A DNA stretch of 64,000 bases from Trichosphaerium sp. ATCC 40318 (lineage: Eukaryota; Protista; Tubulinea), in contig JALMLS010000344.1 in assembly GCA_038496445.1 (NCBI GenBank), positions 310,001 to 374,000 on the forward strand, in the 5' to 3' direction. Of the stretch, positions 1 to 64,000 are shown piece after piece. The position numbers and the translations under genes are program-made. The first letter of the stretch is position 1. The number at the start of each line of letters is the position of its first letter. Below the pieces are notes generated by a model. It worked only from the letters and a program-made list of their open reading frames with translations. It searched no databases and was not told the DNA's origin.

Positions 1-3000
1 TTTTCGAAATACAATAGAGAGAAACATTTATACATACCTTAAAAGTGTCGACACTCTCGGATAGTAATTTCAAAAATGACACTTTTCGCTTTGCTGTGTC
101 CTTTAACCACCAATCACGTAATAGCCGTCTGCTAACGTTTTTGACGATTGACAAGAAACAAATAAGCCAGTTACGCTTCTCAACTTGATCACGGTTGTTG
201 AATATGAGACTGGTGCTGTTGTCGAGTACAATCAAAATAAATGGGAAATAAATTTGAGCAATGCGTTCAACCATCTTTATCTCTATGTAACGTGGATCAT
301 GCGCATGTTTCCAAAACAATTTTCTGATGAGAACAATGAGACAACCAATAAAGTAATAATTGAGTCAGTACCTTAGCAAATCAAGACCATAAGAGCGTCC
401 GGCAGTCGAATGAATAGAATTCTTAATTTCAGCCAGGATTACACCTGCCAAAAAGTGGAATTTGTGAAACGACGCAGCAAGGTTCACAATCTCACTAATC
501 ATTCCATTTACTGGGTAATTTAATGGAATATAGTGCTCATAACTGGCCAGAATATCAAGGAATCTAACTCAAGTCAACTCACTAGCAAGAAATAATCTGA
601 ATATTCACGTACACAAACTTCATATGTATACAGTTTATCTCCTTCTTAGATGAATCCAAGCTCGTTAGGTATACGTGTATCATATGAAATACTAATGAAT
701 ATGTAAGAATTTCAATACTCGTAACACCTTCGCTAATACTAACCTTCACCACGATCAAGAATTGAAAGTGCATCACGTAAGAAAAACGCCATATTAATAT
801 TCATGTGCTTAGCCAGCGTCAAGTGATCACGTGCCATTTTGCTTGACTAAAGATTTTGTTGTGAGTATCATTGATTTTTAGTCAAAGGTATTTTGTGTAC
901 CTGACGCGCAATACCTTCAATCAATTTCAAGATAGAGTCATACATTCCTTTCTCGAAACGTTTGGTTCTATCAAAATCTTGTAATAAATTTTTCTGAAAA
1001 AAACTAGTTAGTTTTCATCTCTACAACTGCAGCCGTACATCATCAAGGTGTAACACCATAGATTTATAAATAACGCCAAATAAGAACCATGAGTATTTAA
1101 ATAGCTCCAAGCGCTTCTTATTAGTACCCTATTAAGAAACAACAAAGTTAGTAAAGCAAAGACAAGAGATATATTTCAATAGGATTCTGAATTAACGTAC
1201 AACGCAGTTTAGCCAGTGTTGAATGAGGGCATGACATGTGACGCGCTTATCTCCAGTGTAATTTTTAAAAGCATACATAATATAAGACTCTAACAGGGAG
1301 TACTCAATCGTAAGCTCGGAAACAACCTCAAGAACATCTACATAATTAATGAGCGAAAGAATTTTGTAAATGTCGTTAGAACGGACCAAATAGAACATAA
1401 AATGCCTCTTTAGCAACTTCAGTTGACTCATCAGATATTATACGAAGCAATATGTTTAATAAGATAGGAAAGTTGGCAACAATAACTGTGGAATCTTCAA
1501 CATTAGCCAAATTTTTAATAGCCTATAAAAAAAATTTAATCTACAAACATTTTTAATAGGATTGTACCTCAACACTCGTATCACCCTCAGCTGCCCAAGA
1601 CGTATAAAACGTCTGTAGAACCGAATCTTGTGTATAAACAGTTGATAGTGTCCTTACTCCGTATGTGAAGACAGCTTTTTGATTATCCACCCAACGAATA
1701 GTCTCTTGCATATCAGGACTAAAAATAAATTAAAAACGTAAAGCTATGTGGTATTGACGTACTTAGAATAATTACTTGGTAACTCCATAGCCACAGGAAC
1801 ACTATATGTACCATCTTTTACAACATGGTTGCTCTCAAAAAGAGGTATTGTACAACGTGCCAACATAACCTTATTGGAAAAAAAAGTAAGTCAAAATAAA
1901 AGCTTAAAGTAATCCCCTTTTGGTTGTATCTTACCTCTGGTTTATTATCTTTGATCTTTTTAGCTTGGCATGTAACTTGATAGAATGTAACCAATAGATG
2001 ATGTTGCTTTGAGAGGTAAGGTGGAAGCTTAATTTTTACTTCATCAAAGAAATGTGGTCTACGAGCATGATAAAACACGTTTGTTCTTGCTTTATCAGTG
2101 AACGATCCATCCATCCATGACCCGTATATTGTAGGTAATCCTTCTTTATCAGGATCCTTATCACTAAGCACAGTTTAGACATTTTACAACGGAGAAAAAA
2201 ACCAATCTAAAAAATTGTTATATTTCGTACTCATCAAGAAGTTTTACTTCAATTGCAATATTACGCGCAGAAATTCCACCACGTGAATAATTAGTAAAGT
2301 TTATGCTCTCTGGGTAAAAAAATAGACTAAAAATACTGTTAGTACTCACCAATGTGTGTAAACTAGTTAATCGCACTTGTTTGTGAAGGATGTATTAGGA
2401 TACAAGTTCTTCATGTCAACACCATGAAACTCTGACATTTCACGAATGACATTTTCTGCTTTTTTGCTCTTTGGTTTAACAGGTATCAAACTAGTATCAA
2501 CTCTTCCGCTGACCTTCTGCTTAGCGCCAACAACGGACACCTTAAGAATAGCTTTACCAGGTATAACGTCTTTTTTCTACAAGAAAGCAATCGTCAGTAC
2601 TTTTTTTCCTGTTCTAAAAAATAGGGTGTTTACTGTACCTTGATTTCCTTTTCTGTGATTTTTTCAATCCAATTATAAATATCTTTCTCTGTTCTCGCTT
2701 TAACAAGGTTAGAGATAGTAACTTGTTCCTTTACTTTAATCTTCCCATCGCTAATAGCAGGTGAGAAACAACGCCCAAATCTGAAAATAAAGGCACTAAA
2801 CATACGTTCCAAATAACTGTAATGCTGAAAAAGCAAACGGTTGAAGAAACCCAGCCATACGTTTAACTGATTCGCGCGTCTCTGTCATAAATTTACCCTT
2901 TTCTTTTGGGGACATCTATAAATACTTATTAATAATTCTTATGAAGCGTCAACGTCTTTTGTAAGTAAAATACGTACCACAGCGTATTTATTGTATTTAC

Positions 3001-4304
3001 CGTAATGAGTTTCAAGATCACCTTTTAGCATTTTTGATAATATCACAACAAGGTAAACCTCAGATGAAGGCTCTTGAACGGAAAAAATTGCCTTCTTCGC
3101 CTTTGTATTTGCATCACATTTGGCCTGCAAGGGAAACGTGTTTAGATATTACAGACGACAAATTTGTTCTAGTGGCTCCAGACGATCTAGGGATATAGAA
3201 AAGTAGCTTACCGTGAGATCTTCTATCAGTTTAGACGAAGAATCAGAGTTCACTTCAAAGTAAAACGATTCTGAAAGTTTCTCCCTCTTCTGCATGTCAT
3301 AGATAATCATTTGACCAAAAAAAGGTTCAACATCACCAATGCCCCATTCTAAGCTCGTACATTGTACTAGTATTTTAGTGGACCTACAGAAAAAAATAAT
3401 ACGTCAGGTAGGTTACAATCACACAACAAAATACCAAAAAGTTATCGTTAAACAGAGAAAAAACAAAAAAAAATTCTAGATTACTTTTATCACATACTCT
3501 CTCTCAGTAAATGGAGATCCAGAGGTTCTGTTATCAATTACATCATGAGGACGTTCCATTGGGAAGCAATCAAACAAATTAGCGCGGTCACGTGTCTGTG
3601 AATAAAAAAAGTTAATCAAAGGCGTTATTTATAAAACCAAATGGTAAAATAAAAATCTAAATACCATTGATTTTAGTGACTCTTGCTTTGCAGTAGGACT
3701 TGGTTTCAGTAGCGCTTTGTCCAAAGGAATATCTCCTTTTTTACCTTGAGCCTTTTTTAATTCTCTCTCGTACGTTTGAGGCTATTAATACAACGTAAGA
3801 TAAAAAGAAAAGCAAACTGACAACCGTATTTAAAAACTTGTACCTCCAATTTTTGCCATGATTCTTTCAGGCCTTCGACGGACGCGTGTTTAGCGTCCTT
3901 GTGCTTCACTTGACACCAATTAGTCGAGAAGAAATCAATGCAGTCGTTAATGTATGCTAAATGCTTAGGTGTTTTTTTTAACACTTCCTTAGACTGTAAT
4001 CTGTTAGTACTACTCGGGTATGGCATCGTACGGGTGCTGTTGATTGCAGAGTGCGTTGGTTCCTTTTTAGGGTATCTACAATGATATCCCCAGTTGGCCA
4101 AGTACAAAAGGCGGCCATAGAGTCCTTTTGAAGTGCAGGCGATTGGAAAAATCCTTTTTCGTACTTAGACCATGGAAATACATCCCCGGAGCGAGAGGAT
4201 ATGCTCTTGGCGCGTGAGGCACTTTTACTGTACGTCCTCTTTTTGTTGCTCCGCGAGCTTGTACTACGCTTGGAAGCAGGCGACTTTGGTCTTGTCTTTG
4301 ACAT
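1..4304 (-). CDS. DOCK-C/D (zizimin-like) Rho-family GEF, 5' part; multi-exon, runs off the window start
   Basis: Exons encode DHR-1/C2 motifs (SARNIAIEVKL; VFYHARRPHFFDEVKIKLPPYLSKQHHLLVTFYQVTC), VEPFFGQMIIYD, AIFSVQEPSSEVYLVVILSKML and the armadillo-region FLRDALSILDRG; GT-AG introns. Confidence 0.9.
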
Positions 4305-4791
4305 GCTTCACGCCATAAGAGTTTTTTGAACAGCAATTGTTTTTGAACGAAGAACGACTCCAGTTCTGCACGGAGTTTTTTTTGGTTTATTTTACAAATG
4401 ACGCAATCAAGAAATGCTTTCCCATGTCAAAAATTAATTACAGCTGCTAGATCGCTTACGCCCTCAGGGTATGTTTCACTCAACATATTTATATTTGGAC
4501 CCAGTACTAAAAAACTAATTAACAAAAAAGCTGTTGTGACTTTTTTTAAATTATTTGTCTACGCGCGTAAACTGGGATGAGGAAAAACGTACTGGATACA
4601 GATAGTTTTACTTGTTTATCTGTTATGCGCGTAATATCGAATCCATCTTCACAAGAGAATGATTTAAACATAGGAAGAGTAGAAAAATCAAAAATAACTT
4701 TTCCTGACACGTCGTGCAATTTCGCATGTACTAAAAGGCCAGTGCGAAGGATAGTCTAAAGGAACCGTGATAAGGAAAAAATCCAATAACT

Positions 4792-6349
4792 TTAGCCAAG
4801 TATGACAGTGCGTACCCGATAGTTTTTTACAAATGCCTTCATTTTGATTTTTTGTTTGTGTACAGAAAGCCATGCTCCTATAGGACCTCTTTTGTTATTA
4901 TTCCAATCCCAATCCACAAACCTTTCTTGTTCCTTAAGAGTTAGAGGCCTTTTCTTCTTTCCACTTGTAACTAAGAAGTCTTCCATCTCTACTCCAGGAT
5001 CGAAGTTAATCGTATGTTTGTTTGGTTGTATAGGTGCTTCAATTTGCTTTGATTTTATCTTATCCCAGTCTTCCATGAAGCTAGCAAAGAAAGGATGCTT
5101 AGAAGTTTTCTCGAACGTAAAACGCTCTTCAGGATCCAAGCATAAGAGCTACACGGTATAAAAGTGAGAATTTATGAAGTATGTAAGTTGAAATCTCATA
5201 CATTTAAAATGACATCTTTCAAATCATCAGATACACCTTTAAATCTTAGTTTGGGTGAAGACCGAATGTTAGCCAATTGATCACTAAAATCACGTATCCC
5301 ATCTCCACTATAGTTGAAAGGTCTCTAAACACGTGTTATTATTGATACCAATACGAAAGGGATACCCTTCCAGTAGCCAACTCGTATAATACACAACCCA
5401 AGCTCCACCAATCTGCTGTAGCATCTATTTTTTTATTTAACTGAAGCATTAAAATAGTACTGTAATTGCTTACTTGCAGAGCTAGACATCGATAGAACTT
5501 CTGGTGCCATATAACACATCGTACCAACAGAACTATTAAATGTTTCTCCTTCTTTCAGTCGCGTGGCAACGTTAAAATCGGTTATGTAGCAATAACCCTT
5601 TAAATGGTGTTAGATTCATTAACTTGACAGAAAACCAGAAATAATATGAAAAATGACTTGGCGAAGTACCTCCGCGTCGAGAAGAATATCTTTAGTGTTA
5701 AAATAAATAAACAGAAAAAAAAAATAACAAAAAATTCAACGGTTTTGGATACTCTCAAGTTTAATGTCTCTGTGGACCACACCGCGCCCGTGCATGTAAC
5801 CAAGAGTTTGCATGAGAATGCCACCATAGAATAGTATTGCTTCTTCAGGGAAACTACTGTATTCCATCGTCTTGGTGACCGTAAGTAAAGTCGAAAAAGT
5901 TCGTTAAATAAAAAGAAGTATTTACCTCCAACAAGTGGAATCGTAGTTCTCCACCTGATAAAAAAGCCATGCGTATGCACAAAAGATACTCTGTTTGAAA
6001 AGCCTCATAAATCTTTACTACAAAAGGCCATTCCTTGTCTAAATTAGCGACAAATGAGATCAAAGTATGCGAACGCACCTGTACTAAACCTAGCAAACTG
6101 CATTCATCGACCATGCTTGCATAAGTATGCCCACTTATCACCTCTTCCTTCAATACTTCTTTTATGGCGTATATTGGCTTTGATTCGTCATCTTTGGGTA
6201 CAACAGCGCGAACCTGGACAATACTAAGTTTTTGCGTGCAAAAACGTAACGCTTACGTTCCCAAAGCTTCCTTTACCTAGACAACGCCCGACCTCGTACT
6301 GTTGATTGCCGTCAATTATTATTGCATTTTTTGAGGCACTAGAGCCCAT
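4792..6349 (-). CDS. AGC-group Ser/Thr kinase, YANK/STK32-like, with a putative N-myristoylation start (MGSSAS)
   Basis: Spliced motifs LGKGSFG, YAIK, FLSGGELRFHL, HRDIKLE/NILL, ITDFNVA (DFN as in STK32), GTMCYMAPE, ADWWSLGCVLYEL. Confidence 0.85.
5690..5752 (-). other. U12-like intron splitting the catalytic-loop Asn codon (A|AT)
   Basis: Donor GTATCCAA, TTTTAAC just upstream of the AAG acceptor; removal restores HRDIKLENILL. Confidence 0.6.
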
Positions 6350-6529
6350 GGTATATATTGCTTTACACGCTCAACAAAGCTACGCTCTTAACTACACGGC
6401 ATGCACATAACTAGAAGGTAAAAGAAGCAAATTGACAAAAAAACTTCAAAATCAAAATAGCATCAAAAACCTGGCTTAAAGTCGCGATAGAATTTACTCG
6501 ACTGCTACCGCACGCCCCGGACCTTCATT
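6350..6529. promoter_or_regulatory. Probable bidirectional promoter/5'UTR region between the two kinase genes
   Basis: Divergent ATGs at 6349 (-) and 6530 (+), 180 bp apart. Confidence 0.5.
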
Positions 6530-9283
6530 ATGGTGCATGTGAAGGTGACAGTATGCTGTGGGAGGAATCTAATGTTGGTAACCTCCCAAGGTAATTATCT
6601 TTAAATTCGTTTGCTCTAACTTGATACTCCGTGGCCGCGTAATTTACTGTAATGCAAATTATATTTATTGTTGCTTGTTTAGGTTGGAGCAACCCACATT
6701 GCCGAGTGTCACTTGGAGAGCAGACAGTAGCTGTTAAATCGCAAAAATTCGCCTCCTTACAGACAAAGACGGAAAATCCAAGTTGGCACGTTTTACCTTT
6801 CACACATTTCACGCGTTATTTGGCTGTTACACGATCGTCATCAAATTTGCTCCTTCTTTGACGTGAAATAACATTCCACAGGCAGAAGTCTTTCCAATTG
6901 GTGGACACAACTCCCAACAATGATAAGAAAGACTCCCTAAAGAGCCTTCTTGCTTCCAAAATGGCGATTGCACAACCGGAGGACTTACAAGTGCGATGGG
7001 AATTTTTTGCGTATTATTTTTTGCTAACAGTATTTTGTGCAGGTAATTGTTTTCGACTGTGACGAATATGGTGACGTACGTCAAGCTCCGAAACACGTCA
7101 ATATATTAAATTTATCTAGACACATACAATTGGCGAAACAGCAGTGCCACTATCGGGACTCATACGCGGGAAATCAATGGTAACTTTTTTTCACACAATA
7201 ATGAGATTATGTAACGTCATGCTAAAGGTGAAATGGTACACTCTAAAAAAAGGCGGTAAAGAGGCGGGAGAGATTAAATTGAGCGTTACAGCTGTAGATT
7301 TTGGAACAATAGGTTGGAACAAGGGTAGTTTTGATTTTTCTACTTACTTGTTTTTTTTTTAGACCCAGAGAAACTACCGAGCGTCGCTACTGTAAAAAAA
7401 CTAAAGAGATCGGCGGGACCTCCACCCAAGGTTAGTAATTTTTCATACTGCATCAATCAGTTTTTCGAAAAAAAAACCAATTGTTTGAACAAAGTGCTAT
7501 TGCTAGCGCTAGTACGTGATTTACCTTATTGTTGAAGTAGTTGGGTCAAATTAAAAAATCTGAAGCTCTTGTAACTAATATGGCCATTCAAGTACCTAAC
7601 ATAAAGTTTCGGTGCGTATTTCTGCGATTAAACTTGTTTTACTGCAGTTTTTGTGGTTTCTTATCTTTAATTTTACTTATTTGCATTTTAGACGGTTTGC
7701 CGAAACTAAAATACGTCGGCGAAGCGAAATCGGGTCAGGTACATTTGGTGTTGTACACAAGGGAAAGATAAAAGGCATTGAAGAAACAATTGTTATAAAA
7801 GATATGAACGTTAGTTCTCATCGTAGAATAATTGATGAATGGAAGAAGGAGGTTGAGTTAATGAAGTACGGACTTGTGGACTATTTTTTTTTCTTCCTCA
7901 CTATTCACACTCTCAATCAGGTTTACTGATTGTCGCTACGTTTGTAAAGTATATGGTTATAGTGTTACAGAACAAAAACTAACAATAATAATGGTATGTC
8001 ATTTAGAAAATTTGTATGTAGCGTAACTTGGCCACGTAAACTAGCGCACGTTTTTTAAGCACGTGGCTTGCGTTTTTGCGCTTCACGTGCGCTAGTCTTT
8101 TTGCACTTCATGCACAAAATTTTAACATATTTTTTTAGGAGTGGTGCGAGCGAGGATCGCTTTATGATGTTCTATACAAGTACGCTCAGATAGGACTGTA
8201 TTAAAACTTTGCCTTTGTAACGTGTTCCACTATATTGTATTATTCGATTTAGTGTAACTGTTGAAAAAATACTAACAATTTTTTAGCAAACCTCCAAAAC
8301 ACTTCAAGTTGTCTCTATCGAGCCTGTTCAACCCAGTAAAGGACAAAGATAAGGATATTAAGAATCTATCCATTATACAGCGACTACGGATGGCGCGACA
8401 TTGCGTCAGAGGAATGTGTTTCCTACATCAGAATGACGTTCTTCATTGTGATATTAAATCGCCCAGTATCCGAACATGCTTTTTACTTCACTTAACGTTA
8501 CTTAACATGCTTCCTTAACATGCTATTAAGACATTCTTGTATGTAAAGATTACACGTGTAAATTAGCAGATTTTGGTTGCGCAAAGGTAGTATCAGACTC
8601 ATCCCAGGATACGAGAGGTATTGGCTCTCCGTTATGGTGCAATATGCTTCATCTTTACTCGTACTAAAGATAAAAAAGGGCTGCTCCAGAGACGAAAACT
8701 AGCCAATACACATTTGCAGCAGATGTATATTCAATGTCTTTGATCTTATACGAAATTTTTGAAGGTACGCGTACTAAGTTTCCTGCACCTTGGTGTTCAC
8801 ATACAGGATAGGTACTCTTCCTCGTTGGAATAGAAAAGAAAAAATAGCTGTGGTTCCTCCTACTTTTTTGGTATGTAGAATAGTACACTCGTCGTTTGCT
8901 GGTTCTGATTGTGTTATAGGCAAAACAAGTTATAAAACCTTGTCTTGTTAAAGAACCAGATAACCGTCCCACTGCAACAGGGTTACTAAAATCCCTTGAT
9001 AAATGGGTGAACAAGATGTTAAAAGATATTATTAGTATTCTCCCAAAATCTATGTTGAATCGTGCTGGGTTATTAAATTCTCGTGGTACAGTGATAGTCC
9101 TCAGTACGAGGTTAAAGCTAATTCTTTTTTGTAGAGTTGACAACAGGTAAAAAGTTGAACAAGGTGTACAACTACCTTATCACGCGTGTGGATGATGGAC
9201 GTGTAGATGAACTGATAGCGCAGCTTCGGATAAAACCACCTGCACCACATAGATCATCAAATGGTAGACCTAAAAAATCATAA
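6530..9283 (+). CDS. C2-domain + tyrosine-kinase-like (TKL) protein kinase
   Basis: C2 motifs (VKVTVCCGRNL, SNPHCRVSL, NPSW, VFDCD, IGETAVPLSGL, WYTL..GEIKL); kinase motifs IGSGTFGVV, VIK, HCDIKSP/NILV, ADFG, GSPLWAAPE, DVYS. Confidence 0.9.
8466..8530 (+). other. U12-type (minor spliceosome) intron splitting the catalytic-loop Asn codon (A|AC)
   Basis: Donor GTATCCGA; perfect U12 branch sequence TTCCTTAAC at 8511-8519 close to the AAG acceptor; no polypyrimidine tract; removal gives HCDIKSPNILV. Confidence 0.75.
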
Positions 9284-9528
9284 TCCTAATGTTTTCTGGT
9301 TGTTTTTTTTTACCCAAAAACAAAAAAAATTGTGACCACAGGCAATTAGACACTGTACAATAAAACTAAAATCAAAGGTCAGCAGGCTGTTAATTGCAAG
9401 TCACTTGATTGCCTTTCTAAGCGCTCAGATTGGCTAGAATGTGTACCAAGATGCTACTTTGTTCGAACTAAAACTGGACAGGTTAAGTCACCGAAATGTA
9501 ACCTTTTTTCAAATGTCATGATCAGTTG

Positions 9529-11030
9529 ATGATTGCGCAAAAAGCTTGTAATTACATAAGCGTCTACTGTATGAGCCCGAAACAACTAATATTAGTATTT
9601 TGCTTAAAATGGTGTAGCATCACAAGAATTCGTTCCACAAACGCGTAAAAGATGCTTTTGCACTGTTAAAACGTACTTACGTACAAATATATTAACCTGC
9701 ATTGACGAGAGTGCTTAGACGCGTTCCTCCCGCTTACTGGAGAAGCTTGGAGCACCAGCGAACGCGATTCGATGCCATTGGAGAAAAGCTTCGAATTACA
9801 CTATTAGACGACTGGTACAATGTAAAGGTTGACGATCTACGCGCCTCTGGTGGTTGTACCATCATGTCGTACGATATAGAACAATAAACATTGGTTTCCT
9901 AACAGCTTGATATGAAGCAACTACAATGGCTCTATTTTAACAGCACTGAATAGTGTCTACCCAAAGCAAACCTGGGAGCCGTGGCGATTCCGGTACAAGT
10001 CAGCAACTAGTGGTGCAAACTGTTAACCTTTCGCGGCGTTAAGGTGGGTACCCATGGGTTACTGGGATGATCCAAAACATCACAAGGAGTGGTTTGATTA
10101 TGCATCTGCAGACTTTCGTATTCATACGCTTGACGGGTGGTATAACGTTGATACTAAAGAACCAAGTATGAAAGCAGGAAGAAGTATCATTTCACGGTAA
10201 GAATTTTTTCTCATTTTTTTATTGCTTTTTCTTCTGACTAGTGGTAGGTATAAGAGTTCTTTACCTAGAACTCTTAAGCACTTGTACCCAAAATACAATT
10301 GGCAACAATGGAGATTTAAAACGTACGTTACTAGTTGTGGATAGAAAGACACTAATTTTTTTGTGTTGTAGGCCTTCAAGAGAACTTCTTTCTTCTCAGC
10401 GAAAAATTTTTACACGTGTTGGAAAATCACTTGGTTTCACCTCTATGAATGACTGGTATAATGTGGATAGATTGGAAGTGATTAAAAAAGGTGGTGGAAC
10501 TGTCTTAAGCGAGTACGTTAAAATACTCTGACCGATGATATTTTTTTATTGATATTTATTCAAAGCTATGGTGACTCTTTACCAGAAGCACTTACTGTTG
10601 TTTTTCCTGAATGCGAATGGCAAAAATGGAAGTTCAAGTACGTGCAAAGCCGCATTGATCGTTGTATAGAGCTATAATAACTTCTTGTAACCGTTGTTTA
10701 GACGTAGAAACTTTTGGGACAAAATGCAACAATTCGTTTTGAGAGCCGAAAGAAAGTATAGTATACAATCACCCGAGGACTGGAGACGATTATCTTATAA
10801 CCAACTTCGTACTATAGGACCTCAGTGGGTTCATATAGACCACGCTTTTTCTGTTTATTATCCACACCAAGTATTCCCAAATGGACACACAAAAGCAATT
10901 CAAAAGTAAGTTGTCTTTTCTTGAAAAAAATGACTCTAACTAATTATCCTCAGCACTTTGTTGGCTTATTCGCGTCGCATGTTCCCAGATAAAAAGCTTT
11001 TAGGTTTTGTGCGCTTACCTAAAAGTTGAC
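9529..11030 (+). CDS. Uncharacterised tandem-repeat protein (~70-aa repeats, YW...FD...DDWYNV...GG...YP...W..W.F), possibly mitochondrion-targeted
   Basis: Three to four repeat copies across exons (LLDDWYNV, TLDGWYNV, SMNDWYNV, SPEDWRRL); N-terminal RKRCFCT; ends approximate. Confidence 0.7.
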
Positions 11031-11575
11031 CATTGTATGAGACCATTGCTGTTGAGGCATTGATGGTACTGGAAATTACTCGTACTGTGTAGTAGCCTTG
11101 ACAACTGTGAAACAAAGCTTGCCAGCATTACGCTCACTAGCTACTATCCTTTTGTTAAACGCACACTGTGCAGGATTCATACTCATACAAAAATGCAATG
11201 AAGAAGTTATTAGTTTACAAGAAAGTTAAGCTTCCTTTTCTGGCAGTTATGTAAAAAAGAAAACAAAGTCAAGTATTTGTATTAAAGTCGCGTACTAAAA
11301 CACATGGTCATGTTTACGATATGTAGCAATAATTGCTGGTCCATTAGGACAAATGGTAAATTGTAGCCCTTTTACGCATACATACCGCCACCTAATGGCG
11401 TAAAAATTGGTTTAATAGCAATTTAAAATGAAGTGTCGGAGAATTAATACATACGTACCAGTGATTTAATACTAGGTACGTAGTTGCATTTTGATGGAGT
11501 GTCAAACTATTTTTGCGCCTTTTTTTGTTGGTATTTTTATTTATTGGTCAATTGGTACACTGACAGCAACCACCA

Positions 11576-13051
11576 ATGAGTTTCGTAGGAAAGTTATGGC
11601 ACTGGGAAGCAGAATTGCCAGATGATGTAGTTGAATTAAAAAAGCTTGTTACAAAATACCAGAAAGAAGCGCGAGAGGTTCGCAATGAATTGGAAAGCGC
11701 CAAAGAAACATCAGAGGCTCATAAAGAAGAACTTTTATTGATTAAAAAACAAATGAAGCGTAAAAGCGGTTCAAAAACAGACGAAGACGAGTTAACAATA
11801 CGCTACGACGATTACTTGAAGCTAAAAGACAAATTTGTATCATTACGCCAATATACAACAAGAATCAAGCAAGAGAAGGAAACAATAGCCAATGTACGTA
11901 ATATAGAGCCCACTTGCAGCGTCTTTTCTAAAATCAATGCGTTAACGACTCACAGATCGCTTTTAACAAAAAGTAGGAATTCAATGCTCAAATGGAGCTC
12001 TACCAAGAGAAAAACACAACGCTGAAAAGACACATCAAAAAATTAAAGTCGATTATGGCAAAGGTAAAAGAAGAAAATTACACACTTCGTGCGGAGATTC
12101 CTTCTTCTTCTCAAGAGACTGGCCATCATGGAGGTAATGAGCCTCAGTATGATATTGCAGTTACAGAGGAACTTGCTAAAGAGAATATGAAGCTTCAGAG
12201 ACAACACCAAATAGATGATGAAGCGTTAACACAAATACAAGAAGAATTAAAAGGTAACGAAAAAAATCACGTGACAATTTTTCTTTTGAAAATTTTTTTG
12301 TTCTATGAGCTTTAGGCTTAAATTTCTCGTAGAGTTTAGAATTGTAGAAAATGAACGCGATGAACTCAATTTAGCAAACAAGCAAGTACGCTCTTTTGTG
12401 ATTTTTTGTATTGATTGTAATGACATATTTGTTTCAGCTAATGGATGAAAATGCTGTTCTACAAGAATCACTGCATACAATGTGTCGTAAAGTTGAGAGT
12501 TTAACAGTCACATTGGACGAAACTCAAGCATTGAATACAAGTGCAAACGATGAAGTTATAGAACCAAAGGAGCAAAAGAAGCTCACAAAGGTAGAAAGAT
12601 AAAGATGCGAAATGACTTACTGCATGTAGAAAATTATTGCTCAATTCGAGTTACCTGAAGATGAAGTAGTATTCAATTGGTATACTTGTGGCACCGCTTA
12701 TGTATACCTTACAACAACATATATGTGTTACCAGTCTGTCATTCTTGGTGAAAACAGAGCAATTAGATATGACAGTATTTCATCGGTAAACAAGGTACTA
12801 ACTTAATGTTCACCTTTTTTTCTTAACTTTGAACGCAGAAACGATCTAGATTTTTACTCAACTCCATTGAGATACGACTAATAAGTGGTGAAGTTATTGT
12901 TTTAAGGGTACACCAAAAATACTTTGTAGTCTCGCTGACTTGTTTCAAGGGATTTCTTGTAAGTCAAAAAAAATTTGTAAAGAAACTCACAGAATGTACA
13001 TCTCGATCTGGAACGCGTATAGTTGTTTACACCAATGGAAAAGAATTGTAA
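11576..13051 (+). CDS. Coiled-coil protein with a C-terminal GRAM/PH-like domain
   Basis: Heptad-rich exons, then FELPEDEVVFNWYTC..YVYLTTTYMCY..IRYDSISSVNK..NSIEI. Confidence 0.75.
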
Positions 13052-13180
13052 AAACCGAACTTTTCAAATTGTATAATAAAACAAAGCGTGTCATGCTTCC
13101 TTTTTTTCTAACACCCGCACTTGATAATGAAAACAAAGTCGAAGTATTAAAGTACAAGTATTTTTTTTATTTATGTTTTT

Positions 13181-14104
13181 TTAGTTTTTTACATCCTCTA
13201 AAAACTCAGAAGCTGATTTATGAGCCATTTTAATGAAAGGATGGTTTAGTAGATCTTTCGCAAGTGTCCCTCTAACAGAGCAACATCTTGCAAAATCGAG
13301 TACAACTTCATCGCTTGTCAGCGATACCATTGCGTTGCATACCGCTTCGTTGTTGTGCCATAAGTCGGAAACACTTTCTGGTGAGTTTTTATAGCCCTTC
13401 ACGCCATTGATTCCAAAGTCGCGTGCTGTGAGCAGTTCTACTGCGAGCTGTCCGAGTGCGAATGTATCGTCTCTAGTGGAGTATCCCTCTTGTCTAATTT
13501 TGGGATCTACAAAACCCTCTGTTCCGTGCGGTGCGTTCCATTGTGATAGCAAGTCAATATCGTGCCTTTCCATAGCCACTCCGAAGTCTGCGAGTTTAGG
13601 AGTACCACAAGGCATAATCATGACGTTTGCTGCTTTGATATCGTAATGAACAATGCCATTGTCTTGAAGGGCTGAAACGGCGTGAAGCACTCCCTTTGTA
13701 ATGAATGCTGCCGAAGCTTTTGTTAGAGGTTTTGCCATTGCCAGACTGAGTGCATCGCTTGCAGCCAGTGGTAGTATGATGGCTGGGCGCTTTGGCGATG
13801 TTTTTAGCACCTTCGCTGGTTGCATTATGTTTTCACTCTGCGTCTTGCTCTGGAGCTTAGCTTCACGTAGGAGGATCCTTTGGTGTAGTTTGACCTCAGT
13901 TTTGGGAAGGTTATCGCAAACTACTTTCATCGCCATGGTTTTTTGTGTGCGGCTGTTCGTACAAGTATAGACAATGCCACAGGCGCCTTGTCCAAGAATT
14001 TTGCTGTTGTCGATGGCGTACTTTGCTTTAGATCTCTTGCCGTTCTTCTTCTTTTTGAAGACGTCACAGAATGAGTTGAATCGCTGTTTGATTGAGTCGA
14101 GCAT
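13181..14104 (-). CDS. Intronless divergent non-RD Ser/Thr protein kinase
   Basis: Single ORF with LGQGACG, AMK, HYDIKAAN, LADFG, GTEGFVDP, DTFALG, LLNHPF. Confidence 0.9.
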   Translation of the reverse strand: MLDSIKQRFNSFCDVFKKKKNGKRSKAKYAIDNSKILGQGACGIVYTCTNSRTQKTMAMKVVCDNLPKTEVKLHQRILLREAKLQSKTQSENIMQPAKVLKTSPKRPAIILPLAASDALSLAMAKPLTKASAAFITKGVLHAVSALQDNGIVHYDIKAANVMIMPCGTPKLADFGVAMERHDIDLLSQWNAPHGTEGFVDPKIRQEGYSTRDDTFALGQLAVELLTARDFGINGVKGYKNSPESVSDLWHNNEAVCNAMVSLTSDEVVLDFARCCSVRGTLAKDLLNHPFIKMAHKSASEFLEDVKN

Positions 14105-15554
14105 TGGATGAGGTGTTCGGTTCGTTTGAGTAGATGATTTATGTGTTTTTGATACTCGTGTAGTTTTTTTAAGAAAGCATGCTAATGATAGCGCATCCAC
14201 TGGGTAGTTGTATATGCTGGATCAACGCCATTAGCAGTACTTTTTGTACAGGAAGCGCCGCAATATTTAAATTTGGCGCTTTTTCTCTATCTATCTTTTT
14301 CGCCTTTACACGCACCTCCATACGCACTTGTGCATGTACGAAAGTAACTTTCGCTACGTAAATACTACAACACTTCACTATACTTAAAACAGACCTTAAA
14401 ATACCGTTTAGCTTTGTGCTGTAGTACAAGGAGTGATATGTGAGTTTTTCTCAGAGTGACAGTACATCGTACAAACGTTCTATTAATTCCAATAACTTGC
14501 CCTACGCGCAGAGAGTACATAGCGTAGTTTTTAGTCGTATTTCATTGCGTAGTGAGAATACACATTAATAGCTTTTTCAAGGAGTTTTGTAGCGTTTAAC
14601 GGGATGCACCATTGTTTCTAGACTGAATGCTTACATCGTTGTACTAAGAATCGCATAGATTAGAATTTTCGGGCAACACTTGCCAAAAAACAGAAAAGTA
14701 GAAGGTGAAATAAAAATAAAATTGATAAAAAGAAATATCGTTCGAAAACAAAATTAATCGCTTACACCCACTTTTTAGATTCTAAAACCTTTCCAATGCT
14801 GTTCTCACACTCGCAAATAACTACCACAATTGGTTTTTAACGTTTTGAAATGTGCATTATCCATTTTTTGAGTTGTACCGTAGATATTTCGGTGAAGAGT
14901 AGTTGCGATGTAGATGTAACCCACCTCCTTTTTTTCTGAAGCGAGCCATTTGATGTATGAAACTTGTCGATTGATCACTTGAGTTTTCGAGCATCCAACG
15001 TTACGCGGGTAAATCCATTTGAAAATTTAAAAAACCTCCAATGAAGCTTTGAAGCATCACTGACGCTACAACACGCTCTTGTTTTAAAATATAGAACCGA
15101 ATCTGGAGGTTTAAGCTTGAAAAAGTCGGTTGGTTCCATGATCACGTTTTAACAGCCGAAATTGGATCAATCGGTTCACCAGTGGACCGACGCATCATAC
15201 CTGTTACGTTTGTTAATGTTGGCGTTGTGTTGCTCCTCAAAAGTTACGTTGTGGACAATAATCAGCAGTGTTGTTCGCTGAGTGGTTAGCTACCTGTTTA
15301 CGGAATAGTAGAATAGTAGGGCACGAAACTGGTGCTAACACTTCTGTTTCCATGGCTGATCGTGCTTGGGTAACGTATGTACCTTTGTCGAACCGTCATA
15401 TCGATTACAGCGATATGTTAGTTATTACAAAGAGTACCTTCCACTCGTTTTTTTTGGTTGACTTTTACTTACTTGGCTGTTTTGGGTGCTATTACTCCAT
15501 AAAAAGGCGAAAAAATCAGTTATATTACCTTTACACACGAAGTACACCATCAAG

Positions 15555-17229
15555 ATGTCCAAGTTATTTTCTTCTCTTGCCAGCTTTACAAAGACTATCT
15601 TCGGCAGCGACAAGAAGTCCATAACCACCTCTAAAACTACAGTACGCCTTACTAAACCACTACCATCCTAGTTTTAAAACGTTTCCTGGCTTTCTAGCCC
15701 GTTTCCTAATTCCGAAACGAATGGAGTAAAATACAGACTTTTTATTTTTAGGGAATTTCATTTTTATCTAGCCTTTAGTAACGTATTTTGCTTTTACTCA
15801 CTGTTTCTTTAGACTTGTGACAACTTTACGACATTTTCTCCATCGGAGAATTCGGTGACGCCGTTAACTACTTCATTACCTAAAGTATGTTCTTACTTCT
15901 GAATTTTTTTTTGTTTGTTTTTGGCTTTATTGTCGTTGTTCAGTCACTAACTCATTCTTTTAGAAATCCAAGGTACTAAAAAGGACTGCAAAGAAACCTA
16001 GAAGGTCTCTTAGGACCCATACTTTCCCTGCAGAACCAATGGTGAAAACAGCGGAGTACAAAAAACGCTGTTTTCTTGTTGGTGAAATTCTTGCAACAGA
16101 AAAGAATTATGTAAATAATCTACGAAAACTACAAACAGTACGTCCTGATCTGAGTTTTGTGACTTTTCTCATTATCAATTTCTTTTACTCACACTTGTGT
16201 TAGGTTTCAAGACCTGCCGCTCTCATGCTTACACCTGATGAGCATGCATCTGTTTTTTGTGGGTTTGAGTCTCTCATTGATCACCACACTGCTTTCTATC
16301 GCTCTCTCAGAAGGCGTGTTGCAAAGTGGGGCCCAGAGCGAATTGCTGGTGCTTTTCTGAAAGCAGATTTTCTCTCGGAGTACATTAAGTACAATGAGAG
16401 CCACAAAACTGCGACTCAGTCATTAATTTATCTCAAACATAAATATTCGAGATTCAGAATATTAATCGATAAATTTAATGCCACAGCACAACTCGAGGAG
16501 CAACCTGATATCCTCAGTTACATTATAACACCAGTACAGCGCTTATTCAAGGTATGCAACCCATCTTTTTATAACCTCGTTTTTCTTTCTTCCTATTATA
16601 GTAGAGTTTTATTAATCTCATCTTAGTACATGCTCCTTATCAAAGAATTACTTGGAAAAACTTGTGCTCTTTCAACAGAACACAAGAAGCTTTCTCAAGC
16701 CTCTGATATGCTCAACAACATCCTTCTGGAGAGCAATGAGGGCATGAAGAGCAAGGAAGAGAAACTTGATCAACAGAATACTCTGTTGCAAGTTGCCTCT
16801 TCCATGAAAGGCACATTTCTGTATAAGAACGGACGTAGGATTATCTACAGTTCTAGTTTGAGTGCCAGAAAGAACGCACTGCAGAGACGAAAACACACCC
16901 CACATGGATTTTTATTTAATGACATATTTGTCATTGCTGAGGAGTCTCATACATCGAATGATGGTAATGAGACAAGTCAGTATAATTTCATGTGTTCGGT
17001 GGTGTTGAAAGAAGCTCTGCGTGTTAGTAAAACCAAACCTAAACAGTTTAAAATACACCTTGGCAGTTGCTCAGTCAAAGTCAATGTGCAGAAGAAAGAA
17101 GATTGTAAAAAGTGGGTTACACTCTTACAAAGAGCAATCCTTGACATCCAGGGTAATGTGTCTGCGCCATTGAGGTCTGAGAAAACATTACAAAAACCTG
17201 TACCGCAATTTACTACGGAATTGCTGTAA
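15555..17229 (+). CDS. RhoGEF (DH-PH domain protein)
   Basis: EILATEKNYVNNL, YIITPVQRLFKYMLLIKELL, PH motifs HGFLFNDIFVI and KKWVTLL. Confidence 0.92.
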
Positions 17230-17375
17230 ATAAAAAAACATTAAAACAATTTTTTATTGTTACTTTGAACCAAACCGAATTTCTCATATTTTGTGCAAGT
17301 TTTTTTCAAAAAACGCTGGAACTCACGTTGCACGTTTGATGGGTAATGCCATTCGTGTTGTTTGGAACACAAGCG

Positions 17376-18705
17376 CTAGTTTTTATTAAAGTATATGTCA
17401 ACAGATTCTGGGCCATTAACAACAGCCAGCTCATGGCATTTTGGGTTAGGTGACTTGTGTGTAACCCAGGTAGGTGTCACTTGCTAAGGAAGCTTGAGAA
17501 TCCAGTATGAACCGTAAACAAAAGTAGTTTTTTAAGTAGATTGTTGGCTTTGGAATTGTCGAACGTACCTTTCCGGCAGAGAATAACTGAAGCTTTGTAA
17601 ACTTTGTTACTGTGGTAGGTTCATAACTACAATCTTCACATCCATAGCATTCCAAAGTGTTGTATGCCCTTGATTTTATTATTAAAGAGACAAAACCACA
17701 GGAATGACCGGTCGTACCATGGTTGTATCTTCAGTCTATCTCTTGCAATTGTAAACTCAGTGGTTTTACCAGCACTGTTAGTTGAACCAATATACCACTT
17801 ATCAGGTCCTATGACAAACAGTCAAATTGATTTGAAAAAAAACAAAAACAATTGGAAATTCTTGCATCACGTTTTCCCACAGATTTTGCGTACCGACTCG
17901 TGTCATGTTACCAAATATATTGCTACCTATAGCGGCAGGTATCATAGAAGTGGCATATACATCTCCAGAGAGCGTAACATACCTGTAACAATGTCAGTTG
18001 ATCTCTTTTTTAAACTGAAAAATAGGATAAACTTGCCAGCTCTTTACACCCCATTCACCGCTTTTGCTTCCAGGGTATTGAAGTACAGGCTGTATTATAT
18101 CAAATACAGCTGGTTCAGGGTCTACTTTAGGTATCCAATCAACGTTCTGGAGACCTGTAAAGATGTACAAGACTTCAGGTTCTTTGGCTGGAGCTTCTGG
18201 AACAGAAAAATCGCCCAAGAAAGAATCGATGCCTGTTCGCCGTTAGATATCACGTGGAGAATTAGTGTTTGACATTTCCAGTCAATTTGACGCTTAAAAA
18301 CGACGTCTGTGTACCGTCTGGGTAGTGAAATGTTGTATAAGCTAGCCAACCGTTATACTCTTCTACAGCTCGTTTTTGTACTTGTACAGCTGCTTTCCCG
18401 GTGTTACAAGGAGGTATCTGTACCGTGTTAGCGAAATTGGCGAAACGGTTTTTATTTGTACCTGCATGAACACCTGTGAGTACTCGTGTTTGATAGTAAC
18501 GACGCCAGTATCCTTATTTTCAGAAATAACAGAGCCAGAAGGTACTAAAGCAAAACTATCACGTTGACGCTTTGAAACAACTACACGTACTCTCATGATA
18601 ACATTCTTCTCTAACGTATCCAAACGGCGTTATGATATGTCCAGGTTTGGCAGCGTACGCAATCGCGAGACAAGCTAATGCCAGTAATATCACCAAGCGA
18701 TCCAT
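17376..18705 (-). CDS. Secreted protein, putative glutamic-peptidase (G1/eqolisin)-like fold
   Basis: Signal peptide MDRLVILLALACLAIAYA; pro-region TPFGYV..C; GDFSVPEAP, YIFTGLQN, IIQPVLQ, WAYNTLECY. Confidence 0.6.
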
Positions 18706-18888
18706 AACTGATTTTAGATTTGAAAAACTGAGGTTCCTTACATCCAAAGCCACTTAAAGAAAAATCGATTGTCCTGTTCTCATACTGCAAGATCTTGTGA
18801 GATACAGAAGGAAATTACGTTGTAACGTGAAGTTACACGAAGAGAAAGGAACTTTTTGTTGAAACAAGTGTTTTGTTTATTAAAGGGT

Positions 18889-20408
18889 TTAGTTGCACAC
18901 AGATGCAATGAGGTTGACACCGTTGGCGTTTGTGACACAATCTTGGTTGGCTTGGCTTGTGACAGCGCTTTTGGCAGCAGTAGTGGAACTGTATGTGGAA
19001 GCTCCAACAATGACGGCGGATACACCAGCAACGTGTGGGGAGGCCATGGAAGTACCAGAGAGTGTGGAGTAAGCGGAGTCGCTTGTACCGGTAGAAGAGT
19101 AGATGCTGGTACCAGGAGCAATGATGTTAGTGCAACTACCGTAGTTGGAGAAAGTAGATCTTCTTTGGTTGATGTCAGAAGCGACAGTTGTAAAGGCACC
19201 AGTGGCGCGAGCAGGGGAGTAACTGCAAGCATCACGGTTATCGTTACCGGCAGCAACAACCATCAAGAGACCAGCGCTGTTAGCGTTGTTGACAGCATTG
19301 TCGAGAGCGGAAGAGGCACCACCACCGAGGGACATGCTGCAAGTAAAAGTCAGTAAAAAAAAAACCAACAAAAATCCAAAAAGAATATGACATACTTGGC
19401 GGTACTCTTGCAACCTCTGGAAGAACCACAGTGGACACCGTTGGATTGAGCATCGCTAGCAGCGAAGTCAACACCACCGACAACACCAGAAGTGGAACCA
19501 GATCCAGTTCTACTCAAGACCTAAAACGATGGTAAGTTGCAAGTAGTGAAGGCTTATTATTAAAATAACTCGTACCTTAACATCGACGATTGTACCACTG
19601 CGGGCAATACCGACAGTGTTACCACCAACAGTACCAGCAACGTGAGTTCCGTGACCGTTACCATCAGAGCAAGCGCTCTCACCGCTGATGAAAGAACGAC
19701 CAGCAACAGCGCGACCGCCTGAGAATTCGTTGTGGCTGCATCTTACACCAGTATCAAGAATGTAGCTGTGGGAAAGAAGATAAGAAAATTATCTAAGTAT
19801 TGTGAAAGCTGTGCGTACTTTCTTGTTCCGGCACCAGGGCTGGATGGCAAAGAGTATTGGGATGGTACTGCTCCACAAGATGTGGCAGATACACGTTGGA
19901 GACCCCATGATCTTGGTGTAGCTTGGTTGCTGTTGCAAGAAGGCATAGCGTGCATAACACCATCTTCTTCAATAAGAGCGATTGTGTGGTCCATTTGGCG
20001 AAGTTCTTCGACAGTCCTAAGAGTGTAAAGTGAGTAATTTAGTTGTCTCAAAAAAAGGGCCAACTTACTCTTTGCTCAATCTTGCGGCAAAACCGTTGAT
20101 GATGTCCCATTCGGCGGTGATTTCGTTGACTGGATCAGCTGTGAGGATTTTGTTTTTGAGTGTGGCGCCTGTACGTAGATTAGCAATGTAAAAGGATCTG
20201 TTTTACGTACGAGCACGTGAGTGACGGCTGGCAGTGCCCTCATGGAGCATGATGATGTACGAACCACGTACGACCTCTCTGTGTGTTTCGAGAGGTACCA
20301 AGGCTATAGAATACAGGTTAGCCTTTCGTAAGAAAAGTTACGCGAGTGGAAGAGCATACCCAAAGTTGTGGCGGCCAAAAGGGCTAGACAAATGAGAAGA
20401 GTATTCAT
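18889..20408 (-). CDS. Secreted subtilisin S8A serine protease (aqualysin/proteinase K-like) with I9 propeptide
   Basis: Signal peptide; SWGLQRV; catalytic [33 protein letters not shown]. Confidence 0.95.
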
Positions 20409-21255
20409 TATACTTATTGAAGGAGGCTGCGATGTGTTGCGAACTGTTTGGAAGGCAGATTACAATGTTGGAAGAAAACATAAAAGAATATTCTGTACGT
20501 GCACATTTCGGGCGCTTTCACCGCCAAACATAACCATTTTGTTTGCGGGCAAGTTCTGGCTACTTTAATGTAATACGCGTTTACTAGGATTGGAGAAATT
20601 TCAATGACATGTTAAATGACTGTGATTGCGTTGACACGTATCCGCCACGTTAGTGCTACGCGTAGTAGGCGTAACCAAGCCAGAAAAAACACGTGCGGGA
20701 TATTATTTAGTCCATTTAACTACTTTGATACGTCACGTTAATCATTATCCGCTTCAACGTCAGAAACGAAAAGTAGGGTAAGGTAACAATCTTTGTTGTG
20801 GACTAAACAGCGTTTCAATAAAAAAAAAATTCGTTTGAAGTTCAAATTATTCGGAAACCATCTATATGCTAGCACAGAGCGACGTTTGAGTATTTTACAC
20901 AGTTATGATATCAGTTAAGCGAATGAGGAAATGGTGAGAGAATTTATCGCCTCAGTTTATATTATGCAGCTCATACAACGCGTATATAAGCATGATAAAA
21001 AAACACGAAAATTCGATACGAGTTTTCGTTACACTTTTTTTTTTTTGGACTAAAAAAAGACGCGAAACGTGGCACGCTGGGACAGAAATTTATGTGATTA
21101 CTTTTCGTTGCGAACTTCTTCTTTATACGTATGTACAGCGAACGCGTGGTCGAAGAAAAAAAAAAGGGAAGAAAAGTACAAGCGAGTTTTCGGCATCCAA
21201 AGAAAAACCACTGTGGTGTTACAAGCTGTTCTTTCTCACTTCACTTACGTCCTCA

Positions 21256-23424
21256 TCAGGCGTAATCATCATCATCGTCGTCTTCATGTGCCTTACGAAT
21301 CTTGCGCTTACCTGGTTGAACGGGAGTCTTTGCGCCAAGAGACGTACGTAGTTTTGAAATCATAGATCCATTAGCCCGTTCCAAAGGGTCTAAAACATCA
21401 TAAGTACCCAAGAAGTTTACAGATACAGCATTTCAAAAAAAAGAAAAACAGAACAAGTTTTCCAGCGGATTTTTTGAAACTAGCGGAGAGAATGCTATTT
21501 TTTTGCGTACCTATCTCAGGTAGCGACCAATAAGGTAAAGAGAACTTTGGATTATCCCTCATCTCTTGCGCGAGTTGCAGCAAATGTGGAATATTAACTG
21601 TGCCTACATGTTTGGCGTATCTCTAAAGTTAAAGAAAAACAAATTAGAGTCTCACACAGAATTTTTTGCACAGCGTACTTGAAGCAACTTGAGATTTGTT
21701 GCAAAATTGCCTGCGAATAGTCTATCCCTCTGGTCACTTTCGGATGTTGTGTTAGCACATCATTATTAACAAACTAGTGATACTTACACTATCATGGCAG
21801 CACAAAAGTATAGAAAGTACTCGAATCTCGTCTTATCAGCAAAGAAAGAGTCCCATAATCGCATAACATCAGGCAATTCAAATTCTTGAGATAGTAGCAA
21901 TGTAATCCATCTAAAAGCATAAAATTGAGGGTTTAGCTTTCTCTCTGCCTACAACGAGATTTTTAGCACAATCAAGTTTCCATTGATGAAAAAAAAAACA
22001 GAGCAAAGGATAGTAAGCATCGACGCTTTCAAGGAGAGGCAGTTAGGCAGCGTGGGGTATTTTTTAGTTCATTCCAAAAACATACCAGAGTTTCTGCTAG
22101 TTGCGGATCTTTCGCTTCTAGAATATCCACCAACTTTTGTATGTTAAAAACGATACCCATATGCGTTGTATCCAATGATTTACAAAAGTTATCACGAATT
22201 TCGCTCATCAAATTTGTAAAGCAAAAAAAAGCGTCAGCTTCTGCACTTTCTACATTTCTTTGTATTAATAACAACTAGAAACACGTGACATAAAAAAAAA
22301 AGAGACCCAAATTGTTGCGTCTGAAACAAATAGTATAATTGATTTCATACCAGCCCAGTCTATCCTAGGATCATTTGCGAAGGTGTAATATATTGGCGCA
22401 ACAAGTTCATTCATTCCCTTTGTCACGTAGTTAGATCGACAAGAACAAAAATGTTGAAGAAAATGGAGCTCTGCATAGACAAGTTTTGGTTTTTTTGACT
22501 CGATAAGAAGGAGCCTACGACGTACTTGTACATATTTTATGCCAGGATTGAGCTTAGCGTATATAAATAAAATATCTTTGAGTGCTTGATAGTGCTTCTT
22601 ACTTCCCTCTAAGCATCTAGTTAATACACGAGCATTTTATGTTTCAATAAAAAAAAACCAACAAAAAACTGTTCTGAAGCCGCTTCCCATAACACATAAA
22701 CACGCGCACGTATATACACCATGCGTAAACATGCGCCAGGGTGAGATAAAAAACGTTTTGCGTCCAACAATACGAGAGTACAAAAAATAACTAAATTGCA
22801 GCCAAACAAGGTTTAATTGCTTTTTACCTGTTTCTGGGTTGAAAAAATGCAAATGAGGGAAGGTACGCATGACATCCTTTTCAATTTCATGCAGGGTTTC
22901 ATTATCCTTAAAGTACTCGTTCCATTTACTGTTTCCTCTTTGGCATAACGGCTTTAGAAACGTTTAGTGAGGAATTTACTTGAAATTGTAGAATAACGGA
23001 CGTGATCATCTTCAGTGACATCAACAGTACTCTTTGAGGCCGCGTCAACGTTTTCCTATCCCAATGTGTTAGAATGACGGACTGCTTTCCATAGTGGTAC
23101 GTGAGGATCCACTACTAGTTCTTTCTTCCACTGGCGGTATATTTGACGGCGTTTTTCGAGCTCCTCAGCCCAATGCGCGTGTTTAAGAGGTAAATAATTT
23201 AAAAGCACTTTCCAGTACAACGATCGCAATCCCGCGCGCTCAGGTATACCTAAAAGTGTTAATATAACATGACTTGTAATTTTGCACCTTGGAACGCTAG
23301 ATGATGTATAACCTCGATGTTTATTGCCTCCTTGCTTATTTCATCTTCGTAAATCTTCACTCTTTGGCCTTATTTCAGCGGAGGTTACAAAAAAGCTCAA
23401 TAAGTACCTCTCCTCATACGACAT
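21256..23424 (-). CDS. TBC1D13: Rab GTPase-activating protein, TBC1D13-like
   Basis: GIPERAGLRSLYWKVLLNYLP, EIEKDVMRTFPHLHFF, YAKLNPGIKYVQGMNEL, AEADAFFCFTNLMSEIRDNF, YAFRWITLLLSQEF. Confidence 0.88.
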
Positions 23425-23823
23425 GTTTGTAAAACAAATTGTAGTTGGGTTACACCATACCAATGCAAAACTTGTCCAAAAAAATGTACTCGCTTATTCG
23501 CTTAGTACATCCACTTAACAAACTCACTTTTTTAATGAACCAACATGCTGAAAAACAGCAACTCGCGATCTATTGGGCATACTACGAACAGAACGCCTAA
23601 CCAGTACGAGGTTAGCCAACAGCGTAGTAATTACAAATAGCTAAGAAAGAGACAAGTTTTTGTCTTCCCTTTTGGGTTGGCCGTTGGTGGAATGAAATAA
23701 ACAGATGATATATCAACAAATTGGCTCCCCGCCGCTTGGAAACGTTAGTTTTTGTGAATAACAAAACAAGACGTTTTGTGTTCGACATTGTTTTTTTTTT
23801 TTACAAGGTTTTTTTTCGGAGAT

Positions 23824-24890
23824 TTAGCCAGTCTGGGAGTCAGTGAGTATCAATCTCGGCGGTTTCTCCACAAATGCCAAGTCAGCTATGGGTGTTTCAT
23901 CAACAATAACATTCCCGTCCACATCCTATTCAAGAAATGAGAAAACGAGAACACGTGATTTTCGGAATAAAAATAGAACAAAAAATTGAAAGCCGCAAAA
24001 CATAATTGTACCTTTAGGTAATGGCGAGAATAGTCTTTTTTTTTGAACAAGTCTATCTGTTGTATTTGAGATATCAAGTCACGTATTTTACAACCAGGGA
24101 ATAGCCTAAACGACTCTTCTCTCCCTTCACACTCAATCATAATGATATCTATCGTTCGGCTTATCGTCCTCTTACTCAGTAGTGAAGGGTTCACAACAGA
24201 CGCAATTGTTGGTAGCGTTTGAAGAGGTTGTGTGTAAGTCTCTACAACACCATTGTTGCGGTTAAAATAGCCTTGGTTTCTTTGTTGAAGGGACGTAGCA
24301 GGTTCAGATTTAATGCGCTTCCTCGGAGAATGAAGAAGATCCATCAGAGATTGCACAGCCTCAGGTGCATTTTCATTTCGAACACCACTCGTAGGAGTTG
24401 ACTGTGCTCTCTTTCTTTTTTTTGTTTCTGCTTGAGGTTGAGTTGCAATTCTTTCGGCGGACTTTATATTTTTCCGCTCTGCTGCTCTGTTGTCTTCGGT
24501 ACATGCGTTTGTCTGGGTATTTTCCCGTACGTCTTTAGGAAAGCCTACAACAGGTACACGCGATCTGGTACGTAATCTCAACGTACAATTGCCAAATTGT
24601 GTACCGTAATGTCCCTGATTTACACCAATTGTCTTATTCGGTCGTAGTTCGATGGGACTATTACCAAAACGCTCCTGTAGTGTTGCTGCGTTCTTCGCAG
24701 TGCTCCTGAACACAATTTCTGGGCAGCTTGTTTGAAAGTCAATGACGCGGGCACGTGGATACCGAGGCGCTTGGCAGAGCTGGCTTGGGTAGATATACAC
24801 TATGTCATCATTCTTCTTAAACAGATGCTCGAGCTTTTCTCGTTTTCTTAGGCATATAGACATTCTAGAGTCGTCCCGTGAAGCGCTGGT
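23824..24890 (-). CDS. Hypothetical protein with basic NLS-like motifs and a possible C-terminal ubiquitin/PB1-like domain; 5' end uncertain
   Basis: Open exon of more than 280 codons; TKKRKR, SPRKRIK; C-terminal IMIECEGREESFRL..KIRDLISQI..YLKDVDGNVI after one intron. Confidence 0.6.
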
Positions 24891-26101
24891 CTAGGTAACA
24901 GTTAATAAAAATAGAATGAACTATAAAGAACAAAGCAAAATTAGAAAGTTGGAAAACAAATTAAAATGTACTGAAAAACAGCCCCTTAAAGTAGCATTTC
25001 CTGACGAAAGTGTACTATCCGTAGACGCGGTACAACAGCCACAGGTTTTCTATGACGTTAACAGTACGTACAGAGGTGCATCCAGTAGAAATATTGCTCC
25101 AACTAGACTTTGATTCCATTGTGCTTTAGTATTTGTTTGCGGCTATTAAACCCGATCTTGTTTGTGATGTTAGTGATGTCAAATTTCAGTTTGTCGAAAA
25201 CTGCTTAAGAAGTGCGTAGGCGCTATGCCAGCGCTTGTTATACGCATAGGAAGCAAAATGTATCTCTACGAGGAGCTCGTTGTTTCAATAAAAAGCTCAA
25301 GTAGCAGCATAATACACACTACACGGCTCTTCAGAAGTCTCAGCACGCCTCTATTTAGCATACTGAAAACCCCTCCAAGGCGTTAAGATTGCTATGACTA
25401 AGAACGTGGTCCGTTAGACACGTTATTGGAGCAATAGGAGTAGTTTTATGTAATATTGCCCTTGTAGTAAAAAATAATGTACCTTGACACTTGCGCTGTT
25501 CAATTAGATTTTAATCCAATATTCGAAATCGCTTGCAACGCTGCGTGGAGTGTTTAGATTTAGAACCAGTGAAAAAGTTATTACGGTTAAGGGCGGAATA
25601 ATGTTTCAAACAAATCATTCAAAAAACAGTAACAACTTTCTCATATTTCATCATGGTAAAGGTACACGATGTTAGACGACATTATCTATTTCAGGTCACG
25701 GGTGAAACACAAGTTTTTGCGAACAAGTTTTAAACTCAATTGGTTTTGAAAAAAACGTTCACTATTCCCACGTTGTTCGAAGGGGTATTAATTTTTACGA
25801 TATTGGGCGCTTGGATAGGTGTGGGGTTTTTATGGGTTGTTTGAAAAAACGCTCGGCATTTCTCTTTCGCCGTTTTTATTTCATCTCCGCTCTCGTCTGG
25901 AGTTTTTTTTTAACATAGTTTAAAACTGAACGTAGCGGCTTCTTTTTGCGTGGTCAGACAATACACCTTTTATCTTCCGAGAGGACAGCAGTATACGTTC
26001 TGAGATTTAATTAGCAGCTACTCAGTGACATTCTTAGTAACCCCGACGGTCGAATTTTTGAGAAGGGTAAGAAAAGGTGACTAAACTGTGTATTCATTTC
26101 T

Positions 26102-29087
26102 TTACATGTGTGGCTTAACCCGAGGAGCCTCTAGCGGATCATACCCATCGCCTTTGGGTCTTCTCTGTGATACATATGGTGAATAATAAGGAGCAAAGCA
26201 TTGATCTTTCGGATAACGCTAAAATTAAAAACTGTTAACAGGTCGTAAAATATTACGCGTTAGGCATCAGAAAATAGACGCTATCAGCTTCAAAAGAAGC
26301 TTATAAAAAAAAACCCGACTCATGAGTTTGGAAAACAAAAAAAAAAGTTGCGGCGAAGTACCTTAAACACAGGTTTCCCCGCTCCTGTGAATGTGACTTG
26401 TAAAATATACAAAAACTGCGGGTGTTGAGCTAAGAAGTCTGGTAATGTCTTTCTCGGCCCAGCGACGTCATTGGCGCCAACCAAATAATGCTTAACTTGT
26501 TGGCTATTTGCGCCGATGTAGGCAATACCGAATTGGCCAGGGTATTGCTCAGAGAACCTTTTCGTAATTAAAAAAAACTATATCCCAAAAAATCCAAAAA
26601 ACACGTGTTGGCAAACGCCACCAGTAATTTTTACAGAATGGTTATAAAACTTGTCTGTGATACGTTGTACCAAGATAGAAACGGTGGGAAAAAAAAAAAG
26701 AAATTCACTTTTTACGAAATGTACCTAATAACAAAAGTGCCAGGTACTTTTTGACCGTCTAACGAAGCACGAACAACATCACGTGACATAAAACCATAGA
26801 TAAGACCTTGTTGCCATAGACTACCAATATGACGCTTGTATCGCACAACATGAAGACATTTACCAAACCAAGCCCAAAACTGTTAAAAAAAAGAGAGTTG
26901 TAAGCACTATATCGTTTTAGAGCTGCACTGGATTTACCTTTTCAAAATCTCTGTTGGTTATTCTAGATTTGCTATCAAAGAAGCGCTCATTAATATATTT
27001 AAAGTCGTAGGCGTTTAGGTGGCGTTTAGGGTTCATTAAATCTTGCTTTGTTGCTCTCAAAAAGTGGCGCTAGCATAAAGTTATTAACTTTGACATGGTC
27101 GCGGTTACAGTAACAGCTGTAAAACTGTAGCGCGCAGAATACGTACTTGTAATGTATTGCATAATTGAGGCCAGGGAATTTCCAATTTTCCGTTAAAAGT
27201 GTCCTGAGAAAGTAAGTTAACAATACTCAAATTGACAGATTGCCACTATTTTCTGGTTTTGTTCTTACTTTTTTGAATAAAATTTGCATTGAATCCTCCC
27301 ATTGGGATTCGTTGGTTATCACAACGAATGGAAGACTTGGTAGACTCTCAATGGTAACCTAAATTTTGACACGCGTCAAAAAAAATCCCGTATGACATAC
27401 ACGAACTTACGTTTGCGACTTGACCTTGCTTGTTACGTAGGTGTACCAAAACTGAGAATTTCAATACAACAGATTGCTTTCTTGTACTCAAATTGAGTTT
27501 CAAAGGAAACTTTGCACACCTAAGCATTCATTAGCGCCAACATCCATCAAAAGAAATAAAAGTTCATTTGTCCCGTGTTTTTTTTTTGAACTTACTTTGA
27601 GTTGTCAAGATGCGCTTGATTATTTACGAGTTTATCTTTTTTTGCTGAACCTAAGTGTCAGTCAACGTGTTGAGGACTTTTGAATTGCAAAAAGGGACAA
27701 ACAAATATCCCGTTTGAAAGTAAAATCAAGTGCTCACCGTGGTTACCATCACTAACCAGTGATGCTTTTACTGGACCAACATTCACTATATCTACGTTCG
27801 ATCCAGTAAGCATTTGTACAACCAAGGAATCATCAGGTAATGTACACCCACTAGATGTCATTAGAAATTAATAAAAACAGAATTCTTCTTTTAGATCTAT
27901 CTTACTTCTTGAACACCTCAGGGAAGGGTTGTTTTGTGACAATAAGTGAGCAATAGCAGTTATTCATATTACCATTAACAAGGCTCTGGAGTAAGCGTCA
28001 ACATATGTAATAGAGACAGTCACTAAAAAACAAAAGAAAATCTCACCTGTAATTCGTGATAGAGTAGTTCTAACTGTTTGAGTTGAATTTGTAAATCCTG
28101 ATGTAGGTTGAACAACATCTGTAAATCACGTGGTGATAATATAATATCTCTATTGAGAACCTGTAATTTTTGAAGTTCTTGGTCAATCTGAGATTTTAGT
28201 CGATGTTGTAGCGCAAGCATCGAGTCGTAGCCTTTTTGAAAAAAAACGAGTTAGAACATCTTCCGTAATGGTTCAATTAATTATTTAAAAATAGCACGAG
28301 CATCTAACAATACTTGTTGTTGCAGTACAAGCTATTAGAAGTCGCACTGTGCTTATTATTTGAATGGGAATTTTTTTTGTTATTTTGGAAAGCGAGTAAA
28401 ATAAAAAAAAGTCTGCGGCTTTACATTATCAGTTACCTTGTTGAGAGGGGCTGTTTAGTAGCATTTTAAGTTGTTGCATCATAGTAGATAATAGGTGTGC
28501 TTGGTCTATGCAACTACGATGTATTTGTGCTATACATTCTGTTGGTGTGGTGGGTTCGCCATGAGACAGGCCATTCACATGCGCTATGATCTTGTTACTG
28601 AAATGTTTGGGTCGTTTAAGTAAACTTGTTGGTTTGAGGGTTTAAAAACATTAGAGTAGCCAATTGTGACTTTAACGAATCATAGAAAGAATTATGTACG
28701 CACTTCCAGAGTTTGTAACGAACAGAGCCCATTGTAACTGACCAATTTGTGGCGTCGCGTATTGGTTACCAACAGGGCTGCTTGGAAAAGAGATATTATT
28801 TGGCGATGGCTGTGGTGAGTGAGCTGGATGCATTCTCGTGATGGTATCAGGCGTTGATGGTTCCGTTGTCGATGGGCTCCAAGTGGCGCCTGGGCTCAAA
28901 ACTTGCTCAACAAAGTTATCCATACCGACTGGGTAATTCGTCATTACGACTCTACACCGAATTAGAACAAATTCTAGCTAAAAGCCTATTGTTTTAGGGT
29001 CTCGTACTCCTCTTGGCTTTGTGGTTGCGTTAGTACGTCCATTAGGCCGAGACCCCATTCAGAACTTTGCGCGAGGTTACTCATCAT
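26102..29087 (-). CDS. STAT transcription factor, Dictyostelium type (coiled coil, DNA-binding, linker, SH2, pTyr tail)
   Basis: LIVTKQPFP, PFVVITNESQWE, WPQLCNTLQ, WAWFGKCL, WQQGLIYGFMSR, GTFVIRFSE, VKHYLV and C-terminal GYDPL phosphosite-like motif. Confidence 0.93.
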
Positions 29088-29307
29088 TTCAAGAGTATAG
29101 TACTGTATTAAGTATATACAGCTGCGTGTAATAGTCAGTTGGTTGGTAAAAAATAGCGTTAAACGTGTAATTGCCGTTTGTCTTTTGGCTAGTATTTTCT
29201 CGCAAGCTGTCAAATTTTCTATTATTTTGGTATTGTCAAAAAACCAGACAAAGCAAGTTCCAACCAGTTTACTTACAACTGGTACAAAGCGAACTTCTGT
29301 CAAATTA
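29088..29307. promoter_or_regulatory. Probable bidirectional promoter between the STAT and FKBP15 genes
   Basis: Divergent start codons 220 bp apart. Confidence 0.5.
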
Positions 29308-32300
29308 ATGTCTCGTGGCCTATTCGACGACGACGACGATTTTAGCGTAGGAGCCTCTGACGGCTTTGGAACGTACGTTTTTTTCAAAATGGTGGCATTT
29401 GCGCGTGGTTTTAGTGAGTTGGAACCTTTTCAAACGAATTTTCAAGTGCCAGCTCAAAACCTTTCAATTCTCGAAAATTTGGTGTGACCGTTGTTTTTAC
29501 AATGTTTTCTATGCGTAGAACTACGCTTGAAAGTGAAAAAGGTGTAAAACATTTCTGTATTGTACTTGCCAATCATTAAAAAATTTTAACCTCAGGAGAT
29601 CGTCTAAACTTCACGGTATGTTCGACGACGGTCCTACCGGTGGCAACGAGTCCCTACAATGGACTGGAAAGAAAAGTAGAAGATCAAGTGAAGCAAAAGG
29701 ATCTTCACCTCAAATGGCGTGTCTACATGCAGCCACTGGCGTTGATTTGTTCAGATAGTACGATTGTCAACCATTTTGTTTACAAATCAACTCTTACATT
29801 TTATTTAGTGACAAAGCCACGCAAAAATACTCTCCAATTGGGAAAGTAGGCGCAGCAATTTTGGGTAACACAAGCGCAGGCCGTTATCAATTACTTGTTT
29901 ACAAAAGTGCCAAAGACCACATTACACTCGTAGAGCTGAGCCCTAACTTTAAATACACGGTATGAAAGTGTCTCTACAACAAAAAAAAATGCTTCAGTAA
30001 GTGACTTCTGTTTACAGGTACAGAAATCGAGCGGTTCGCGACCTTTTGGCGCTTTTATGGATCGGGAGAAACAAAACTGGAGTATTAATTTCGCCAATGA
30101 AGATCAGTCTGATCAATTCGCTATGCATTTGGCTGGTGCACTATGTTTATGTAGTGGAGGTACGCTAAACAAAAGAGTCATTCTACAACTTACCAACATC
30201 GTTTTCTTTTGACACTTATATGATCTGACGTCATAAATAGGCACCAAACTTGTAAAAATCGTTCTTGAAGATCCAAAGGGTCCATCTGTAAGTGAAGGTG
30301 ATTCTGTTGGTGTATACTACTCTGGATACGTTGGTACAACGGGAAAATTGGGTACACCATTCGATACAAACGTTGGTACGCACTAGTTTTGTTATAGTTT
30401 AATGAATTCCTTTTGCCAAAAGAATTTGTTTATCGTTCGGTTTTTTTGACACGTGGTAGGAAAGAAGGTTTTCCGTGTTGATTTGGGAAAAGGAAAGGTT
30501 ATTAAAGGATGGGATCAAGGTACTAAATTATAAGCTACGCAAGACATGCATTACTGATTTTTTGGGTTTTCTTAGGTCTAGTCGATTCTAGTAAGGGTAC
30601 ACGCTTTGTTTTAGGTATTCCTCCATCTCTTGGTACGTTACTTTATATTTATAAATAAGCAAGAGATTATTCTAATCGTCGTTGTAGGTTATGGAAAGCA
30701 AGGCATAGCAAATAAAATACCAGGCAACGCCGTGTTAGTATTTAAAGTAAAGGTATAGTTTTGTTTGATTCTTTATTATTTTTTTTTCACCCCACTCATT
30801 TACTTGGAAGGTTGCAAAAGTCAAGATAAGAAGTGCAAGTGCAAGCGCTCATGAGGAACCACAAGCACCGCTTCCAGTCCTACCTGCCAGAGAAGAGGTC
30901 CAATATTTTAACTATGTTTTTATTTATTTCTGACATCCTTACAGCCAATTGTCGCTGATGAAAGCAGTGCTTCTTCTAAAGTTATAAGCCGACTGAAAGG
31001 ATTAGCAGAACCTACGCCTCTAGTACAAGCCGGTGAATTCGAAAATAGAGATCCACGTGTTCAACAACAACAACACCAAAATCAACAGCAGATGGGTACT
31101 GGTGTTGGTGGCGGTATGCAAAACCAATACGGTATGCAAGGTAATCAGTATAATCAACAACAAATGGGTATGCAAAATCAAAGACAGCAATTCAATGCCC
31201 AAGGACAACCATACAACCAGCAAGGTCAATTTAATAACCAACAATTGGCTTTGGCAAGACCAATGACAAACGCCTACGGTCAACCTCAACCTCAACCCCA
31301 GCTAAACGCATATGGTCAACCAGTTATTCCACAACAACCACCTGCACCTACAAGTATATACGGTGTGACACCAGTAGGAGCCAGCCCTCAGTATGGTAAT
31401 GGTGTACAACCACAAGCAGCAGCACAACCATCAGTTGATTCTACAAGTGTTGTTGTACTTCAAACAGGTCAAAAAGGTAAGTCAGCGGAATAACAAGTTA
31501 GTGAAAAGACTAACGATTTTGTGTTTGTTCAGGTATTGCTGATAGAGTCGATTTGGTGTACAGTCGCTTAGAGAAACTGTCCAATAAATTTGAAGACAAC
31601 TTCTTTACAGGTACTATTGAATCAATTTGTTTGATATTCTTTGTCAATGATTCTCACCATTTCTAGGACGTGATACTAGTGGTGTATCAGCCAAGGTTCT
31701 TGTACAAACAATACAACGTATTGTGAATGAGAACAATAGATATGTTGATGAGCTTGAAGAAAAGAACAAACGTATTGATGTTCTTCGCGAGAAAATCTCA
31801 TTATTGAACGAAAGTAAACAAAGGTATGTTTTCACAGTGTATTGTATTGTATGTAATATAACATGTTATGTAGAGTAATGGATGAATCAACACGAAGTAT
31901 TGAAAACTCAAACAAGAGCGCACAAGGCAGTATTCGTCAACTTGAAGTATTGCGTGAAGAAAAGACTAAATTAGAGATGGAATTGAATTCTACAGCAGGC
32001 GCTTTGAGTACTGCTAATAGACAGTTCCAAACATTACAGAGGTCTTATAATACATTATCCAATGAACTTGGTATTGTAAAGACACAACATGAGAAAGACC
32101 TGCAAGAAATTGTGACACTCAAGGTAAGTCCTCTACGGGTTTTTGGTTCAAAAAACATTGAGCAATTAAGATACAAGTGATCTGATTTTTGTGTTAGGCC
32201 GAGGCTGCTACCAGCGATTCTGAAGTAAGCATGTGGAAGGTGAAGTTTAGAGAAGGTAGTGACTAGTTTTTAAATTATTTTTGAGTTGACTGTGAGTAGT

Positions 32301-35014
32301 TGAGAGCTCCAAGAAGGCAATTGAAACACAACGTGATACTTTGGAAGAAAAATCTGATCTTTTGGCTCAACAACTTGCTGCAAGGTACTGAGCTATTAAC
32401 ATTATATGGTTTGTGGTTTATTTATTTGTATGTATAGTCGCGAAAGCTTCAAAACACAAGTGGCACAACACAAAGGTGGGTTCGAAGAAGAGCGTACCTT
32501 TATGGAGACACAAATCAAAGAACTTCAAGGCAAAATCAGAGCTCAAAGGTAAGATAATTTTTTACGGTGTTCTTTTCTCATTTTTCGGTTTAGGAAGAAC
32601 CTCAAGGCTCAAGTTCAAGAACAATTGGATAATCAAGAAACCGAACTCCAAGAGAAATTCGAGGATGACCTCAAGAATCAAGAACTAGCATTGAAGAAGT
32701 ACTCCTTTTTTTTTTTTTCTACTCGCTCTTTGTTGTTTTGTAACATTATTTTTCTAGGGCCTTTGCTGCTAAACTTAAAAAGCAAATCGCAACTGCTGTT
32801 GAAACTGCTCTAGCGGGCGCACCTAGTGAGGATGAGTTCAATACTCTTACAAATGATAATGTTAAGCTCAATGCTCTCGCTAAGCGACTTAAATCACAAA
32901 TTACACAACTTACTGATGAAAACGAAGACCTTAAAGAAAATAACCAACCAACGTACGTGATGACGCGCCATTTAACGATTATATATCCTTATACATGTCA
33001 TTAGTGTTGTTACTACTTCTGGTATGGATAGCGAGACAGTACAAGCCACAATCAAGAAGGTATAGTATTCTCATTTTTTTTCTATTTTACAAATTACTAA
33101 AATCTGCTTTTTTTTGTAGATCCTCAACGGTTGCTTTATGCAAATGCGTGAAACATTCGATGGTGAAGAAAATTACGAAGGCACAGAAGTGCTCTCTTCA
33201 TGCAGAAACATTATTGTTCAAACTACACTAAACGTGCGGCTGAAGTCTTTGATTCGACGAACAATCTCTTCTAATACTTTCGTTAGGCCTTGAAATCGTT
33301 ACAAGAGGATGCTGAAGACGAGGACGAAAGTGAAGACGAAGATGATGAAGTCAGTGATGAGGAGGATGATGTAGAGGATGACGAGCCTGAAGAACCTGAA
33401 GGTTTGTCTTTTGGAAAGAAAATAACACTCTAAATGTTGCTGTAGATACCACAGAGGATGTGGATGATACTGAAGATGAACCAGCTAAACCCGACGTGTC
33501 AACTACTGTTCTAGAACCGGAATACGAAGAACACGAGGAAGTAACTAAGAAAAGTTCGTAACCTTATTGTTTAATTGTAGACATTTTACTAACTATTATA
33601 TTTAGCGGAATCAAAACTATTCGATGATGACTCTGAAGACGAAATTGACGCAAGTGCGTACCCGTTTTTTTAAAATGATCCAGCGGAGAAGTAGGCGTTG
33701 TCACTCACTCGTTATAGCACCTGAACCAGCGGCCAGCACTATTGTTAACCCATTGATGGGACTTGGCGGCGATGATGCCGAAGACGAAGTTGAGGAGCCT
33801 GAACCTGAGATTGTGAATCCTCTGATGGACCTTGGCGGTGATGAACCAAAGGAAGATGCACCTGAAGAGTCAGAAAAACCTGAGGAACCAGAAGCTGAAG
33901 AAGAGATTACTAATCCACTAATGGCTACTGCTCCAATTGGCTCAGAACCAGAGGCCAAGAAAGGCGAAGACTTTGATTGGGACTCAACAGATGATGAAGA
34001 AGAGGTTGCTCCTGCTGCAGAGACTAAAGAGGCTCCAACTACTGTAGAGATTCTTGTAGATGCAGGTATGCAACGTAGATGTTAGATTCGCGTTTATTAT
34101 TTACAACAATCTTATTAGAACCAGAAGATACCGCTGCAGAAGGCGACAAAGACTCCCTGTTTGGTGATGATATTGAGTCTGAAGAAGATACCAAGGAAGA
34201 TGATCCTGCAGAAGATACTAAGGAAGATGAAGACAAAGAAGGCGATGATGAACCTGACGCTGAAGCTGATGCACCTGAAACAGATGAGAAGGCTGATGAA
34301 GACGACAAAGATGTTCTGTTCGGTGATGATACAGAGCCTGAAGAGCCTGCTGAGAAGGTCGAAGACACAAAGGCCGACGACACTGCCGATTTGTTTGAGG
34401 GAGATGACGATACACAAGAAGTTGAAGTCTCTGATCCTTTCGGAGTTGGTCAAACAGACGAACCTGAACCGGAGCCTGAACCGGAGCCTGAAGCCGAGCC
34501 TGAACCTGAAGTCAAAGCCGAGGATACTACACCTGTCATTGCTGATATTAATGAAGACGCTGAGTTTGATACACAAGCGCCAGAACCTGAAGAAACACCA
34601 GAACCTGAGCCAGAGGCAAAAGAAGATACACCAGGTAAGGAAAAACGAAAAGGCTAAAACATCGATTTTCTCGTTTTATTAATTTCGTTGTAGAACCTGA
34701 ACCAGAACCAGAGCCTGCAGCTACAGATGACGCTGGCATTTGGAGTGATGATGATGACACAGAAATTGTAGTAAAAAAGACACCAACAAAGAAGACTGAT
34801 GCGTTATTCAGCGATGATGACGATGATGTGCGTCTTTTCTTGTTTTTGATGGAGTCTGTTGTCTGACTGGTTCTTTGTTTAGGATACGGACCTGTTTGGT
34901 TCCAGTGATGCTCCTGCACCGTCTACTAGTAATACAGATGCAGCTGATGATGTTGACTTGTTATTCGGCGGAGAAGTCAAAAAGAGCGAAGAAGACGATA
35001 TCTTCAACGTCTAA
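29308..35014 (+). CDS. FKBP15: FKBP15/WAFL-like protein: WH1-like domain, FKBP domain, Gln-rich region, coiled coil, long acidic tail
   Basis: GKVGAAILGN..YQLLVY, FMDREKQNWSINF, GDSVGVYYSG..PFDTN, GKVIKGWDQGL, IPPSLGYG; coiled-coil exons; D/E-rich tail. Confidence 0.85.
34460..34510 (+). repeat. Coding low-complexity (EP)n repeat in the acidic tail
   Basis: gaacctgaaccggagcctgaaccggagcctgaagccgagcctgaacctgaa. Confidence 0.85.
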
Positions 35015-36317
35015 ACATGTTTTTTGACATTTTACCACTGAAAGAGAGTGTCTTAGCTGCAGAAACGAATGAAAAAGAGAGGATTTTTTTTTCTTATTCT
35101 AAAAACACGCTAATAATTGGGCTACTCCGTTGTCCTTCTCTTTTATTTTTTCTTTTTGTTTGTAAGCTCTCTCTTTGTATTTGTGTTTTATTTTTTGGCA
35201 CAATGAAGTGGATCACTTGTAATGTAGCAAATGAAGATATAAGTTTTAAAAAAGTATGTTCACCAAAAACAAGACTTTGTCCTTTTTTTTTCTTGGTGCT
35301 ATTTACAGTTACAAAATCGAGACTCTTGATGAGAATCCCGCTAGTGGCGTACTAAGGCGTGGCGAGCAGTTTCAACCCTTGCACTAAAATTGGTGTTGCA
35401 CTTTTGCGGAATTGGCGCCAATTCTTCTATTTTGCGACTATTTAGCTACAAAGGCAGAATATTGAATAACGGCGTTTGCGTTACGCTAGGTAAGCACCTC
35501 TCCTATTTCGACGAGAAATGACGCAACTCAAGAGCGCTGTGGAGGCGAACAAGAAATGCAACACGTTATTTCCATCTTTTGCTTTCTGATGTTCTGTGAG
35601 GCTATAGTAGCCATTGTGATGCAATTGCAGTGAAAAACAAACCAAACACCATTTGTTTTTTCACTTTTGGCTAGTGGTTATTGCACGGGGAGTATCAGGA
35701 GATACTTTAAAGCGCTCCAAACATTTACCACAATAAAAAACAATGAGATCCTTTGGGCTACAAAATCTGTTTGTTCCATGTTTGCTACCAAGAGCGGCGT
35801 CAAGCCTTCGGTACCAACAGCCGAGGGGGCAGCCAAAACCATGCTCTTCTAAATCATACACATAAAAACATTACATTACTCATTACCAATACCAATACAA
35901 ATAACATATAACATTCTCAATTACACTCCGAAGTGATAACTTAGTAGTATCGTTTCAAAAGGGCAACGACCCTGGCAGTCATAATAACAAACCAATAACC
36001 TTAAGTCACGGTACGCTGTACAGTGCAGGCTTAGGCTGTCAAGCCGTAGAGTTAAACTCTGGCCAGAGAACTTCGATACTAGGAAATTATCCAGCAGCGA
36101 ACTCTCTGACTGAGTTTGTTTTGATTAAAAATGTAATAGAACCTTAATATCCAAACAGGCAGAAATAGAATGTTTTGATGAACAGAATTGTTTTGTAAAT
36201 GGCCAAGTCAAGCTACCATCTTTCTGAAATGGTGGCAATAAGACTGGAGACAAAACCATGACGTAAGAATAGACAACTAAGTCAATGTGCTATCCGTATG
36301 TTGATGGTAAGTTTGAT

Positions 36318-39300
36318 TTATTTAGTGTACTCAAGAAGCCTACCCCTTACCTTTTCCAGCCACCCTTTCGCAAAAAAAATGAGTAAAAGCCAAATAAATG
36401 GTGCAAGAAAGAAAAAAGAATGTACCGGAAAGAAAGTCTTTAGATATTGAAGAACGTTTCCATGTTTTTTCATAAGAGTTCATTGTCTTTTTAAAATTTC
36501 TTGCTTCTTGAACAAGACCATCAGCGTCATTCTTGTAGTTCTCGAAATGAGAAACAAGCTTATCTAAGGCAACGCTTATAGGGCTATAATCGGTTGAAGC
36601 ATCATTTTCAGTGAAGTTCTTCAAACACTTCTTAATTGTATCGACGACTTGATCGAATCTCACTTTATCGAATTGACCTGGTTGTTGCTTCTTACAAATT
36701 TGTTTTTGTTGATTATATAACCATCCAATACACTAAAAATAAGTAATTCATTTAGTATCAGCCCAAGATGACAACATTAAACTAAAAGAAATAGACGAGG
36801 CTCGAAAACTAGGTATTTTTATAAAAATAAAGAGGATATTTGTCCACTTTGACTTTGTTTGGAAAACAAGCAGCTAGGAGCAGTATGTTGTAAAAACTTA
36901 ACAGTTGTATAAAATATGAATACCAATGAAGAAGAATCAAATAGAAATTGGAAGGTCACGTAGAAATGGGGCGAAAAAACCACCACACCATTCAGTGTTC
37001 ACCGTACTTGTAATAACAATCTAGGTGAGAAAAAGAGATGTCTATTTTCTCTAAGTTCTTGCCATGTAGGGTCTTCATAAACAACGAATCCTTCATCACT
37101 AAACAATGTATCTAAAGTAACGTATGCATCACCTAACATAAAGGTTAACTCAACACTTAAAAACATATGTGGAAACTCTTTGGACTTAATCAGCCTTAAC
37201 CCAATACTGGGTCTCAAAGTCACAGATATGCTTCAAACCATATCCCGTGTGATGAAGGGCGTAGGTAATAATAATTTCATCAACAAATCAAGCGTACCTT
37301 TAATTAAACCTGAACAAAACTTAGAACATTCGTAGATGTTAAAAGTGCAATCCCATTTTTTTCCAGAATTCTTTTCAGTAATTAAAGGCTTCGGTGTTGT
37401 ACTGAAAGATAACAAAGACTAAAAGAAAATACTGTAAGCATGCGACACAAGAGTAGTAAGTAAAAAATGACTAATCTTACCTTTAGACTTGGCGTATAGA
37501 CAGCAACATAATATGGTTTACCATCAGGTGTTTTGCTTGCACCAAGAAATAAAATATTATCATCTTTTTGTAGGACTTCCCAAGGAAATCCTACAACTTC
37601 TGATATACTTTTCTGTTTTGATATCTGTTCTTTAAGTAATAAAGTCTCTAAAATAAAATTGATAAGCAACACGAACTCAAGTTTGATCGCTTGGCTGAAC
37701 GCTTTCGCATTTTGACTAAAAAAGATTTTAAAAGTTTGGACTTTTTTCTTTCTCGATTTGGTCTAGAAACATCGAACACAATGATCAGGTTTAGTATCTT
37801 ACCACAGTGCTTTGATGAAACAAAAATTATAGGTGTAAATGCGTACTTGTTGGTTTAAATGAATCAACAGTCTGGCGTATTGAGAATAACCAATCTTCTA
37901 AGAATAAAACATGTTCTTCATGTAACTTGTCAGGCAAATCACAACTCTTTAACTCTTCTTCTATTTCCTTCTTAAATTCCTCGTGCTTCGTTTTAAGTTC
38001 TTCATGAGTAAATTTCCCTAAATGAACGTTAAGAACACTAGTGTCAACAAATCTGTATGCACCTGCTCTAATTTCTAGTAAAAACTTGCGATCTTGACTG
38101 TAATCGCCTGTTTCGTTAAACCACGTGCTGAATGATGGTGACATAGCTAACAGTGTTAATAAACTGAAGAAGGTTTGAAACACTGTACCTCTCTTAGCTA
38201 AGAAAAGAATTCTAAACATTATATACCTATGATTGTGGTTAAACCGCAAAAGTGCAGGGAAACTAAAGAATTTTGTTTATTTGTGTACCATCTCTTGTTT
38301 AGATTTTTTAATACTTCAGTTGCATCACTTTTATTTTCAATAGTACGAAGTGCTTTGAAGGATGTGAGTGTTTGGATAGTAAAATACATAGAAGGTGAGA
38401 ATATACCTGATTTGTTTAGTCTTTCAACCTTTCTCAGTCCTTTTGAGCCATGTATTTCACTCATGTACTTCTCGACAATTTGTTTGGTCATGAATTTTTT
38501 ACGATTACTGTATTGTAGTAAGTATTAGAAAAGTGAAAGATGACAAGTATTGTTGAAACACAATCAACGTACTTTTTAAGCTGTTGCCATTCAGTTGATT
38601 CGGCTACAGTTGCTTTAGGCATACTGTAAAGCATTTCGATGGTTCTGGCATCACCTTTAATGAGGAGTTGTAAGAACGACTCAATACCCTGGAAAACACC
38701 ATTAAATCTAAAATCTTCTCTATTGAATTTTTATGGAACACGAAAAAACTTACGTGGACTGTATAGTCAATGACGGCATCTGGGAGGTTTTTTCTGATTT
38801 GTTTAACTTCATCAATGGCTAGTATTTCTTTTACAGGGAAAAGTATAACTGCCTTTAGACAAAGAAAAAAATTAGCGAAGACATTTTGTTTTTTATTTTT
38901 TTGACAGGTGTCAAAATGAAATGTCATTTCTCTTACCAGAATATCAATATCAGATGTTGGAACTTCAAGATTATACGCTTTTGATCCATAAAAGCAACCA
39001 AATAAAACTTTTCCAAGTTTTGATGCAATATCTAGGAAAGTACTTCCTACAAGCGCAGGATCATCAATTTTTTTTTGAGTGAAAGAAAATGTATCGACTT
39101 TAGGTTTTTCCCTATTTCTCGTTAATACAAAAAAGACATACGCCAATTTTGGGTTTTTACCTGAATACATTACGCTCTTTTTTTGCTATCCTTTCTTTTT
39201 CTTGTTCTTCTAGTATATCAGCTTCTTTATGCATTAAACTACATAGTTTCTTTCCACAGTCAATGTCTATTTCATCACAATTGTGAGAGTTATTAACACA

Positions 39301-39906
39301 TTCTTTCTTTACGGGATGAATGAGATCTCTACAAATAAAGAAGCTTAGAAATGATAGTCAAACCATCACCAACTATACTCACTTTGTTTTAGTAAACGGT
39401 AGATGTCTTTGTCTTGGTATAACGAATTCCCACTGTACTTTAAACTTAAAAAACCCTTCATGCTCTGAGGGAGACGTTTTTGTTTCCATAAAGCCGTATG
39501 CTTGCCAACTAAGAGATATTTAAGTTAAATTATACTTGTTGGATGTCATACGCACCCTTGAGATCGCGCAACAGACGCAATCAAGCAAAGACGTTTAGAT
39601 GTCTATGATTATTATCCAAAAAGCACTCAAATCACTTTAACGTACTTTTGTGCATTCATCGAACGCTCCATCAAGTACCTCGCGTGGTTGCGGCGACTTT
39701 TTACGCGTTGGAACCTATTTAACAGTTAACACTGACTAGGCCTATTAATAGTACGTACGGCCCATGTTTTAGTAGCGATAGCCTGATTTAAATTGTCCCA
39801 ACTCTTTTTACCTGTTAGTACAACACAAATGGCGTACAAACCGTACACTCGTCTTCAGTACTACGAAAGCACCGCAATTATCGAGTTTTGTAGCTGTGGC
39901 AGCCAT
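36318..39906 (-). CDS. YTH domain + YcgL/RlaP-type (Nuc-transf) nucleotidyltransferase + second degenerate nucleotidyltransferase domain
   Basis: Hand-spliced N-terminus aligns with YTH (FVVLKTSSWDNL..KTWA, LIASVARSQGWQAYGFM, FKVQW..LPFTKT..HP, CDEIDIDCGKKLC) and continues in frame into YGSKAYNLEVPTSDIDI..LLIKGD..FLLEIRAG..LPD..WLFSIR; the downstream copy has IYECSKFCSGLIKG, WQELRENR, GWLEKVR. Confidence 0.8.
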
Positions 39907-41131
39907 TTGCGATGGGAAAAAGTAAACAATGCTGACTTATCAAATGGCCTGCCAACCTAAACCTGCTTACCAAGCTACTACGCTGCTTGACACAAAGCAA
40001 AGCAAACATGGGAGATTGCTGTGGTGTTTGCGTTGATAATATTCCCTGACGTTTTCAGAGAAGTAATGTACAACCATTCAATTGCGTTGTTTACCCTTTT
40101 TTGCTCAAACATCCCAATCTGCTTATACAGCTCTAAGTTCACTGTATTATGGCTATGCATATGCTGGAATAGACGCTAAAAGAACTCTTGCACCTACGCA
40201 AATTTAGTTCCCGAATTTCGGCTCCTTTATTATCGTCAATAACTCTCAGAAACCATCTCCTAGCGACTCGTTGTACACTTTTTGCGTAGTTCCGAGTGCC
40301 CCATGTACAATACTCGCTTTTTTTACTCATGTACTACCAAGTGAGTAATTTTGCCTTACGCTGTTGTTTTGCTAATATACGAAACGTCTTTACAAGCTGT
40401 ACAAGTGGAGAATTAGCAAGCATATAATTTATCGGGATTTACCATGAAGCAATACCATGTTATCTACTATTCTAGAGAATTTGGCTACGCTGCCTTTTAC
40501 ACAAGGGTAGCTCTAAATTCGCAAATCTCCCTTTGAAGTACTGATCCAACAATTAGTGGCTTTCAGTGCTTGCCATGACGGTTCACTTTGGCTTCGTTAC
40601 ATATATCTCTTCCAAAAAAATGCTATGAAAGATCAGATACACTTACGAATAAATAGTACAACGTGCAAGAAGGAGTTGTTTTGGGCTGGAAAAAAGCGAG
40701 TTTTCGGTATGCATCTGAAAGAAAAAATCAATTTTGGTAGAATTTCGGATATTGGCACTGGAATTAATTGTATACGTGTAAGCACCAGTGAAAATGTCTA
40801 ATTGTATACGTTAAACAAAACTGTTGGAGTAAAAATAATGTACCCATGAATACATATATGTCTTGTTAAAGACAAATATGGGCAAAAATTAGCTAATACT
40901 CAGACTTGTAACTTGCACAAACTATGTCAATGACCACAAGCACTTATTCTATATTTGCGAATGCGTAACGTCTTCTATTATGGCGGTGTTTCTCCATCGG
41001 ACTATTACAATACGGTTCCCGCCGTTAACATTTGCGTATTTCAAAAGGAAACATGTTTTTAATACAACTTTATTTCTTTTCTTACATTTTGTTTACACTT
41101 TCTTAAAATTACATACTTCAAAGTTCTTTTT

Positions 41132-41531
41132 TTAAGCGCGTTGATGCTTGCTAGGATGAAACTCAAATAGTGGAATACCATCCGGTTTCTTAGAGTAGCT
41201 GGAGTTGAAGTTCAAGGTAATACGATAGTTGCTCATTTGGTACGGTCCTTGACGAGTGTACATGGCGTTAGGTACAGCTTTTTTCGCTCCAGAGCGCCCC
41301 ATCTTTTTGCGACTTGCACGTTTCGACTTTTGTGCGCGAAATCGTGAAACTAAATTTAAATGTTAGAAACGTCTACCACATGCTAAAAGCGTATTGTAAC
41401 ATACCACACTTACTGTAGTTCATAGGCAAACGGTCTTCCGGGTTGCAATAAGCAAATATCTCCTGTTTGACTTTAATTTCGGCTTTAATGTCTTTAACAG
41501 TGAAAGGGTTGAGTAATTGAGCGATATTCAT
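41132..41531 (-). CDS. Small basic hypothetical protein (two exons)
   Basis: MNIAQLLNP start; one GTAAGT..CTAAC..TAG intron; open frame to TAA; K/R-rich segment. Confidence 0.6.
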
Positions 41532-42806
41532 TGTTGAGAGGTGTTGTGGCGATGATTGTGATTAAGATTAATGAATAATAAGTGTAAAACTCGCATTTTT
41601 TCAACTTTTAACTATATTTGACCAATGCTCTAAAATCGTTTCGTTTAACGTTTGGGCTTGAACCGAAACGTTTTTCTAAATTTCAAAAAAAGCACGTACT
41701 TAGTGCTCTTAAAAAACTACGTGTTTGTAACAAAGCTCTGTAGCATTGTAGCCTGTTATGGAGGTGTGTAGAAGCGTTTAATGCAACATTTAACAAAAAA
41801 AACCGCTTGGTGTTACCGTAAATAGAGTTATTTTTACATTCGTGTTTGTCCGCGTTTTACCGTTGTGTGCACTGTGTATTACACAATCGATCCGAGTTTC
41901 GTACGCCATGTCGTTTCTTTCTTTAACGGCACTTTAGGCAAAAAACTATTTTTGGGAAGAAAAATGTCTAGCACAAACTACAACCAACTTATTTAGGAAA
42001 GTGTGTAAGGGTTTATGCTACATAGTGTCGCTTGTGCGTTTTTTAGTGTTTGTTTGTATTTTACACAATGACCGGCCGACATTTTTGACACTTTCTGTAA
42101 AAATGGGAATATCGTTTGCTGTGATTGGTGAGGATATTCGGAGCTGGTATTGGCGGTAAATTTTTCGCGCACATGCTTATTTGAATTTCCACAGACAAAT
42201 CCAAGGCTAGTTGTATCCTCTTTGCACCCCTAAACTGTTATAGAATTGGAGAATCGTTTTCTTTTTTTGGTATCTCAACAAAAGTCGTTAAAAACTAATC
42301 ATAGACGCTGTCTCGGAACTTCGCTGTGGTGCAATTTATAATAAAAAGGACAAGTCTGACTAACTTATTGCTTGAATCACTCCACCAAGCAGTTTTAGCT
42401 AAAGTGCCAACTAGCTTTCATTAGGTTCTCACATTCTTTACAACTATATGGCACGTTACGAACAAAAGACGCCTAAGAAACGGAGAAATAGGAACCCGAA
42501 GTCAAATTGTAAAAAAAAACCACAGAACTTTTGCAAATTTTTCGGCTAAACGGAAGCTATGGAGCAAAGCAAGCGAAAAATTCGCGTCAGGATATATACT
42601 GCATAATAGTGCGGGATGTTTCAACTAAACTTGTGGCTGGTAGCAACTTTTTTTTCGAGTTGCCTTGAAACTTATGCGCAAGTGCTATTGTGGTCGTGGC
42701 ATGGCGGTTTTAGCTTTTTTTCACTACATTTTTCCTTAATAGCCAAAGCGCTACAATGGTCAAGCAACAGTCTTTTCTTTCATGTGAATGACTTTCACGG
42801 TTTACT

Positions 42807-44217
42807 ATGCGTAAAGGAACACTTCCTTGTATTATTGTACTAGTTACACTTATATACGGTATAATGCGCAGAATTTCTTTACTTCAGCCTAACACTTCTC
42901 AGGTGCTTCCAGTCAACCGTTGCCCTCCGTTTGTGACTCTTTTGGCGTCATAACTGCATTACCAACTCCACTTTGCCGTACAGCGTACGTACATTTACCC
43001 AGTATTACTGTGTTAACACAATATAGACTGGTAGTAGATACACCAATCGTTATAAGCGAAAATGAACAAATTGAATGTGAAACAGAATATGTTGTAACCG
43101 GCGATTTCACCTTACAACCAGGAGCGAGAATTATATTAAAAACCCAAAAAGCTCCCGTACAGGTTGAAAGTAAACGCCAAACAATTGTAGAAGACCAAGT
43201 AATAAGCCAGGGATACTTGGTGGCGTATGGCTGTTTAGATTTGAGCGGCGTATGTGACAAAACAAAGATGTAAACAATTTTTAATGTCTTTTTTCAGGGT
43301 ACTGTAGAAATTGCAGCAGAAGAAATAGAAGGTCGTCAATCAGTGCATCTCATGGAGTATAGAAACTCATCTTGCCCACCACCTGTTTTGCAAGATGTAA
43401 ACTTTGTTGTCACTTCTGGACAACCCCCAGACACTGAAGTAGAGCCAGTCGTAGAAGGTACTCACTTTAACAAAAAAAACCAACAAAAACACGTGTGCTC
43501 ACAACTGCGTAAGATCAAAAGCTTCTATTACTGTTTACTGGATCTAAGAAGAGTACAATACCTACGTTTGTTTTTATCATAGTTGCAGTACTCGTATTTG
43601 TGCTAGTTGCAGTTATTATTGCAGCCTACACAATCATTTCAAAAAAGAAGCAAAAGAAAAAACGTGAGACAATAAGTCTTGCTAAGAAGGCTGAAGAAGA
43701 GAATAAAGACATATACGGAGAAGAAATGGCTCAAGCTACTGGCGTTCATCTCGCCATGGAGCGTAGCGTATCATCATCAGAGGATCCAGAAAGTGAAGAT
43801 TCAGAGTATTCTGATAGCGACAGTGATAGTAGTAGCGATGGTGAAATACGTTTGGGTTCTCCTAGTGGAGGATCTATATTCGCAAGTTCTCCCAACGCAG
43901 GAAAGGCATGTCGCACCTTTACTTATTTACGAAATCTTAACTAACTTTTGCTACCCTTGTAGAAACCACTCGCTGATTCTTCACCGCGCAGACCACCACC
44001 TTTGTTAGCAGGAGATAAAACACAACGCACAAATGTGTCATTAGACTCTCCAAGTACTAATGGTAAGTAGCAGTGGTGTTTGTATTAGTAATGAAGTTGT
44101 TTAGATCCAAAAACAGAGGAACGTCCTGCTTCTACAAGAAGACGCCGTCGTGTGCAACCTGTTCGTGTTAACCTTAAAATGTCATCAAATGAAGTTAAGG
44201 TTGAACAAGACCCATAA
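42807..44217 (+). CDS. Type I single-pass membrane protein with a Ser/acidic cytoplasmic tail
   Basis: Signal MRKGTLPCIIVLVTLIYG; beta-rich ectodomain; TM helix ending VAVIIAAYTII followed by KKKQKKKR. Confidence 0.75.
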
Positions 44218-44298
44218 AAAATAACCCTATGCGCTGTTGGCGCAAAATTTGTACAATATAGCGACTTTGAGTATGGTCAAATTTTATTTCAATTTAGT

Positions 44299-44869
44299 TT
44301 ACTTTTTTGAAGCCTCAACCAAAGAGGTACGCATTTCCACGAGGTTCTTAGTGTAAGATTCGGTTTCGAAACGAACGAAGTCTGGTTGTACGTCTGCTGC
44401 GAAATCGCTAGACCAGCTCACTAGAGTTTGATTGGTCTCGGTGATGCGGTACAATTTGATGGTTGAGATAATCGCCGTTACCTAAAAAAAACTTTTTAGC
44501 TTAAGAAGGCTCGGAAGCGGTCAGTTACCTCGCTGGATGCTTTTAGATCAACACCTACAAGCTCCCATGAAATTGTGTAGTCCAAGTCGCTGAGACCGAT
44601 TAACTTCTGTTTGCGCCAGTTGCCGGTTTCCCATTCAAGTTTGCGCACTATGAGAGCGTAAGTAAAGGAGAGTTAAAGTAGGCCAACGTCTTTGTTAACG
44701 TGATCTGTAACGTACCAGCGCCAACACTGGTAGGGGATGCATTTTCTTCCATAGAGGCACTCTTAACAGTTGAGATTAATTTTGCAGGGAATGTAAAGTC
44801 TCTAACAGCAGCCCAAACAGTGTCAATTGGTAAAGGAAATACAGCAGATGCAGATGCGCGAGTACTCAT
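44299..44869 (-). CDS. SRPBCC/polyketide-cyclase-2 (START-like) family protein
   Basis: SASAVFPLPIDTVWAAVRDF, SVGAVRKL, LSDLDYTISWEL, TLVSWSSDF. Confidence 0.85.
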
Positions 44870-45032
44870 TATTAGTTGCTATGCGTAGAAGAAAACACAA
44901 AAGACCGTTGAGAATTAAGGTTGAGCAATTGGCTTAACGTTGTTTGTATTTTTTCGTTTGCACTGACATTTTAGCACTGTCTGGAGTATTGCCATACACT
45001 ACAAATATTCTGGCTAACGGTTAAATTTCAAA

Positions 45033-45957
45033 ATGGCGTACGAACCTTGATCATTAATCTTATAACTAACGCGACGATGGTGTAGCACTAAATTCAATGC
45101 CAACAACATACAAGACAGAGATTTTTTATTCTACAGCCTCACCAACGCTAACAGAGTACGCAAACATGGCATCTATTACTCTAATACGAGAAGGAACAAT
45201 CTTTAAACAACCTGTTCTTGGAGGCACAAACAACTATCGCCAAATTTCGTCAGTCGCTTGCTAAAGAGCTTGGTACGTCGATTTGGGGTAAACATAGTTC
45301 GCTTACGCGCCTTTAAGCGGAAACAAAAACGAGTCAACCAATTGCCAATTTCTGGACAGTAGAAGTACACTAATACGCGTTTGGCATGGTATCTTATAGA
45401 TCGCTAGGAAATTGAACTTTTGAAAGAGTTGTATGATGATTACGTAGATGACGGCGAACTCAACCTTTCTGGTCTCGTAAACGCAATGAAAAAATCGAGT
45501 AAAAGGACGAAGTACGCTTTCAAACGTTTCAAAAATTACCAACTGTTGTAACTCTCTCCCAGATCTCGTATTGCTCAGTTCGTTGAGATCTATCACCACG
45601 CCATGGAAGCAGAGGGTACTGAAAATCCTCTCTCTGGCATGAAATCCGCCCACTTGAAGGTTATAAGACGAGTACGAAACAGCGATCATTTCAAGCTTTG
45701 TTGTTGATGGACTAACGCCCGAAGATGACAAGGGACTACGAAGCAAAAGAAGCAAAAAAAGCCAAAAAAGAGCAGTCTACCGAGGGTATGTTAACACTAA
45801 TGTATTTAAATACTACTGGTGCCTGACAATTCGTTCTATTAAAGTAAAAGAAGAGGATGATGTCGAAATGACAGATGCTGGAGAAGATAGCGAAGAAGAC
45901 GATGAAGATGATAATGGTCAGTACGGATCATTTGACGAAGATGATCTTGATATTTAA
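45033..45957 (+). CDS. Hypothetical helical protein with an acidic C-terminus
   Basis: Consistent GTACG..AG introns join exons (MATKFNANN..EIELLKELYDDY..DDEDDNG..DLDI*). Confidence 0.6.
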
Positions 45958-46064
45958 TCTGTCACAAATTGTAAAATTAAAGAAATATACAAGCAACACT
46001 TTTTTTTTGTATTTATTGCTTTTTGCGTAAGTCAAAATCATTCATTTGTACAAGACGCAACGTA

Positions 46065-48753
46065 ATGGCATTCTCACAAGGGATTACGCTTTTATTGTTA
46101 TTACAGTGCACTTGGGTACTTTTTAAATCCAAAAATGTCCCAACTCAACCAAAGAGCCGTAGGTGTTTGCTGCAGTAGATCCAGGGCAAACAATCATCAC
46201 CGAAGTAAATTGGAAACCTGCTGTACGTATTTGCCTCAGTTTTCCGTAAACAAAGCGCTAAATCTATAAACTAGGCCACAGGCATAGAGCTAGCAAACGA
46301 TTTTGTACGTATTCCGTAAAACGAGCGTATAATGCAACAACGTTAACACAAACAAGGAATTTATTGAAATAAAGAACGTGTCACCTGCTACTATTGACCT
46401 TGGAGAATTACAGTACGTAACTTCCTGTTATGGCTCTTGGAACTGTCATTTTTTCGCTAGCACGCTTGCAATTGCTCATCGGCACAAGCTTGTCATTTTG
46501 TTACGGAAATGGAGAACAAGAAACTATTATTTGTGCTTTTTTCTTACTTGCACTGTAGCTTCACAGATGGAATCATTCACGAATTTATTTCTCCATCACC
46601 TCTTGGACCGAATTCTTTCGCTGTGTTATGCCGTAACTCAGCTAAGTTTATTGAGCGCTATGGTTCTATTGCGCCTCTCTTTGTGTGGCAGACTGGTGGT
46701 TTAAACGCAGACGGTGAAAAGCTCACATTAAGTCGCAAGTCTGATAATGTAACCATTCATACAATAGAATGGAATGATAACTTTCCTGGAAGGTTTGGTG
46801 GTACGTCAGATAAAAAGAAACAATTATTTCTCTCGTCCTCCTCTCAGAACTGAGAATTTGATGTTTTATTTAGGGTTCACCATGGTACCAGCAGTAACTG
46901 ATTTCGTTGCTGGGTGTAAAATATCTGCGGTTGTACTAAGTTGTTGGAGGTATGATTGGTTCTTTTTTGTTGAAGAGGCTTACCATGTTTTTCTTCTTAG
47001 AGACAGTAGTAATTCTCTTGGTTCTCCAGGTTTTGAAGATCCAACCCAGGGAACAGAGCCAAACTTTCTATTGCGCTTTAGTGAGATTATGTATAATCCT
47101 GGAGATGTTGTAGTTGACTCTATTAACACTATTTCTGATAAAGAGTTTGAGTTTGTTGAAGTACTTAACACTGGCAACTCAACTCTTGATTTAACTAATG
47201 TCACTGTAATCGGTGCTCAATTATCTGGCTCTCTTGCTAGTGGTACGTAGTACTAAGAAGCTCCAGTAACCTGTGACAACGCTAATTCTGTTGTAGGTGC
47301 TTACCTTGTATTGGCATTTGATGCAACTCGTTTCCAGTCTCGTTATGGTGTTGCTCCAGCATTCACATACCCAGTAAGCTTAATAACAAAACATGTGTTT
47401 TTTCTTCTTGTCTCATTAATGATAGACCTCTCTTGCCAATAATGGTGGACTCTTGTCTATCAGAAGAGATGGGGATATTGTACAAGAGGTATCTTACGAT
47501 GATGATATTCCATGGAACACTGTTGTACGTTGAACTTTGCACGTTGTATTTGTAGTACTAAAGGTTACTTTTATAGGTAAACGGTAATCCTTTTTCTCTT
47601 GTGCCAAGCATTGGATGGGCAATCACCCCAGATAATGGTCTTAGTTGGAGGTATTTTTTTTCTTGCTCGAAGTTTTTGCTTTTCAGTAGCTAATGGCCTG
47701 TTTTATAGATCTAGCTGGGAGAAATTTGGTTCTCCAGGGGTTGAAGAACCTATTGCAAATCCATCAGTAAATCTCAGTATAGCTGAGATTATGTTCAATC
47801 CAATGGACGACATGGTGAACCCACCATCAGACTTTGAATATATTAACATTAGAAATGATGGTGCTTCTGCAGCTGATGTTTCTGGTTTCAGAGTGTATGG
47901 TGCACCTTATACTTTCCCTAGCAACACAAGTGTACGCATTAAAATATTGTTATTTCACATCTTTGAGAGGTCAAATGTGTTTACATAGCATTGAAGTTGT
48001 TTTTACCCTACTCTACTCTGGCTCACATCCTACCTTTTGTAGATCCCTGCTGGTGGTTATTATACCCTATGTGGTAATTTGACAACGTGGGCTACACGTT
48101 ATCCTGCAAATACTTGTAACGCTGAGTTTGACGTACGTACTTCAGTTTGATAATTGTTTTTAAACTCTGACTTAGGGTAAATTAAGTCAATCTGGAGAGA
48201 CAGTAGAAATTCGAGATAGTGCTGAGAATCGTATATACTCTGTTGGTTTTAGTGGACTTTGGTATCCAACTACACAATCTGGATTCTCTTTAGTGTCCGT
48301 ATCTACTACTCTTGACGCTAGAAACAAAGGTAACAAAATTGTCTCTTTTTGTTCATTGCAAATAATTTTGTAGCTTTTGGTTGGCGTGTAAGTACCGAGG
48401 TTGGTGGAAACCCTGGTGAAGAAGCAACTCCAGTACCAACTCCTACAGAAGCACCAGTTGGACCCACAGCACCGATTGGACCTACAGTAGCACCAGTTGA
48501 ACCTACAACACAAGCACCAACTGCAGCAACATGCTTTGTACGTTTTTTTCTGCGGTTGTTGAAGTAATGTACAATTTAGGGTGCTTTGAACTGCCTTTGT
48601 AGGTCTGGTAACACGTGTGATGCTGGTCTCACTTGTGAGTTCTCTGTATGTGTATCTCAGGGTACCCCTATGGCTCCTAGTAGCAGCTTCAGACTAGAAT
48701 CTATTTTCTCAGTAATAGCTGGATCATTCGTTGCTTTGTTTTTACTATTTTGA
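46065..48753 (+). CDS. Surface protein with three lamin-tail-domain (LTD) repeats, Pro/Thr stalk, Cys-rich module and probable GPI signal
   Basis: Signal peptide; IITEVNWKP..EFIEIKN, FSEIMYNP..EFVEVLN, IAEIMFNP..EYINIRN, each ending GSPG/GNPG; PTEAPVGPT stalk; C-x-C module; hydrophobic C-terminus. Confidence 0.8.
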
Positions 48754-49422
48754 AAATAAAAACGCGTAGTTTTTGAAACCTAGTATCGCTTATAATTTCT
48801 TTAACCCAAGCGTAAAAGTGCAACGTAGAAGTGCGATACTTCTAAGGCAAAAACGTAGACAATTGATATACGTCATGCTTGTGTAGTGCAGGAAACGACC
48901 TGAGAAACACTTTGCGCCTTTTGAAAGAGAACCATCAGTAGTCAGTTTTGGTACACTTTTTGGAGTTTTGAGTTTGTATCTGATAGTCCTCTTGCGTTTG
49001 TAAACGTGTTTCGGTATATCCTTGACGCTCTTTGTGCGTTTTCGAAAAGTTGACCTGTGCGACGAACCAAACAGGTATAGAATTGTTTTAATATGTTTCT
49101 GAGTTGTTGTGAGTGCGTTTGAGACGATTCATAATGATTATTTTGCCGTTGCAACTTGACATTTTCAATCTGGACTTTTGCAACCAAATTCGAAAACCAA
49201 GATTTCCTTGAATAATTGCTCTACAGCGTTGTTTGAACACTACAAAGGCTATGACAGGTATCTGAAGAGCGATCTAGCTTTTTTTAGGTTAAGTTGAAGT
49301 TTTGGATTAAGTCTTAAGGGCGTCATATTGCATTACTTAATTGTATACTTTTTTAAATAAAGTCTTTGTCATTTGTCTACTGGGCCCTCTAAGTTTATGT
49401 CATCTCAGATTAGTGTTTACTA

Positions 49423-49810
49423 AATTGTACATGCTTTGATTTACTTTAAACTTTTGCCACACTACAAACACGTGTATACACAGCTCTGTGTAAAAAATTG
49501 GCTTCGAATATGAACTTCGAGCATTATGATGTGCTTTTTTTAGCAGTTTTTTTTATCTCAATTGTACATCCTCAGATTTTCCTTAAACTTTATATTCAAA
49601 GTCTACACACATATTTAAGGTGTTTATGGCAATATGAGCTTCGAATATAAGGTTTAGGGATTGAATTTTTCTTATTTTGGAAAGTAAATCTTAATTTAGT
49701 ATTTTTTCTTTTTTGCACAGGCTTGAATTTGCTTAATACGCTGGTATACGGTTAATGTATGTGTGCTAAGTGCAGTCATCAAAAATGAACTTCAAATACA
49801 GGTTTTGTCT
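49423..49810. repeat. Degenerate ~140-bp tandem repeat (three copies) in a long intergenic region
   Basis: aattgtacat..gatttt.c..taaacttt at 49423 and 49560; atgaRcttcRa motif at ~49510, 49634 and 49786. Confidence 0.5.
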
Positions 49811-51403
49811 TTAGTAATAATGTAAAATAGCCTAAAATGTGTTTATATGATAGTAAAACGCGTTTTAGACACTTTTCGGTTTTGGCACATCAGTTTAAGC
49901 AGTTTTTTTTTTCAATTTTTCAAAGGCGACCTGTGTTGCTCTAAATCGCTATGGAGGATGCCTTGTGTGTCTGGAATGTATTGTGTAAAAAGTAGCAAAT
50001 TCTGTACGCTGGGTCTAATCTGAGAGGACGCCCTTAAATCATGATTGATTACTGAGATGAAATTATCGAAATTTCTGTGCAACATGTATTTCGTTGTTTC
50101 GACGTGATATAGCTCAAAACGTTGCAGAATGGCTGTTAGATAAAAATCTGAGTGATTTTGTTTTTAAAAGATTGATTTTGACAAGCACTTACCACCGAAC
50201 GCCCTGAAACTTCTAGACAGTATCATATACAGCACTGCGAAGGTATTTGTCTTACCCATAATTTTTTCAGAGTGTGATTTCTAGTGTACAAAAACTAAAC
50301 TTTCAATATTGAATACCATCAGAAGTTAGATAGGTTGCAAATAGCCCGAAATTGACAATGTCGATTTCTACCAAAATTTGTGATACGAAAAAATATGACC
50401 CTTACAATGTCATATCTCTTTCTCTCTGTAGTAGGGGTTGCTGTGATAACAAGATTGGTTGCACATAACCTATGCAGTTGCAGGTCTGGACACCAGTTTG
50501 TAGAGTAGCTACACGTAGTCAATAGTAGGAAGGCTTAGAAAAGCCACACCACAAGTTCGCTTGATGGATAGAAATACATGAGATTTCTGTTCGGTGTGGT
50601 GATCCTGCTACAATATTTTTGCTATTTTTTGAGGTACAGGTTTTTAGATACCTTGGCGAGCGACTCAACTTGAGAAGAGCATCTTAGAGCGATGTAAGTG
50701 TACTTTCCATTAACAACTTGAAAAAAAAATGCATTTTTCCTTATTCATCCTTTAAGGATTGTGTGCTATTGGTCTGTATGCGCCCATTAGACATACATAC
50801 GTAATTTACAAGAGCTGATAACGAATATCATTGTTACAACGATAATTAGCCAGAAAACGAAAATGTTCAGCATTCGGTTAACGGTCCCTTTAAAATACGC
50901 TCCCACTGAACGTAACACTTGAAATTAGTTGTAAACGTATATTCCGGCAGGTGACATTGTTCACTCGGGTTGGAATGCACTGAAAATGTCGAATTAAGTT
51001 CAAATATAGAAAATTGCTACGGGTTGTTTAATACTATAAACTATTTTTACCACGTGATAGCGTACAAAATGCTTAACTAACTCTAGCGAAGCGCAACAGA
51101 CACCGAACTACCCTTTTGAGTCGCTTAGGTAAACCTTGAGCGGGTATCAAGGTTTGCCGATAGTTGCCTGCACAATAGTTGGCTTGAGATTTTAGATAAG
51201 GGTAGGCTAGGAAACCCAATATGTAGAACTTTCGCAAAAAAAAGTCAAAAATTCGGCACACTAATTATCCTATATTATGCCATAGGAACTATTTAGAAAG
51301 CCCCCTTTTAGTACACACCTGTTCACTGTGTTGTCAAAGCCGTAAACATCAGTTAATTAGTGCCCTTTCACGCCACAATAGGCTTTGCCATCAATAAAGC
51401 AAA

Positions 51404-52064
51404 ATGATGCAGAAAATCTCAAGTTTATTCAAGCGCATCATATCAACAGCTGGTAGGATAGAGTCACGCTCGGTTCTTAACACCGAAGCCCAGCACAGGA
51501 TGGTTTTGAAAAAACCGAAAACCAGCTTAAGTTATTGTCCTAACTTGTAAACCAATTAAATCATTTACCAACATGTTTGGCAAAAGCTACAGTCCCAAGG
51601 GCTTCCCAGAAGTTAAAATCACATCAGAAATGCACTTTGCACACGATAGAGGCATGATGAGTTGCGACAAGGAGCTAAAAGTAGGCGAAATGTTGGTTAA
51701 AGACAGGCGAGATGTTCTACCAGAGGTAATAAAACAACGTGGTGGGTGGACCAGAGCTAATGAAAACGAAACAATCGAAAGCGTAGCCATGAATTGCGTA
51801 AACGGTATTATTGGGCGACCACACGTCACAACAGAGAATTGGAAAGAAGATAAGAAGGGATGGTACGCTCCAAAAACAGAGATAGATAAAAAGCATGTCT
51901 TTGTAAAATACTGGACGTATAAAGCACGCGCCGGGCAAGGCCCAAGGGGAAGCGGACCATACCATACCGTAGCAGAAGAAACAATTCATCAATTTGATAT
52001 TAAAACAGGGGAGCATCAAATGCGGTACAACGGAAGTGGCTGGCGAATCGTCTTGGAAGACTAA
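51404..52064 (+). CDS. Hypothetical protein (two short 5' exons and one long exon)
   Basis: 163-codon ORF; MMQKISSLFK start joins in frame through two GT-AG introns. Confidence 0.65.
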
Positions 52065-52482
52065 CTAGCTCCGCATTACGGAATGTATATGTACAACAAT
52101 CCAACGGGAATAAACTAGATAACTGCTTATGCAAGTCCTTTCTTCAAAGTCGTACAATTATGAGCATTTTGAGTGTGTCAGCCGCAAACTGTCGAACACC
52201 TTCGAGTGAATTTGTCAACTTTGGTTTAGCTGCTGATTGAACGGTTGCAATGTTTAACGTTGGCAATAATACTTGTGTCTTACACGACCTTATCTTATGT
52301 TGTTAGGACACCATTGCACACAATAGTAACAGTGGCAAGAGGGCGTCAATAAATACTTCTGCGCCAAATGCAGATGATGAACACGTGCTAGCAAAAAGAA
52401 CATGTGGCTACGAAAAATGCTTAAAATCAGTCATACATAGTCAGCGTACCAGTTTTTAGTTGATTAATTTCTTGTGTATTTG

Positions 52483-53970
52483 ATGGAAGGCGCTTCTAAA
52501 TTAACTGGCACAACGCGTGGCCTGTATGATGTACCACCAGAAATACTATGTGTCATTTTGAAAAATCTCGAAATAGATCGATACGCTGCCGCTCAAACTT
52601 GCTCTAAATTCGCTAATATCATTCACAATATAATCGGATACGTTAGTCTAGTAATAACAAGACCAATGGACACATTACAAATAGAAAAGTACCCAGGCGT
52701 TCTAAAAAACACTGAAATCATAGGTAGACGCGGAGGAAACATGTTTAATGATACAAGCGTTAACGCAATAACAAACGAGTTTATAGCGCGACTTGCTGGA
52801 GCACAAAACATACGTCTGGCTTACTGCACATGTATAAATGATGCGTGCGTAAAGGCTCTAGCTGGTATACATACCCTTGATATCAGAGGATGCTATAAAG
52901 TAACCAATGAAGGCATAAAAGCTCTAAAAGGTATTTTTGTTTTGAAATCTTAAACACGTGGCTTGTTATCGGCTTTTGGAGTGTTGAAAGGAATATGAAA
53001 AAATCTCCTGCTACTCTCTTATGTGGGTCGTTAACGAGATTCTCATGTTCTTTCTTTTTTGACATCATTCAAAGCCTAACTTTGAAATCGAACTTAAGCT
53101 TTTGTATACTAACTAACATGTTTAATATCTTTAACTAACTTATATGTTTAAGGTATTTACTCTGTTAGATTACCTCATATTGTTTCAGATGAGGGTTTAA
53201 AGGGACTAACTGGTGTACATATACTTGATATAAAAGCTCCTTACAGTTCAAATGATAAAGTAACAGACGAAGGTATGAAAGCAGTTAAAGGAGTTCACTA
53301 TATTGATATTACAAATTGTGGTGTAACAGATAAAGGTATAGCAGAGCTTTCTGGGGTTCATACTATAATACTTGAGAAATGCAAAGGTGTTACTAACGAA
53401 GGATTAAAATTCTTAAAGGGAGTTCATTCTGCGAATATAAATAAATGTAGTCAAATAACAAATGAAGGCATCAAGGCCTTGTCTGGTGTTCATTACCTAA
53501 CTTTGAAGGATTGTTATAAAGTCGATGATGTAAGTGCGCTGAAGGGTATACATACGATCAATTTACATGGGACTTATGTTGATGATAAGTGCATGAAGTC
53601 TTTGGCTGGAGTTCATAAAATAAGTGTTAGAGGTTGTAATGTTACAGATATTGGTATTGTACACCTTGCTGGAGTTCAATCTATTGATGTCAGTTATACA
53701 ACAGTCACAAATGAAGGTATAAAAGCGCTTCGAGGAGTAAAGGTTATATTTCTTTGGGGACATAGAGAAATGAGTGATGATTGTTTAAAGTCACTTGAAG
53801 GTGTTAAGTATATTTCACTTCGTCATTGTCATCATGTTACTACCAAGGGTATACTAGCAATTAATAGTCTAACAAGATTAGCAAAAGAAGATTGTCCTAG
53901 TATTTCTATTCAAGAATTAATGGATAGTGGCATAAAAGCTTCAGCCTTCCTCAATGAGTTTAGGTTTTGA
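52483..53970 (+). CDS. F-box + cysteine-containing LRR protein (GVHTI/GIHTL repeats); one intron at 52931-53152
   Basis: F-box LYDVPPEILCVILKNL..AQTCSKF; many ~22-aa repeats of the form L.GVH.I.I..C..VT..GI. Confidence 0.9.
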
Positions 53971-54258
53971 AAAAAAAACTAAAAACATTAATCAAAAACT
54001 ATCAGTAAAAGTTGTCAAAACAGAAACCGGTTCACGTGTTAAATTTTATTCCAAAGTGTTATTCCCACACTGCATAGTCTGCTATCATAAATTTAAAAAT
54101 GACAACATGGTCAAAGCTTTATAATACAACGATATTTATTGTAAGGCATACATTACTTAAAACAAAAAAACTGGTTTAACTAATCACTTTTCTAAGAAGA
54201 CTTGTATAAATATAATCTCAAAAAGGCTTTGAACTTATTTGTGAGACCAGTATTACAT

Positions 54259-57200
54259 CTAAACGACATTTGTTTGCTTTTTCAATAAATCAATAGAATC
54301 AACTATAAGAGGAGTGCAAGCGATTGGATTTAATTCCTGTACATATGCCAAAACCTGTTTCTAAAAAAAAAAGAGATAATAAGAAACAGGCACCAAAAGT
54401 CAGCCAGGTTTTTTTTTTGTTTTGGTTGTTCACCTTGTCAAGAGCGCAAAAGAAGCGTTGATTGACACTTTCGGTGCCAATATTGTTTGTAACATCTCTA
54501 ATGTCTCTGTTGTGAAGTTATTTCCCAAGATACTGATTTGTTGGAGTTTAGGGCATGCAAGACAAGTCCAAGCTAATTTTTCAGCTCCTCTATCACCAAG
54601 TCGATTCCCATCGAAATTGAGGTATACTAGATTACTACTGCTCCATGTGGCATTGCTCAGCATTACAACGTCTTCAAAATCAATCTCGTTCTGTGACAGA
54701 ACCAACCTAAAGGCAAGTTAGAAACATCTTAGCAGGAGGAGAAAAAATTGAGAAAGTTCTTTTTTCTTTGACAATGAATGAATGAATAAGTAATGTTCTA
54801 CTGTTGTTTCGTTTCTCTCCAAACAGTAATTTATAGTTCTAAAATATAACGTACCACTCGAGGTTATGACAATTTGACATGATGCGGACCATCTCTGGCA
54901 TTTTATCGTGTCCAGTTATCGTATTACGGCTGACGTTCAAGCACTAACAAACAACATAAATCAATAACCCAGAGCGATTTCTTTTGCGTACTTTTAGGTT
55001 TGGTAATGCAATACACTTATTCGCGAGTGCTGTGACATGACCAACATCTGCAAGACGACACTACAACTAAGTCAATACACCTCCAAAACTGAAAGAAAAA
55101 AACAAGAATAATTGGTATCAACAAAAAGTCGTACATCGCTCAAAGATAGTTCTGTTATTGTGCTAGGCAAACGTTTGAGGAGTTCATCTACGCCTGAAGG
55201 AGCTTGCTCAGGGTATAATACATTAGCTTTGACACCTATTGTCAAAAAAGCATTTTTAGTAAACATGAACAAGTACAACTTGTGACAGTACCTAATGGGT
55301 TGCTATTCAATACCAAAGTGTTCAAACGTAAGCGCTCTAGTTCACAGAACTCTGATAGATTACAACCAACAATATTGTTATCACTACAATCCAAGAAAGT
55401 AATGTTATGGCTCAAAGAACCAATCAATTCAGCAAAGTCACGAGATCTCATCGCTGCATGGGTAACGGATAACCTACAAAGTGACTTGTTTCCTTTACAT
55501 GCTTCTTTCAACCCTTTCAAACGATCAGTAGGATTACCACTTATCACAAGATCTCGTAATTGACACTAAGCAAGACGTCTTAGTTTAGATAGATAGAAAT
55601 ATTAAGGAGCAATATTGCCGTACTGTTTCAGATGTTAATAGAGGCTTAACAAAGTGTGTATCATGCGCATCATGAAGTACAAACATTGATTTTAACTTAG
55701 GAAGTTGTATAAGCGCATCACTGAGTTTATTTGCGATAGCTTTTGGTGTTCCCAACTACGCTTTGAAGTTAGTATCTTCACAATGACCAACATCAACAAA
55801 TAAAAAAGTTTAAAGCTCACTTGGTGTAGGTTAAATATGTCCCTAACTTCGACATGTGTTACATTCTTAAACTCAGCAACATTATCAAGTATTGACTCAA
55901 CATTTGGACGAAGTTGTAAGAACTTAATATGACCAGCAATGATAGGTAAGTGATCTAGTAAATTCACTTTTTGAAGTGTCTTGCACGGTATCTATAACAA
56001 ATGATATTAGAGCCATAACAAAGTTAAATTGCTTTCAACTTACCCCAGAGAATGATTGGTACTCCAAGGCTCTCGTAAGATAGATTTCTTTCCAAGAACT
56101 GCCTGATTCCGGGACAACAGGCTTGGGCATATTGTACCCAACATCACCTCTTAAATGTATCAAGAAAGGCTCACAAGATTTATTAAAATCATCTTGAGTC
56201 CACTGTTCACGATCACAGAACCTCTTCCAAAGTTTTGACGTATCTACAAGATAAATTAAATGACATTTGTAATGTCGAAAAAACGTTATTTCAGTTGACT
56301 TACCATGATTATCTAGAAGCTTGTCTTCGGCTTTACATAAATCTATTGGCGACAAATTTTTACATACGGCCATGACTAGGTCTTCTGGAAGTCCTGTGAA
56401 TGTAGGGACGTCTAAAAAAAGAGTTGGCTTTTTTTTTTGTAGTGAGGTTAAGTTAGGTTTACCATCAATATAATAAGCCAACATGCGTGTTGCCAGTTTC
56501 ACCAGTGGCTGGATCTCTAAAAAACTAGCTTTCTAATATAAAAAATAAGTAACCGAATGTCATTAATAAATGTAGTATACGTACTACAAGTACTTCCATT
56601 ACAATCTCTGGGCTTTATTGAAAACTGTTAGGCTGGCAATCAAAAAAAGCAGAAAAAAGTTTGATCAATCCCGTTATTTTTATTTTTGGAGTATCGACTC
56701 GTACCTGAGCTCAAACTGAAATATAGTTCTTGGCTTATTCGACTTGGCGTATAACGGTTTGTTCAATTTATAATCCATGCAGCAAAAGCGAAGTATAGTG
56801 TCTGCAAATTAGGTTTTAGCGAAAAAAGAAATAATTCAAAGTTGTAAATAAAAAGAGACCACGTGATAAAAACGTTTAAAAAAATCTGTCGGTTTTTTTT
56901 TGTTCAGTTTTTCGGATGAGCGTACCCATTACATCAGCAGGTATCTCTGGTAAGTTTATTGAGTTTGTTGAATTTTCAAGGTATGTTTCTATTGTATACG
57001 AATCAGTTTGATGTATAAGGTGCAACAGTGGGCTTTAAAATCAAGAATTCATGTTTGACAAAAAATAATTGAAATTAATAACAAAAATAACGATCACGTT
57101 CAGAAAAAAAACCGTACTGTCGCTCATGAATAAGCGTTTCATCCACAAGGAGCAGCAACAAAGTACTTCAACTGGGATCACGAATTCTTCCATGTAAGGA

Positions 57201-57608
57201 CCATGCCCTGCGCATATCTTGACGTAGGTATCCTGTAGGCGGCTGTTAGAGAGTTTTTTGTTGAGAAGTTAGATAAATAAATCAAATAACGCTCTATGTA
57301 TTAAAAGTTGTGATAGTGTTGTCGTGAGCGCGTAAAAAGAGAATTTGCGGGTGATTGCTGGCAGATTGTACCTGTGGCATTTCATTTACACTGTGTGACA
57401 CCACGGGTCCTTCAATAGGTTTGAAAACTTGAACGGGCAATTCTACTATTGGCTCTACAGAAACTTTTTTGCGGCGTTTTTGAATAAAATTACGTAATTG
57501 CGCTAAAAATCATTAGTAATTAAAAACCATGCATGATTGACGCGTACCAGAGCGTTCCAAGTACTTTTTCTTTTTACCGGCTTGCGCGGGAGAAGTAGAT
57601 TGCATCAT
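54259..57608 (-). CDS. Elongin-C/Skp1-like BTB domain + Elongin-A-like box + RNI-like LRR protein
   Basis: TYVKICAG..EEFVI, YLENSTNSINLPEIPADVM, FELSPEIVMEVLVKASFL, LPEDLV..LSPIDLCKAE..DTSKLWKRFC; LRRs LDCSDNNI, LNFDGNRLGDRGAEKL. Confidence 0.75.
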
Positions 57609-58284
57609 GCGGTAATATAGATTATAGAGTGTGTATAGAGGAGTGGCTGCACTTTGGCGCGATGTACAAAAGCCGTTTTAAACTGGCCGATCTAAGTCAG
57701 TCGTACTTAATCCGCAAACTTCAAGACACTACGCTGCAGCTGAGGGTACCCTTAATACGGAATACTCTGTGTTTAAACATTTGAATTCAAATTTTGGCGC
57801 CTTATTCAACAAACACAAACACAGCCGGCGTAAAAAAAACCGCGTAGGCCAGCTAGCGATATAAACTAAAAGAGTCAATACAAAAATTACTCAAGGCACC
57901 ATATGGGCACGCTTAGCTTTACTGTAGTGTTATTCATTTTGCGTATCAAGTGTCAAAATGAAATGACCATCTATAATTTTTAGTGTTTATTTGAGAAAAA
58001 TCGATTTGTGTCCTAATGTGACTAGCTCATGCTTACACAACGCAATTTGGAGTAAAGATAGTCAGCTAGTTACTATATTCCGCTTCTCATAGCCAAATGA
58101 ATACTAGCGAGATGTGATAAAAGCGAGCTTACTCAAAGCAATGTGATTGTTTAGCTCCTTTTGTTAACAACGCAATGTGTGAAATGTAGTGTAACAAGGT
58201 CAAAGATTTGTGTGAGAAGTCGTATAAAGTAAGAGAAGCGACCACTTTTGTAGAAGATGTCTAAGATAATTTTTATTTATTTAT

Positions 58285-60009
58285 TTATGGAACTCTAAAC
58301 GATTTATTTTTTCCCAATTTTAGAACTGCAAGTTTGTCACTCTTCAATATACTTTTTACCAAATTCCTTAATCCTAAACAAAATGATTAGAATAGAGTAC
58401 AATATTAACCTTAACGTACCACAGCGTTCCTGAAAGGTCATTACAATTAAGCCCCCCAACAACAAGACGATACATATTAAAAGTTACGCAAGACAAGCGT
58501 AAATTCATTGGAACATCGAGCGTCTGAAGTTGAAAATATTCGTAAGAAATGAATAAAAAAAAACAGCCAGCAAAGTTTTAGCCGTACATGTATCATGTCA
58601 CCATTCCAATCGATAATACGAACAAAGCTGCGCCCAAGGGTAGCAATAAATACCTTGTTAGCCTTTACACTATGAAACATAGGTTGCAGTGGCTCCTTGA
58701 CCTCTTTAATAGCAAGGCCTTTATCAAGGTTCTATAATTGTAAAATGGTAGGCACATCTTTTTGGAATGATAGGTACCCATAATATGCATGTATTGTCAC
58801 TGCTTACACTTACGGCTCTGTTACCCGCAATATCAACACAACGTATCCCTTTTGAGTGGCCTGTAAGCGTATAGAGCAAGTCATACGTCCGAGAATCCCA
58901 TACCTGCGAGCAAATAAAGTTAGCTGTTAGGTATTGGCTCAGCACAATATGTACACGAAGTTTGGTGTCCCAGCTACCAGCAATTATGTACTTGTCGTTT
59001 ATCTTCACGCTTGAGACAGTGTTACCTACTAATACCATTATTAAACAATTTTGTTCTAGTGTCTTTTCAAACTTTGCTTGTCTAACAACTCAGCATTCAT
59101 TCGTTAATAACAAGAGCCTTGTCAAAAACAAAACCTACCCTTTAATTTTTTGATTAGTTTTTTTGTGTCTCTGTTCCATACATATACATCCGTTGAACTA
59201 CAAACAATACGATTGCCAAAGGGCATAACAGACCTGGAAGAAAGGAAGTGTAAGCAACTAATTAGCAATGTCTTATTGCACTCTCTAATTTGCATACCAA
59301 ACGATTTCTTCACATCCTTTGTAATCATAAAACTTCCCGGTTGCTCTATCTATTTCGCGGAATCCATTACCAACTGCTGAGCAGTATATTTTATCTTGGT
59401 TTATGTGAAGGCCACGAACTAACTTGAAGTCAAATCTCACATTGTACACAACTTGTTTAGCTCTACCTTTTGCAAGGTGGTCAACACAAAGCGTTTTTGT
59501 GCCATTATTAGTGCATAATGCAGTACAATAGTCCGTGCCTAGTTTTCTGAATAAGATACTTCACGTTCGATAACAAGCGGTGTACGTACCAGCAACTGCA
59601 TCGTGGTCGTGTATTGCTACGCCACACACTTCTCCACCTAGCATAAAACTACTTTGTGCCTCCTAGTTACAGATAAGCGTTAAAAGCATTAAAAGGATGC
59701 TTACAGGATTGTTGATATGCCAGCGATTTAATATTTGCCAATGATGAGCATAATAGGCTTTCCACGTGATGCTAGTGGAATATTCTGGCGTATCTATCCA
59801 TAAACTCAACAGAGATTTGCTTTTCAAGTACCAAAATGGCCTGTTGTAAAAATAAACAACGGGTATGAAGTAAACGCCTACTTCGTATCTAGTGCTGTTT
59901 TTAACACTAAAGAAGCAAGCAAGAAGTTTATGAGGTCTGGTCCGTCAAATTGAAGGCCGATTAGCTCGTATATCTCTACGGGTAATGAAAATATTGGACT
60001 ACAATCCAT
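58285..60009 (-). CDS. F-box + WD40-repeat protein (Cdc4/FBXW-like)
   Basis: IFSLPVEIYELI F-box; IIAGSWDTKL.VWD, LTGHSKGIRCV, VSVSSDNTCILW. Confidence 0.9.
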
Positions 60010-60981
60010 GGCTTGTTGCTTTTGACAAAATCTATTTTTACATACGTACAGAGAATTTTGTGGAAAAAGTCTCCTGATTTCAAATATTTCAAAAACCTCA
60101 ACATCAACCACATGTAACGAAGTCACTGATATTTGCACCCAACTGGGCTAATGTTAAATCACTGCTGGTACGTACCGTGTCCTATCACGTAAGCTTTAAA
60201 ATCGTTTTACCTACTTGATGCACAAGTTATCCCTATCTTAAGTTTTTTGGTGAGACAATTTACGTCTGAGGCTTCAAAATACAATTAAAACTTATTTCAT
60301 ATGTAACCAATCGAAACTAATAGTTTTCTAAGATTAAGCACGAAAACCGCAACAACACGGTACCACAGGGGCATTGACGCTTTCTTCTGGTACGTTTCTT
60401 AGTTTTTCATCTTTATTTCCCCAAAATTTTTCAAAACCGGCGCCTCCATGAACCTTGCAGCTATTTTCTCAGGCTCGGAAGGTAGTTACTCAGCGCCAGA
60501 GTAATCTAGGGGGCTCGCTACTCAGGAATACTGCGGGGTTAACGCATGACCTTTGTACAAAGCGATATTTTTCCATGTCCATCGCGCGGGCTCCTAAAGT
60601 TATCAATTTAATAACAAAATTTCTTTTATTTTGTTTGTCTTTGTTTTGTTGCGTTCAAAAGCTTACAAAACTCAGGATTACCGAACGAGTAGCTCCAGTA
60701 AAGAAAGGAAATGTTGTGTTCGTTCTAGACTAGGGAGTGATTTACCCGTCGGATGTACGAAATGTATGAGAATAACGCGTAATAATCGCGTAGCAGCGAT
60801 GGGGATGCTCACTTTAAAAGAGTGGCTCTACCAGCTTGTAAAATGAATAAAAGTGTAAATTAGATAGTATCATATCGTGCCTTTTTGTTAGTCAGCAAAT
60901 TAGCGTATTCTGCATAATGCAAATTGGTACATAATTTGTGAACATTAAGTGACTCATTCTTCTAAACTGAAGCAACTGTCA

Positions 60982-63900
60982 ATGAAAACGCTGCTACTTG
61001 TGGTAGTGTTTCTACTGTTTGCGTGTGTACATTCAGGTTAGCTCGATAGGTGTAATAGCCCTTTTAGTTAAACATTACCTTAGATGGCTCTTCACCTTCA
61101 GGCATACTTGTAGACGAGTGGGCTATCCAGTTTGAGGTTCGTGAAAAGAGCAATTCGCTGGCAACCCTATTATGCGTCGGGCATCGCTAATATCATTCAG
61201 GGCCAACCAAAACCGCGTCAGTTTGCTTCTAAGTACGGTTTGGAGTATTGGGGCAGCGTCGGTTCACTTGAGGTAAGCAACAGCCTTTCTTTACAACTCG
61301 GCAGTATTTTAGCGAGATACTAAACATGCGAGATACTTACGTAAACGAGTAGAACTTCCATTTGTTTAAGTTTCCAAAAAACTCAAAGAAGCGTAATGCT
61401 GACGCTGAGTTACAACGTTCTTTGGGCTCACAAAAGCGGGAACTATTTCTTCAGCTCCTCGCTGACACGCGCACTTCAAATAAGCGTTCTATCCTTAAAA
61501 AAGATCGCATAGCGTGGTTTGCGCGTCAAGTACTTAATAAACATTCAAAGAGAGGAAATAGCACGCTTTGGTGGACAGATGGGTCTGAGCCAGGCGATAA
61601 ATTATATGGTACAGAATACGCACGTTTATGTATTTTATGTGTGACATGTGCTAGATAAACAGTGGCATTTACACGTGAATACAACCGCTAATATGACTAC
61701 TAATGCCACTACGATGCACGTGATAAACGTTAATGCTACAGGTGCTTGGAGACAAAACATTACTGGACGAGGTACGAAATGTCGCATGAAATGTTGCATG
61801 AAATGTCACCTGTGTCGCCTTTAAATGATGTACTTTTTTAGGCTCTGTGGTAGCCATAGTAGATGATGGCATACAGTATGAGAATATTTATTTAATTTTA
61901 TATTTTGTTGAATATCAATTTGACACATTGTGACAGGTACGATCACCCTGACATTCAAGCAAATTATGCAGCCGAGGTACTTTTCTATTTAAGTACGTTT
62001 ACATTAATGAGTGTCTCTAGCTCAGTTGGAATTTTAACACGGGCAAGCCTGACGCGTATCCCAAAAGTGACACTGATGGCCATGGTATGTGATGTTGTTG
62101 TTGGTTATTTTTTTTTAGTAAACTCGCAATTAATTTTTTTACAGGCACTCAATGCGCAGGTAGTGCAGCAGCTGTTGCTGATGGAACCACTTGTGGAGTT
62201 GGTGTCGCATTTAGAGCTAGGTTAGCAGGATTGGCTATACTCCAACGGGAAGGGACGTCAACTGATGCAGAAGAAGCAAGTGCATTGAGTCATAAAACAA
62301 ATGACATTGATATTTATTCTTGTAGTTGGGGTCCGGTTGACACAGGTATACTCGTCCCTCTGGTAACTCCATTACTAACTCATTATACTAGCAAAACAAC
62401 TTAAGGGTCCAGGACCTCTAGCACTAGCAGCTTTGGAGAAATCTATTCAGAAAGGACGTAACGGGCTTGGAACTGTTTATGTATGGGCTAGGTACTATTT
62501 CTTTTTTTGGATAAAAAATGTTTCTCATTGTTCTAATTTTTTTGCCACTAGTGGAAACGGAGGATTAGTGTATGCAAACAAGTGTTCTCACTTAATTTCA
62601 TAGAGTTAACATATATTTGTAGCAATGATAGTTGCGCATTTGATGGGTATGCTTCAAGGCGGGATACAATTACAATTGGGGCTGTAGGCGAGAATGGAGG
62701 CCTGTGTACATATAGTGAGGTAATGGACATAAATGATCATCTATATAGCGTTTTATTGATCTATTGTAGGCTTGTAGTTCTGTTTTTGCAGTTGTGCCTG
62801 GTGGATGTTATTCGGGTAGTGGAATTACTACTACCTTAAAATCAAACCAAAACGAGTGTTCTACACAGTTTCGGGTTAGAATTATGGGTCGATTATTCAC
62901 ATATTAACTTTGATTCTAGGGCACCTCTGCTGCAGCGGCTATAGGCGCTGGTGTTATAGCTTTATTGCTGGAAGCTAACCCTAACTTGGATTGGTTACAA
63001 GTGAGCACTTTTACTATTGTTGTTATACATACGCACATTGACTTGTACTAAGGTACAATACATCTTACAATTGTCTACAGAAGTCATTCAACAAGATGAC
63101 CCAAGTTGGGTCCAAAATAGGAATGGTAAGACATCTTTATGATATTTTTATGTTGTATTTTACAATAAGGCATTATTCATTGTATTTAGGTATCTACTAT
63201 TCCAATAAGTTTGGGTTTGGACTTCTTAACGCCGGTAAAATGGTATCTCTAGCTAAAACTTGGAATGAAACTATAGATGAATACACAAGTGTATACAAGA
63301 TAACTGCAATAAGGTCAGCTTTCTGGAAACTTTTTTTCAGTGCTTTTTTTTTTTTTTGGTGCTGAGTGATTAGTAGGTCATTCATAACTCATGGCACTTT
63401 GCGTTGTATGTCATCAACAATAAGTATTTCAGAGAAGAGAAAAATTCATCACGTGATTGTTAATGTTTACTTGAAGCACTTAACAAGAGGCAAAACAAAG
63501 ATAATCTTAAAAAGCCCTTGGGGCACAGGTAAAGCAACAGTTTTTCCTTCAAAGAAAGCAAAAAGTCGAATTACATTTCCAATTTTCCAATAGTCAATTA
63601 GAGTCTCAGAGTTTGACATCAATAGCCGAACCAATTTTCTCATTTTTACTTTTTGACCGTTGGGCTTGTATTTAACAAGTTTATAGAGTCTGTGTTATCG
63701 CCAGAACGAGTTTTGGATACAGCCAGCGACTATAAATATTGGAACTTTACTACGTTAGCTTTTTGGGGTGAAAACTCAGATGTACGTGTCACCATCTCTT
63801 TTCCTTGGCTTTGTAAACGTATATTAGCTGATGCAAGCTAGGGTTTATGGTCTCTAGTTGTTCATGATTATGCACATGATTTATTTGGCGAATTGACAAC

Positions 63901-64000
63901 TTGGGAATTACAAATATACGGCACTGGTACTAACTACCAATAACAACATCTTTGTTAACTTTTGCCTTTTCAGAACTGCAAGCTTTTACTTCGGGACCTA
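60982..64000 (+). CDS. Kexin/furin-like proprotein convertase (S8B) with P domain; probably continues past the window end
   Basis: Signal peptide; propeptide ending HSKR; VAIVDDG, HGTQCAG, SCSWGP, WASGNGG, DSCAFDGY, GTSAAA, YSNKFGFGLLNA, P-domain FWGEN..W.L..YGT. Confidence 0.93.

What the first reader, a model, noticed from the sequence alone, without database searches (positions are those of the whole stretch)
36318..39906. YTH RNA-reader domain fused to tandem RlaP/YcgL-type nucleotidyltransferase domains: candidate reader-coupled RNA tailing/repair enzyme
Seen: five small exons (39906 to ~39160), absent from the ORF track, splice by GT-AG into MAATATKLDNCGAFVVLKTSSWDNLNQAIATKTWAVPTRKKSPQPREVLDGAFDECTKTSKRLCLIASVARSQGWQAYGFMETKTSPSEHEGFFKFKVQWEFVIPRQRHLPFTKTKDLIHPVKKECVNNSHNCDEIDIDCGKKLCSLM. 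The frame continues through a charged linker into YGSKAYNLEVPTSDID. Established: this matches YTH hallmark blocks (YTHDC1, from memory: FFLIKS, GVWST, LIFSVRESGKFQGFARL, FKIDW..LPFTK, QEIELECGTQLC). GS-x-AY..SD-x-D is the Pol-beta-superfamily signature of the YcgL/Nuc-transf (RlaP) family, mostly bacterial/phage and linked to RNA-repair gene neighbourhoods. Inference: a eukaryotic RNA-recognition module has been joined to a prokaryote-type nucleotidyltransferase, so the protein may select RNAs (methylated or motif-bearing) and modify their ends. I know of no described protein with this architecture.
Basis: partly seen in the sequence, partly recalled or inferred. Interest (0 to 1): 0.9.

Follow-up and report, generated by a model that had tools for sequence, protein, structure and literature searches.

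The report
YTH-like domain fused to RlaP nucleotidyltransferases
A 16-exon gene of an unidentified microbial eukaryote most likely joins a divergent YTH-type RNA-binding domain to a phage/bacterial-type RNA-repair nucleotidyltransferase (RlaP) and a dead copy of it, an unreported combination that could aim RNA 3'-end nucleotide addition at chosen RNAs, although no transcript yet proves the join.

Summary
A 49-nt intron continues the frame into the GS...DxD exon. The full model has 16 exons and 756 aa, ending at 36318.

- **NTase part:** well supported as RlaP (PF10127). Exons 7, 9 and 14 each hit phage RlaP genes. The spliced protein scores 53.6 bits against a phage-RlaP profile (best shuffle 9.7); hhalign probability is 96.8%. 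Copy 1 keeps GS and all three Asp. Copy 2 has lost both DxD Asp and is probably inactive.
- **YTH part:** supported modestly. It scores 18.4 bits, colinear over the whole domain, against a Pfam-verified YTH profile (best of 22,000 shuffles 12.7). The native exon order is the best of 720. Only one m6A-cage Trp is clearly kept, so m6A reading is doubtful.
- **Fusion:** inferred, not shown. RNA contigs confirm only introns 8 and 9.

Pfam and AlphaFold could not be run on the spliced protein, and architecture databases could not be queried. An unchecked first-stage note reports a tandem-RlaP gene elsewhere in this genome, with no YTH domain mentioned in its title. Verdict: a probable new domain architecture of known parts, function untested.

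The parts
39847..39906 (-). Exon 1 (aa 1-20). The first ATG is at 39906-39904, with an in-frame stop 10 codons upstream.
39759..39803 (-). Exon 2 (aa 21-35). Holds W34 (39764-39762), aligned with the first cage Trp of DF-type YTH.
39646..39714 (-). Exon 3 (aa 36-58).
39556..39602 (-). Exon 4 (aa 59-74).
39383..39508 (-). Exon 5 (aa 75-116). Contains FKVQW...LPFTK and the shortened cage loop.
39161..39328 (-). Exon 6 (aa 117-172). Holds the last YTH-like strands (its sole Pfam hit is YTH, profile positions 109-135 of 135), then a Lys/Glu-rich linker.
39226..39870 (-). YTH-like domain as a whole (aa 13-150), spread over exons 1-6.
   Evidence: Local DF-type YTH HMM scores 18.4 bits against at most 12.7 in 22,000 shuffles. 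hhalign gives E 1e-4, probability 58%, against at most 1.7% for shuffles. Exon-order test.
39112..39160 (-). Intron 6, the YTH/NTase junction. It is 49 nt, GT-AG, with a TTAAC branch-like motif. No RNA evidence covers it.
38937..39111 (-). Exon 7 (aa 173-230). Carries G214-S215, D226 (38951-38949) and D228 (38945-38943).
   Evidence: tblastn hits the phage ABPH49 RlaP. HMM alignment.
38754..38852 (-). Exon 8 (aa 231-263). Carries the third catalytic Asp, D259 (38768-38766).
   Evidence: The exon 8/9 junction is confirmed by a spliced RNA contig.
38573..38688 (-). Exon 9 (aa 264-302). RlaP-specific helical segment (LLIKGDARTIEMLY).
   Evidence: tblastn hits phage RlaP genes. Both flanking introns are confirmed by the RNA contig.
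38289..38507 (-). Exon 10 (aa 303-375). May hold a further in-frame 54-nt intron at 38406-38353; this is unresolved.
37847..38226 (-). Exon 11 (aa 376-501). C-terminal helical half of RlaP copy 1.
   Evidence: hhalign covers RlaP copy 1 end to end. It is transcribed. No relative was found among 1.84 billion representatives.
37866..39032 (-). RlaP copy 1 as a whole (aa ~199-495), catalytically intact.
37648..37846 (-). Intron 11 (199 nt, predicted). One RNA contig reads 6 nt into it unspliced; unspliced, the frame stops at TAA 37829-37827.
37481..37647 (-). Exon 12 (aa 502-557). Degenerate motif GAS...K545/Y547 (37543-37508) in place of GS...DxD.
37298..37418 (-). Exon 13 (aa 558-598). D580 is aligned with the third Asp.
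37008..37132 (-). Exon 14 (aa 599-639). Second copy of the RlaP-specific segment.
36426..36732 (-). Exon 15 (aa 640-742).
36318..36364 (-). Exon 16 (aa 743-756) and stop codon TAA 36320-36318.
36351..37567 (-). RlaP copy 2 as a whole (aa ~529-746), degenerate and probably inactive.
   Evidence: hhalign probability 77%, E 2e-5. Copy 1 against copy 2: 35.8 bits.

Best explanation
One spliced nuclear gene (39906-36318, minus strand, 16 exons) encodes a protein of about 756 aa with four parts. (1) A divergent YTH-like (PUA-type) nucleic-acid-binding domain, aa 13-150. (2) A Lys/Glu-rich linker. (3) A catalytically intact RlaP (PF10127) Pol-beta-type nucleotidyltransferase, aa ~199-495, with G214-S215, D226, D228 and D259. 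(4) A second RlaP-like module, aa ~529-746, whose two metal-binding aspartates are replaced by K545 and Y547.

Shown here: the exons, the open frame, the RlaP homology of both modules, the intact versus degenerate active sites, modest but significant YTH homology, and transcription with splicing of introns 8 and 9.

Inferred: bacterial RlaP adds one or two NMPs to RNA 3'-OH ends and does not act on DNA. By analogy, copy 1 adds a few nucleotides to RNA 3' ends. The YTH-like domain tethers the enzyme to particular RNAs, through a modified base or a sequence/structure motif; canonical m6A reading is doubtful. The dead copy serves as scaffold or extra RNA-binding surface, as inactive repeats do in tandem NTases such as OAS2/3 (from general knowledge).
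For: **Gene model.** All 15 introns are GT-AG and the frame is one uninterrupted 756-codon reading frame.

**RNA.** A spliced contig joins 38813-38753 / 38687-38573 / 38507-38490 exactly at the predicted boundaries.

**RlaP.**
- Exon 7 hits the Acinetobacter phage ABPH49 NTase, which is PF10127 at 6e-17.
- Exon 9 hits phage NTases, including the Erythrobacter phage gene that is PF10127 at 1.6e-16.
- Exon 14 hits a split phage RlaP.
- blastp of the spliced model against the phage RlaP gives 47 bits over aa 205-371 and 31.6 bits over aa 585-651.
- An HMM of 120 phage RlaPs scores 53.6 bits against at most 9.7 in 1,000 shuffles, and aligns GS, DxD and the third Asp.
- hhalign gives 96.8% for copy 1 end to end and 77% for copy 2.

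**YTH.**
- The only Pfam family hit by exon 6 is YTH, at the profile's C-terminal end.
- An HMM was built from the 42 distinct YTH-domain ORFs taken from 120 motif-matched metagenome loci; six of the ORFs were checked and score 160-176 bits on PF04146. It scores the spliced N-terminus at 18.4 bits, colinear aa 13-150, against at most 12.7 in 22,000 shuffles.
- hhalign gives E 1e-4, and controls score at most 1.7%.
- The native exon order scores best of 720.

**Fusion.**
- Intron 6 has the size and TTAAC motif of its neighbours.
- Exon 7 has no in-frame Met. The only upstream ATG in its frame lies inside exon 6.
- Neighbouring genes are 1.5-3 kb away, so overlapping genes would be unusual here.

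**RlaP chemistry.** bioRxiv 10.64898/2025.12.29.696909.
Against: - No RNA contig covers exons 1-7 or the junction.
- Read unspliced, exon 6 ends at a TAA formed by the donor, so a YTH-only protein is formally possible.
- An unchecked first-stage note reports a tandem-RlaP gene elsewhere in the genome with no YTH domain named in its title, so the NTase pair may be able to stand alone.
- One RNA contig reads through the exon-11 donor. Some transcripts may therefore encode only YTH plus copy 1.
- YTH support is modest (hhalign 58%). It rests on a DF-type-only profile, and single exons stay below Pfam's cut-off.
- The loop with the second and third m6A-cage residues is shortened.
- Pfam on single exons names only generic NTP_transf_2, below its cut-off.
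- Exon 11 has no relatives in 1.84 billion protein representatives, so there is no comparative support for the architecture.
Confidence: 0.6

Rival explanations
1. There are two adjacent genes: a small YTH-only gene (exons 1-6, stop at the TAA 39159-39157 that the unspliced intron-6 donor creates) and a separate tandem-RlaP gene starting at ATG 39170.
For: The unspliced frame stops right at the intron-6 donor. The exon-7 frame is open back to an ATG at 39170. A first-stage note describes a tandem-RlaP gene elsewhere in the genome with no YTH named in its title. No RNA spans the junction.
Against: The two coding regions would overlap by about 14 nt, while other genes in the window are kilobases apart. 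The alternative N-terminus is translated from T-rich, intron-like sequence. Intron 6 matches the size, ends and TTAAC motif of the five introns before it. A stop straight after a phase-2 GTA/GTG donor is also seen at intron 5 and soon after at intron 4, so it does not discriminate.
Confidence: 0.17
2. The gene is fused as modelled, but the N-terminal domain is not a modified-base reader. It would be a degenerate YTH/PUA-like barrel used for plain RNA binding (as in Mmi1) or protein contacts, or it may be unrelated to YTH.
For: Only W34 of the canonical cage is conserved and the cage loop is about 7 residues shorter. hhalign probability is only 58%. Pfam exon hits are below the cut-off.
Against: The colinear whole-domain match beats 22,000 shuffles and every other exon order. 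YTH is the only Pfam family reported for exon 6. F94 aligns with the second cage Trp, so a partial cage may survive.
Confidence: 0.35
3. The NTase does not act on RNA 3' ends but on another acceptor (a small molecule, a protein or DNA), as other Pol-beta-fold families do.
For: Pfam and the language-model atlas see only a generic Pol-beta NTase core in exons 7-8. No assay exists for any eukaryotic RlaP.
Against: Similarity extends through the RlaP-specific segment and the helical domain. The two characterised RlaPs act on RNA only, not DNA. Fusion to an RNA-binding-type domain fits an RNA substrate.
Confidence: 0.1
4. It is a decaying pseudogene or a mis-spliced chance frame.
For: No orthologues were found. 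RNA coverage is very low.
Against: The frame stays open for 756 codons across 16 exons in DNA of 35% GC. The catalytic residues are intact. Spliced RNA exists, and the one RNA/DNA difference is synonymous.
Confidence: 0.04

Closest known systems
RlaP (PF10127) nucleotidyltransferases: Pseudomonas PfRlaP/PaRlaP, phage T4 NrdC.11, Acinetobacter phage ABPH49 AXN57819.1
   Same: Copy 1 has GS, DxD and the third Asp. [quoted passage not shown] The expected chemistry is addition of 1-2 NMP to RNA 3'-OH.
   Different: The known members are single-domain prokaryotic or phage proteins, often encoded next to RNA ligase genes. This one is an intron-rich eukaryotic gene, duplicated in tandem with one dead copy and carrying an N-terminal YTH-like domain. 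Identity to the phage RlaPs is only about 25%.
YTH-domain proteins (YTHDF/YTHDC m6A readers; Mmi1 as a YTH protein that does not read m6A, from general knowledge)
   Same: Colinear similarity over the whole ~135-residue domain, with the first cage Trp conserved.
   Different: The loop bearing YTHDF2 W486/W491 (cage residues per PMC8016981 and PMC9466600) is shortened. The score is below Pfam's cut-off at the exon level. No known YTH protein carries an NTase, as far as the literature held here shows.
Prokaryotic PUA-like sensor-effector fusions (EVE-HNH VcaM4I, PMC7897488; EVE/YTH-like domains with McrBC, PMC7641849 and PMC11090510)
   Same: The logic is the same: a modified-base or nucleic-acid-sensing barrel fused to an enzyme that acts on the bound nucleic acid.
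   Different: The effectors there are nucleases or GTPases, not nucleotidyltransferases. The EVE/DCD census (PMC7641849) contains no mention of nucleotidyltransferase, RlaP or RNA repair.
Tandem NTases with inactive repeats (OAS2/OAS3; from general knowledge)
   Same: One polypeptide with repeated Pol-beta-type modules, only one of which is catalytic.
   Different: It is a different NTase family. There the active copy is C-terminal; here it is the first copy.

Membership tests
RlaP (PF10127) | Profile-level similarity to verified PF10127 members beyond the generic NTase core | tested here: met
   A phage-RlaP HMM scores 53.6 bits against at most 9.7 in shuffles. hhalign gives 96.8% and E 2.4e-10 over aa 199-495. 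Exons 7, 9 and 14 hit phage genes, three of which were confirmed as PF10127.
RlaP (PF10127) | Score above Pfam's own gathering cut-off (23 bits) on the protein | not testable with these tools
   The spliced protein has no reference and could not be submitted. Single exons gave only NTP_transf_2 at 15-18 bits.
RlaP (PF10127) | GS motif and three conserved catalytic aspartates (copy 1) | tested here: met
   G214-S215, D226, D228 and D259 align with the family's residues.
RlaP (PF10127) | GS motif and three conserved catalytic aspartates (copy 2) | tested here: not met
   K545 and Y547 align with the DxD aspartates. Only D580 (third Asp) is kept. Copy 2 is therefore a degenerate relative, not an active member.
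RlaP (PF10127) | C-terminal helical domain closing a cleft with the NTase domain | tested here: inconclusive
   hhalign aligns exon 11 to the phage proteins' C-terminal region, but no structure could be predicted.
RlaP (PF10127) | Adds 1-2 NMP to RNA 3'-OH; association with RNA ligases | not testable with these tools
   This needs biochemistry. First-stage notes list many RNA ligase genes elsewhere in the genome, all unchecked.
YTH domain (PF04146) | Profile similarity over the whole domain | tested here: met
   An HMM built from metagenome YTH ORFs, a sample of which was verified against PF04146, scores 18.4 bits, colinear aa 13-150, p < 5e-5 by shuffles. hhalign gives E 1e-4 with clean controls. 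Exon-order test. The support is modest.
YTH domain (PF04146) | Score above Pfam's gathering cut-off (22.1 bits) | tested here: inconclusive
   Only single exons could be scanned. Exon 6 scores 14.4-15.9 bits at profile positions 109-135; the other exons give nothing.
YTH domain (PF04146) | YTH/PUA-like beta-barrel fold | not testable with these tools
   Structure prediction accepts only unspliced window translations.
m6A-reading YTH proteins | Three-residue aromatic cage (YTHDF2 W432, W486, W491) | tested here: inconclusive
   W34 aligns with W432. F94 may align with W486. The W491 position falls in a 7-residue deletion. The alignment is uncertain in that loop.

The most novel reading that the evidence does not exclude
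The protein may be a reader-guided 'fill-in' enzyme. The YTH-like domain would recognise a marked or broken RNA, and the RlaP domain would add one or two nucleotides at the 3' end before religation. That would make it one component of an expanded cut-fill-ligate RNA repair or insertional-editing toolkit. Unchecked first-stage notes suggest such a toolkit for this genome: many Rnl1/Rnl2/RtcB ligase fusions, and mitochondrial cryptogenes needing single-base insertions. The N-terminus shows no obvious organellar presequence, so any link to mitochondrial editing is speculative.
Probability: 0.1. Interest if true: 0.85.

Novelty: new variant of a known kind. Interest (0 to 1): 0.55.

Why it matters
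RlaP is a barely studied RNA-repair enzyme family, almost entirely bacterial and viral. Its first biochemistry appeared only in late 2025. A eukaryotic, intron-rich, expressed version welded to a YTH-like RNA-binding domain would be the first case of a YTH-type module directly coupled to an enzyme that extends RNA 3' ends. It would give a testable model for how template-independent 1-2 nt addition can be aimed at particular RNAs. It also adds to signs, unchecked here, that this organism has domesticated many phage/bacterial RNA-repair enzymes.

Tried and rejected
- **Pfam, PDB-sequence and atlas searches on single exons** gave only sub-threshold or no signal. The spliced protein has no reference, so Pfam, HHpred-like searches, AlphaFold and Foldseek on it were left out rather than typing a long sequence.
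- **phmmer of exon 11** against 1.84 billion representatives found no relative; the one hit was a repetitive, coiled-coil-like protein.
- **Word-indexed search with exons 7-8** found nothing.
- **Metagenome scan with exon 6 peptides** found nothing; exon 5 was too short for the tool.
- **tblastn of the YTH exons against plasmids** gave only noise.
- **A relaxed YTH motif scan** found no match in viral contigs. It gave 25 chance-level matches in prokaryotic genomes, none YTH by the local HMM. The YTH profile therefore stayed DF-type only.
- **RNA data:** only one run holds the locus, at very low depth, and it does not cover the junction.
- **Other searches:** no paralogue in the window; no Rfam family in the window; the Burroughs and Aravind 2016 paper that named RlaP is not held; the phage RlaP has no sequence relative in the PDB.
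- **Rejected gene models:**
  - A hidden exon in the 275-nt intron 14: the profile alignment runs straight across the exon 14/15 junction.
  - The CAG acceptor 3 nt after the TACTAAC of intron 1: it gives an immediate stop.
  - A separate gene for copy 2: there is no Met in the exon-12 frame.
Full report
**Observation**

I read the region on the minus strand and spliced the exons in a script.

A further 49-nt GT-AG intron (39160-39112) keeps the frame into an exon carrying YGSKAY...TSDID. Continuing in the same way gives 16 exons and one open frame of 756 codons ending at TAA 36320-36318. All 15 introns are GT-AG, and most have a YTAAY-like motif 9-25 nt before the AG, intron 6 included. An in-frame stop lies 10 codons upstream of the ATG at 39906.

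**RNA evidence**

Only one public run holds the locus, at very low depth and as assembled contigs.
- One contig is spliced exactly at my introns 8 and 9 (38753-38689 and 38572-38508). The NTase part is therefore transcribed and processed as modelled.
- Its single difference from the window (38611) is a synonymous third-position change.
- A second contig (37841-38006) runs 6 nt past the predicted exon-11 donor. Read unspliced, the frame stops at 37829-37827, so this is pre-mRNA or an intron-retention isoform lacking the second NTase copy.
- Nothing covers exons 1-7, so the YTH/NTase junction has no transcript support.

**The nucleotidyltransferase**

Single exons are too short for Pfam. Exon 7 gives only the generic NTP_transf_2 family below its cut-off, and the protein atlas likewise sees a generic Pol-beta NTase core. 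Three exons nonetheless hit phage genes on their own by tblastn.
- Exon 7 hits the 'putative nucleotidyltransferase' of Acinetobacter phage ABPH49. Pfam assigns that gene to RlaP, PF10127, at 6e-17.
- Exon 9 hits phage NTases, including an Erythrobacter phage gene that is PF10127 at 1.6e-16.
- Exon 14 hits a Klebsiella phage gene that is the downstream half of a split RlaP.

The spliced model was then tested as a whole.
- It aligns with the ABPH49 protein over aa 205-371 (47 bits) and again over aa 585-651 (31.6 bits).
- A profile built from 120 phage RlaPs scores it at 53.6 bits, against at most 9.7 for 1,000 shuffles.
- That profile aligns G214-S215, D226, D228 and D259 with the family's GS, DxD and third Asp.
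- hhalign covers copy 1 end to end (aa 199-495 against 3-355 of 358; probability 96.8%, E 2.4e-10). It matches copy 2 at 77%.
- The two copies also match each other at 35.8 bits.
- In copy 2 the DxD aspartates are replaced by K545 and Y547, and only the third Asp (D580) remains.

The gene therefore encodes one intact RlaP module followed by one degenerate module. 'Tandem NTase domains' is right in form, but there is only one active site.

**The YTH-like domain**

At the exon level the only signal is exon 6, which hits Pfam YTH (E 0.011-0.032, 14-16 bits, cut-off 22.1). It is the sole family reported, and the hit lies at the C-terminal end of the profile where it belongs.

To test the spliced domain I needed YTH sequences supplied by a tool. 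A degenerate DNA pattern for the DF-type motif NKPVTNSRDTQE returned 120 metagenome loci. Forty-six have an uninterrupted ORF across the domain. Six that I checked are PF04146 at 160-176 bits over the whole profile.

A profile of 42 distinct domains gave these results.
- The spliced N-terminus scores 18.4 bits, aligned colinearly from aa 13 to 150 against profile positions 10-145.
- The best of 22,000 composition-matched shuffles scores 12.7.
- hhalign gives E 1e-4 and probability 58%. Shuffles reach at most 1.7%, the reversed sequence 0.1%, and the RlaP alignment as a wrong target 0.4%.
- Of all 720 orders of the six exon peptides, the native order scores highest.
- No single six-frame fragment of the window rises above noise, so the signal appears only after correct splicing.

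I read this as real but distant YTH homology, with the caveat that my profile contains only DF-type YTH domains.

The m6A cage of YTHDF2 is W432, W486 and W491 (PMC8016981, PMC9466600). W34 aligns with the first. F94 possibly aligns with the second. The third falls in a 7-residue deletion. Canonical m6A reading is therefore doubtful.

**One gene or two?**

Arguments for one gene:
- Intron 6 looks like its neighbours in length, ends and branch-like motif.
- Exon 7 has no in-frame Met before the catalytic motif.
- The only ATG in that frame (39170) lies inside exon 6, so a separate NTase gene would overlap the YTH coding region. The nearest other genes are about 1.6 kb and 3 kb away.
- An alternative AG 6 nt upstream is also in frame.

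Arguments against:
- There is no spanning RNA.
- The unspliced exon-6 frame stops at the donor, although this is common for phase-2 GTA/GTG donors in this gene.
- An unchecked first-stage note reports a tandem-RlaP gene elsewhere in the genome with no YTH named in its title.

I put the fusion at roughly 0.8.

**Likely mechanism**

Pseudomonas RlaPs add one or two NMPs (or dNMPs) to the 3'-OH of RNA. They prefer broken tRNA-like substrates, do not act on DNA, need three conserved aspartates and work best with Mn2+ (bioRxiv 10.64898/2025.12.29.696909). Copy 1 keeps those residues, so the inferred activity is short 3'-end nucleotide addition on RNA.

The YTH-like domain, on a ~40-residue charged linker, would supply substrate selection or tethering. 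The dead copy would act as scaffold or extra RNA surface. All of this is inference from homology; none of it was tested.

**Comparison and novelty**

The parts are known; the combination is not, as far as I could check.
- The census of EVE/YTH-type domain contexts (PMC7641849) does not mention nucleotidyltransferases, RlaP or RNA repair.
- PF10127 appears in only three held papers.
- The RlaP preprint notes only 'a small number' of eukaryotic members.
- No protein among 1.84 billion representatives resembles exon 11, so close orthologues are unsampled.

I could not query InterPro-type architecture tables, so 'new' is provisional. I class it as a new variant (domain architecture) of known kinds.

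Unchecked first-stage notes describe many RNA-ligase fusions and insertional mitochondrial RNA editing in the same genome. These make a role in a broader cut-fill-ligate RNA toolkit conceivable, but the N-terminus shows no presequence and I give that reading about 0.1.

**Limits**

The spliced protein has no reference, so Pfam, structure prediction and fold search on it were left out. The possible 54-nt in-frame intron in exon 10 and the use of the 199-nt intron 11 remain unresolved. The organism was not identified.

Noticed in passing
window 37827-38006: An RNA contig reads unspliced 6 nt past the exon-11 donor. Unspliced, the frame ends at TAA 37829-37827, which would give a ~510-aa isoform (YTH-like plus active RlaP, without the dead copy). 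It could also simply be pre-mRNA.
   Followed up: partly
window 38353-38406: A 54-nt in-frame GT...AG stretch inside exon 10 has intron-like composition (G 6%) and encodes a hydrophobic, T-rich peptide. It may be a sixteenth intron.
   Followed up: partly
window 38611: The RNA contig differs from the window by T>A on the + strand. This is the third position of an Ala codon in exon 9, so it is synonymous. It is an allele or strain difference between the RNA sample and the assembly.
   Followed up: yes
window 37690-37710: Inside intron 11, an ATG opens a short basic peptide (MRKRSAKRS...) that stops at the intron's acceptor. It is probably meaningless, but it is the only Met between the two RlaP copies.
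   Followed up: no
L149:958-1914 (Klebsiella phage vB_KpM_FBKp34): This phage's RlaP gene is split into a 64-aa CDS (PF10127 positions 19-54) and a 253-aa CDS annotated 'putative thioredoxin'. This looks like a frameshift or a mis-annotation.
   Followed up: partly
window 13184-14200, 16630-17226, 18892-19413, 53275-53967: Ordinary eukaryotic neighbours: a protein kinase, a PH-like domain, a subtilase fragment and an LRR protein. No RNA-ligase or methyltransferase gene was seen among the large ORFs of the window.
   Followed up: partly
same genome, other windows (first-stage notes): Unchecked notes list a tandem-RlaP paralogue, Rnl1/Rnl2/RtcB ligase fusions, mitochondrial cryptogenes needing single-base insertions and an MTA1c-type 6mA system. 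If real, they place this gene in a large RNA-repair repertoire.
   Followed up: no
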